A stretch of DNA of 63,909 nucleotides, counting the filler, from Octopus bimaculoides (taxonomy: Eukaryota): NCBI RefSeq assembly GCF_001194135.2. It is 7 parts of 7 records of this genome, joined end to end, with 100 filler letters (N's around TTAATTAATTAA, not from the genome) between each part and the next. Parts side by side here need not be neighbours in the genome. Positions count along the whole stretch, not along the records: positions 14,997 to 40,210 come from NC_068995.1; 6 more parts are not named here. One strand, given 5' to 3'. The translations under genes and the position numbers were made by a program. Shown here one piece after another: positions 1 to 63,909 of this stretch (the first letter of the stretch is position 1; every line of letters starts with the position of its first letter). Under the pieces are notes generated by a model. It ran no database searches and had not been told where the DNA came from. It worked only from the letters and a program-made list of their open reading frames with translations.

Positions 1-337
1 TATATATGTATGTATGTATGTATGTATATGTATATGTAATCATGTACAATTGTATATATATATGTAACTTCGTCATTAAGGGAGGACTCCACGTCTGACC
101 GCCTTCCGTGTCCCTGCCAGCCGAAGGGGTGGGTGTGAGTTTTTTGGTGTAATTTGGAGCCTTCCATTGTTGGGGTTGCCATTTCAACATGATATTCTGT
201 TTGGTATAAAAAAAGAGATCGAGAAAATTGCTCGGATGCGTTTGTTACATTTGAAATGCTCTGTATTTAATGAAAACCGATATTAAGTTTTGCTCCTGGC
301 TGGTTGATTTCTCCGGTCATAGTGTGTATAGTATAGA

Positions 338-404
<67 letters not shown>

Positions 405-1148
405 TCAGAAAGACAGAGAGAGATAAAGAGAGGCAGAGAAAGATAGTTAAGAGATTTTAATTCTAGGCTTCATAAGGGAATGAACGTTAGAGACGCAGAG
501 TAAGAGGAAAGGAAGAGGAAGTGTGTGAAGGTGAGTGTATGTGTGTTAAATTTCAGATAAAATCAACAAGCAACATAATTATGTTACCATTCTTTTTTTC
601 CCCTTTTCAATATTGTTTTATTTCATTTTACTTCAAGATAATAAATATTTTCCTTTGAAAATTAGTATTCATTTCATCATTTTGTATATGCACCAAGAAT
701 ATTAAATTATAATTATTGTATGTATGCCATATTTCCATGTATGACCCATAATGGCGAATGTATACTTCGAATATTACCCGTCACATGATATATAGACTAG
801 TATTTAATAATGGATAGCTAGAATATAAACGTTTCGTAGTTAATAATGTTTTTTTTAGGCCAGATACCAGTTTGCAGCAGGTCGTAGTTTGGTAAATAAA
901 TGCAGAAACGTGCATTAGTATTAAACTGGGCGCTGTTTAAATCTATCCAACTGAAATGCGAAAGGTTCCACTTGTGTTTCGCCTACCGAATCATTTACCT
1001 TGGAATGCCACAGGGTATCTGGGGCAATAAGTTATTGCCCCTGCCCTGAAACAAACATTGGTTTGATATGGTTCAAAATTGTACCAAAACATAAAAAAAG
1101 AAGACAGAGAAGACAAACACACGTGAGGAAAAAACAAACAAGATGTAT

Positions 1149-1412
1149 TATGTCATCCCATAAATAATGCGGTTTTTAAACTTCTTTTATTTTCAAAATT
1201 ATGATAAACAAAGTTCTTTTTTAATCTAAAATATGCTATCCTTCATTCTCTACAATGATCTTCCATCTATTTGGTAGACTTGCAAGGCCTCTCTTCCAAA
1301 ATTCACTTCTCCCTGGCGAAAAATACTCCTCCAGTACTGTTCTGACCTCGTCTACAGAATTCATATATTTTCAGTCGAAATTATTTTGAAGGCTGCGGAA
1401 CAAATGATAATT
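1149..1412 (-). mobile_element. Mariner transposon 3' fragment (transposase C-terminus plus one TIR)
   Basis: Minus frame reads NYHLFRSLQNNFD*KYMNSVDEVRTVLEEYFSPGRSEFWKRGLASLPNRWKIIVENEG*HILD*, the typical mariner C-terminus (YHLFRSL...F...GI..LP.RW). It is followed by TIR-like TA|TGTCATCCCATAAATAATGCGGTTTT at 1149-1176. Confidence 0.85.
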
Positions 1413-1425
1413 AGTGATGGTGGTG

Positions 1426-1437
1426 GTGGTGGTGGTG

Positions 1438-1478
<41 letters not shown>

Positions 1479-1687
1479 CGTAGTAATAGTAGTAGTAGTA
1501 GTCGTAGTAGTCGTAGTCGTTGTCGTTTGGAAGTAGAACAAATGACATTTGCAATGGGTGACATCTAGTTGATTGTATATATGACATTTGCCATGTTAGA
1601 ACTTCAAGAATAAGCTTCATTAAATCAAAATTGAGAATATAAGACTTTCAGATGTCAAATAACATAGATAGATATAAGTACGAACGC

Positions 1688-1750
<63 letters not shown>

Positions 1751-1766
1751 CACGCGCACACACACT

Positions 1767-1820
<54 letters not shown>

Positions 1821-1882
1821 CAGATAGATAGAGAGATAGATAGATAGAGAGACAGATATAGATAGATAGATAGAGAGAGAGA

Positions 1883-1930
<48 letters not shown>
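1426..1930. repeat. Compound microsatellites (GGT)n/(AGT)n, (CA)n, (GATA)n, (GA)n
   Basis: Directly visible simple repeats; they produce the low-complexity ORFs in the track. Confidence 0.95.
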
Positions 1931-1933
<3 letters not shown>

Positions 1934-2959
1934 AGGAGTACTAAGTATGAAGTACAACTGCTTCTCATCGCAGAAACACAATAATGGTTTATGCCCTTGA
2001 TTTCTTAAATTCTTGTCATCATGTTGTACTCGACTAACGCTTTGTTCTGAAGCATTTTATATTGACTTCTATACAACATTATCCGTATCCGAATGCCGAA
2101 GCTATATATGATATATATATATATATATATANNNNNNNNNNNNNNNNNNNNNNNNNNNNNNNNNNNNNNNNNNNNNNNNNNNNNNNNNNNNNNNNNNNNN
2201 NNNNNNNNNNNNNNNNNNNNNNNNNNNNNNNNNNNNNNNNNNNNNNNNNNNNNNNNNNNNNNNNNNNNNNNNNNNNNNNNNNNNNNNNNNNNNNNNNNNN
2301 NNNNNNNNNNNNNNNNNNNNNNNNNNNNNNNNNNNNNNNNNNNNNNNNNNNNNNNNNNNNNNNNNNNNNNNNNNNNNNNNNNNNNNNNNNNNNNNNNNNN
2401 NNNNNNNNNNNNNNNNNNNNNNNNNNNNNNNNNNNNNNNNNNNNNNNNNNNNNNNNNNNNNNNNNNNNNNNNNNNNNNNNNNNNNNNNNNNNNNNNNNNN
2501 NNNNNNNNNNNNNNNNNNNNNNNNNNNNNNNNNNNNNNNNNNNNNNNNNNNNNNNNNNNNNNNNNNNNNNNNNNNNNNNNNNNNNNNNNNNNNNNNNNNN
2601 NNNNNNNNNNNNNNNNNNNNNNNNNNNNNNNNNNNNNNNNNNNNNNNNNNNNNNNNNNNNNNNNNNNNNNNNNNNNNNNNNNNNNNNNNNNNNNNNNNNN
2701 NNNNNNNNNNNNNNNNNNNNNNNNNNNNNNNNNNNNNNNNNNNNNNNNNNNNNNNNNNNNNNNNNNNNNNNNNNNNNNNNNNNNNNNNNNNNNNNNNGTA
2801 TGTATATATATATATGTATATACATATATATGTATGTATGTATATGTATATATATGTCTTATCTACCAATATATCAACATATATATATATATAAACATGT
2901 GTATATATATTTATATATAAGTAGATAGATATAGATATATCATTATACATATATATGTA

Positions 2960-3088
<129 letters not shown>

Positions 3089-3150
3089 CATACACACACA
3101 CAGACACACACAGACACACACACACACACATATATATACATATATATATA

Positions 3151-3433
3151 AACCGAAGCCTTTTGAGTGGATCTGGAAGACAGTAGCACGTCGTATATGT
3201 ACATATATGTGTGTATATGTTTGTGTGTCTGTGTTTGTCCCCCACCATCGCTTGATAACAACACCAGCGCCGATGTTGGTGTGTTTTCGTCCCTGTAATC
3301 TAGCGGTTCGGCAAAAGAGACCGATGGAATAAGTACTAGGCTTACAAAACAATAAGCCTCGGGGTAGGTTTGCTCGATTAAAGGCGTTGCTCCAGCATGG
3401 CCGCTGTCAAATGACTGAAACAAGTAAAAGAAT
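3151..3433 (+). mobile_element. SINE, 3' body (octopus-type tRNA-derived family with internal (TG)n/(TA)n tract)
   Basis: Shares GTCCCTGTAATCTAGCGGTTCGGCAAAAGAGACCGAT...AAGTACTAGG with copies at 12.7, 48.3 and 59.5 kb. Confidence 0.8.
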
Positions 3434-4141
3434 ATATATACATATAGACATATGTATTTATATATATAATTTTATACACATATACATATATATATATATA
3501 TTCACATATGTATGTCTATGTTTCTGTCTCTGTGTATGTGTGTGTTTGTGCATATGTGTACGTACTTCTACGCGTACGTATCTACATTTGTGTATTTGTA
3601 TACCAGAGTAACATATATTCGCCTTTCTACAATCTTCCATTTTTTCATTCTCAATATCCTCTCTGAGCGACACTCCGCTTTTATTTATTACTTTCTCGTT
3701 TCACTTGACACTAAGTAGTTAAATAGGGTTTGGCAGAATATTTGTGTGATTTATCAAGTCATTTACAAAATGACAGCCTCCTAAGAAGAAGATACTGAAA
3801 GCCTAGCTATCGAAATGTGGGATAAGATTTCACTTATCTTAGCGATTTCAAAGTTCGCCACGCTGGTATCAACTCTCGTTTTGAAAGATTTTTTTTTCTC
3901 TGATGAAAACCAGGGATGTCCTAGTTTCTGACAGCTCTCTCCTGTTTTTTCTAGAAACGTCGTTTTTGATGGATTTTTTCCCTTTATCGTTATCGTTATT
4001 ATTCGTAGTATTTTATAATTACTATCCTCCTCATCATTATTATAGATGCTCTTGTTGTTGTAGTTCCTCATGTTGTTGTTGTTGTTACTATAATAATAAT
4101 AATAATAATAATAATAGTATTATTATTATTATTATTATTAT

Positions 4142-4197
<56 letters not shown>

Positions 4198-5188
4198 ATC
4201 AAGGCGGCGAGCTGGCCTTACCTTACATAGATTACCTTATTTAGTATTTTATAAGTATGAACTTATGTGTTGTGGCTCAAAAAGGTGAGGAAAATTAATC
4301 GTCTTGATGTTTTTACGGTTTGAAGAAACGGACCTGCTGGCGCAAGAAACCATCGCGTAGCTTGATGTAATGCATCATGACATTATATCCATTTCAAACC
4401 AAAAACAGGATCCGAATGATTCCTACACCAGTTGACAAAGCTAAAGGCCATACAAAGGCTTTTTATGGATTGATGGAGGAAATAAAAATTTAAGAATTAA
4501 AATAAACCGCTCAAAGTGTTTCTGATTCTCTTAATTTCCGTCTAACCCATGACCTTCTTTTGTGACGCAGTTGATAAAAGATATGAGATAGAGGCGTGAA
4601 AACCGGAAATACGTGACAACGAAACAAATTTCTAAAGCATACAAACATGTCTCCATCAAATTTGCTTCCAATCGCTGTCTTTACTTCACGAGATTCCCAC
4701 GAGATTTTTCATGTTTCTTATCATTCATTTGAAAGTAGACGTGGGCGTCGTTCAGCATATGATATTATTAAAGTTAAAATACGACAAACTATTGTTGTAT
4801 TATTCATTATTTTTTCTCGTTTATTTTATATTTTGTTGATTCTCTTATCGTGTAAAACAGAAATTATTGTTACGCCGATAAATATAGATTTTTAGGTTTT
4901 CTTTCTAAACAAATATTGTTATTGGAAGAATAAAAATTAATATGAATACCGACTCAAAAATCTGACACGCACAAACAAAGACACCAACAGATGTTGCAAT
5001 ATGAGAGATGCTTCGAGGTCTTTCTCCGACTAGGAATAGTCACTAAATCTACGCTATATCGTATTCAGCTGTGTTTCGAAAGGAAGGATAATATTTACAA
5101 TAAATTGGTTATTGTCCTACAATATAAAAAAATATTGCAATCGTTTTATACAATTCTTAATCGTTTTATACAAGATTTTTTCATGCAG

Positions 5189-5285
5189 GGAATGACTATG
5201 GAGTTCCAGTAGAACAAATTAAGTATCAATGGGCAAAACAGCTCAGAATCACGGATATAGATACTGTTTATATTCAACGCTGGAA
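5189..5285 (+). CDS. Candidate internal exon of an unidentified gene (97 nt, phase 1 in / phase 2 out)
   Basis: Acceptor ttttttcatgcAG at 5187-5188, donor GTaatc at 5286. Frame xNDYGVPVEQIKYQWAKQLRITDIDTVYIQRWK closes with TAA immediately after the donor. No homology recognised. Confidence 0.3.
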
Positions 5286-5639
5286 GTAATCCCAAGTAGT
5301 TGTACTGCAAGTGCCGAAATTTTCTCTTTTATATTAGCTAACACTGTAAAGCAGAACCGAAGATACCATTCATTTTCCCCAACAGGTCAAAGGGCAATAA
5401 TTCCTTTCTTATAGGGATTAAAACATAGGTTTAAGCTATTCGATTATATAGCCCATCGATACACTATATTTTTTTTAAATCGAGGAAGAAAATAACCACA
5501 CACTTATTTTATTTAGACGCTATTTTTTCATAACAGTTCTTTTAACATGAGACGTGTGTGAAGTATGTATCAACTACGTGTTGAGACTACTTTGATGGAA
5601 ATCTTCATTTAAGACACTCTTATTGATTTGTATAAATTG

Positions 5640-5819
5640 TTTTTCAGTTTTCTTCCTCTTTCCCTTTTCTTCTCCTTTTTTTCGTTTCTTCTTCCTATTC
5701 TTCTATTTCCCTTCTTCTTTTTCTTTTTTCATATTTTCTACTTCTTTCTTTTCGTATTCTTATTCTCATCCTCCTCCTCGTTCTTTTTCCTCCTCGTCTT
5801 CTTCTTCTTCTTCTTCTTC

Positions 5820-5873
<54 letters not shown>

Positions 5874-5932
5874 CCCACCTCTTTCTTGTCATTCCTCCTC
5901 CTCTTCTTCATATTTTTCTTCTTCTCCTTCTA

Positions 5933-6011
<79 letters not shown>

Positions 6012-6012
6012 A
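5640..6012. repeat. Low-complexity (CTT)n/(ATT)n/(AGT)n tract
   Basis: Directly visible trinucleotide runs. Confidence 0.95.
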
Positions 6013-6290
6013 TGTTGTTGTTACTTTCGTCTTCTAAAAGTAAGGACAAGGGGAAAGAAGTAGCATACATCTTTCTTTCATGCCGTTATTGTGCGAGTGC
6101 GTACGTCTGGTGTCTAAGACTGTGCAAAAACACTGGGTCAGTAAGTTGATGTATGTTTAAACATAACCTACAGGATTAGAAGGAAAGAAAACAACGGAAT
6201 GTGTGACAAAAAATCAAAATAGAGAAAAAGAAAAAAAAACACACGAGAGCTGCTATAAACAATACATTAATGAATACACACACACACACA

Positions 6291-6356
<66 letters not shown>

Positions 6357-7167
6357 NNNNNNNNNNNNNNNNNNNNNNNNNNNNNNNNNNNNNNNNNNNN
6401 NNNNNNNNNNNNNNNNNNNNNNNNNNNNNNNNNNNNNNNNNNNNNNNNNNNNNNNNNNNNNNNNNNNNNNNNNNNNNNNNNNNNNNNNNNNNNNNNNNNN
6501 NNNNNNNNNNNNNNNNNNNNNNNNNNNNNNNNNNNNNNNNNNNNNNNNNNNNNNNNNNNNNNNNNNNNNNNNNNNNNNNNNNNNNNNNNNNNNNNNNNNN
6601 NNNNNNNNNNNNNNNNNNNNNNNNNNNNNNNNNNNNNNNNNNNNNNNNNNNNNNNNNNNNNNNNNNNNNNNNNNNNNNNNNNNNNNNNNNNNNNNNNNNN
6701 NNNNNNNNNNNNNNNNNNNNNNNNNNNNNNNNNNNNNNNNNNNNNNNNNNNNNNNNNNNNNNNNNNNNNNNNNNNNNNNNNNNNNNNNNNNNNNNNNNNN
6801 NNNNNNNNNNNNNNNNNNNNNNNNNNNNNNNNNNNNNNNNNNNNNNNNNNNNNNNNNNNNNNNNNNNNNNNNNNNNNNNNNNNNNNNNNNNNNNNNNNNN
6901 NNNNNNNNNNNNNNNNNNNNNNNNNNNNNNNNNNNNNNNNNNNNNNNNNNNNNNNNNNNNNNNNNNNNNNNNNNNNNNNNNNNNNNNNNNNNNNNNNNNN
7001 NNNNNNNNNNNNNNNNNNNNNNNNNNNNNNNNNNNNNNNNNNNNNNNNNNNNNNNNNNNNNNNNNNNNNNNNNNNNNNNNNNNNNNNNNNNNNNNNNNNN
7101 NNNNNNNNNNNNNNNNNNNNNNNNNNNNNNNNNNNNNNNNNNNNNNNNNNNNNNNNNNNNNNNNNNN

Positions 7168-7202
<35 letters not shown>

Positions 7203-7478
7203 GTGTGTGTGTTAATGTGTGTTTCTGCATGTGCATGGAAGTATGGTTGTATGTATATACATACACACATGTATACCTTTACACACAACCCGCCTACATA
7301 TGGAGAGAGGCACATAAACATGCATGTATCGACCTCTCCTTTTCTCTCTCGTTCTCTCTCTATCTATCTACTTGAATGCATACATGCACACTCAGGTCAT
7401 TTCATCATGTTCAGCCCTTAACGCCTACACAATTTTCTTCTCTCCGTTTCTTTTTCTGTTTCTGCCTCTGAATGCTTT

Positions 7479-7506
7479 CTGTCGAAGAGCTTAGGCTCGA
7501 AACGTC
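7479..7506 (+). mobile_element. Penelope-like terminal-repeat remnant with hammerhead-like core
   Basis: CTGTCGA-A-GAGC-ttag-GCTC-GAAAC-GTC; same motif on the minus strand at 11428-11455. Confidence 0.45.
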
Positions 7507-7612
7507 AAAACTGTTTCCGTCTTCTCAAGCGTTAAACTAATACATCTGCTTGTTGTGCCTTCATATGTTTTCGTCTTTTGTTTTCTGCAAATTCGAATTA
7601 TGCGTGTGTGTG

Positions 7613-7650
<38 letters not shown>

Positions 7651-7749
7651 TGTGTGTGTGTGTGTGTACGTGAGCAAATATTCAATAAGACTGATTATAT
7701 CCAATAGCACGGATATGTTCAAAGCCGAAGCCTTACACGAAATAATTAC

Positions 7750-7962
7750 CTAATCCTTGAGAAATATAATTTAGCCGATGATGATAACGGGACAATATTT
7801 TGGAACTGATCGTTGTCTGGAACGTCACCCTTTTCATATTTAATCCATTGCGTTTGGCTACACCCTAAATTCAAATTGCTTGTATCCATAACCATGAAGG
7901 AAACGTTAATTATATTGTCCGAGTTACCGTTAATAAGGATGCGGAGAGTTAATGTCATAAAT
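7750..7962 (-). CDS. Candidate exon (213 nt, phase 2/2) of an unidentified minus-strand gene
   Basis: Acceptor tttcaatacAG (7963-7965), donor AG|GTAATT (7748-7749). The open frame FMTLTLRILINGNSDNIINVSF...SSSAKLYFSRIR is bounded by stops just outside both splice sites. Confidence 0.4.
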
Positions 7963-8328
7963 CTGTATTGAAATCATAAAATTAAAGCCTGCATTCTCAA
8001 GTGAGTAGGTTCTCTTATGTGTTGCTACTATTAAGTTTTTCGACACACATATCGCAAAGAGAGTCACAATTCGGCCCCCTTTGACCTGGCTAAATGTAAG
8101 ATCTAGAATATGGCTGAGAGATAAAGAAAGAGGGATCTGCTTTAACATTCAGCTGATACTCAATTTCAACTCTATAGAGAGGAATTTTGTGAAAATAAAA
8201 TGCCTTGTCCAAGAACAAAACGTGACACTGTATTCTGAATTCGAACCACCGTTTTTATGATAGTGAACCTAACAATGTAACCGTTACTCCATTCCGTAGC
8301 GAACATTAGAAACGAATTAACTTCTCAC

Positions 8329-8455
8329 CTACTTCTGCATAGAACTATCTTCAAAAAATTATGTGGTAAAATATGTTTATGTTCTCGTAAACAATATTGA
8401 TTTAAGTACAAGCGTTGCATAACCTTTCTCCTCATTGTATCAGAAAATATTTTTC
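8329..8455 (-). CDS. Candidate exon (127 nt with this acceptor), phase-compatible with 7750-7962
   Basis: Donor AG|GTGAGA (8327-8328); acceptor cctttcAG (alternatives give exon starts at 8479 or 8568). Encodes KIFSDTMRRKVMQRLYLNQYCLREHKHILPHNFLKIVLCRS-R. Confidence 0.35.
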
Positions 8456-10176
8456 CTGAAAGGCCATAAATTCTACAGGCTGTTTTATAGAAATTAACAT
8501 AAAGAGAGGCTGTCGCTTCATGACAAACATTTAATGTCGCATTACTGATCACAATGCAAATATATTTACTTGTTGCAAACACAGGAAAAGCGAAAGGAAT
8601 CGCTAAATTTCACCGAAACACAATAAACCTTTAAGAGGAAATACCTATCAGGAAAAATATCACAATGTATTCACTGTTGATACATCCACAAATATTACTG
8701 CTACACCATCTAGAGGATTCACCCAACATTGAATTGCGCAACAGTAGATTAATTAGTTTCAATGTCGACGCATGTAGAACTGTGCAATTCATTCGACAGG
8801 AGATACAAGAGGAAATACTGGTATTGCATGAGATGAAATATACAGGTCACTAACATTTAGAAATATATCGCATATATTTTGACGACATCAAACATGACTT
8901 CATGTTAGACCTTGCTATGCATCAATCCTCAAACTGTTTTCAAGTTGCTCATACAGGCTCAATATCATTCAATCAATCCATCCATACATCTTCTCCGCCC
9001 TTTATTCCTGGTAGGGTCACAGGGATAGAAAACTTTAGATACCTCAGCCACAGGGTCTTCTCAGAAGCAACTGACATTACTCTTTCAGTCTGTAATCCCC
9101 AGAGCGAGCACCGGAGACTTTCGTTCTTGGTCTACCTCTGGATCATATGCCGGTCGGTTCAGTGTGAATAATGCTAATAAATTTCAGTTCCAATCCTCTT
9201 GATGCACAACATATAGCAAAAACAAACACAAATTAAAGATACGTGTTTACAACACTCAAAAAACATTGGCCTTATTATAACCATATTATCCTTCATAATA
9301 TATCGACTGATTTCTGTTTCAGTCTTTTGGACGATTGATTTGATTTTAAAATCCCCGGCTTTCAAACAATTTTCCTGCACAAAATTCATCCTTATAATTT
9401 TGGCCGGTAGAGCGCTAATGTAGAAACAATTGCGCAAGCTGCCATGCTGTGTATATATTTATCAATGGAATCATATATATGTATGTATGCATGCTTGCAA
9501 GTATTTATGTATGCATATATATGTTTGTGTGTATTTGTGTATTTTTGTACGTAAGCAGTATCCATAGAAACTCTCTCTAAATTTAAGAATTCCACATGCA
9601 TTTAGAATCTGCCGTTTATTTTCAATAAACGTCCAAAATATATTTCCCCTCTCCTATTTTTCCGACACACCATTTCGCACGTACGAAGCAGTTTCTGATG
9701 AGCATGCGCTTCAGAAACCCCATTTTGTCAAGAAAATCGTTGTTTCATTGAAATCTATTCCTTTACATAAAAAAAAAAAATTATTTTAGAGATTACACCT
9801 TGCAAATGAAGTACACAATAGATAATATGGGAACGTACGGATGTATATGAAAAATTATTTTCTATATTTCATGTGTTTATTCTACATCTTTGTATTTATA
9901 TTTTCTTTAAAATGCAATCAAATCTTCCAGTGAATAGTGTTCATGTATCATCTTACGTTACCTTGTTTATATACATAAGATGAAATGGGCTTCCAACGTA
10001 AGTGGTAGCACATGGAAAACTTTTTGATGCATAAATACATATGCGTGTATGTATGTGTATGTCTGCGTGTGTGTATGCATGTATTTATTTGTATGTATAT
10101 GTAGTAGTACGTTAATAGATTCTTCTACGTGCATACATACATATCTATCTATCCGTATATAGATTGATAGATAGAC

Positions 10177-10218
<42 letters not shown>

Positions 10219-11142
10219 ACACAAATTCGTGTATAGGAGCATATATATATATATATATGTCCATACATACACATACAAAGAAAGCTATATATATATGAAT
10301 GTATCCATGTACATACATTTAGTGTATTTTGAGGTAAATCATTTTTTCCCCTCAAACCTTATATCATGGAACGTATATATATGCTTGCATGTTTGAACTT
10401 TTCTTCGTTCCTGTATTTGTGTGCGTGTTATTCACACACTTTATATATATTCACTGTTAAATAGATTTCCAGAAATTCGCAAAATGATTTCTATAACATC
10501 TAGTTAATTAAATCAAAATGTTTAATTTCAATAGCAAGACATGTATATAAATATAATTTTCTTTTTATTTGTTCTATTTATATAAAATAATTTCTTTCCC
10601 AAGAAAAGACTGTATTTCAAGAGATATATTAGATTTTACAAAATTTCATAGGTATTCAGGAAAGGAAGCTAAATATTTATTCTCACTTTATATATGTTTC
10701 TCAACTCACTGCATAACGTATGGAGACCCTTTCATATTAAATTTATTTTACATATTATATTCAATTTATAACCCTTGTTTCCTAATATATCACATCCATA
10801 TTACAGATTGTCACAAGTAGGGTCACCACAACTCATACGTTTTATGTGTATATTTACGTTGATAAAACTTAGTGGTGTGAACTGAGTAAAATATCTTTTG
10901 CTGACGAGGATTAGTTATGCTAGAACTTGTTCGATTCTATTCCTAGGTTTCATTGAAACAAAAACACATAATTTTTGTTATCTGAAATTTTTACACCGCA
11001 AAGTTACACAATTTGGATTAACTATCCTACTTTTATAGATGCTTTTAGATTCTAGCCGGATAATCCAGCCGACATTCTAAGTTACGCATGAAAAACAATT
11101 CCCTTCAATACGAAGATTTCTGATGCTCAGCGTCGTTTATGA

Positions 11143-11373
11143 TACGAGGGTGAGCCAAAAAGTAATGCCATTTTGTTTAGGACAGGTATAATTACCAACA
11201 CAGGAACATGTATCATACATCAACATGAAGTTGGGCCACATTGCTGTTGAGAGACACTGTGACTATGTTGAGAAGTAGGGATGTAATCCACAGAGGACCA
11301 GCTTCATTTTGATGTCTGATACATTCCAGTGCTGGTAATTATACCTGTCCTAAAAAAAGTGGCATTACTTTTT
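11143..11373 (+). mobile_element. Mariner-derived MITE
   Basis: Starts TA|CGAGGGTGAGCCAAAAAGTAATGCC. An ~80-bp imperfect inverted repeat (11156-11240 vs 11297-11373) encloses IAVERHCDYVEK*, the mariner transposase C-terminus. The outermost part of the right TIR is lost. Confidence 0.85.
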
Positions 11374-11427
11374 TCATTGAATGAAAAGTGTATTAATTCG
11401 ACGCTCAGGAAAAACGGAAGACACTCT

Positions 11428-11455
11428 TACGTTTCGAGCCGACGCTCTTCAACAG
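11428..11455 (-). mobile_element. Penelope-like terminal-repeat remnant with hammerhead-like core (second copy)
   Basis: Minus strand CTGTTGA-A-GAGC-gtcg-GCTC-GAAAC-GTA. Confidence 0.45.
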
Positions 11456-11517
11456 AAATGATTAAAAAGAAATAGAGAGAGAATGAAAAAAAGAACACTG
11501 AGTTCAGTGATCCAGCC

Positions 11518-11606
<89 letters not shown>

Positions 11607-12340
11607 TTATTTATATCTAAATCCAGCCATATGAATGCGCTCATTCTTTGTATCTGTGTGAATGTGATTGTGTGTGTATATATGTAATTCTTACATAAAA
11701 CGCAGCTCGTATAGTTGGAACGAGTATATAATTCTAAAGATTTTTCAGGAAGTTTATAGTCGTTTTAATCGAACATTTCCATTATTGGATGTCATTTTAT
11801 CGATCATAAATTGATTAAAACAAAACGTCTGCTATATTGAAATGTCAACACAATATGCAAATTTCCTGTGCCTGAGTGTTACCAAGCATTTATTCTGTCA
11901 AATTCAGCTTTCTGCTGCACAAATTTAACTAAAATTGGTATTTTGTCATGTTCAAGACAAATCAATTTATATCTCGTGTTATGTGAATATTTCAACACGA
12001 AATTTCTGATACCAAACTCAGAGAGCGTTTTGGAAAATACATGAAAGAACACCATACATTTGTGAATAAATGTAAGTGGGAAAATAATGCAATTTCAAAC
12101 GTGTCGAAGTAATGTCTGTTAAAATTGTCTTCGAAAAGAAACAGCGAAGGTGAGGAATAAAAACTGGTTACCTGAGTCAATGATGGAAAATGTTCGGGGT
12201 CGCTTTACGTGCAGAAAATATCAAACATATCAACATCCAATCATACTGTATCCTTTCTTAACGTGGATTGATTTCAGTGATGCAGGCTGTGGTGCCATAT
12301 TACGTGAAGTGTTTTTTTATGATGCATATATACTCAATTA

Positions 12341-12487
12341 CTGTGTGGTAGTAGCATGCTTACCAACCACATGGTTCCGGGTTCAGTCCCATTGCGTAGT
12401 ACCTTAGGCAGGCGTCTCCTACTATAGTCTCAGGGTACCCAAAGCCTTGTGAGTGGATACGGTAAATGGAATCTGAAAGAAGCCTGT

Positions 12488-12518
<31 letters not shown>

Positions 12519-12562
12519 NNNNNNNNNNNNNNNNNNNNNNNNNNNNNNNNNNNNNNNNNNNN

Positions 12563-12638
<76 letters not shown>

Positions 12639-12735
12639 TTAGGTGTTTGTGTTTGTGTCCCCCCCCCCCAACACAGCTTGACAACCGATGCTGGTGTGTT
12701 TACGTCCCCTTAGCTTAGCGATTCGGCAAAAGAAA
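12341..12735 (+). mobile_element. tRNA-derived SINE with internal microsatellite and gap
   Basis: Head TGTGTGGTAGTAG...GGTTCCGGGTTCAGTCCC (A/B-box-like); body shared with 3151-3433 and 47950-48525. Confidence 0.8.
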
Positions 12736-13471
12736 CAGTGACTAAGTCGGAAGAACCGAGATGATGAGGGTATGCGCCCAAACAGCACCAAGCGGTATTG
12801 GCCATTGTAGTGGCTAGAAACAGAGCAGAGATATGACACAGCGCACCTAAAGCGTTGAGCTAGGACGTGATGGCATGAAATCTCCTTCAGGTAGGTGTTA
12901 CTTTTGTCAACAGTCATTCTCTATTTAGGGCGGGTCGGTAACAAAAAGTAAAAAAAAATTAAAAGCAAAATGTTAAACAAAGAAATTCATATTATGATTT
13001 TCCACCTCTGTTTAAACAGTTGTAGTTACAAGTGAAACATAATATTAATCAAGAAAATGGAAGCCTAGTAGACAAAGAGTGAGGTGGCGGGAAGTGGAGA
13101 CGACGAGGACATATAACCAGAAATGAAAGTACACAAAAGATTCTCAGTTGAATAGAACTGAATTAATGAAAACTCAGTGAAGGAAAAATAAACTTAAGAA
13201 AGCAATGATTATAATTAATAAATAATAACAATAACAATAATAAGAGACATAATAAGATATTCTATTGCCGGTAGGTATTGAAGATCAGCGTTGAAAAAAG
13301 AATTAAAATATATAGTGTCTCACAACATTGATAGATATAACACTATCCCCAATAGGACAATTCAAGTACCGCACCACCATTTCTCTATACCCAACATCTT
13401 CGACATTGAAAATTCATTATTTCATCTTCTGAAAATATCTGAATACATTTTTATTACATCTTCTATACACA

Positions 13472-13537
<66 letters not shown>

Positions 13538-14036
13538 NNNNNNNNNNNNNNNNNNNNNNNNNNNNNNNNNNNNNNNNNNNNNNNNNNNNNNNNNNNNNNN
13601 NNNNNNNNNNNNNNNNNNNNNNNNNNNNNNNNNNNNNNNNNNNNNNNNNNNNNNNNNNNNNNNNNNNNNNNNNNNNNNNNNNNNNNNNNNNNNNNNNNNN
13701 NNNNNNNNNNNNNNNNNNNNNNNNNNNNNNNNNNNNNNNNNNNNNNNNNNNNNNNNNNNNNNNNNNNNNNNNNNNNNNNNNNNNNNNNNNNNNNNNNNNN
13801 NNNNNNNNNNNNNNNNNNNNNNNNNNNNNNNNNNNNNNNNNNNNNNNNNNNNNNNNNNNNNNNNNNNNNNNNNNNNNNNNNNNNNNNNNNNNNNNNNNNN
13901 NNNNNNNNNNNNNNNNNNNNNNNNNNNNNNNNNNNNNNNNNNNNNNNNNNNNNNNNNNNNNATATATATATATATATATATGTGTGTGTATAAATACACA
14001 CACACACACACACAGATATATATATATATATATACA

Positions 14037-14072
<36 letters not shown>

Positions 14073-14117
14073 TGTATATAAAGAATATGAGGAATTTAGT
14101 TCACCGGTGATCTAAAG

Positions 14118-14445
14118 CAGTGGTTCTCAACCAGGGGGTTTATATGTCCATTAAGGTCCTTTGTAAGACTGGGGTGGAGACATCGAAAGAAATAGTAGAC
14201 TGGGGCCCCACAATAATAGTTTAACAGACCCTGAAAATATTTTGATTTAGATGTATGTATTGATATGTATTACAAGAAACACCTTCGCTTCTTTCTCTAA
14301 CGTTTTACATAATTCAGGCCACGCAAATTTCTGTGTGAAAAATAGAACAGGAACTTTGAAAGGAGTTCCTATAAAACTAGTTATTAACCATCGAATAGCT
14401 GTGGAGTCCACCGAAATGAAATAGCAATCAAAGGGGTCTGAAAAA
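14118..14445. mobile_element. hAT-type MITE, right end degraded
   Basis: Begins CAGTGGTTCTCAACC, a characteristic hAT (Charlie-like) terminus; non-coding interior. Confidence 0.55.
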
Positions 14446-14550
14446 TGGAAGTTAAAGTCGTCATCAGCTGAATTTGAACTCCGATTGTTAAGACGGACGA
14501 AATGTAGCCAAATATTATTCCCTGTGTGCTAACGATCCCGCCAGCTGGTT
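14446..14550 (-). mobile_element. SINE 5' fragment (family of 23946-24142 and 27307-27525)
   Basis: AATTTGAACTC...GCTAACGAT..CGCCAGCT is shared with the other copies. Confidence 0.6.
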
Positions 14551-14841
14551 GCCTAGATCAGGCATATATTAGCGACCGTATCGTGAGCATTTTGCAAAAT
14601 AGTGCATATTTTGAGTGATTAGAAGTACTTTACAAGCATAATGTAGGTTATTGTGTTCGTTTATTTGTAACAGACTGTATGAATTAAAGTATGATATCTC
14701 TAATCCGATACATATCAGTAAGCGACATTTGTTGTGTTCGAATTTCTTTATATAAATTCCGAAACATACATGATTCCGTATGTTTGATATACGTGAATAC
14801 TTACATACATACATTCATACACACATATGTGTCTGTGTATG

Positions 14842-14896
<55 letters not shown>

Positions 14897-14996
14897 NNNN
14901 NNNNNNNNNNNNNNNNNNNNNNNNNNNNNNNNNNNNNNNNTTAATTAATTAANNNNNNNNNNNNNNNNNNNNNNNNNNNNNNNNNNNNNNNNNNNN
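14897..14996. other. Assembly spacer N44-TTAATTAATTAA-N44 (100 bp)
   Basis: Identical structure at six places; the 12-mer contains stops in all six frames. Confidence 0.95.
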
Positions 14997-15027
14997 TGTT
15001 TGTATTTAACTTTCAATTTTCGTTAGT

Positions 15028-15908
15028 TATGGAATTTACAGGTAGGATAGAACCGCTGTTTTGGAATTCATCTTTGAAGCATATCCCCATTCCATCTAGA
15101 AATGAATATATTTTGAAACTTATTAATAATATTAAGGATTTTATTACTAGAATTAAATGGAAAGTCTACTATAATAATTATAATATTTCTAATAATAACG
15201 ATGCAAATCATTCCAATTATATTAATTCAAAGTTTAAATCTAAAAAAGAACCCTCTTATAATAGGGATTTACAGATTTTAGAGGATAATATTTGGAAGGT
15301 GGTGAAAAATATTAAATTTCATAAATACCCAAATAGACATAATGATTATTTAAGAAATCTAGCTATTAAAATAAAACAAATGTGAAATATAGAAGGAATT
15401 ATAGTACAATAAGATAAAACTAGGAACCTGTATAAACTCGATGTTAAATTATTTGATAACCTATTAGAGAAAGAAATTAATAAAAAATATAAAATTGTTC
15501 CAAAAAATACTCTATATTCTATAAATAAGGCCTCTAAATTAATAATGATGAAATATGAGTTAGATAATAAAACTGAACCTTATGTAACTATGCACCCTAG
15601 AATTACTTTGAAAGACCATAAGGATAATTTTTATTCTGACCCTAAGTTAGGCTTATTTGTCCTTGGAAATCAGATCTAGGTAAATTAAGTAAGATCATTT
15701 TAGATAAATATATCGATAGATTAAATTATATTAATTACCTTAAATTATGGAATAGTAAGTACTATAGATACTTTAAAATTGTTTAATAATATTAAGAAAT
15801 CGTTAACATATACTATAGGTAAGAGGCTATCATTACTTTCTTCCAATTTAGAGATTTTCGAAAAACATGCACCTTATTACAATGAAGCCCTTCGTGAGGC
15901 GGGATTTA
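15028..15908 (+). mobile_element. Penelope-like retroelement, decayed RT N-terminal region with internal deletion
   Basis: KHIPIPSRNEYILKLI...FITRIKWK, Q*DKTRNLY, ITLKDHKDNF, KSDLGKLSKIILD, then SNLEIFEKHAPYYNEALREAGF; these match Penelope-like RT motifs (DKT, LKDHK). Stops and frameshifts present. Confidence 0.85.
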
Positions 15909-15911
15909 CTA

Positions 15912-15963
15912 GAGTGGCTGTGTGGTAAGTAGCTTGCTTACGAACCACATGGTTCTGGGTTCA
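15912..15963 (+). mobile_element. SINE tRNA-like head inserted at the Penelope junction
   Basis: GAGTGGCTGTGTGGTAAGTAGCTTGCTTACGAACCACATGGTTCTGGGTTCAAA is homologous to the head at 12341. Confidence 0.7.
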
Positions 15964-16339
15964 AAATTCGGAAATACAGATAAATAGAATTCAGCGAACA
16001 CATCGACGTTTGCGTTACTAACAAACAATCCAGCTTCAGAATTTTTCCCCTCTATAAACTCAGGGACGATGCAACCTGTAGTTAGTGCATTAGCAAAGTC
16101 ATATTTTATCATAAAATATAAACCCCTTTTGAATGCGTCCACCACAAATGACACTACTACAAGGGCCTTAGAATAATACCCACACAATTAAAAACGATAT
16201 ATTTAGAATAGTCACTACCCATGAATTTATTCAGAACAATTCCAATCACTCCTATTACAACCACAACAGGTCACTTTTAGGGCACTTGACCATTTAAGAG
16301 GATTCCACCAACATCCTACTACTGTCATACCACTCCCGT

Positions 16340-16505
16340 ATTTTTATTATTCTCTCTCTTCTTTTCCTACTGCCTCCTCCTCCTCCTCTTCTTCTTCTTC
16401 TTCTTCTTCTTCTTCTTCTTCTCTTCTTCTTCTTCTTCTTCTTCTTCTTCTTCTTCTTCTTCTTCTTCTCCTCCTCCTTTTTTTTCTTCTTCGCCGCCTC
16501 CTTCC
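16340..16505. repeat. (CTT)n/(CCT)n microsatellite
   Basis: Directly visible. Confidence 0.95.
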
Positions 16506-16924
16506 TCGGCTATTACCGCTGTTTAAACAATCAAAACCAAGAAATCATATCAAATATTCTTTTAGGACTGCTACTACTTGCTACAAAGCCATCACAAGAG
16601 AAAAAAGAGAGACAAACAGACAGAAAAAGGGAAAATGTCCCTTGTATTTGAAAACTATGGAAATTTTTTTTGAAATATTTCATTTAATTTTTCCTCAATT
16701 TAATTGATTTTCATCCTTTTAGTTCGTTTACGGGAAATCTTTTTCAGTACGCATATAAAAGCTATTTTATTATGTAGGCTACAGCCTAATGATACCAGTT
16801 CTCTTTGTAATTGGTAGGGAAGAACAGATGATGAAAGGAGAGAAAGGAATGCTAATAATAATGAAGAGGGAAGGCTGTGTGGTGAGGCTTGTTTTGATAT
16901 TTGTGCGGGATGGGTAGCATGACT

Positions 16925-19417
16925 CCTATCATCACACCATACAATCCCTTCTTTTGTTTCGGACACATACCAGTTGCCATTCACTAGATCCTCCGCTTTC
17001 ATTCTCTCCAAGACGTCTTGCATCATGGCAACTGTCCTCTCTCCCACTTTGTCTCTTCAGTTCACCGCCTCCAGCTTACCTCTTGATGTAGCTACATGCC
17101 GTTTGGAGTCATCATCCAACAGGATAGAACCTTCCTAGTTTCCCACACACTGAGAACAGTTCTTGCCTATTCATGTCCTTGCTCAACTCTAAAATCGCAT
17201 TTCCTCTTCGAAATACATGTCAATTCTCCTTAACTCTTTCGAGCTTGAGCTTCAGCACAGTGCTTCCTTCCTTAGCCTCCGATGGTTTTACAATCAATCC
17301 GAACCTCCTCAGGTGACCCACAATTTCCTCTGCCAATTCCTCACTTTCATCTACCAAAATGTCATCAATGTAGGAACTACTAGCCTGCTCCACTTTCTCC
17401 AACTTCCTTAACATCGCCATGAGAACCTTCGCCATTATTTTCTCTGAACTCAAGCCAAACCCCAGTAGAGTCAGACAGGATTTTCCGCCCTTGTACCTCA
17501 CCAATTGGTACCTCCACAATCCCTCAGGCACGTGGAGTGCAGATGTGCCGTCTTTAGACCGACGGTCGTAGTCGCCCCTGTCATCAGCTTCCACTCCCGC
17601 AAAGTGTCCCCGCAGATGTCCGCTGCTTTACTCCTCATATGGCACGACACATGCTCGTTCAACTCACGAAAATCTAACACTGATCGAACTTTATATTTTG
17701 ACGGCTGTACTATAGCCATCATTGGTAGCACACCACACTTCACTCCCTATTTCCACAATATTAAAATACCTCTCCTATCTATCTGTCCATCTCCCTCTTA
17801 CTCATTCCTAGCTTCTCTTTTCAGGGTGTGCCTGTAGCAATTCATCCTGTTTCTCAAAATGGGTGGAGAGAGGGATATCTTCCAGAAGTGACCCACTTTC
17901 CAGTTTGCTTCGAAATCAGCCTAGAAGTTTTCGTCTTCGATCTTGTCTATAGTATCTCTTCTCTCTCTCTCTGAACTCGACTTGTCGATCTTACGGCCTT
18001 CTTCCTCTGCTCTACACTTAGAGCATGCAGTACACCAGTGACCAAATTCCATTCCCGTATTTCCAACTGTCATGCCAACCAACCGGTGAATCACGTCCAT
18101 TCCTATTACTACGTCGACACCATCCAGTACCTCATTGACAACAATCACTTTCACATTCAACGTCGTTCCTTGTACCTCCAGCTCCACTACGCCAACGACT
18201 CTGCACCTAAACTCCTTAAGCTTCTCTGCACTCAGGCTGGTTTTTCCAGTCCAGTTCTCAACCATTTTCACTGTCAGCAGGATTATTGTGCAATCCGTAT
18301 AGACAAGGCCTCCCGCTTTTCTTGTCCTTATCAGAACCTTTTTTACATGCAGTGAACGTAGGTGAGACTTTAATCGAATGTCGGGCAGCTACCGCCGCAG
18401 TATCTTCCCTTTGTTTGTTTCCCTCTTTGCAAAGCTCGCTATATGCCAGGGCTGTTCACACGGGTAACATGTCACTTCAGATTTTAGTTCCTTGCAATCT
18501 CTAACCATGTGTGAATCCCGACACCTAAAATACAGCCTCATAAACGTCCATCTCGCCTAGCCCGTCATACTCCAGTTCCCGCTATTTGCCGCCTGCGTCT
18601 TCATCCTATTAGTCTCTGCCGCCAACGCTGCCTCGATATCACGTTTGTCGTTCTACGTCAATATTCACGTCTTATCTATCAAATCGCTCACCGACATCGT
18701 GTCGATATCTGGCAGTTGCTGCAACATCATTGATATATGATCGGAAAATCCGGTCACGAAAGCCAGGTTCACAATTCTCTCCATCGCTCCACCGGTAAAA
18801 CTAGCTAGCTAGCCCAGTCAATCTCCTTATCTCGCACACTTAGTCATCAACATGCTCCCCTGTCCAGCTTGCTGTATACATTAAAGGCTCATTTTTTATA
18901 CGCATCCTCCACGTTCTTTTTTTTACCTTTAGCTGAGTCACTTCATTCATTTCAACAAACTCAGAGCACTTTCTTCTAAGTACAGCATTAGGCTGACCAC
19001 GTCTTATATGTCCTGCAGCTTTGAAACGAGCCTCACTTTTTTTTTTATCTAGGCCTTCATCGGAAAACGGTCGCAAAAACATCGTTACCAATCCTTATCC
19101 TCGTTATCATGTTGAATGTCAACGGTAGAAAGGTAGAAGAAAAGAAAATCCCCACAACAGATAGACAACGTGCCGAACTAGCTTGTAGATGGGACGGCGC
19201 AAGTAAGCCGCTCTTACCTTATAACGAGCTTCAAACAGAGAGAAAACTACTCTCCACAGATATCAGAAAAACTTGTAGCATGAACCTAAACGCTTACGCT
19301 GCTTAATCTCTGGCTAGAATCTGCCCACTCCCTGAATTCGCTTTTCACAATAGATCGCTTCAGATGCCCGTTTCCTCGCTCACTTCTGCTCTTGACGTTT
19401 CCTTTCACTTTTCCACA
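16925..19417 (-). mobile_element. Ty3/Gypsy-type LTR retrotransposon, decayed, 3'-truncated within RNase H
   Basis: Gag start MITRIRIGNDV/LRPF at 19110; two Cys/His knuckles at ~18430-18530; degenerate protease (ALVYTDCT, VDVVIGMD); RT PMMAIVQPSKYKVRSVLDFRELN and SYIDDILV (17361-17372); RNase H start GIVWCD. Colinear with 32728-36788. Confidence 0.9.
19183..19417 (-). repeat. Putative 5' LTR of the 16.9-19.4 kb element (~235 bp, TG...CA)
   Basis: Plus strand TGTAGA...TTCCACA with short imperfect terminal inverted repeats; abuts the same 12-mer that flanks the 5' LTR of the second element. Confidence 0.6.
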
Positions 19418-20265
19418 ATAATATACAATTGTATTTATTTGTAAAAATTTGGATAAATATTCCTGACACTGATTATACTTACACATTTCAACTCAAGGAA
19501 TATTGATGAAGCATTCCCACTAAAACATGCTTTAAATGCAAACTTAACACTAAACGAAAAAGCAAAATTTTGTTTTCTTGCGAAAGTTAACTTTACATAA
19601 GATGTGAACATTTTATTCAAGATTATATGTTCGAAACCTATCACTTTGTTACCCAGTTTATAAATTTGCTGTCCTAATTGCAATTGTTAATGCATCAGGT
19701 TTTGTTTACGAAATGAGCATGACAGGGTATATGGGTAGGTAAGTTAAGAATGGCGAAGTTAGATTCCCACTAAAATATTCTCTACTCACTAAATTACTCT
19801 CATCTCCCCACTAAGAGAACTCGCATTAATGAACAAAAGGATTCTAATTATATCAAACCCGTTCTTATGTTAGGCATTGTATGTCTTCTTGGACTACATC
19901 CTGCGTTTCCCTTTACAGAACGATGAGTGTTAAAATAAGAATAATTTGGCTGGTATTGAACGACCACGTTGAGACTTCCTCGTTGTTTCCTGGACCGTCT
20001 TAGCATTGGGTTGGTCCCTTAAACCCGTGGGGCCCCGAGGCAACTTGCCAGTGTGCCCATGCTTTAAGACAGCACTAGTTGCTTCTACGAAGTGTAATCG
20101 ATTACGCTGCCATCCGGATTTATAAGCTGATAAATTATTCGTTTTTTGTTATTGACCTATTCTTTCTATAAAAGGATTGATTTCTAAACAAACAATTCAA
20201 TTTCTGAAAATTCAATATCAACAAGAATAATAATATTATCGCGCGCACGCGTGTGTGTGTGTGTA

Positions 20266-21002
20266 TTGGGTTGGCAAGAAAAGTAATTTCGGTTTTTTAG
20301 TGTGAAATAAGTCATTTTTGTCTATAGCAAAGAATGAACTTTAATCAGTTATATATTTTCTATTTTGTTCGATTACCTTTTGCCATCTTTCTGGCAACTT
20401 CATGATTCCGCGCTCATAAAATTTCTGGTCCTTATCAGCCCAAAACTGGAGCAAGTGCGGTTTCAGGTCATCATCATTATTTAAAGTTTTACCATTCAAA
20501 GAATTTTGCAAACTTCGAAATGAATGGCAAACTTCGAAATGAATGGTAATCTCTATGCAATCCCTCACACGGTTATATGACAATCAGATTCAGTTGTGGC
20601 TATGATTCGGTCATCATCAACTTCAGTAGGTCAACCAGAATGTTGGTCATCTTTGAGGGAAAAATCTCCAGAATGGAATTTTAAAAATTATTTCTGATAT
20701 GTGCATTCTGTTAAGTAATCAACACCATAAACTTCACATATCTCTTTGTGAGCCTCAGCAGCTTTCTTGTCTTTATGGAAATAAAAAAGCAAAATATGGC
20801 GAAAATGATCGTTTTTACACTCCATGTTAAAATTAAGACTGAACTAACAGCAGTAAACAAAATTACGCACAATTTGCTTCTAAAGTAAGTTAAGAGTAAC
20901 AGCTATCAAATGTCAAAAGGAAAAAACTTATAACACTGACAAAGTCATTAAAAAATCGTAACTCTATTTACGAAAAACGAAATTACTTTCTTGCCATCCC
21001 AA
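20266..21002 (-). mobile_element. Internally deleted mariner element with both TIRs and TA TSDs
   Basis: TIRs TTGGGTTGGCAAGAAAAGTAATTTCG / CGAAATTACTTTCTTGCCATCCCAA flanked by TA. N-terminus MECKNDHFRHILLFYFHKDKKAAEAHKEICEVYG (ATG at 20825) is fused to the C-terminus SLQNSLNGK...FYERGIMKLPERWQKVIEQNRKYITD*; the DD34D core is missing. Confidence 0.92.
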
Positions 21003-22869
21003 TATANNNNNNNNNNNNNNNNNNNNNNNNNNNNNNNNNNNNNNNNNNNNNNNNNNNNNNNNNNNNNNNNNNNNNNNNNNNNNNNNNNNNNNNNNNNNNN
21101 NNNNNNNNNNNNNNNNNNNNNNNNNNNNNNNNNNNNNNNNNNNNNNNNNNNNNNNNNNNNNNNNNNNNNNNNNNNNNNNNNNNNNNNNNNNNNNNNNNNN
21201 NNNNNNNNNNNNNNNNNNNNNNNNNNNNNNNNNNNNNNNNNNNNNNNNNNNNNNNNNNNNNNNNNNNNNNNNNNNNNNNNNNNNNNNNNNNNNNNNNNNN
21301 NNNNNNNNNNNNNNNNNNNNNNNNNNNNNNNNNNNNNNNNNNNNNNNNNNNNNNNNNNNNNNNNNNNNNNNNNNNNNNNNNNNNNNNNNNNNNNNNNNNN
21401 NNNNNNNNNNNNNNNNNNNNNNNNNNNNNNNNNNNNNNNNNNNNNNNNNNNNNNNNNNNNNNNNNNNNNNNNNNNNNNNNNNNNNNNNNNNNNNNNNNNN
21501 NNNNNNNNNNNNNNNNNNNNNNNNNNNNNNNNNNNNNNNNNNNNNNNNNNNNNNNNNNNNNNNNNNNNNNNNNNNNNNNNNNNNNNNNNNNNNNNNNNNN
21601 NNNNNNNNNNNNNNNNNNNNNNNNNNNNNNNNNNNNNNNNNNNNNNNNNNNNNNNNNNNNNNNNNNNNNNNNNNNNNNNNNNNNNNNNNNNNNNNNNNNN
21701 NNNNNNNNNNNNNNNNNNNNNNNNNNNNNNNNNNNNNNNNNNNNNNNNNNNNNNNNNNNNNNNNNNNNNNNNNNNNNNNNNNNNNNNNNNNNNNNNNNNN
21801 NNNNNNNNNNNNNNNNNNNNNNNNNNNNNNNNNNNNNNNNNNNNNNNNNNNNNNNNNNNNNNNNNNNNTGTTAGTTAATCTGAAGATGGAAGGTTGTTTT
21901 TGAGACATTTATGTATTTATTTATGAGAGTATGTATGTTTCTGAAAGAGAAGAGACGAAGACCTACAATTAAGCCAGAAGAATTTTATTTAGATATCCAT
22001 CGTTATTAATTGGAATACTGTACTTATTAATAAACTGTAAATATGTCCTGAAGGTCAAATAAGTATTAGAAATGTATAAACATTAAGAGAAGGGCGCAGC
22101 CTTAAAGTTGTTCTTGGTGGCATTGGAGCTTTTTTTTTTTTTACAGGATAAACGACAGATGGCAGCTGAAACAAGAATCTGACTGATGACTTTGGTAAAT
22201 AGTTTTTACTAAATAGACCGTAAACTTCATTTGCATGCTAATGTGCGCGTGAGAGAGCGTGTATATATGTATGAGTGAGTGTTTGCGTGAGAGAGAGGGG
22301 TTGTGTGTGTCTGTGTGTGTAGAACGAGACAGCAGGAGAAATTAGACAGCGATGTAAAGAATGAGAAACTATGAGAGATAAAGAGAGAGAAGAGAAAGAC
22401 AGATAGGCAGCCAAAGAAAGACACACTGACTGACTGACAGATAGGCAGACAGTAATTAGTTGCAGCCACAACAGTTTTTCGCAATGTGTGGTGATAGTAA
22501 TAGCAAAAATATCTGCACGAAAACAAAATTTCTATAATGAGCGCAGCATGTCTGTGCAGTTAAGTTCACTTGACAACCAAGTTGCTTCGGGTTCGGCCCC
22601 ACCCTTCGGCACTTTGGGAAAATGTCTTCTACCATACCCTTGTCTTGACTAATACATTTTCAGATTTACTTGCTAAAACTATGCAGAAACCCGTTGTACA
22701 CAGATGTATGTATGTGTGCATGTATGTGTGTATGTATGCGTGCGTGTATGTATGTATGTATTATGTATGTATGTGTGCGTTTGTGCGTATGAATGTACAT
22801 ATGCTTAATTTCAAATGTAATATACATACAGGTAGTAAAATGCTCATTAAAAAGTATACTTCTCACTTC

Positions 22870-22942
<73 letters not shown>

Positions 22943-23058
22943 GGATTATATTGACTTTGTGCATCTTCCCATCAGTAAAAAAAAAAACATAGAAACCATA
23001 CACCAGTGCTCTTTTATGAACGAAGTCGCCCGTTGATATTTCTTTTGCACCAACTTAC

Positions 23059-23083
23059 ACAGACACTGTCTTGCCACTCTCAC
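23059..23083 (-). CDS. Candidate 25-nt microexon (xESGKTVSV)
   Basis: Acceptor actgtattttttcAG and perfect donor GTAAGT flank GTGAGAGTGGCAAGACAGTGTCTGT. Confidence 0.3.
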
Positions 23084-23169
23084 CTGAAAAAATACAGTAA
23101 AGCAGTGATTGTATCGTGGTATACCAGTTACTAACGAGAGTGTTGCTGGCAAATTGTTATATGAATTTT

Positions 23170-23900
23170 TTTACAGTTTGAAGACTCAACACCATCAACT
23201 GAAAGACTAACGGGACCATTGTATATTTAAAATGAACATTTCGATACTGAGAGCTAGAGCAAAAAGATTATATGGACGTAATATCGAGTAGAATGAGTAT
23301 ACCCATGACCATTGTAGTTCTTCACAAACAGGTAAGACTGACGTATAATTGATGCAGAATTTGGACACCTGTAGGTTAACAGAAAAGGAATTTCTAAGAG
23401 TTATAGATGTGGAAAGAAAGAATTGGGAAAGGGTTTGTTTAGGAACAAATAGTTGAGACAATAGGGGTCCAAAGAGGAGAAATAAGTCGGATATGGATGG
23501 AAGGAATCCAGATGAACGGTAGAAGAGGAAGAAGGAAACAATGAGTCTGTAATCCTAGCATTTGAAAACTGTCGGCGAGTGAATATATGCTCCTCAGTCA
23601 AATGAGCTTCTTTTGGATGCAATATGTAATGGTTGTATGTAGAGTAAGCAACACTGATTCATACAATGGCTTCACTGACTGCAAAGCCAGGATTTATTAC
23701 TTTGCAGATTTTTGTGCGTTGTTCATGTATAAGAGGATGGGTTCTACGATTATTTCTTTGGTATGCGTAATGATTGTTTCTTTGAGATATCACAATGTAA
23801 AATTCATAGAAGCAGTCAGTGCGTATCTGGTGAAATTTTGTTAAGGTGTTTGATGTTAATGCGTGTGTTAAGGATAAGGAGTGAAGGCTTATTTCACCTT
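23170..23900 (-). mobile_element. Highly decayed CR1/L2-type LINE RT remnant
   Basis: Fragmentary motifs in the expected order: HLTEEHIFTRRQF (cf. YLE..LL..Q.GF), VHLDSF (cf. V.LD..KAFD), FSVN/TGVQ (cf. GVPQG), LSVSKC (cf. LN.SKC). Confidence 0.35.
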
Positions 23901-23945
23901 CATGGAAATGGATGGTATGAGAAGTAACAGTATGTCTATCATTAA

Positions 23946-24142
23946 TATTGGTTTCAAACTTTGGCCCAATTTCGTGTAAGGGAAGTAATTCGATTACATC
24001 GATCTCTGTGCACTTATTTTTATCAACCCAGAAAGAATGAAAGACAAAGTCGACCTCGGCAGAATTTGAACTCAGAACGTAAAACGGATGAAATGCCGCT
24101 AAGCATTTTGCCCGGCGTGCTTACGTTTCTACCAGCTCGCTT
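23946..24142 (-). mobile_element. SINE (second octopus-type family)
   Basis: Reverse complement of GAGCTGGCAGAA...GAGTTCAAATTC.GCCGAGGTCGACTTTG, as in 27307-27525 and 47496-47715. Confidence 0.8.
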
Positions 24143-24159
24143 TTGTCATTAATATTAAG

Positions 24160-25000
24160 AAACAGAGCGTGCAGTTCCGAAATATCACAGGTTAGACATT
24201 GGAGTACACCAGAGCTGATAGCATCTCTATGGGAAAGGATCTGCCGAGACATACTGCAAAGACGAGCTCTATCAATTTAACAAGAAGAATGGAAGGTGTT
24301 GCTTACGTCAAATACAACGACATCCCTTCGACACTCTTCATTAGAATGAGGAACCGCTATTGAATTGCATAAGGAATATATGTTCGTTAAATATGTCTCA
24401 ATTGAACTCGCACTGATATGGACCCAAGTGATGAGTAAGTTTCAAAGGAATTAACGTGGTTGTTACCTTTTCTGGAATCCATCATTTTTGAGATGCGATA
24501 AGTCAGTATTTAGTAGGCTCGTGCTGTTTGCGCAACATATGCAACATAAAATGGCAAGGTAAGATATTCAATGCCAAAATCTTAGAAAAGCGTGATATCT
24601 CCAGCATCCAAAGCATGCTGATGAGTAGGACATGTTGTTTGAATGAAAAATGACACCATTCCAAAAATTCTTCTGTATAGCCAACAAGTGGAAGGATATC
24701 GCTGCAAAGGAAGACCTGTCTTTAGGTATAAGAATAAATTGAAGCAATCACTAAAATCTTTACAGCTTAACTTGACATCTTGGGTAAGTCATTGCATATT
24801 GATTTGCATAGCGTAAAATGTGCTACGATGCATTCGAACAATTTGAGTTGAAGAAAAAGAACAATAGAAGAACTATATCTTGCAACCAACAGACACATTT
24901 GCCCAATTCCCGGCAAAATCAAAATCATTAATGTCCCCACTGCGACCTCGTAGCAAAATCCATACCTGGACTCAAATTACATTCACGCATCCATCGCAAA
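24160..25000 (+). mobile_element. RTE-clade LINE 3' fragment
   Basis: CLRNICNIKWQGKIFNAKILEK; GHVV*MKNDTIPKILLYSQQVEGYRCKGRPVFRYKNKLKQSLK; terminal CPHCD...LHSRIH zinc finger. Typical RTE C-terminus with frameshifts. Confidence 0.85.
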
Positions 25001-26329
25001 TAGATGCAACTTTCTGGGGTGTTTTTTTTTTCTTCTTTCTATTACCCTCTATAAGTCTTCTCTTTCAAACACTCATAGGTAAAACCGACGGGAGCGACCA
25101 TTATATGTTGCTGTACTGGAAGGAACAACACTAAATTGTGTGTCAAGAGATTGTGAGTTTCTTGTAAAAACAGAAGTATTAAAGTGTTTGGATAGGATAA
25201 GTCCTAAATCTGAAACCCTCTCTCTAAAAGTACTGGAAGGGACACCAGGGGTTATTGTCCAGTTGAAGGTGGTGGTTGCATAGGATGACTATCTTTGTGG
25301 TGGTGTAAAGAGTCTAGAAATGTATTATTGAGTGCTTGCAGTGTAGCATTCGAAGTGATGCAGACAGCAAATGTTGAGGCTTTATTATTCCTTTTTTTTT
25401 TTTTCNNNNNNNNNNNNNNNNNNNNNNNNNNNNNNNNNNNNNNNNNNNNNNNNNNNNNNNNNNNNNNNNNNNNNNNNNNNNNNNNNNNNNNNNNNNNNNN
25501 NNNNNNNNNNNNNNNNNNNNNNNNNNNNNNNNNNNNNNNNNNNNNNNNNNNNNNNNNNNNNNNNNNNNNNNNNNNNNNNNNNNNNNNNNNNNNNNNNNNN
25601 NNNNNNNNNNNNNNNNNNNNNNNNNNNNNNNNNNNNNNNNNNNNNNNNNNNNNNNNNNNNNNNNNNNNNNNNNNNNNNNNNNNNNNNNNNNNNNNNNNNN
25701 NNNNNNNNNNNNNNNNNNNNNNNNNNNNNNNNNNNNNNNNNNNNNNNNNNNNNNNNNNNNNNNNNNNNNNNNNNNNNNNNNNNNNNNNNNNNNNNNNNNN
25801 NNNNNNNNNNNNNNNNNNNNNNNNNNNNNNNNNNNNNNNNNNNNNNNNNNNNNNNNNNNNNNNNNNNNNNNNNNNNNNNNNNNNNNNNNNNNNNNNNNNN
25901 NNNNNNNNNNNNNNNNNNNNNNNNNNNNNNNNNNNNNNNNNNNNNNNNNNNNNNNNNNNNNNNNNNNNNNNNNNNNNNNNNNNNNNNNNNNNNNNNNNNN
26001 NNNNNNNNNNNNNNNNNNNNNNNNNNNNNNNNNNNNNNNNNNNNNNNNNNNNNNNNNNNNNNNNNNNNNNNNNNNNNNNNNNNNNNNNNNNNNNNNNNNN
26101 NNNNNNNNNNNNNNNNNNNNNNNNNNNNNNNNNNNNNNNNNNNNNNNNNNNNNNNNNNNNNNNNNNNNNNNNNNNNNNNNNNNNNNNNNNNNNNNNNNNN
26201 NNNNNNNNNNNNNNNNNNNNNNNNNNNNNNNNNNNNNNNNNNNNNNNNNNNNNNNNNNNNNNNNNNNNNNNNNNNNNNNNNNNNNNNNNNNNNNNNNNNN
26301 NNNNNNNNNNNNNNNNNNNNNNNNNNNNN

Positions 26330-26826
26330 AGTTACATAAAAAATACAATTATCTGTAAACATGTTTCGAAATCAACAGATTCGTACCGAAAATATCTGTT
26401 TCTCATCAGTACAGACTGTTGGTTTAAATACAATTTATAGGATCGCACAAGTAGCTCACGTGTGTACGGTTCCATCCAATTATATTTGTGGTAAAATTCA
26501 AAAGCCTTAACCCTATTGTATTTTTACCCTATTGTTTAATTTGATTAACCATAACCAAATTCTCAAAATTGATAAATTCGATGCGGGATCTTTTCTGCGG
26601 AGATATTTCCGGATTTAGCGCGCAAAAACGAAGGCTTTTGAATTTTACCACAAATATAATTGGATGGAACCGTACACACGTGCGTTACTTGTGACGTACA
26701 ACTTAGTGTGCGATCCTATAAATTGTATTTAAACCAACAGTCTGTACTGATGAGAAACAGATATTTTCGGTAAGAATCTATTGATTTCGAAACATGTTTA
26801 CAAATAATTGTATTTTTTATGTAACT
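26330..26826. repeat. Long foldback inverted repeat (arms 26330-26508 and 26631-26826, ~120-bp spacer)
   Basis: Arms are near-exact reverse complements with a few mismatches and one ~17-nt insertion in the right arm. The left arm abuts an N gap. Confidence 0.92.
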
Positions 26827-26830
26827 TTCA

Positions 26831-27105
26831 CTAGCCTTGCCCGCTTTACGCTTTTGTTACTTCGCTAAATTTCCTTTGAGAATTATCTGATCTTAGTAGA
26901 CACATGACATGTGATCTTCTTCTAACACATTGGCAGTCCACCTAGTGGCCTCCTTTATATATATTTTTATATGTACATATACAATAATCCTTTGAGATTC
27001 AGATAATTTTTTAAAATCTCCCTCATTCTTTTAATGTGCTGGTTACCTGGTATTAAATTAATATTAATTAATATCCAATTTTTACCCTATTGTTTAATTA
27101 TATAN
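26831..27105 (-). mobile_element. Helitron-like non-autonomous element, 3' end
   Basis: Minus strand ends GCGTAAAGCGGGCAAGGCTAG|T: a GC-rich subterminal segment followed by CTAG and T, as at Helitron 3' termini. Confidence 0.5.
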
Positions 27106-27306
27106 NNNNNNNNNGACTGAACCCAGAACTGTGTGAATAGAAAGCAAACTTCTTACCACACAGCTACGCCTGAATCTATTGACGAATGTTAAGTACTGGT
27201 AAACTAGTTATGTTTTATGCCGTACCGATCGCCGTGATTAAAGAAGAAAACTTCAGAGTGAAATATAATATGCGATGATTCACAAAATTTTCATATTAAA
27301 TATGAA

Positions 27307-27525
27307 GATGGTGGAAAGCTGGCAGAATTGTTAGCACGCTGGGGAAAATGCTTAGCGGCATTTCGTCCATCTTTACGTTGAGTTCAAATTCCACTGAGGT
27401 CAACTTTGTCTTTCATCCCTTTCGGGCTTGATAGAGTAAGTACCAGTTGAGCACCGTTTTTGATGTAATCGACTTACGAACACCCTCGAAATTGCTGGCC
27501 TTGTGCAAAAAACTGAAACTAATAT
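27307..27525 (+). mobile_element. SINE (second family)
   Basis: AAGCTGGCAGAATTGTTAGCACG...GAGTTCAAATTCC...GATGTAATCGACTTA. Confidence 0.8.
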
Positions 27526-27759
27526 TAAAAGTAGAGATAATAAAAGAGCTAAATTGTTTTTTTAATTTGCTACTCTTTGCTTAAAAAATAACGATTTCCA
27601 AACTTTGTAATTGTGAATATCGATTAATCCATTGTGGAAAATCTTGATCAATGCTACAAAGGAAATGTATATGTTATATAGATCGTCGAAAGAGACGAAA
27701 AATTTTAGAAACTTCAGAAGGTGATTAATTTACAAAACTTGCGCAAATCAAAGAAGGCA

Positions 27760-29080
27760 TATTTTGTATTGAGAGTGATCAAAATACAAGGATTAAAAAT
27801 GGCGATTTTTAAACTTTGAAATATTATATTCCGATCAGTTTTTGAGGAAAATATTTAGTACTGCAACAAACGGGTATATTATATGTTGCTGCCATACCCA
27901 TTATATTTATATGATTTCCCGGCCATACTCTACTTGATTACAGTGTTTCAATTGACCCGTCTTTCAGCTGCCAAATGTATTTTGACAATAAGGGAAACAT
28001 TGCTTATTCCTGTGCCTGAATGAATATTTGTATTGTCTAAAAGGCTAAGTTCTTTCTATGACAATCGTCCTCGAAACGTATTCTATGCTCTCTGTCACCC
28101 TTCCTTTCTCTCCCTTTCTCTCAAGGTATTTATTGATAAAAAGACAATTGGCTGTCTTCTTACATTTGAATCCTAGTTGGAGTAACAGTGTTGTTTGTAG
28201 CTACTTTTTTGTAGTTAATATCTGAGACCCTTTCTTGCTAAGACAGCTACAACTTACTTTCATGGAATATTTATCAAAGATCTTTGTAATATTAATGCGT
28301 TGCGCGAAAGTAAACGCCTATTAGAATTAAGAAGAACCCGGTTACATTTGTAACCACGTTCAAGCAATAAGAAGGACTGAATTACATTATAATTCTATGC
28401 AACCCTTGATTTTTCTATGTATGCTGTCGTTAGAGTCAAATTTGTATGCATTATTTTAGTATGAGACAGCCTAATAGAATATATATTTATCTGATGATAG
28501 ATTGGAGATTCGCCTACAATCACCAGTGGATGACTGGGGTCTTTATTTCTTTAAATTGTTTTTGGTCGGTTTACGATATGGATATAATTATTTACCTGTA
28601 TGAGGAGTCGAAATTATATCAAGATGATTTATTATTTTTAAGTTCGTATTAATTGTAATTTGGGGGTTAAACTATCTAAATATAGTTCTTAAGTCTATTC
28701 ATATCAGTTGTGTTCCTTTTATGTAGTATAGAGTTTATCACCTCTTTACAACCTTATGTTGGCTTCTAATCTATTGCTTAGTGTATCTAAAATTCTATTT
28801 ATCCTAGAAGAGGCTAACTTTGTACCCTTTTATGTGATGATTAAAGTATTATACTGAGATACAATGGCCCATTCGATATGCATACGTATGCACGTACCAT
28901 TTAAAATGTTACGACAAATTACAAAGCATGTACAAACAAATCTGTACATGGGTTTGATATGAGCCTATAAATGACACATGCACTTTTTGTTTGGTTTTTG
29001 GTGGGATGTCCTTTTGTGAGGTTGAATTTTGTGTTTTGTATGTCTACTTGGTTAGCTAATGAACATCGAGATCTATACTG
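27760..29080 (-). mobile_element. Penelope-like element, decayed RT plus GIY-YIG region
   Basis: In order: RLISNP; NIRL*RGDKL (cf. NIGLYRDDGL, 28731-28762); NLKIINHLDI; YPYRKP; RRISNLSS; IIM*FSPSYCLNVVTN; KIFDKYSMKVSCSC; LSKYIWQLK (27962-27988). Confidence 0.8.
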
Positions 29081-29929
29081 TATGCATGCTACGAAGTCTG
29101 TGAACATAGGGAAAAGTTGTAGACATAGAAGTAATTTAATTGTGAACATCAAAGTAATCTGATTGCATGAATTCTGTAATCAATTTAGGTAATTTCATAT
29201 CACCTTAAACCAACTAGTTTCGACTCAAATTTACGAACAAACTTCAAGCTATGAATATTGAATAACTCGGTGTAATACTAATGAAATATATTTTACTTCT
29301 CCAACAACTAACTCAAGTTGACACAGTAATCAAATGTTTGTCAAATTTCTATTCCTGCATTTAGAGTTTAGGTTACCTCACTTCAATACTTGATCTGTCA
29401 AGAATACTTTTCTTTGCCTTAAATATAGAATGTTCTTGTATAATACTAGTAATAATGTGTCATGAATGGGAAAATTCGTTTTTGTTTTTTAAGTTTATAC
29501 CAACTTGGTAACTTGAAGGACGGTGTGGAAAAGGAACTATTCGTAATTACCAGTTTAGGTTTTAACCGACTAAGTTTTTGAACGATTTTATACGTATTAT
29601 TTACGACTATACATTAAAGGACGTGCGATATCTGCGATAATAATAATGGTCAATATAATGATGAGAGATGATTACAAAACTATTAACATTGTATAGACAA
29701 TACCCACTCGTTTATTTCAGTTCGAGGTACCCCAAAGCTTTGTTATGGGAATTCCATCGTTCTACTCTGTTACCAATCATATTTACCTCTTATACCTAAG
29801 AGATATCGCTTGACATCAGGCCATTAAATGATTAAAGTTACTTCTATTCGGTGAACTATATATTTACAACCTCCTGCATAGTGATCCCAACACTTAAGAT
29901 CCTACTGCAACTGAGCCTCACTATGGAAA

Positions 29930-30016
29930 AGTTATATCTTCAGGCGGAATATTATAACAGAAAAACCATTATGGGTTGTTGTTTTTTGCTATAATATTCC
30001 GCCTGGAGATATAACT
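29930..30016. ncRNA. Pre-miRNA-like hairpin or miniature palindromic element (87 nt)
   Basis: ~35-bp stem AGTTATATCTTCAGGCGGAATATTATAACAGAAAA / TTTTTTGCTATAATATTCCGCCTGGAGATATAACT with one mismatch, two G-U pairs and a ~15-nt loop. The hairpin is certain; the RNA-gene status is not. Confidence 0.3.
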
Positions 30017-30050
30017 ACTAAATTCCAACCTCCTCAATCCAGCTCAAATA

Positions 30051-30415
30051 TTTACCTCCGCCTTAGCGAAGGCGGAGGTATTTTCTTAAGTCGTGTTTGT
30101 TTGTCCGTGGACAAGATATTTCAAGAACTACTGGATAGATTCGGATGAAACTTTCAGGAATATTTGGCCTCGTGACTGGCACGAACTGATTAGATTTTGG
30201 GATCGATCTGGTACCGGACAGGGATTCTGAATTATTTTTCTCTCTTTTTTTACTTAATTTTTGACAGAGGTCGGGTTCATTTTTAGTATCCTCGTTTTTG
30301 AGAGCAGTCGAGTTTATTTCAGATATTCTCATTCTAAAACTCATTCCTGGCTAATCGTTGAGAGGACGCTGGTGTTGCCTTGGTGGAGGTTTGCGCTCTC
30401 TGAATGCTCTCTTTT
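30051..30415 (+). mobile_element. Helentron-associated (DINE-1/HINE-like) non-autonomous element
   Basis: T-rich site; 5' subTIR ACCTCCGCC (30054-30062) with adjacent inverted copy GGCGGAGGT (30071-30079); GTTT/GTCC microsatellite; 3' subTIR GGTGGAGGT (30382-30390), then a short stem-loop and T run. Confidence 0.75.
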
Positions 30416-30519
30416 TATTTAAATCTTTGAAGTATGTGGATTAATTAATAAACTAAACACGTTTTCATTTGCAAATGCTTAAACTACATCTATTCGCATA
30501 CTTCATAGACATGGGCCTC

Positions 30520-30562
30520 TATCTATGTATCTATCTATCTATATATCTATCTATCTATTTAC

Positions 30563-30620
<58 letters not shown>
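30520..30620. repeat. (TATC)n microsatellite
   Basis: Directly visible. Confidence 0.95.
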
Positions 30621-30923
30621 GGCAGTTGTAAATTGTAAAGCATAACTGTCACCACTACTACATGAACCTGAAGATTGCATAGTTTAATGCATGAAAGTAC
30701 TAGTTCAATCAGAATGGACATTTAATATTCTATCATTTCATTATATTATATTATCTTATATTATACTATTGTAAGATTGTAAATAAAACATGAAAATCAA
30801 AGTTGGAATTTCTTTGAGTAATATATTCTTCTACACACAATCATACACACCCGTGTATACATATATTAAACTGGTCTACGTCTTAGAGTGTGCTTCTTCT
30901 TTCGTGTTTATGCTTTCTACAAA

Positions 30924-31004
<81 letters not shown>

Positions 31005-31254
31005 ATACATAGAAAATGGAGATTGGGAAGTTAATAATTATTATTAACAGCAAATTAAACATCTTCATTTACAACTGTTTCAATTAATAGATATTAAATT
31101 TGCCTTTATATGACCTGAGCATAGTACTTCATTTATATGTGTTTATGGATCCATTACAGCAGACTGAATGATAAGTTTATGATTTGTATTGTTATATGTT
31201 CGGGTGAGGTTAACACAACCTTTAATCGAAGTACATATATATTAATCAGATTGA

Positions 31255-32300
31255 GAAAAGTCTGCATAAATCCCATGAGAGAGAGAAAGCAGATAAGGAG
31301 GCCTGGGTTATAGAAAATATTAAGTCAAACCCTAAAGCTTTCTTTAACTTTGCCAAAGAAACGGCCTCGGTACGCTACAAGATAGGGCCCCTCTTGCAAA
31401 ATGATGGCTCTCTCATAGGAAACCAAATGAGGGTAAGTGGAATACTGAACGAACAATTCAAAAGTGTGTTTACTACCACTCTGAGACCTATAGATTTTTT
31501 GGCCATTTCACCTGCTACAAAAGAGATAATAATTGATTTTATCGACATTGAAGAAAAAAATGTAACACTGGTCATAGATCAAGTGGACGCAAATTGAGCT
31601 GCTGGTCCTGATGGATTCCCAGCAATCGTTCTCAAATCATGCAAACAATCCCTTGCAAAACCATTGCAGCTTCTTTTTCAGAATGGTAATCTCCCAGGAA
31701 AATTGAAGGAAGGAATAAGCCTTATTCACAAAAGAGAAGCAGAGCAGATGCTAAAAATACTAGGCCGATCTCTCTGACCTCGCACATCAGTAAAGTCATT
31801 GAACAAATAGTCCGAAAGAAACTTGCTGACTTGCTGACTAACACCTAGCATACTCAAATGTAGACGTGATATATATTGACTCTGCAAAAGCCTTTGATAA
31901 AGTCGACTGTAGTATATGTTACAAACTGCATGATCTCGGCATAGTTGGAAAACTTGGAGAGTGGCTACATGACTTTTTTAAAGATACAGTGGTGGTCAAT
32001 GGAGTCACCTCAAAGTAAATACAAATAGTGTGTGGTGTTCTACAGGGCACTACCTTAGGGCCACTGCTATTCATAGTGGCCCTCTCAGACATGCTTCCAG
32101 CTTTTCAGATAGCCACCATATGCAGTTGACACAAAAGTCTGTCAAAATATACAGAACCCTGGAAATATTGCACATCTGCAACGGTAGCTGGACGCGATAC
32201 ATAGGTAGGTTAAGGACAATAACATGCAGTTTAATGCTGGAAAATTCCAAGCCCAGCGTTACCAGCACACAAAGCTGAACGAAATGCAGACAGGGTGCAC
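31255..32300 (+). mobile_element. CR1/L2-type LINE, decayed RT region
   Basis: IKSNPKAFFNF, LNEQFKSVFT, AAGPDGFPAIVLKSC, RPISLTSHISKVIE, IDSAKAFDKVD, QGTTLGPLLFI, NNMQFNAGKF, with frameshifts. Confidence 0.9.
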
Positions 32301-32727
32301 TGAATCAGAATCAGTTTCAGAATAGGTGTCCATGAAAAAATTAAATCTCGTCTATAGATTCTATTAAATTCTGAAATTGAAAAGTACTTTAGTAAAAACT
32401 GACTTTATAATCATTCTATGTGCGTGTACATTTATGTGAGACATCCTGTATATAAAAAGTTGAAAGATAACTCTGAGTTTCGACTTGGCTGCACTATTCG
32501 AAAACAACTAAAAGTTTCTTTAAGATAACCTCAGCCCGGACGGTTTCTGGTTTTTTTTTAGGGGGGGGGGGNNNNNNNNNNNNNNNNNNNNNNNNNNNNN
32601 NNNNNNNNNNNNNNNNNNNNNNNNNNNNNNNNNNNNNNNNNNNNNNNNNNNNNNNNNNNNNNNNNNNNNNNNNNNNNNNNNNNNNNNNNNNNNNNNNNNN
32701 NNNNNNNNNNNNNNNNNNNNNNNNNNN

Positions 32728-32988
32728 AACAGAAAAAGAAGCAAAAGGGAGAAAGAAATACAGAGACCTTACCTGTTGACCGTCAAGAAAAAAAACACGT
32801 CAAGAAAAAAAACACGTCTTTCCACACTCACCGTCTCTCATCCAACTGCCCCACGTGCTTTCTGCCCACGCATGCCTCCGTGGCTCTTTCGCGGGTCCTT
32901 GCAGTCTTCACTTCCGTTTACCTCATCTGCAATCCTCTCCACGAACACCACATAGCTCATCATAGCCCATAACAACACAAACACCACA
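32728..32988 (-). repeat. 3' LTR (outer end lost in the gap)
   Basis: Roughly 85-90% identical by eye to 36527-36788; begins TGTGG on the minus strand; weak purine tract AGGGAG just upstream. Confidence 0.9.
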
Positions 32989-33057
32989 CGACTCCCTGAT
33001 CTACAGATCATTTAACCGGCTTTCCCACTCAGTCCTCGCTCCCGAATTCACACCTTA

Positions 33058-33432
33058 ATTGGTTTCATAATCAGCCACCCAGGGAGGTGGGTTACGCTCC
33101 CTCTATGGTCGCCGTGCGACCCCGAGACTGGCCTGAGTTCCTGGCACGCTGCCGCTGGCTTCATCATCTTGCCTACTGCTGCTGTCTTCATCATCTTGCC
33201 CACTGCTGCTGGTTCCATTCTCTGAGGCATTGGCAATCTTCCGCACATCCAAAACATGGCGTGGCATACCATCGACAGAGACGTTGTTCTTCGAATTGAT
33301 GGAGGCTATTGTTCCCTTTCCCCATCGTGATGTACACCGTGGGTGTACACCGTGGGGGTTTTACCCAAACTTCTTCCCCGACCTGCACGAAAGCGTGCTG
33401 TTCATCTCCCCCGGGTTGCATTGATGCAGCAC
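33058..33432 (-). pseudogene. Integrase C-terminal region
   Basis: FVQVGEEVWVKPP; NNVSVDGMPRHVLDVR; RRP*RERNPPPWVADY, a typical integrase tail. Confidence 0.75.
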
Positions 33433-33879
33433 NNNNNNNNNNNNNNNNNNNNNNNNNNNNNNNNNNNNNNNNNNNNNNNNNNNNNNNNNNNNNNNNNNNN
33501 NNNNNNNNNNNNNNNNNNNNNNNNNNNNNNNNNNNNNNNNNNNNNNNNNNNNNNNNNNNNNNNNNNNNNNNNNNNNNNNNNNNNNNNNNNNNNNNNNNNN
33601 NNNNNNNNNNNNNNNNNNNNNNNNNNNNNNNNNNNNNNNNNNNNNNNNNNNNNNNNNNNNNNNNNNNNNNNNNNNNNNNNNNNNNNNNNNNNNNNNNNNN
33701 NNNNNNNNNNNNNNNNNNNNNNNNNNNNNNNNNNNNNNNNNNNNNNNNNNNNNNNNNNNNNNNNNNNNNNNNNNNNNNNNNNNNNNNNNNNNNNNNNNNN
33801 NNNNNNNNNNNNNNNNNNNNNNNNNNNNNNNNNNNNNNNNNNNNNNNNNNNNNNNNNNNACTGCAGCCACAGCCTGCTC

Positions 33880-35230
33880 TGCATCCTCTGGCACCTGCAA
33901 CCAGGCTCGCTTTACCCTGGTCAGGACGTCTGCCCTATTCTTCTCAGAAGGCACAAAGATCACGCTCAGCTTCAGGTAGAACTTAGCAGTTAGTTCACGC
34001 AGTATCCCCAATCGACGCTTTACCAATATCTCTGCGGCCCCTTTGGTTCGCACCCTCCGCTCATTGGTGATGACTGCCGTCACCCAACCAAGTACAGTGG
34101 CCGAATCGGTCCTAATTTCTATGGTGCGCAGCCCTCACCTCAAGGCTAGGTTCACTCCCTTCAACACGGCATCCAAATACTCCACATTGATATGGTTGCA
34201 GCCATCCGTCTTCCTGAGCTAGTCTGCATCTTCCACCACGACGCCTCCCACTTGCAAGACAACCCGTGTTGCGATGCTACTGGCGTCACACCAAACGATC
34301 CCGCTCTTTGATTTGGGAACATACCAACTGCCCCTCACTGGATCCTCTGCTTTCACTCTGACCAAGACTTCCTGCATCATGTCGGTCTTCTTCTCCCCCA
34401 CTTTATCGTTCCACTTCGCTCCTTCGGCTCGTCTCTTGAGTAAGCTACATGCTGTCCCGAGCCATCCTGCAATCGGATAGTGTCCCACCAGCTTTCCACA
34501 CACCGAGAACCGTTCCCGTCTACTCATGCTGGTGCCCAGTTCGGGGATCTCGTTCCCTCACCGGAACACCAACGTGCCGGCCTTGTTTCTCCATAGCTTG
34601 AGGCCCAGTGCAGCGCCTCCCTCCATCGCCTCTGGTGGCTTGGCGATCAGTCCAAAACTCTTTAGGTGGCCTATGACCTCCGTTGCTGGCATTACGGTTT
34701 CATCCACCAGGATGTCATCGATATACGAATTGGTGGCCCTTTTTACTCTGTCCATCTTTCCCAGGATGACCTTGTGAATTATTGCCACAATCTTTGACGC
34801 TGAATTAGCCCGAACCCCAGCTTGGTCAGACAGTATGTCCAGCCCTTATACCTGACAAGCTAATGCTTCCACGGTCTCTCAGCCACATACACCTGCAGGT
34901 ATGCCGACTTCAAATCGACGATCGTGGAAACCCCTGTCATCTGCCTCCATTCTCGCAAGGTGTCTCCGCAGACATCTGTGGCCTCGCCGCCCGTATGACA
35001 TGATACGTGGTCATTCAGCTCTCGGAAGTCCAGCACTGGCCTGACCTTATGTTTTGTGGGCTGTACCACCGCCACCAGCGGCAGGACTCCGCTCTCTACT
35101 TCTTCTTCCCAAGGGATCAATATTCCCTCCTTAATCCACCGCTCCACCTCCCCCTCAAACTCGCTTCTGGCATCTCCTTTCAAAGTATGCTGGTAGCAGC
35201 CCACTTTATTTTTTAACGTCGGGGGCTCTC
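33880..35230 (-). pseudogene. Reverse transcriptase and RNase H (frameshifted)
   Basis: PLVAVVQPTKHKVRPVLDFRELN; DLKSAYLQ; SYIDDILV (34714-34725); WCDASSIA; TDSATV; KNRADVLTR. Confidence 0.9.
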
Positions 35231-35399
35231 CCTTCCAGTGCCACTCCACTGTCCACCTCTGGCCATCGAAGACAGCACGAAAGTCCTGGTCTTCAATGGT
35301 GTGTGTAGCATACTTTCCTTCGCGGTTCTCACCAATGTACGGTCTCGCCATACACGGTTTCCCCGCAAGCCCGAGCGTTACACCGGCCTCGTTGACAGT

Positions 35400-36464
35400 G
35401 ACACCTCCTAAACGAGTGATTGCATCCATCCCCATCACCACGTCAATCGCATCCACCAAGTAAGTGGCCAACTACAATTGCATGCAGCGTCAGCTTTGTT
35501 CCCTGCATCATAATCTGCGCATCTGTAATGCCTTCACCGAGTACCTCTCTTCCGTCGACTGCCCTTACACTACTCCCTCTACTCCACGTCTCTACCACTT
35601 CTGGTGTCATCAGGGTCGTCGTACAGCCCGTATCCACAAGGGCTCGCGACACCTTCCCCTCCACCAGAATGTCGACAACAGGTAACGATAAACGCGCCTC
35701 TCTTGATCCGGAGGGATAACTACCGGCGCAGTAGTCTTCCTTAGACCGCTTCTCCGCAGATATTGGCTGGCTATATGTCCTGTTTCTCGACAGCGGTAGC
35801 AAATGACTTCAGGCTTGGGTGACTTGCAGTCTCGCACCATGTGCGGGCCCTGACACTGGAAACACTGTCCTTTGAATGGCCGCACACGTTCCTTGTTTGA
35901 CCCATCTCCGCTACTCCTTGCTCGGCCACTTTTCGTTGTTGCCGTCGCTGCTACCGGTGTCGTCCTGCAACACGAAACTAGCACGCGAGCCCGAGAATTT
36001 AATGTCTGCCATCGCCATAGAGTTAACATTCGGCTGCTTTTGCAACTCGACTGACATGTGGTCAGAAAAGCCAGTCCCAAACGCTAACTTAACCGTTCGG
36101 TCCAGTGATTCACCTTCATATCCCGCCAGTTTAGCCAATCTCCTGAGTTTGTTGGCAAATACATCGACCTGATAGCCATTTCACTTTGCTTTCCCCAGGC
36201 GAGCGTACGCTTCGAACATTCCTTCTGCAAAGGCCTCCATCAAACGGATTTCTTTTTTTTTTTCGTGCTAAATTGGTTCCTTTCTTCCATTTCTTGGTAT
36301 AGCGCCAACGCCGAACCATCTAGGTACAGTGGTATAAAACTCGCTAAGTCATTTATCCCGTGGAGTTTCGCAACTAACTTCATCTTCTTCAACCAAGTGA
36401 CTACATCCGTGTCACCGCAAAACGGTTTGACTATATCGTTCGAAATACGGACTACACTCATCAT
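35400..36464 (-). pseudogene. Gag (two zinc knuckles) and aspartic protease
   Basis: MMSVVRISNDIVKPFCGDTDVVTWLKKMKLVAKL; QCFQCQGPHMVRDC; ICYRCRETGHIASQ; protease ALVDTGCTTTL (~35625-35634). Confidence 0.9.
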
Positions 36465-36480
36465 TCGTTTTTTTTTTTTT

Positions 36481-36496
36481 ATGGGCCGAAATAGCT
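36481..36496 (-). promoter_or_regulatory. Putative primer-binding site (non-canonical)
   Basis: AGCTATTTCGGC directly after the 5' LTR terminus ...CAACA; an equivalent AGCTAGTTCGGC follows the LTR of the 16.9-19.4 kb copy. Confidence 0.7.
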
Positions 36497-36788
36497 TGTT
36501 GTGTGATGGAGGAAAAAGAAAAAGGCAACAGAAAAAGAAGCAAAAGGAAGAAAGAAATAGAGACCTTACCTGCTGACCGAGGCGGGATGAGCGATCACTG
36601 TCAAGAAAAAAACACGTCCTTCCACACTCACCGTCTCTCATCGAACTGCCCCCCGTGCTTTCTGCCCACGCATGCCCCCGTGGCTCTTCAGCCAGCCTAT
36701 GCAGTCTTCACTTCAGTTTATCTCATCCGCAATCCTCTCCACGAACACTACATAGCTCATCACAGCCCATAACACCACAAGCACCACA
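36497..36788 (-). repeat. 5' LTR (292 bp, TG...CA)
   Basis: Plus strand TGTTGTGT...GCACCACA with an imperfect terminal inverted repeat; matches the 3' LTR from 36527 onward. Confidence 0.85.
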
Positions 36789-38179
36789 TTTTGTTTGTTT
36801 GCTTTTGCCTGAAGTTTTGGAGTATTTTTTTGCATACACTATCGCTAAAATATCAAACACTTACCAGACATATAATTGTATATCACCTTTAAAATATACA
36901 GATTCCAATGTCGACACAGAAGCTTTTATCAGAGTACCGCACATGTCAGATATTTGCATATCTCTGAGAAAGGTTATTCATTCACGAGACGAAATCATAG
37001 ACATGCACAAAACTACACTAAGTTGGCAATGAAGCAATCGCCGAAATAATCCATAAAATAACAACGAAAAGTCATCATCGTATCCCTATTTATGAAAAAA
37101 CACCAAGAGTAAATGTGCAGTCCATCTGAGCATAGAATTTTTCCCAAGTTCTATGTATCTTCAGAAACAACTCAAAATTCGTCAAATTAATTTCATGTCG
37201 TACATGTAACAAAACTTGTATGGTATAAATAAATGTACAACAAAATTATCTTTTATTGACCTATATGGCTGTCTATGTGCATATGTATTTGTGTGTATCG
37301 AAGCGTGCGTGTGCGTACTTATATTTATGTAGGATATCCCAGATATGGTTTTTTTTTCTATGGGTTCTAGTTGTGTGAAACGTACTTAAAATAGGGACAC
37401 ATACATTCAAGTCAAAATGAAAAGATAGCTAAACTGTTGACAGAACATTTTAATCACCCATCTGTCATTCATTCGTTCGTACTGTTTGTGAATGAATGAA
37501 ACAGTTCTGGTAAGAAAAAAAAATGAAATTACGTAGACTTAAAGAAAGGTAAAATAGAACAAGTATTCAATTGTATTACTTGGCTTTCGATATCACAGGT
37601 TACTAAATTTAACCAGAGCTGGCCATTTCTGTTGAAAGGGTATGTGTGTCTGGATGTTGTTATTGCATAGCTTAGGTTAGCTCTGATTGAACTGGTCTGT
37701 ATATCTGTAATATGGTAGTTTGTGTGTATGTGTACGTATGTGTGTGTATGCGTGTGTGTGGAGGTAAATAAGTTTCTACATAAGCACAGTAAATTTTATA
37801 TATGCTTATATGAACTCAAAAAATTACTTATGTGTCTAAATGCACACACAGGCACACACACATACATACACATATACACACACGCATACATACATACATA
37901 CATACATACATACATACATACATACATACAAGCACACACACACACACTCAAATACACGTGACACGTTTCTTTCACTGTCATACAGAGACCTACTCATACA
38001 TGCACAACACGTGCGTGTGTGTGTGTGTGTTTGCGCGCGCGCGCTTGAAATCCTGCTTTAATAATGTGTATGTATGCATCACAAGTACAGTGTCATAAAA
38101 ACAGGCATGCGCAATCATACCAAAATTACATACTTTCATACATGCATATATACATACATACATACATACATACATACAT

Positions 38180-38220
<41 letters not shown>

Positions 38221-40179
38221 NNNNNNNNNNNNNNNNNNNNNNNNNNNNNNNNNNNNNNNNNNNNNNNNNNNNNNNNNNNNNNNNNNNNNNNNNNNNNNNN
38301 NNNNNNNNNNNNNNNNNNNNNNNNNNNNNNNNNNNNNNNNNNNNNNNNNNNNNNNNNNNNNNNNNNNNNNNNNNNNNNNNNNNNNNNNNNNNNNNNNNNN
38401 NNNNNNNNNNNNNNNNNNNGTAATTCAGCGTGAAAATGCCAACTTCGCCTTTGTTTACAGATGGAGACTGATAAAACAATCAGAACGCTGCATTTGACGG
38501 CCATTTGCATGCAGCATTGGTCTTATAAAATGAGCCTATAGCAAATATACGCGGACTGCTTTGATAGGCAAGATAAGATGAGACGTATAAACGGAAAAGG
38601 AAAAACAGGAAATCTACAAAAGTTAAAAATTAAGCAGATAACACAGGGTTCAAAAATTAAGGTTAAAGATTATTTTACCGCCGAATCTATATTTAATTCA
38701 TCGATATATTTCATTTCCTAGTAAGTTAACGAAATATATTTGAAAGACATTCATTCAAAGATACTAAATTTATCAACTCAGTGCACAAATTTCAGAGGTG
38801 TTAAGGAGACGCGGATGCTGTTGATTGATGAAAAGCTGAAACAACATAATCAGTATGTCATATTTTGTCATAGAATCCTGTATAGGTCATTTGAATTTAA
38901 GAAGTAATGCTGCTGAAAATTGTCTTCTGAATGTCGATATTGAATTAATACAGGCTTTGATCATTAGGGGATTCGAATACAACTAAATAAGCTAATAAAA
39001 CACGTAATATTTCTTTTCTCTGTATCTAGATGGAATGGCCCACGAAAATAGCGCCTTTGAAATAAAAACACAGAACATATAGAAGGTGTGTGTGTGTGTG
39101 CGAGCGCATGTGTGTGTTTGTGTGTCTGTGTCTGTGTGTCTGTGTCTGTGTCTATGTCGCTGTGTGTGTGCTCGTGCGTATGTGTCTATGTCCGTGTGTA
39201 TCTGTGTTTATACTCCTTTCAGAGTTACCAGAAAGAAACAAGAAAGGCGAACAACAAAACTATGTCACAGGTGGAGATTGCAGATATTTCGACATCGAAT
39301 GCAAGGTTCGATGATTTTCTAAATGTCAATTCTCTGCTTGCCATTTGACAAATGCTAGATAAAAATATGTGCCACAAACCCTACCCAAACTAGAAACTTT
39401 CAATTAAGTATTATTCTAGCCTAATAAGATTATCCATGAAGTTCATCAAACAATATCAATATATGTAATCATTATAAACCATGGACCCAAAAACATATTC
39501 AACCTTACGAGTATGAAAGGCAAATCAGAATAACAAAATCCCAAGACATATAAAAAAAATTCACAAACAAATATATGAAACATATATTCCCATCTTCAGC
39601 TGCCCGCCAGTATCACCTGGGCAGTACCATTTAATCTGGTGGTGTTAACAGCATTAAAGACATAAACGCTGCCTGGGAATCAATAGACAGCCAGAAGGAG
39701 CGAAATATGAGCATAATGTGCTTGTTATTGTGAATAACAGCATCGAATATAAAATAGTATTAACTTATAAACATAAAGCTAGAAAATTTTTTAAAAAACA
39801 GTATCGGTAAAATTAATAAATTCATCCCACAAAGGACATTATGATTAAAAAACTGTAACAGAACTAACGAACTAAACGTATTGAACAAAACCTACGGAAC
39901 AGCCGATACATAACATGACAATAACATCACAACAAACCTAGAACCGCAAACGTGTTGGTTAATTAACAAAGACCATAAGATGTGATTTTTTCCTTTCTAT
40001 AACATATTTCAAACATGAAACCATGCCAAAAACGAATTCCTTATGCACTATATATATACACACATATATACATACATACATTCCTACGTCTGGCCTGCCA
40101 TGTAAATTGACATCATAAATTCGGTACTTTACGTTTTCCTTTCTCTGACGACTCTAAATCCCTTTTCTTCGCTTTGATT

Positions 40180-40210
<31 letters not shown>

Positions 40211-40310
40211 NNNNNNNNNNNNNNNNNNNNNNNNNNNNNNNNNNNNNNNNNNNNTTAATTAATTAANNNNNNNNNNNNNNNNNNNNNNNNNNNNNNNNNN
40301 NNNNNNNNNN
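40211..40310. other. Assembly spacer N44-TTAATTAATTAA-N44
   Basis: Same 100-bp structure. Confidence 0.95.
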
Positions 40311-40574
40311 CATTCACTGCTTTCACTCCCACACTGATTAACAAGCCCCAACCCCACCCCAGAAACACCCAAATCCCATATACAGAATCACAAAGCCGCA
40401 AATCCTCAGATCTGTTTGACAACGAATGCGAGAAAGTTCTCCAAAAAGTTAACAATGATTTTTTTTTTAAATCTCCACTCCCAAGTTAACAAAGAACTTG
40501 CTAGATCTATGAACTAAATTTATATTATTAAAAAATTAATAATATTAATTTAAAATAATAAATTAAACTTATTA

Positions 40575-40982
40575 GAACTACCAGTGAAGTCATTCTTTTT
40601 CTTTTTTCAAATATACCTAACTGCTCCAAGGATCTCACATTTTTGCTTACGACAACGTGGGTTCCAGTTGATCCGATCAACGGAACAGCTTGCTCGTGAG
40701 ATTAACGTGCAAGTGACTGAGCACTCCACAGATACGCGCACACCTTCACATACTTCTCAAGGAGATTCAGCGTGACCACAGATTGTGACACAAGTTGTGA
40801 CACAGTCTGTGACAAGGCTGGCCGCTAGAAATACAGGTACTACTTATTTTTGTCAGCTGAGTGGACTGGAGCACCGTGAAATAAAGTGTTTTGTTTAAGG
40901 ACACAACGCGCCGCCGTGAATCGAACTCGCGACCCTACGATCGTGAGCCGAATACCCTAACCACTAAGCCACGCTCCTTCAC
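40575..40982 (-). mobile_element. tRNA-derived SINE (third family)
   Basis: Minus-strand head GGAGCGTGGCTTAGTGGTTAGGG...GAGTTCGATTC (A and B boxes), followed by a SINE-like body; internal 12-bp slippage repeat at 40784-40819. Confidence 0.85.
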
Positions 40983-41017
40983 GTGTGAATATATATGTGT
41001 GTGTGTGNNNNNNNNNN

Positions 41018-41090
<73 letters not shown>

Positions 41091-41269
41091 CATATACATT
41101 TATATATGTATTTACTATATGTGTATACTAAGCAGCGACAAAAAATATAAATGCACAGTTATATCTAATACGTTTGTATGCAGATACCGTTTTGGTTATT
41201 TTGCTGTTATGCTTCATCTGTTACAGACACCCAGTCTGTCGACCATGGCCCGCTAATGAATATCATTCT

Positions 41270-41500
41270 TACAAATTTAATGACGTAAGAGCACAGTTCC
41301 TACGGTCCGATGACGTCATTCACCTCACAAAGGAGTATTTTTATATATATTGGCTCTAGGGAAGCTTCCTCTCATACGCTAGTATCTGCGGCGTAGGCCA
41401 TTTTACATTTGAGTGAACTCAGGCGTATTAAATAGGTTTTCAAGGATTAAATTATCAATCATGTGACTTTTTACTGAAACTTGCCGCTTTTCGCGCCGAA
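41270..41500. promoter_or_regulatory. Candidate promoter/enhancer motif cluster
   Basis: TGACGTAA (41281), perfect CRE TGACGTCA (41311-41318), ATTGG (41349), YY1-like GGCCATTTT (41396), E2F-like TTTTCGCGCC (41488) in non-repetitive, CpG-containing sequence. Confidence 0.3.
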
Positions 41501-43361
41501 AAGAAAATCTAAGAATAGTGTATGGCACTCGGCCCTCTAATAGACATGAGAAAAAATTATTAATTTGAAAACTAATTCATTAAGAGTAATCATTACTTTG
41601 GAAACAAAATTTGTGTTTTGCAATGAAAGAAAACATATATAAGTGTAAAATTTCCTTTTAGGTTTCATATTTCTTATTTTCTGTGTGCCTTTTTATGAAG
41701 TTCAATCTGAACAATCTTTAGCTAGTTTGCATGCAGCAATTCTAAGGGAAACAACAGTTTGGTTACAGAAACAGAAAGTAAGGAGAAAGAGATGATGAAG
41801 TGATCTTTGGAACTTAATGTCATCAACCAAGTAAAGATAAGGGGGATCGAAAAACTAATCATCGGAATTTGAAGAATAATTTAATTTCCATATTCCTCCT
41901 GCTCGTTCATTAATTTAAGCCTTGATCTTAATATTGATTGCTTTTAATTAAGAACAAAGCTAAACTCCGATTGAGGAAGCGTATGGTATCATACTGGGCG
42001 TTAGTTAATTGAAACGAAAAGGCTAAGAGATGTACACTTCTGCATTATTTGGACACAAAACAATGAAATAGAAGTAATTGTTGTAGACTAAATCTAACCT
42101 TCTACCTTGTCGATTATCTTTGTTGGCGTGGCGTATGTCATCTAAACAGGCACAAAGAAACAACTTATCTATGTGTGCACAGTCGATTATATTGACTGAT
42201 ATTCTCTCTTAACGAGAAGGTTGATATCCTATGTTAACTTTTAAAGCATTCGATCTCAGAAATACTACAGAATCGTGGAGGCATTTTGCATACCTTTTTT
42301 TTTATTTTCTGAAATCACCGCTGCTTTCGTCCTCTAATAAAATAGTCACATAAATTTTATATAATGAAGGCGACTTACAAAGCAACAAAATTATCAAAAA
42401 TTAATTTATTAATTGCTGAATTAGTGTTAAAATAAATACTGTTGTCAGCATCAGTTGTTGTTCAATATGAATTAGTCTAAGAGATTTCCTAGAGGCAGTT
42501 CAAAATGAGAAATGCAGGTGATTCTTTAGTTCATTTATAATTTAAACATATTAGAAATATATGGTCGACTGTAACATACGTATCTAGCCTCTGGTGGAAG
42601 GATGACCGAGATCTGGTGTAAAATTTTAAATTTTCTGATAATTTTAGAGTCTAACGAAGTATGACATATGTTTCTTTTATAATAGTTTTACTTTTCTTAG
42701 TCTGCAAATTTATAGATGAGTTTTGTTTCTAAAATGGAAATTTCGAATTTAAGCAGCGTTATACATAACTAAAAAGGATTGTTCGGATCTGTTAGCAAAA
42801 CGTTTATTATCCACAGAAACGGATTGTTTTTTCATTCTTTCCATGAGTTATTCCTCATGATATACGAAGGAAAACTATGGAATGTGATATTAGTATTTCT
42901 GTGTCACTTTTATTTCTGGTGGACCAGCATGGCCAAAACTTTAGCCAACTATTTACATTTAACGAACTAACCTTTACCGAAAGAGTAACAGTATATGAAT
43001 CACTGAGACTGACATTGGTCGGCATATGGAAGTACGCCTACATGACTCTTTCATGAAATCCGCTCTTATTAAAAATATGTTCTTTTTCTTTCTATGAAAC
43101 ATCAAAGTAAAGGTTTCTTTGTTTCATAAATCAAAAGAAGAAACCAAATGAGAAAATATTCCTCTTGAAGAAGCCATTAAAAAGAAGATTAATAATGGCA
43201 ATGATGGTATTCATAATGAATATCAGTGTTCCAATTTACTGCGACAGCCAGATACTGTAAACAGATTTCTTCAGTGGGGTAAAAACATCAGAAGTAAGAG
43301 GGATAGAGGAGGGCGAGAGAAAGAGAGACAAACAGACTGACAGACAGACAGACAGAGACAA

Positions 43362-43394
<33 letters not shown>

Positions 43395-45522
43395 GAGACA
43401 GAGATAGAGACAAAGAGAGAATAAATCATTTTATTAGAATATTGGAAAACAGAGAGGAGAATATGTTACTGAGATTGTGATCACTGCTAATAGTAATGCT
43501 TGTAATAATAAACTTCTAATATGTCACACGAAGAAAACAAAACGAGCAGGTTTTAATTAATTAACTTCAGCAATAAGTACACTAATTAGACGCAAGATGT
43601 TTTACATGTAGTCCGGCATTAGCAATCCTTTAGCGTTCCGAGATTATTTTTGAAAATTACACCTTAGTACATAAAACAGATGTTAACAGAATTATTGGTG
43701 TCAAATTGTTTTTACGAATTGATTGCTTCAGAATAATAGCCATGTTACAGTTCGTTGAAGACATCATCTATATTCTATGTTTTTTTTTTATTTTGTGATA
43801 ACCAAAGAAACCGTGAGAATCTCAGAAGTCAACTATTGTTATCAGGTTATCCCTGATGGAGCAGATTTATATTTTATACTGTTCAAGTACATACTATCTA
43901 CATTTTTGTGTAACCAGTATTACATTGTTCACCGCCTTTCAATGTCTAAGGTGCATATGTGTAATAAGAGAGAAATTTGACTGATGTATCTGGCAGGTTG
44001 AGTGGTAGAGTATCTCCGATGGATCAACAACTAATTGGACAGGTAAAAAGTTCTCGAGGTTTCCTGGTGAAGATATGATTTTAGAGCATTGTCTTGTTTG
44101 GGTAAAATGGTGGTGTGAGAGAATTTATTGGAAGAGCTAACTTATAAGCTAAGATGGAGGAAAAAATTATTGTTCCAACAGTACAAAAGATCAAAGAGAA
44201 ACACAGCGGCTTCGTAAATGGTTGTCGTGAGTTGATGACTAAAGACTTACAAATCAGGCAGATTAGCGTTTGGAGACGGACTGCTATGCTCTACTTGGGC
44301 ACGGTAATGGCATAATTTGTTGCTAGTGTTATTGTTCTTTAGTCTCAGGTCGGCACTGGTCGAGAAGATCTATGATCAAAGTTATGCTAACCATTATCAT
44401 TCAGTCTTTCTACGGCCATTATTTTTAGGACTAGATTATCGAAAGTGATTTTCTGGATTCTTTTAAAGGAAACAACGTGATATTTGGAGTGATTTGGTTG
44501 TTATAGTAGTAGGTCGAACAGTTTCTTGTGAAATTTGTAAAGCGAATTGTTAAAATGGTTCTCTAATCTCGTGGAGATTTTTATTTCTTTACAGAATTTG
44601 CTTCATTTAAATAAGACTATGTACTTTAACGAGAAACTATACTTCCTGCACAAGCTTCAAATATATTACAAATGAACTAGTCTTGTGTACTTATTTTCAT
44701 AAGTAGATTATAACAAATAAATTGTAAGTTAATATAGACATCACTATTTGCACTCATTCCAAGGGTTTCGATAATTACAAGCCTCGAGTTAGAAGAAATA
44801 TAACTTCCTCGGAGACTTTTCTTTCTCTCTCTCTCTTAGTAAATTCTGATTGTGTGAAGAATACACATTTATTAATATCGGAAAAATTTCGTAGATCATA
44901 TGAAGCTGCAGAAAAATGAAGACATGGTAATGTGTTTAAGAAGTTTGCTTCGCAACAACGTTGTTCCGTGTTCGAACTGACTTTACAGAACCTTGGGCAA
45001 ATAACTTCCACAATAATTTTCAGTTGACCAAAACCTTGTGAATGGAATTTGATAGACGTAAACTGTGTGGAAGCCTATAATATTGTGTTGACTTTTCATT
45101 CCTCCAGCGTTGATAAAACGTAATTTGTTTTTATTTAACCTTATGGTAGCCTTGTTTTCGCAACTCTATGACAAAAACCGTTCTAACCATGACTATCTAA
45201 CCTTCAGAAGAAAACTTCTTTATCTAAATTTACAATACCGATTTTTATGATGGTAAAGTGTGACTGAAGAGAGAATAAGTTGCTATTTCTAGAGAGTGGG
45301 AACCCATGTAGAGAATCCCTCTTTATCAAATATAAGAGCTGCGAATGGTGGGTGCTTCATTTAATCGATATAGCCTTCCGCTGTCATACTTAACCTCATG
45401 ACAATTTTAAAATATACTAACAATAATGGGCAGATATCTTATGATACACTTGAAAAAAGATCGAACGATCTCTACTTGCCACTCAACATTGGTTATCATA
45501 TCTACCGAATATTATAAAAGTA

Positions 45523-45589
<67 letters not shown>

Positions 45590-46329
45590 TAGAGGGATAA
45601 AACCCTATAAGTACCCTTGAGAATGAATCCAAGAGGAGGTGACTACTTATCTTCGAAATGGAGGAAGCATATCAAAAATAGGTTGGTTTCTTGATGCTTT
45701 ACACTAAGTGAAACTACTTTCGTCAATAAACTTTGTATTTAAACACGTCATCATTCAATATGATATTAATAGAAAAGTTAATATTCTGCATCAGATATTA
45801 AGAGGGACTGTAAAGATGTACAACAAGCTCGGCTTACATATTAATTTCATAGTAGATATCTTATGTCACTACTTCAACGTATATTGGAAGGATAATTCAT
45901 ATTATATATTTTCAGTTGGTTTCTTCTAATTTTCCCTTATTCGGATTGTTCAAGCATTTACTCAATCATATCCACATGATAATATCTACAATTCTCATTT
46001 ACAAAATTCTAATTTTATAGAATAATGACCCTTTGTTGCTTACGGATGAGACTTTTACTCTGCACTCTAGACACGTCTAATATAACGATGTACAAACATA
46101 AACAAACCAATATATCAATATCTGGGTTTGTGTGTGTGAAAGAGAGAGAGAGAGAGAGAGAGAGAAGGAGAGAGAGAGAAAGGGAGAGATAGAGTGACAA
46201 AGACAGAGAGAATATGTATCTGTAAATCATTACTGATCTACTACAAGGGGTCTGAAGCGGTAAACTGCGGTGAACTGGTGCACCGCAAGAGATATCTAGA
46301 TACAATCTTGATTTTTCAAAAAATATAAT

Positions 46330-46531
46330 TTAACCCTTTAACATTCAGATTTCTTTGTCAAAAATAATGCTTATTTATTCGCTCGTAACTTCAAGATTTC
46401 GATGATGTGATTGTTTATTTTGAAGAATGACATAGTAGGTTAGATGTGAGAGATCAGATCTGGCCAATCTAAACATAAAACAGGTAGAATATTTGGGTCA
46501 TGTATAGCCGCTTTAAATTCTAAAGAGTTAA
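46330..46531. mobile_element. piggyBac-type MITE
   Basis: TTAA|CCCTTTAACATT...AATTCTAAAGAG|TTAA: TTAA target duplications and matching termini. Confidence 0.8.
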
Positions 46532-46774
46532 GGCCAACCCAAATGTTTGAATGTTCGTTTGAAAAAACGTGTTATTCGTATTTTTGTTAAACATAGATTC
46601 AGGGTCAAGGTTTTCTAAATTTCTAAATTTTCAAATTCAAAGCATATCTATTGCAATTTTTCAGTCGCTGCACTGCAGCCAAGCTGGGGAAGAGCTTTGA
46701 AAGGTTTCAGTTGAACACATTGAGCCAAGTGCTTATGTTCTTGTTTTATTTTAATCTAGAGCTCATTCTGTTAG

Positions 46775-46867
46775 TGTCTTTTGCCACTTTGCAAGGTTAC
46801 AGAGACGTAAGCAAACCGACACCAGCTATCAAGTGGTAGTAGTTACCAAACACAGACACAATCACAC

Positions 46868-46937
<70 letters not shown>

Positions 46938-47115
46938 TACATGCACGCACATACTCGTAACCGGGGTTACAAACACTTTCCGCAACCAAATTCACTCACA
47001 AGGTGTTGATCGGTCTGAGGCTATAGAAAAAATCATTTGCCCAAGGTGCTTCGCAATGGAACTGAACCTGAAGCCACGTGACTGCAAAGATATCCTAACC
47101 ACTCAGCTATGTCCA
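46775..47115 (-). mobile_element. SINE (family of 12341-12735), decayed
   Basis: Reverse complement of the head/body with an internal (CA)n tract. Confidence 0.7.
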
Positions 47116-47495
47116 CAGTTTTCTTGCTTTTTTTTTTCGCAATTTTCCATACGAAATGCACCGGTAGTTTCGTTTGATCGTCAGCGAACCACAGGGACAA
47201 AAAGATGTGAGATTCATTATTCTACTTAGAGCCCATAGATTACACCGGTTTGTATCGAGTGAAGACGGCATTAAGTATGTGTGCTCAGCAGAACAATGGA
47301 TTATGTTGAGTGAACTGGCTAGAACACTAGGATAACATTCCCAAAAGTTTGTATATCTGTGGATGAAGAAGTGATAAAGAGAAATGTATAGATTGTTTCT
47401 CTTAATAAGTATATCAAATCTAATAATTTCCCAACTGAATCAGTATGTCGTATAATTTGAAGACGTGGAAATATATTTTCATTGCTGCCTACCTA

Positions 47496-47715
47496 AGGTG
47501 ATGAGCTTACAGAATCGTGAGTATGCCGGGCAAACAACTTCGAGGCATTTCGCCCGTCTTTATGTTCTGGGTTCAAATACCGCCGGGACTGACTTTGCCG
47601 TTCATCTTTTCTGGGTTCATAAACTAAGTACCATTTGAGCACTGGGGTCGATGTAATCGACTTAGCCCCTCCCTTCAAAATTTCTGGCCTTGTGCTAAAA
47701 TTTGAAACCATTATT
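47496..47715 (+). mobile_element. SINE (second family)
   Basis: GAGCTTACAGAATCG...GGGTTCAAATACCGCC...GGGGTCGATGTAATCGACTTA. Confidence 0.8.
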
Positions 47716-47949
47716 ATTTACCTAATTATTGATGGTAATAATGAGTGGTAATTAAATATCTGTGTTCCGATAAGAATTCAAGTCTCTTTTGTTACTCGCC
47801 TAGAAGATCATGCCGGGAAAGATTAGATTTAAAGTTTAGAGAGAAAAATTCGAATTACGAATGAACGATTACACAATGTTATATGTAATGAGGACTTCGC
47901 ACTTATTTGTACTTCGTAAGTCAAACATATCACACACAAACAGACACAA

Positions 47950-48121
47950 GCCTGGCTGTGTAATTGAGAAGCTTGCTTTGAAACCATGCAGGCTTGGATT
48001 CAGTCCTACAGCACGACACCTTGGGCAAGTGTCTTCTAATATAACTCCGGACCGACCAATGTCTGGTGAGTGAATTTCATAGACAGAAACTGAAAAAAAA
48101 CCCGTCATACATGTATGTGCC

Positions 48122-48204
<83 letters not shown>

Positions 48205-48525
48205 GTTTGTGCGTATGCGCACATGTTTGTGTGTGTATGTGTGTGTGCGTGTACTTGTGTGTGTATGTGTGTGTGTATGTATGTGCTATATGTATTTATC
48301 TGTGTGAATGTATCTTTGTGTTTGTGTTTGTCCCCCACCACTGCTTGATAACCGATGTTGACTTGTTTATATCTCTGTAACCTGAAATGTTCTATGAGTC
48401 TCTTTTGAGATCAAAGAATAAGTACGAAACTTTAAAAAAAAGTGAGTGCGGGCATTGTTTTCTTCAACTAACCCTCCACAAACCAGTACCACACCAGGCC
48501 GCAGTCCAATGACTAACAAAAGTAA
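47950..48525 (+). mobile_element. SINE (family of 12341-12735) with (GT)n core
   Basis: Head GGCTGTGTAATTGAGAAGCTTGC...GGATTCAGTCC; body CACCTTGGGCAAGTGTCTTCT; tail GACTAACAAAAGTAAAAGA. Confidence 0.8.
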
Positions 48526-48956
48526 AAGATAAAAGAGAAAGGATATAAAAGATGCCTCTATGCATACATGTAGATAGACAGACTGACATATACTCTGAGG
48601 CAGACGTAACTCTGAACGAAACTGTTCGTTGAAACTGAAAGAATTCCATCGTGGAAGAGTAAATTGTAGCTACATCAGAAGACACAAAATTGTTATATTC
48701 ACGCGTATACTTCTAAATACGACCGTTTATTAAGGTATGTTAAAATAGTTTGTTGTATTTCTGTGATTTCGCCACTTATGTAGTTGAGATGCTGAGGAAT
48801 TTTGCTAGTGACTAACAACTCTCAAACGCGACGAAAATCCTGTTACCATTTCATTTCATAATATATTGTACAGTTTGGAAATAAAAGAAAAGTCAATATA
48901 ACGACTTTGTGTGTTCTTAAATGGTTAAACTGGCTCTTCGACGAAAATTATATGCA

Positions 48957-48988
<32 letters not shown>

Positions 48989-49081
48989 AATATATACATT
49001 TATGCATACATGTACATATATACATGTGCGCGTGTATGTGTGTGTGAGTGTGTGCTTGTGTGTGTGTATGTGTGAGTGTGC

Positions 49082-49115
<34 letters not shown>

Positions 49116-49319
49116 CTGCACATTACTTCCATTCTCAGATGGAATGGTCTCTAGTTAATTGGAAAACGTATGAACGTCAGAAATCAAAATTTTTTTGTTT
49201 GTTTCATTGAGTTTCTTTTAGTTTCTTTATTTTCTAATTTATTTTTTATTATTTTTTGCATACAATAATTTCGTTTAAAATCTATAGACGTGGTCTTTCT
49301 TCCCCTTATACTTCCTTCA

Positions 49320-49419
49320 NNNNNNNNNNNNNNNNNNNNNNNNNNNNNNNNNNNNNNNNNNNNTTAATTAATTAANNNNNNNNNNNNNNNNNNNNNNNNN
49401 NNNNNNNNNNNNNNNNNNN
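49320..49419. other. Assembly spacer N44-TTAATTAATTAA-N44
   Basis: Same 100-bp structure. Confidence 0.95.
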
Positions 49420-49558
49420 AAATTCTTGTTAATTCTGTCAATTTAAATGTCTGTGAATAAATCTTAAGTGGAAATTCTTGAAATTATAGAATGACTTGGC
49501 GGATTTCATCTCGTAAGTCAAAATTTGGTTAGAATTCTAGAGTTTGTGACGAAAGATA
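49420..49558 (+). repeat. 139-bp exact direct duplicate of 51743-51881
   Basis: AAATTCTTGTTAATTCTG...GTGACGAAAGATA is identical in both places by eye. Confidence 0.9.
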
Positions 49559-51099
49559 TATATATATATATAATTTCAATGTAAATATCTTTAATATAAC
49601 TAATTATCAATGATTACTACAAGCGCACAGTGTACAACACGTCTGATGTCGAAGCGAGTGCAAAGTAACAGGAGATGACGTCTTTTACTCAAGAACACAA
49701 GGCACCGTTTTATTCCGGGAATCAAAAGCACCATCTGGCGATCGTGAGTGCAACACCCTAAAATACATTCCTGACAGAATACGAAAATCCCGAAATAGTT
49801 TTTACCACACCAAGATCATTATCATTTTTCTATGGCTCCTTTTTATCCTTTTCCACCCAGCCTTTCGGAATGCTCTAAGTGATTGTTTAACTGCAAGGAA
49901 TACCAACCAATCACCCTTAAATCACATATTATCTCCTTAAAAAAAGGCAGAAGACGTAACCTACCTGGTCCTTTTATATATACTGAATTAAATATGGTAT
50001 CGTCATGGCTGGGGAGTATTTTGATTATAGGTTCGATTTATCAGATCTGATCTGGACTCAGACGTAGCTGTGCAGATTATAATTCCTTTTTGTTTTCGGT
50101 TTTGAGGGGTTGTTTTTAACTATGAGGTTCAATTCTACTCCGCGATACTTTGGAAACGAGTCTTTTACCATAAGCTTGAGTCAACCAATCTTGTGAGCGA
50201 AATTAGGTTGAGGGAAACTTGGTTGAAGGAGACTGTCCGGAACCTCGTCGGAAGGCCCGTTCGCATTTTAGTGGTCACCGATTTAATTCGTTACCTAATT
50301 TAACACTACCTCTTTGCGGCATTGTGCTTCTGTTGTGTCGACGCCCCCATGCGAAGAAGTAGGATCTCCCAAGACATATAAATAGAGGTAGTCTGGCTGT
50401 GATAGGTGTGTTGTGTAGCGGTTGAGTAGAGATCATCGTAGGTGCTAGATAGCAGTAGCTTTGAGACATAACAGCTTCTTTAGCGGAATCTGCTCTGTTG
50501 GGAGCATTCAAGCCAGATCTCAGGTATAAGGGAAAATTCCTTCCTTTCTCTCACCAGCCTTGGATTCTAAGAAAGAAGACATTGACACCACCCGTCATTA
50601 CAGGGACACTGTAGACACTGCCACTTGCACTTTTAGTTTCCCTTACAGGTAATACCAAGCAAATTCGACCGGAATTCCTCTGCCATAAGCCCTTGATTGA
50701 AGAATCCTTCGTGGCCTCAGTATCAGTCCACTTAACCAGTCCCAGTATTCGATTGGTATTTGGTATTTTGTTTTATCGATCGAAGCAACTAACGGCAAAG
50801 TGGACCACAGCAGTATATGAACTCAGAACTTTAAAAGTTGGAATTAAATACCACAAGGTGTTTTGTTTAACGCTCTAACGCAATGGTTTCCAAGCGTGTT
50901 GTCGTCATACCTTCTTGTATGTTTTATAGCACTTAGGGTATCAAGAGATTTTAAATTGAAATAACTGACAAAAACATGTCAATGCCGGTTTCATATACCG
51001 GTAAGACGGAGAGATTGGATAAGATCACAAAAAAAAACAATGGAAATAATCCGGGGATTATGTTAATTCAAATCCTGTGTTAATTCAAATCCTGCTGGT

Positions 51100-51290
51100 C
51101 TCATGACAGTCCGTTGAAAGAAGAATCAACAGGGGAAGAAAAGTCTAACCTGTGTAGACAGCTTGTTTCAGGACGGTGGAATGGCATATACTGATTAATT
51201 AAAAAACATGCATGGAGGACCTTGGTGGTTGTCCTGCACGTGTGAAATCATTGAAGCGTCTGAGAGGAAGGCCTGACTAAAGCTAAGTAA
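51100..51290 (+). mobile_element. RTE-like LINE extreme 3' end
   Basis: QGKKSLTCVDSLFQDGGM...CMEDL resembles the RTE tail GR...TY.D.L..D.G...MEDR. Confidence 0.45.
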
Positions 51291-52341
51291 ATTTAAGGGC
51301 TTAACAACAACAATGACGACGGCAGGTTGCAAAACAAAAAATATGCTGTAGAAGGTAATAACCAATGACACACAAAGAAGTTGTGCTATGGCAGAGTGCT
51401 CCGCCAGATAATTTAGTAAAAAAATGTGTTATGTATTCAGAGTATCAGTTTACTGTAGTTCTATCACAATCTACAATCAAATCTTCGAACATCAATAATT
51501 TCTCGTTTTCTCCGTCTATGATACCTGAAGTTTTAGAGCAATGGAACAAAGCACTTTCTTTTTCTATATTTCGGAAGCAGTTGAATATAATTTACTTCAA
51601 AACTAACACTTTATCTGTCCACTTTGCAACCATTAGAGACTGTAGAGTGCCTTAAAATCTCTGATTATACAACAAAAATGAATCTATTGTTGTAACGCTA
51701 AGAATTCTAGCGAATGCGCAATGTGAAATCTAAGAGGGTTGTAAATTCTTGTTAATTCTGTCAATTTAAATGTCTGTGAATAAATCTTAAGTGGAAATTC
51801 TTGAAATTATAGAATGACTTGGCGGATTTCATCTCGTAAGTCAAAATTTGGTTAGAATTCTAGAGTTTGTGACGAAAGATAAGATAATGGATTTACGGAG
51901 ATTGAATTTCGAATTCTTAACACATTTCTACGAAACTTTACAAAGTTTGTATCTTCGATAAAGATTTCTTTTCATATCTCGAAATTTTCCTCCAACTGTA
52001 ATATTTGCATATAAAGGATAGTAATCGAGAATAAAATATTGCTTTCAAATTTTGACGCAAAGCCAGCAATTTGGGGATGGGGGTCAGTCGATTACATCGA
52101 CCTCAGTACTCTACTGGTACTTATTTTTTTTCACTCCGAAACGATGAAAGGCAAAGTCGGTCTCAATGGAATTTGAACTCAGAACGTAAATACGGACTNN
52201 NNNNNNNNNNNNNNNNNNNNNNNNNNNNNNNNNNNNNNNNNNNNNNNNNNNNNNNNNNNNNNNNNNNNNNNNNNNNNNNNNNNNNNNNNNNNNNNNNNNN
52301 NNNNNNNNNNNNNNNNNNNNNNNNNNNNNNNNNNNNNNNNN

Positions 52342-52379
<38 letters not shown>

Positions 52380-52903
52380 TGGTTTTCAAAATTCTTTATG
52401 TGAATTCGTGTGTTGAATATTTTGTTGTGTCTGAGGAGAGTCATTCTGTTTTAATGCCTTATTAATTAACACACTCACCAGTTCAGTTTCCACTCATTTA
52501 CTTTTTTTTTAATTTTTGTTGCTTCTTGCAACTTCTTCAATAGTTGTTGGCTCTGTCCGTTATCGGATCTGCGTTCTTCTTGTTTGTTTGTTTGTTTGTT
52601 TGTTTGTTTGTTTCTGCGGATGTGTGTGCCTCAGTGTGCATGTATATACACATATGTACGTATGTATGCCTGTATGTCTGTATGTGTGTATGCATATATA
52701 TGTATGCGTGTATGTACTTTTGTATGTATTCTACATATTCATGTGTTTGTGTGTTCATGTCTGTATGTGTGTGTATGTGTGTGCATGTACATCTCTCTCT
52801 CTCTCTCCTTGTGTCTGCATGTTCGATTGTGTTCATGTGTATGGGTTTGTGTCACTATTTACATGCGTCTTTGTTATGTATGGATGTGTGTCCCAATGTG
52901 TGC

Positions 52904-52947
<44 letters not shown>

Positions 52948-53087
52948 AGTGTGCGTGTGTATATATGGTCATGTGTTTCCGTCTGCTTTTCTGCATGTGT
53001 GTGTGTTTGTCTGTCCGTACGTATAACCTATGTACCTGTCTATCTACTTATCTATCATATCTGTTTAACTACATATTCATTTACCTA

Positions 53088-53130
<43 letters not shown>

Positions 53131-53229
53131 GCCTACATAACAGCCTACAAACAAATCTACTTGTGTATGCATAAACTGTAGGTATTAGGATATCACTATC
53201 TTCTACATGTATCTCCTATTTTGTACGAG

Positions 53230-53745
53230 AGATGTTTCATTTATGAGGACGCACTCCTCATCTGAGTGTTGGGTTCTTCGGGTGTTTGGATAATATGTTG
53301 GTGTCAAGTCGACCCAGTGTGCATCCATGTTGGTCTCTGGCATGTTGGTAGAGTATGGAGGATTGTATTTTGTCATCATATTGTCTCAAAGGCTTAATTA
53401 ATCTCTCCACAATGTTTCTAGATGTCTCACCAATGTATGTCATGCTCTTGTCTTCTATGCACCTCTATGCACCTTATGCTGTAGGCTATATTTTTAGTTT
53501 TACAGTTAATGTCAGGGGTAATCTTACATACCACCCGCCGCCCTCCTTCAATAGCACAGGCAAGGAAATTTTCCTTTCCCTTATGGCTGCGGCGAAAGAG
53601 GTTGTTTAGTGGACAAAGCTGAAAGGCATGAGGACAGATACTTTTCTCTTTGGTAGAGCTCTCATTGACTTCTTTTCACTTGAAAAGAAAATTGAAAGTG
53701 GAGAGGGAAGTGCTGTCCTCCTTGTGAGTTTTTTGAAAGGTGGGT
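53230..53745 (-). mobile_element. Penelope-like GIY-YIG endonuclease fragment
   Basis: NIAYSIRC...MTYIGETSRNIVERL...SSILYQHARDQH, the GIY-YIG signature of Penelope-like elements. Confidence 0.85.
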
Positions 53746-54513
53746 GNNNNNNNNNNNNNNNNNNNNNNNNNNNNNNNNNNNNNNNNNNNNNNNNNNNNNN
53801 NNNNNNNNNNNNNNNNNNNNNNNNNNNNNNNNNNNNNNNNNNNNNNNNNNNNNNNNNNNNNNNNNNNNNNNNNNNNNNNNNNNNNNNNNNNNNNNNNNNN
53901 NNNNNNNNNNNNNNNNNNNNNNNNNNNNNNNNNNNNNNNNNNNNNNNNNNNNNNNNNNNNNNNNNNNNNNNNNNNNNNNNNNNNNNNNNNNNNNNNNNNN
54001 NNNNNNNNNNNNNNNNNNNNNNNNNNNNNNNNNNNNNNNNNNNNNNNNNNNNNNNNNNNNNNNNNNNNNNNNNNNNNNNNNNNNNNNNNNNNNNNNNNNN
54101 NNNNNNNNNNNNNNNNNNNNNNNNNNNNNNNNNNNNNNNNNNNNNNNNNNNNNNNNNNNNNNNNNNNNNNNNNNNNNNNNNNNNNNNNNNNNNNNNNNNN
54201 NNNNNNNNNNNNNNNNNNNNNNNNNNNNNNNNNNNNNNNNNNNNNNNNNNNNNNNNNNNNNNNNNNNNNNNNNNNNNNNNNNNNNNNNNNNNNNNNNNNN
54301 NNNNNNNNNNNNNNNNNNNNNNNNNNNNNNNNNNNNNNNNNNNNNNNNNNNNNNNNNNNNNNNNNNNNNNNNNNNNNNNNNNNNNNNNNNNNNNNNNNNN
54401 NNNNNNNNNNNNNNNNNNNNNNNNNNNNNNNNNNNNNNNNNNNNNNNNNNNNNNNNNTTTATCTACTTAACTCCCTCCCCAAAATATCAGGCCTTGTGCC
54501 TATAGTAGAAAGG

Positions 54514-54574
<61 letters not shown>

Positions 54575-54639
54575 TTATTTATTATTTTTATCTGCATGTT
54601 TGTCACAATCACTTGCCGGAACACACCCAGCGTCCTAGG

Positions 54640-55000
54640 GCGAGTGAAGGATAAGAGATGTTACAGTATGACTGAACGCTTGTGGATGGGGATTGGAACG
54701 CTGTCTTAGATGGACATTTCGATTGCGTGGGAGTATCTGATACGAGAGGAGGAGTAAAAGCCTCAAAAACCTGCTCAGACGTTTTTAACTCTGACTGGTA
54801 CCGATTAGATAAACCGAATGTGCCAATGTGGACTTGGACAAATCGCATCGGATCATCCAGATCGTATTTAGATAGAGTATTCTGTAGGTCAGCGGATAGG
54901 GATAGTATAGGCTGTCCACAATTTCATATAGTCAACTAGACAGACCACAAATTCGTGATCTATACAGTCCACTTAGATAGGCTTCGTAGACAGATTGTAT
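54640..55000 (+). mobile_element. L1/Tx1-type LINE AP-endonuclease fragment
   Basis: GDWNAVLD, DWYRLDKPNVPMWTWTN, SRSYLDRVF, TDHK; cf. GDFN, D.WR..P..FTW, SRIDR, SDH. Confidence 0.85.
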
Positions 55001-55718
55001 CGCGCAGGAAGAGTATAGGAAAATCAGAGAATCGAAACTGCTTACTTTGACGAGAAAGCAACTTATATAGGAAGTGCCATTGCACAATCTGCGTGTTAAA
55101 GATATATATGTATGTATATTTGTGTGTGTGTGTGTGTGTGAGAGCGTACGTGCGTACGTACGCATGTATGTAAGTATGTATATATGTATGTATTACGTAT
55201 GTATGTATGTATGTATGTATGTATGTATGTTTACTTTATTAACCACTAAGTATTCACAAAGTAACATTGGGGACGCTGCTGGGACTGCAGGAAAGAGCGT
55301 GTAAAAAGTAGAACAGAAACAGTGAAACAATGAATTCCAAACAATAATTCCCAAAAAGTGGAAGACTTCCGAGGTCTACTAGAATAAAGCCCAATCAAAC
55401 CACGGTCATACTGACCCCTAAAACAAGTACCTTCTCACCGTTATTCTCCTTCAACTTACAGATGCGTGCTCAGAGTAGATCTGTTCAATCGGATCATGCT
55501 GGTCACTCAAATCCACCTTTCAATACATTTGCTAGGAAGTAGTACCTCCTTCTCTCTGCCCTCACTTTCCTAACATTCCGCCAAATCACTTACCTGACTG
55601 GTCGTCCTTGTTTATCGACTCCAAAAGAATGAAAGACAACGATGAATTTGGAGGAATTTGAACAGAAAGCATTGAGATCCGAAACGACTACCGCCCGTAA
55701 TTCTATCTGACACTCTAA

Positions 55719-56378
55719 CGACTGCACCAATTCACTGCTCTCAATCAAATGTCCATCATTTTAAATGTTCGATGCGTATTTACTAAAGGCTCTTTTGACC
55801 ATCGCAATGCATATGGTGCATGCATGTTATCTCTAACTGAGAAATTGCTTGGCAGACAATTAAGAGTTGCAGTAAACCCTTTTTATGAGGTTGTACAAGT
55901 GGTTCATTACAAGAATAATAGAATGAAATTTCCTGCAGATGCACGTTATCTGATTCATGCTGGCAGAAACACTACCTGGATTAATTTTAAATAGGAAAAA
56001 CCTCAGTTAGCATCAATTGAACAAATAGCTCTTAAATATCCTTCCTTAACCACATCTGCTAATCATGATAATGTTATCAATAGGCCAACATCACAATCTT
56101 GCTTCTCCGTCTCCTATAAAGCAGCCACTTGGTCATATGATCCATCTAGTAGTGCTTCTAAATGGTCGCCATCATCTCCAGTTTCTTCAACATCTACTGC
56201 TACCAATACTCACTCTACACCATCCTCACATCACCCAACCATATTGCAAACACTACTAAATCACGCTAATCTTCACAGCTATGTAATAAGTTGCACAACA
56301 CCACACGTAAGAGCTGCAGAATTCCAAAAGGAATTTCGAAGTCACAAACGTATAATGCCTAATTTAGTTTACTTTTAG
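55719..56378 (+). pseudogene. ~220-codon frame with one in-frame TAG; possible LINE ORF1 remnant or unidentified pseudogene
   Basis: Frame open 55719-55991 and 55995-56375; Ser/Thr/Pro-rich second half; no confident homology. Confidence 0.4.
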
Positions 56379-56626
56379 TTTGTTGGTGTAAAGTTATCTT
56401 TAATGTATTCTATTATTAACGTGGGAACATATCCGGTTAACATCAGCACATTGAATCTACCGGTCTCAATTATTTTAAGTATACTACTGTTCTTACATGC
56501 CATTTTCGATGGGTGTGTAGTGCAAACCTAACACACCCGAAATATACGCCCCTAGTCTGTATGTATGTATGTATGTATGTATGTATGTATGTATGTATGT
56601 ATGTATGTACGTATGTATGTATGTAT

Positions 56627-57046
56627 CAGGACGTGCCGCATAGGTAGGAGAGGTAGGCAATACCTACCCAGCATGAAATAGATTGATAGTAACATTTTTC
56701 TTTTATAGCAAAACATGTACCTAATTCAATAAAATTATGAAGGTTATTGTGATTATTATGCATAAAATGCAAAATATTTCGGGGTTTTTTGTAGATTAGG
56801 TAGGCATAATTCGCCCCTGCCTTTGAATCTCAATATTATAACTACGCATAGTACTGTTGTAGTACACGTGCTGCGTACATTCCTACAACAACGTTTTCTT
56901 TACGCGCTATAAAGGCAGAAGTAATTCTGCCACCATCTCAGTCGCGTCCCTGTATTTCGCTTTTTGTGTGTGTGTGTGTGTGTGTGTTTTACTACATAAA
57001 CGTCACCAACTGCCTACCCTGAGTGATTACGCACGGCACATGCCTG
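56627..57046. mobile_element. hAT-type MITE inserted in a (TATG)n tract
   Basis: Imperfect TIRs CAGGACGTGCCG / CGGCACATGCCTG with subterminal GGTAGGCA / TGCCTACC; 8-bp flanks GTATGTAT on both sides. Confidence 0.75.
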
Positions 57047-57085
57047 GTATGTATGCATGGATCTATGTATGTATATGTATATATA

Positions 57086-57185
57086 NNNNNNNNNNNNNNN
57101 NNNNNNNNNNNNNNNNNNNNNNNNNNNNNTTAATTAATTAANNNNNNNNNNNNNNNNNNNNNNNNNNNNNNNNNNNNNNNNNNNN
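57086..57185. other. Assembly spacer N44-TTAATTAATTAA-N44
   Basis: Same 100-bp structure. Confidence 0.95.
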
Positions 57186-57347
57186 GTGAAAGAGTACAGC
57201 AGAGTTCGCCACCATCCCCTGCCGGAGCCTCGTGGAGCTTTTAGGTGTTTTCGCTCAATAAACACTCACAACGCCCGGACTGGGAATCGAAACCGCGATC
57301 CTATGACCGCGAGTCCGCTGCCCTAACCACTGGGCCATTGCGCCTCC
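57186..57347 (-). mobile_element. tRNA-derived SINE, well-preserved 5' part
   Basis: GGAGGCGCAATGGCCCAGTGGTTAGGG...GGTTTCGATTCCCAG (A/B boxes, CpGs intact) runs directly into a non-tRNA body. Confidence 0.85.
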
Positions 57348-57769
57348 AACGATGCAATGACACCAGATGCAACGCACAGTGCATAGAAGACCCCTCAGGT
57401 GGGATAAGGTTTTAAGCTGGGAGATTTACATTTGAGTTTCGCTGTATTGAGAGATTTTAACAGTCAGACAGATGCACAGACAAACAGACACATACATTCT
57501 TATGTTTAAGTCAATGCAAAGACATACAGACGCACACGTTAATAATTATACTCATGGGTACACATCAGCACACAGCACATCAACCCCAGTGTTCAAATGG
57601 TTCTTAGTTTATCGACCATGAAAAGATGAAAGGTCAAATCAAGCTCAGCAGAACTTGAACTCAGAACATAGCGACAGGTGAAATCCTGCTAAGCATTTCA
57701 CCCAACATGCTAACAATTCTGTCAGCTCACTGCCTTATATGATAATAATAATAATAATAATAATAACAA

Positions 57770-58409
57770 TAAATCATATTATCTCTGGCTGTCCAGTCTT
57801 GGCTAAAAGAGGAATATATTCACAGACACAACAGAGCTGGGACCTATATACACTGGAAGCTATGCCAACACTATGGAATAACAACAGGAAAAAGATGGTA
57901 TAAACACACGCCAGAAAAGGTCACAGAAAACGAGAAAGAAACCATACTCTGGGATATGCCAATACACACAGATAGAGAAATTAAGGCCATTATGCCAGAT
58001 ATAGTTGTCAAAGATCATGAAGCAAAAAAATGCTTTCTAATTGATGTATCAATACCAGCAGATGACAATGTTTTCCTAAAAGAAATGGAAAAACTTTCAA
58101 GATACAAAGACCTGGAAATAGAGGTAACTCGAATGTGGAATCTAAAAACAGAAACAATTCCTATCATAGTAGGTGCCTTAGGTATGATAAAAAGATATTC
58201 AGACAAATACATAACAAAAACACCAGGACTAACAAATATATATAACATACAGAAAATTGCACTACTGGGTACTGCACACATCCTACGCAAAACACTTTCA
58301 ATACAGTAACCATAAGAGCACGACAGCAAACCACAGCACATACCCAAGGCACACAGAGCTGTGCTCGGTAGTGAAATGAAAGCACGTTATAAAAATAAAA
58401 CTACTGAAT
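57770..58409 (+). mobile_element. R4/Dong-type non-LTR retrotransposon, 5'-truncated (RLE domain, 3' UTR, (TAA)n tail)
   Basis: HIISGCPVLA; HRHN; ILWDMPIHTDREIKAIMPDIVVKD...LIDVSIP...EKLSRYKDL...PIIVGALG...LLGTAHILRK*: restriction-like endonuclease (PD..D/E). Flanked by (TAA)n on both sides. Confidence 0.92.
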
Positions 58410-59185
58410 AATAATAATAATAATAACAATAATGATTTCTTTTATTTGCCACCAGGGCAAAGGATGAAGGTAACAATAGAAAGACACACGCAAAGTGTGG
58501 GGGATTTGCATATAATGGAATGGTTAAAAAAAAAAAAAGAAAACTATACACAGTATACATTAAAAGAAGGAAAGTATACATGGTATACAACACTAAAAAT
58601 AAAGTAATGAAAACAACAACAATAACAATAATAATAATAATAATAAATTGCGCTTCTGTCATTTGCCAAGAGTAGCCCATAAATACTTTTAGTGTTAATC
58701 GTAATCCAGGAGAACAGTGACCAGGTTATTATACCTGGAGTTTCCCTTTCACTGCTTGTGAATGTTATTTTTTTTATGACATGGAGTCAGGCAACCAGGT
58801 AAGGCAGGTATATCATGCAGGTATGGAAGGCAGGTATTGGAAATGATGGGTGATGAGGGTGGTGCCGGCGCTGGTTGTCTCATTTTGGGAAATGGAACGA
58901 AAAGGGAATGGTTAAGTTCTGGTTCAAGGGATTTTCATTCAATTTGGTTTGATTTGATTTGGGCGGTGGAGTGGGGGAGGAGAGAAAGAAAAGGAAAACA
59001 TGCTTGTGTATAGTTTATATNNNNNNNNNNTATGATGTGATGATCTGAAGTGTTGGTGATGATGATGCTGACGATGACAATATGATGAGGTAAGATTTAT
59101 TACTGCGACAACAATTCTGGGGATGGTGGTGGTGGCGGTAGCAGTGGTGTGCATGAGTTGGTATGGTAACAGCAATATGTATCTA

Positions 59186-59257
<72 letters not shown>

Positions 59258-59307
59258 CCTTTCTCTCTTGCTTTCTTTCTTTGCTTCGCACTAGTTACCT
59301 GTGTATG

Positions 59308-59407
59308 NNNNNNNNNNNNNNNNNNNNNNNNNNNNNNNNNNNNNNNNNNNNTTAATTAATTAANNNNNNNNNNNNNNNNNNNNNNNNNNNNNNNNNNNNN
59401 NNNNNNN
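59308..59407. other. Assembly spacer N44-TTAATTAATTAA-N44
   Basis: Same 100-bp structure. Confidence 0.95.
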
Positions 59408-59456
<49 letters not shown>

Positions 59457-60036
59457 ATGTATGTATGTATGTATTGTGTGTGCCTTTGTTTTTGGATATG
59501 TTTTTCCTTCACCACCGCTGGATAACCGGTGATTGTTTGTTTACGATCCTGTAGCCTAGTGGTTCAGCAAAATAGACCTATAGAATAAGCACTGGACACA
59601 ATTTACTCAAGATAAAAGATTGACGGTGGAGAGGGAGCGAGTGTCTGGTGTGCACCAATGTTACTGAGATGCGGAACTGTAGTTGGCCCGTATTAGCGTT
59701 GGGTATGTAACACTGTTTGTGTATGTGTGTATTTTGAATATGTATATATGTGTTTGTGCGTATTTTGAATGTGTATATATATAGTGTTTGTGTGTGCGTA
59801 TGTATTTGTGTGTGTGTGTTTGTTTTGTTAAGAGGCCAGGGGAGTATCAGATATAAATGTGTGTGGTAGATAGGAATTGATGTGACAGTGTATAACGTAA
59901 CGCGGGTTTCTAACATAGCTAGTTATAACAGACGTGTGTGTCTGCTTATGTTTGCGTGTTCGTTCGCGCATGCGCGGGTATGCGTGCGTGTGTTTCAACC
60001 AATGACAGTTTGCCATCATTTGATGATAATGTTTAC

Positions 60037-60054
60037 CTGCGTAAAATATCCTGC
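60037..60054 (-). CDS. Candidate 18-nt frame-preserving microexon
   Basis: Acceptor gtttctctacgtttgcaccctctgtAG; exon GCAGGATATTTTACGCAG; donor CAG|GTAAAC. Confidence 0.25.
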
Positions 60055-60586
60055 CTACAGAGGGTGCAAACGTAGAGAAACACCAACGTAATGCAAATGA
60101 AAGCATAAAATTCCTCCTCTACTACATCTATCCAATCACTCTCTTTCTCTCTTTCTCTCTCTCCTTCTTTCTGTGTACGTGTGTGTATGTATCTTCATGT
60201 ATGTGATCATGTGTGTGCGTGTGTATGTGTGTGTGGGCCTCTCTGTATGTGTGTGTATATATGTATGTGAATAGGCTTGTATTACGTACATGGCCGTGAG
60301 TGTGCCTTGTATATTAAATTTGACCAGAATCGTAAAATAAAAACAGTACATATTTATGTTTGAAAACATACTCACGCACACACAGACTCATATGCATACC
60401 TGCGTGGATATGTGCGTTTATATGTTGATATATACGTATATTGTACGAATACACACGCACACACACAAACACACATACACACACACACACACACACCCAT
60501 TACGTATGATCAATACGTAATATGTATGTCTCCACAAAAATTAGTTCTGCATCCAGTTAAACAAACACATATTCTCACTCACCACA

Positions 60587-60660
<74 letters not shown>

Positions 60661-62688
60661 TACACAGATACACACATTTCTTACTCCTCTCTATCTGTCT
60701 CTGTCTCTGTCTCTCTGTCTCTCTCTCTCTCTCNNNNNNNNNNNNNNNNNNNNNNNNNNNNNNNNNNNNNNNNNNNNNNNNNNNNNNNNNNNNNNNNNNN
60801 NNNNNNNNNNNNNNNNNNNNNNNNNNNNNNNNNNNNNNNNNNNNNNNNNNNNNNNNNNNNNNNNNNNNNNNNNNNNNNNNNNNNNNNNNNNNNNNNNNNN
60901 NNNNNNNNNNNNNNNNNNNNNNNNNNNNNNNNNNNNNNNNNNNNNNNNNNNNNNNNNNNNNNNNNNNNNNNNNNNNNNNNNNNNNNNNNNNNNNNNNNNN
61001 NNNNNNNNNNNNNNNNNNNNNNNNNNNNNNNNNNNNNNNNNNNNNNNNNNNNNNNNNNNNNNNNNNNNNNNNNNNNNNNNNNNNNNNNNNNNNNNNNNNN
61101 NNNNNNNNNNNNNNNNNNNNNNNNNNNNNNNNNNNNNNNNNNNNNNNNNNNNNNNNNNNNNNNNNNNNNNNNNNNNNNNNNNNNNNNNNNNNNNNNNNNN
61201 NNNNNNNNNNNNNNNNNNNNNNNNNNNNNNNNNNNNNNNNNNNNNNNNNNNNNNNNNNNNNNNNNNNNNNNNNNNNNNNNNNNNNNNNNNNNNNNNNNNN
61301 NNNNNNNNNNNNNNNNNNNNNNNNNNNNNNNNNNNNNNNNNNNNNNNNNNNNNNNNNNNNNNNNNNNNNNNNNNNNNNNNNNNNNNNNNNNNNNNNNNNN
61401 NNNNNNNNNNNNNNNNNNNNNNNNNNNNNNNNNNNNNNNNNNNNNNNNNNNNNNNNNNNNNNNNNNNNNNNNNNNNNNNNNNNNNNNNNNNNNNNNNNNN
61501 NNNNNNNNNNNNNNNNNNNNNNNNNNNNNNNNNNNNNNNNNNNNNNNNNNNNNNNNNNNNNNNNNNNNNNNNNNNNNNNNNNNNNNNNNNNNNNNNNNNN
61601 NNNNNNNNNNNNNNNNNNNNNNNNNNNNNNNNNNNNNNNNNNNNNNNNNNNNNNNNNNNNNNNNNNNNNNNNNNNNNNNNNNNNNNNNNNNNNNNNNNNN
61701 NNNNNNNNNNNNNNNNNNNNNATATATATATATATATGTATATATATACATATATACATATATACATACATATACATATATACATATATATATATATGTA
61801 TACATATATATACATATATATATATACATATTTATATATATACACACATATATATACACATGCAGATATATGCATAAATATACTTACATACTGAAACGCA
61901 CGCACTAACATACATACATACACGTATATATATGTATATGTATACATACATACTAATATACAGATATGTTGTTTTATGTATATATATATATATATATGTG
62001 TATGTATATATGTGCATATATACATACATACAGACATTCATACATATACATATATATATATATATATTATATCTATATGCATATTTATAGGAAAAATTTA
62101 GTTTTCACTAATTGTGACTGAAGGTGTGCTGAATAGTACGTATATTGCAAGAAATAAGAGTTAAAACCCTTCTATATATTTATACACAAACACACACACA
62201 CACAGACTCACTCACACAGACACACAAAATCGCGCGCGCACATACGTACCTCTGTGTGCTTAAATGTTTGAGTATTTGAGTGTGTGAATGAGTATTTCCG
62301 ATATACATATACGTTTGCCAATGTATATATAGATACTCATATATATATATATATTTATATGTATATGTATATTATAGATGTGTGTATGTGTATGATAATG
62401 CTTATCATATTGTGATAACACAAGAGAACTCACTCCTGCTATAAACAAAGTAATTAAGTTAGTTGATCGTCCATTATTGAACTGTTTCACCAGTAGAATG
62501 TTCGAACGGTAGACGTGGTTCTCTTTAAGTTCCCGGGTTTAAAGTGCGGATGCTTGGTGATATAAACAGAAGCTTGCAAGGGAAATAACTTCTAGATTTT
62601 CTAGCGAAGTAGCTTATCTTGTGCATGGCATATGATTTATATCTAATGATGTTAGTGTGCAAGGGAGATAAATTCTTCTTAAGGATGA

Positions 62689-62720
<32 letters not shown>

Positions 62721-62820
62721 NNNNNNNNNNNNNNNNNNNNNNNNNNNNNNNNNNNNNNNNNNNNTTAATTAATTAANNNNNNNNNNNNNNNNNNNNNNNN
62801 NNNNNNNNNNNNNNNNNNNN
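62721..62820. other. Assembly spacer N44-TTAATTAATTAA-N44
   Basis: Same 100-bp structure. Confidence 0.95.
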
Positions 62821-62853
<33 letters not shown>

Positions 62854-63909
62854 CATACATATACATACATATACGTGTATGTATGTACGTACGTATGTAT
62901 GTAAAAAACATACATACCATGACAATTTTTCCATAATTCTTTGACCATGCTTGTTAAAAAGTGACCTCGATTCATGTGATCCGATAATTAAACCATTTTG
63001 GGTGCACTCCAAAGTTATATGAAGATCTTTACATAACTCCTTTATTGTTGAAGCTTAATCTATCCTTGGACATGATGACAATACGGAGAATTTTGTGAAA
63101 ATGAACATTTGAGTTTGTGAATAAAACAAAATGGGTTTCGTTTTTTAAATAAGCCCCCCCACCAATTTCTAGAAAACATGTCTCCAGCACAGGCAACAAA
63201 AAACATGTTTTGCAATGAACTATATCTAGGCAAAACCATTTTCTGGAAGTTTCGAGATGGTAGCTTATTTTACGCTTTATTGTAGATAAGAGGGAGTATT
63301 CTGATTCAATAATTTATCTGATCTTATATGCTACCGCTATCTAAGATCAAATGCCAGCAGCAAAATTATTTCATTTTTTCCTTCCCACATACATTTTCGT
63401 TGCATCAATTCATGTACTAGGAATACTTTATTTAAATAAACAACCCAATAAATTACGGTCTTGTGCCAATATCAAAAATCAATATTTTGCATATTTTCCG
63501 GCACTCTGAAAATAACTGAAATCATAAATCAATATGTAAAATGTATATTACTGGAATATAGAAAAAAGTATGATCATTATTATTATTATCTTTTTTTTTT
63601 TTGGAAAATGGATAAAGTATATAACTTACACAAGTTTCCATTTAGCTTCATATGAATTTCCTCAATGATGTAGCATTTCGATTTATGATAATCTATGAAA
63701 GTATATTTTCTTTATTTCTTTTTCAAAATATTTGTAATATTTCACCTTTTGTTTCCTCTATGCTTTTATTTTTCTTTCTATGTAGGACTTTACCACGTAC
63801 TTGTGAAACTTAGGAACTATATTTAACAACGAAATATTTGTAATACATAACAGACATAATAAGACACATGTAGACATAAACGCACATTTGTGTATATGTA
63901 TATATATAT

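What the first reader, a model, noticed from the sequence alone, without database searches (positions are those of the whole stretch)
36481..36496. Non-canonical primer-binding site complementary to the 5' end (nt 1-12) of tRNA-Phe
Seen: immediately after the 5' LTR (...CACACAACA) the sense strand reads AGCTATTTCGGC, not the usual TGG.... Known, from memory of human/Drosophila sequences: tRNA-Phe(GAA) begins GCCGAAATAGCTCAG, so the site is a 12/12 complement of nt 1-12. A canonical Phe PBS would be TGGTGCCGAAACCC. Geometry places the primer's growing end at U12 in the D-stem. Known exceptions use an internal tRNA-iMet fragment (copia, Ty5) or self-priming (Tf1); I do not recall a 5'-terminal 12-mer of tRNA-Phe. 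Inference: priming by a short 5' tRNA fragment or from an internal hydroxyl, i.e. a possibly undescribed priming mode. The diverged copy at 19167-19182 has 11/12 at the same position.
Basis: partly seen in the sequence, partly recalled or inferred. Interest (0 to 1): 0.85.

Follow-up and report, generated by a model that had tools for sequence, protein, structure and literature searches.

The report
Retrotransposon primer site matching tRNA 5' end
A dead LTR retrotransposon in this window, and dozens of its relatives in crabs, mantis shrimps, sea slugs and other hosts, carry directly after the 5' LTR a conserved 12-base site that pairs with the first 12 bases of a tRNA (tRNA-Phe here) instead of the usual tRNA 3' end. 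This points to a way of starting reverse transcription that I could not find described.

Summary
On the minus strand the 292-nt 5' LTR (36788..36497) ends ...CACACAACA, and the next 12 bases (36496..36485) read AGCTATTTCGGC. That is the exact complement of the first 12 nt of human tRNA-Phe(GAA) as printed in three papers. A second, much more diverged copy has 11/12 at the same place (19183..19172).

The site is a family trait. In 23 of 31 related loci with enough upstream DNA, the LTR end ...ACA is followed at once by AGCTAT-NNN-GGC, 12-90 nt (mostly) before the gag start. Eight complete relatives show that the 3' LTR ends at ACA without the 12-mer. Flanks are unconserved and conservation stops at base 12, which corresponds to tRNA nt 1.

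About ten discrete classes differ only in the middle triplet. One of them equals the complement of the 5' end of human tRNA-Lys3. No class-matched complement exists inside the elements, so Tf1-type self-priming is rejected.

Best reading (confidence about 0.55): the primer is tRNA nt 1-12, with its 3'-OH at position 12. Not shown: the host's own tRNA sequences, the tRNAs behind the other classes, and any chemistry. I found no prior description in the searchable library.

The parts
36497..36788 (-). 5' LTR of element A (292 nt, begins TGTGG, ends ACAACA)
   Evidence: Direct repeat with 32806-32988 at 90% identity. Boundaries read.
36485..36496 (-). 12-nt primer-binding site AGCTATTTCGGC, complement of tRNA-Phe(GAA) nt 1-12, starting at the first base after the LTR
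   Evidence: tRNA sequence from papers. Family conservation.
36465..36484 (-). Short leader between the site and the gag ATG (CCAT, 13 A, CGA); not conserved in relatives
   Evidence: Column shares beyond position +13 are below 0.5 bit.
33184..36464 (-). Broken gag-pol of element A: gag with two CCHC knuckles, protease, RT (YIDD), DUF7047, RNase H, integrase C-terminus. It has at least 3 frameshifts and about 14 in-frame stops, and an assembly gap hides most of the integrase.
   Evidence: counts and outer bounds only.
32989..33000 (-). Weak purine-rich stretch just before the 3' LTR (possible polypurine-tract remnant)
   Evidence: A relative has AAGGGGGGA directly before its LTR.
32728..32988 (-). 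3' LTR of element A, cut off by an assembly gap of N
19172..19183 (-). The same site in the diverged element B: AGCTAGTTCGGC (11/12), directly after ...CTACA
16931..19110 (-). Broken, 3'-truncated gag-pol remnant of element B (gag start, CCHC, protease, RT, part of DUF7047/RNase H). It has at least 2 frameshifts and about 11 stops. No 3' LTR was found.

Best explanation
The 12-mer is the minus-strand primer-binding site of a distinct, retrovirus-like LTR retrotransposon family (gag-PR-RT-DUF7047-RNase H-IN, about 4-4.5 kb). Its partner is the 5'-terminal 12 nt of a host tRNA, tRNA-Phe(GAA) for the class found in this window.

Proposed steps:
1. The nucleocapsid-like gag part (two CCHC knuckles) helps open the acceptor stem and the start of the D stem, and tRNA nt 1-12 anneal to the site.
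2. The duplex ends exactly at nt 12, because nt 13-15 cannot pair with the LTR terminus ACA.
3. A cut after nt 12 leaves a 12-nt RNA whose 3'-OH is extended into U5. The cut may be made by the element's RNase H at the duplex end, as in Tf1, or a host-made 5' tRNA fragment may be used.
4. Plus-strand strong-stop synthesis later copies the primer to its 5' end. This would fix the site length at 12.
5. An occasional mis-priming tRNA that shares GCC...AUAGCU would convert the middle triplet, giving the discrete classes seen.

Shown: position, length, complementarity, conservation, classes, and absence of an internal complement. Inferred: annealing, the cut, extension and site conversion.
For: (1) Position. 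The site starts at the first base after the LTR in the window. It does the same in 23 of 31 relatives with at least 100 nt upstream of gag. The same pattern occurs once in 331 kb of the antisense strand.

(2) LTR boundary. Eight complete relatives have 3' LTRs (87-100% identical ends, seven of them 96-100%) that end at ...ACA and are followed by unrelated DNA, not by the 12-mer. DNA synthesis therefore starts opposite the A before the 12-mer, and the primer's 3' end pairs with site base 1, which is tRNA nt 12.

(3) Complementarity. There is a 12/12 complement to the exact 5' terminus of tRNA-Phe(GAA). With 4^12 possible 12-mers and some tens of tRNA 5' ends, this is about 3e-6 by chance (my estimate). 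A second class (L058) is a 12/12 complement of the first 12 nt of the tRNA-Lys3 primer printed in PMC2175372.

(4) Extent of conservation. Among 46 distinct contexts, conservation ends at base 12, where a tRNA would end. Position +13 and beyond, and positions before -4, carry less than 0.5 bit.

(5) Pattern of variation. The invariant part pairs with tRNA nt 8-12, a region conserved among tRNAs. The variable part pairs with acceptor-stem nt 4-6.

(6) Classes. They are discrete, recur in elements with unrelated flanks, and are polyphyletic on an RT tree. This fits a small set of trans-acting primers.

(7) No internal complement. The best complement to an element's own 12-mer is no better than to other classes' 12-mers: 8.46 vs 8.53 in the upstream 700 nt, and 9.27 vs 9.34 in the whole element.

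(8) Precedents. Copia uses a 5' tRNA-iMet half (PMC10275265). In Tf1, RNase H cuts after nt 11 of an RNA paired to an 11-nt site (PMC7175516).
Against: - No tRNA of the window's host or of any host of a relative could be read.
- The commonest other classes (middle triplets CTA, CGC, CAC, CCC) could not be assigned to any eukaryotic tRNA with the tools at hand.
- All classes share GCC at tRNA nt 1-3 and nearly always A at nt 7. This is not a general tRNA feature and needs the mis-priming argument or a requirement of the enzyme.
- A 12-nt 5' tRNA fragment ending inside the D stem is not a commonly reported fragment size.
- No extra complementarity to other parts of tRNA-Phe was found near the site.
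- There is no experimental or read-level evidence of any kind.
- The sites were picked with a pattern that fixes several columns, so only the flank and middle columns are informative.
Confidence: 0.55

Rival explanations
1. The site is a genuine primer-binding site, but the primer is another host small RNA whose 3' end reads ...GCCNNNAUAGCU, not a tRNA piece.
For: Most classes are unassigned to a tRNA. The constant GCC and AUAGCU could reflect one RNA family with a variable middle.
Against: Two classes equal the exact 5' termini of tRNA-Phe and tRNA-Lys3. Conservation ends where the tRNA ends. No such alternative RNA is known to me, and none was found by Rfam in the piece.
Confidence: 0.13
2. 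Tf1/sushi-type self-priming: the start of the element's own transcript folds back onto the site and is cut to give the primer.
For: The site is short (12 vs 11 nt in Tf1) and lacks TGG. L002 has a 10/12 complement 175 nt upstream, and element A has a loose one near the LTR start.
Against: Across 36 sites (upstream test) and 53 (whole-element test), the best complement to an element's own 12-mer is no better than to other classes' 12-mers, both upstream and anywhere in the element. The loose match in A lies 20 nt into the LTR, and the corresponding part of L001's LTR start (compared by eye) does not pair. Identical 12-mers recur in elements whose LTRs cannot be aligned.
Confidence: 0.04
3. The 12-mer is a conserved cis-signal of another kind (packaging, dimerisation, a protein-binding site), and minus-strand priming happens elsewhere or by another route. 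This includes priming from an internal 2'-OH of an intact tRNA.
For: The site starts with the palindrome AGCT. Fungal GalEa elements have a conserved hairpin site in place of a PBS (PMC5445492), and Skipper elements have a polypyrimidine tract (PMC5006619). So non-PBS solutions exist.
Against: It abuts the LTR end with zero spacing in all relatives, and the LTR boundary itself marks where DNA synthesis begins. No partner arm for a hairpin exists. A protein site would not be expected to fall into discrete classes that equal tRNA 5' ends. No canonical TGG site lies nearby.
Confidence: 0.12
4. Chance resemblance in a decayed element.
For: Both window copies are dead.
Against: Two hits against 0.13 expected in the window. 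23 of 31 relatives have the pattern, against 1 hit in 331 kb of control strand. Copies with 99-100% identical LTR ends keep it.
Confidence: 0.01

Closest known systems
copia / Ty5-type priming by a 5' fragment of initiator tRNA-Met (Kikuchi et al. 1986, as cited in PMC10275265)
   Same: The primer would be a 5' piece of a tRNA, not its CCA end. The site lacks TGG and abuts the 5' LTR.
   Different: There the fragment is a tRNA half ending in the anticodon arm, and the site pairs with an internal stretch of tRNA-iMet (my recollection of that literature). Here the site pairs with the very 5' terminus (nt 1-12), ends in the D stem, and uses Phe, Lys-like and other classes. The elements have the RT-RNase H-IN order, not the copia order.
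Tf1/sushi self-priming (PMC7175516)
   Same: A very short site (11 vs 12 nt). The primer is a short RNA whose 3' end is made by a cut at the end of an RNA:RNA duplex.
   Different: In Tf1 the partner is the first 11 nt of the element's own RNA. Here no internal complement exists, and the 12-mer is identical in elements with unrelated LTRs, so the partner must be supplied in trans.
Canonical retroviral / LTR-retrotransposon site for the 3' end of tRNA-Phe (complement printed as a primer in PMC2175372)
   Same: Same tRNA species for the window's class. Same location after U5.
   Different: The canonical site starts with TGG and is about 18 nt. This one is the complement of the opposite strand of the acceptor stem plus nt 8-12. 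No canonical site is present.
Odin retrotransposons of sea anemones (PMC9040795)
   Same: LTR elements without env. An extra domain sits between RT and an RNase H of the cellular/retroviral type. Solved-structure hits of the family's IN and RT are retroviral.
   Different: RT is only 25% identical over 208 residues. The elements are about 4-4.5 kb rather than about 6-7 kb. Hosts are crustaceans and a sea slug among the named ones. The Odin paper says nothing about primer sites.
Conserved hairpin site of fungal GalEa copia elements (PMC5445492) and polypyrimidine tract of Skipper (PMC5006619)
   Same: A family-wide conserved non-TGG sequence at the place of the PBS.
   Different: Those have no identified RNA partner. 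Here two classes have an exact tRNA partner and there is no hairpin arm.

Membership tests
LTR retrotransposon (gag-PR-RT-RNase H-IN order) | Two direct LTRs starting TG and ending CA | tested here: met
   for element A (3' LTR cut by a gap). Complete pairs in relatives.
LTR retrotransposon (gag-PR-RT-RNase H-IN order) | gag with CCHC, aspartic protease, RT, RNase H and integrase in that order | tested here: met
   for the window pieces. for intact relatives.
DUF7047-bearing family (Pfam PF23088) | DUF7047 between RT and RNase H | tested here: met
   E = 1.6e-21 in the window piece. Present in all six long relatives scanned.
Canonical tRNA 3'-end primer-binding site | TGG complementary to CCA-3' within a few bases of the LTR end, followed by the complement of the tRNA 3' strand | tested here: not met
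   No TGG after the LTR. No canonical Phe site of 11 nt or more in the window or in the 88 family loci scanned (L001-L085 and L206-L208).
copia/Ty5-type tRNA-half priming | Site complementary to an internal stretch of initiator tRNA-Met ending in the anticodon arm | tested here: not met
   The complement is nt 1-12 of tRNA-Phe.
copia/Ty5-type tRNA-half priming | The primer is a cleaved 5' fragment of a tRNA | not testable with these tools
   Inferred from geometry only.
Tf1/sushi self-priming | Site complementary to the first bases of the element's own transcript | tested here: not met
   Own-class versus other-class complement scores are equal.
Odin retrotransposons | Close RT relationship to the described Odin elements | tested here: not met
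   25% identity, E = 2e-8 in a pairwise comparison with an Odin RT row from the paper's supplement.
Odin retrotransposons | Dual RNase H (degenerate tether plus a newly acquired RNase H) | tested here: inconclusive
   DUF7047 followed by PF00075/PF13456-type RNase H. I did not test whether DUF7047 is a degenerate RNase H.
Cigr-1 clade of Ty3/gypsy (a small single-ORF element of Ciona; mentioned in PMC6238403) | RT/IN phylogenetic grouping with Cigr-1 | not testable with these tools
   No Cigr-1 sequence could be obtained. The resemblance in size is from my memory only (one search gives no sequence).

The most novel reading that the evidence does not exclude
A whole, widespread and recently active lineage of retrovirus-like LTR retrotransposons of marine invertebrates starts reverse transcription from the 5'-terminal 12 nucleotides of host tRNAs (Phe, Lys and others). 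The primer would be cut after D-stem position 12, and its length would set a 12-nt primer-binding site. This would be a third way of using tRNA as primer, beside the 3' end and the copia-type half.
Probability: 0.5. Interest if true: 0.85.

Novelty: new variant of a known kind. Interest (0 to 1): 0.78.

Why it matters
- If the reading holds, it adds a new solution to how reverse-transcribing elements obtain a primer. It lies between copia (tRNA 5' half) and Tf1 (short RNA cut at a duplex end).
- It occurs in a lineage whose RT and integrase resemble retroviral ones more than Ty3 among solved structures.
- It links 5' tRNA fragments to retroelement replication.
- Standard LTR annotation looks for complements of tRNA 3' ends only. 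It would therefore report this whole family as lacking a primer-binding site.
- The claim can be tested with sequence data alone: host tRNA catalogues against site classes.

Tried and rejected
- Self-priming was tested twice (upstream 700 nt, whole element) and rejected.
- A loose complement near the start of element A's LTR was judged to be chance, because the corresponding part of a relative's LTR does not pair.
- tRNA genes were sought in the window piece, in 30 related loci and in three 20-kb genomic loci of named hosts. None was found.
- The complements of the other classes were searched as DNA and RNA strings in the paper library. There were no tRNA listings, only unrelated primers.
- Phage and bacterial tRNAs from the viral collection carry the same 12-mers, as Thr, Phe, Lys, Met or Arg tRNAs. 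This shows only that such 12-mers are ordinary tRNA 5' ends. It says nothing about eukaryotic hosts.
- Extra complementarity between the leader or U5 and other parts of tRNA-Phe was sought. None was found beyond the control classes.
- A 10-nt piece of the canonical Phe site, 31-41 nt downstream in one clade, lies in the conserved gag start. I take it as coding conservation.
- Rfam found nothing in the piece.
- Membership in Odin was tested and not met.
- Literature searches for a site complementary to a tRNA 5' end found only general reviews. The library lacks most subscription journals, so an older description cannot be excluded.

Full report
**What is at the site.** The element lies on the minus strand. 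Its 5' LTR runs from 36788 (TGTGGTG...) to 36497 (...CACACAACA), 292 nt. The boundaries come from the direct repeat with 32806-32988 (90% identity) and from reading both copies. The next 12 bases, 36496..36485, read AGCTATTTCGGC. They are followed by CCAT, 13 A, CGA and the gag ATG at 36464. There is no TGG. The 3' LTR starts at 32988 and is cut by an assembly gap.

The inner part encodes gag with two CCHC knuckles, a protease, an RT with YIDD, Pfam DUF7047 (E = 1.6e-21), an RNase H end and an integrase C-terminus. It is dead: at least three frameshifts and about 14 in-frame stops, with an assembly gap hiding most of the integrase.

A second relative on the same strand is roughly 70% identical in one RT stretch read by eye. 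It has at least two frameshifts and about 11 stops, and is truncated at its 3' side. Its LTR-like ...CTACA is followed by AGCTAGTTCGGC at 19183..19172, and a homologous gag start lies at 19110.

The 12-mer with at most one mismatch occurs twice in the window against 0.13 expected. The DNA around the two sites cannot be aligned.

**The tRNA match.** I took no tRNA sequence from memory as evidence. The complement of the window's 12-mer, searched as a string, is found in papers as the start of human Phe(GAA)-tRNA forward primers (PMC10505166, PMC2175372) and of a 34-nt tRNA fragment (PMC12025293). PMC2175372 also prints the reverse primer for the tRNA's 3' end. This shows what a canonical Phe site would look like, and nothing like it lies at the LTR end.

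The sense strand also resembles the tRNA's own 3' acceptor strand. That is only the self-complementarity of the acceptor stem. The five further bases pair with nt 8-12, and the base after the 12-mer is not conserved.

**The family.** The RT piece has more than 1000 relatives in the protein library, 104 of them at E < 1e-30. Intact relatives are single polyproteins of about 1150-1230 residues with PR, RT (weak Pfam match), DUF7047, an RNase H of the PF00075/PF13456 type, and an integrase. Named hosts are a porcelain crab, a mantis shrimp and a sea slug.

A profile of 14 relatives hits retroviral integrases and foamy-virus and HIV-2 RTs among solved structures, and no Ty3 chain. An Odin RT row taken from that paper's supplement is only 25% identical. 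So this is a separate lineage with a similar lay-out.

**The site across the family.** I fetched 5 loci by exact protein, 80 from metagenomes and 3 from named genomes. The best match to the 12-mer in each locus falls, in nearly every locus that includes the gag start, directly after ...ACA and mostly 12-90 nt upstream of gag.

- Of 31 loci with at least 100 nt upstream of gag, 23 have ACA plus AGCT[AG][TC]NNNNG[GC].
- 27 of the 31 have the 12-mer pattern regardless of the ACA.
- The strict pattern occurs once in 331 kb of the opposite strand.

Eight complete relatives have a 3' LTR (ends 87-100% identical to the 5' LTR, seven of them 96-100%) that stops at ...ACA and is followed by unrelated DNA. 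One locus is a tandem in which the shared LTR is again followed by the 12-mer. The LTR therefore ends at ACA and the 12-mer is the first internal sequence. Because the U5 boundary is set by where DNA synthesis begins, the primer's 3' end must pair with the first base of the 12-mer.

Among 46 distinct contexts the flanks carry less than 0.5 bit beyond -4 and from +13 on. Only site positions 7-9 vary inside the 12-mer. Several columns were fixed by the pattern used to collect the sites, so the informative columns are the flanks and the middle.

**Classes.** The middle triplet falls into discrete, recurring types: TTC (as in the window), CTA, CGC, CAC, CCC, and single cases of AGC, TAC, CCG, CTC and TCC.

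- Each common type occurs in many elements with unrelated flanks.
- On a tree of single RT segments the types are partly clade-specific but polyphyletic.
- The crab and the mantis shrimp copies are CTA and the sea slug copy is TTC.
- The CCG case (L058) sits correctly between the LTR end and gag. It is the exact complement of the first 12 nt of the tRNA-Lys3 primer printed in PMC2175372.

The two eukaryotic tRNAs of this 5' architecture that the tools showed me are thus both represented.

**Self-priming.** Tf1 pairs the first 11 bases of its own RNA with its site, and RNase H cuts after base 11 (PMC7175516). I scored, for each element, the best complement (Watson-Crick plus G:U) to its own 12-mer and to the other classes' 12-mers. 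The means were 8.46 vs 8.53 in the upstream 700 nt, and 9.27 vs 9.34 over the whole element. There is no class-matched internal partner. Individual near-matches (L002; the start of element A's LTR) are not conserved.

**Mechanism proposed.** tRNA nt 1-12 anneal to the site. Nt 13-15, as printed, cannot pair with ACA, so the duplex ends at nt 12. A cut there gives a 12-nt RNA primer. The cut could be made by the element's RNase H, by analogy with Tf1, or a host-made fragment could be used.

Plus-strand strong-stop synthesis would copy the primer to its 5' end. This explains both the fixed length of 12 and the sharp end of conservation. Because the progeny site is copied from the primer (established for retroviruses), an occasional priming by another tRNA that shares GCC and AUAGCU would convert the middle triplet. 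That would produce exactly the discrete classes seen. All of these steps are inference. Only the anatomy is shown.

**Weak points.**
- I could not read any host tRNA.
- The common non-TTC classes remain unassigned.
- Phage and bacterial tRNAs with the same 12-mers are Thr, Phe, Lys, Met or Arg and say nothing about eukaryotes.
- No extra tRNA-Phe complementarity lies near the site.
- The literature I could search describes copia-type halves, Tf1 self-priming, the GalEa hairpin site and the Skipper tract, but no site for a tRNA 5' terminus. Many older journal papers are not in that library.

**Verdict.** The trait is broader than tRNA-Phe.

Noticed in passing
window 16931-19400 (minus strand): A second, older and 3'-truncated member of the same family lies 17 kb from the first. 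Its LTR cannot be aligned with the first one's, and no 3' LTR was found.
   Followed up: partly
L206 (Petrolisthes manimaculis), L207 (Plakobranchus ocellatus), L208 (Oratosquilla oratoria): Complete copies whose LTR ends are 99-100% identical over the last 100 nt. This suggests recent activity of the family in these hosts.
   Followed up: partly
L028 1228 and 5250: Tandem arrangement: the 3' LTR is followed directly by a second copy of the 12-mer, as if two elements share one LTR.
   Followed up: no
L001, L002, L008, L012, L014, L058 and others: Many contigs of about 4 kb are circular permutations of one element (pol end, LTR, 12-mer, gag start). This could come from assembly-graph collapse at the LTR or from circular or tandem forms. 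I could not tell which.
   Followed up: no
L018 3478, L056 1770, L076 675, L081 2097, L084 547: One clade carries TGGTGCCGAA, the first 10 nt of the canonical tRNA-Phe 3'-end site. Where the 12-mer was mapped (L018, L056, L076) it lies 31-41 nt after it, inside a conserved stretch at the gag start. It is probably coding conservation, but the coincidence is odd.
   Followed up: partly
window 36468-36480: A run of 13 A lies between the site and the gag ATG of element A. It is absent from relatives.
   Followed up: no
window 16339-16514, 30910-31012, 37790-38220: Long simple repeats, (CTT)n, (AT)n/(AC)n and (ACAT)n, and several assembly gaps of N. The piece is repeat-rich draft sequence.
   Followed up: no
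window 14997-16200: An AT-rich stretch (26% G+C) with ORFs (for example 15029-15385 on the plus strand) that hit no Pfam family.
   Followed up: partly
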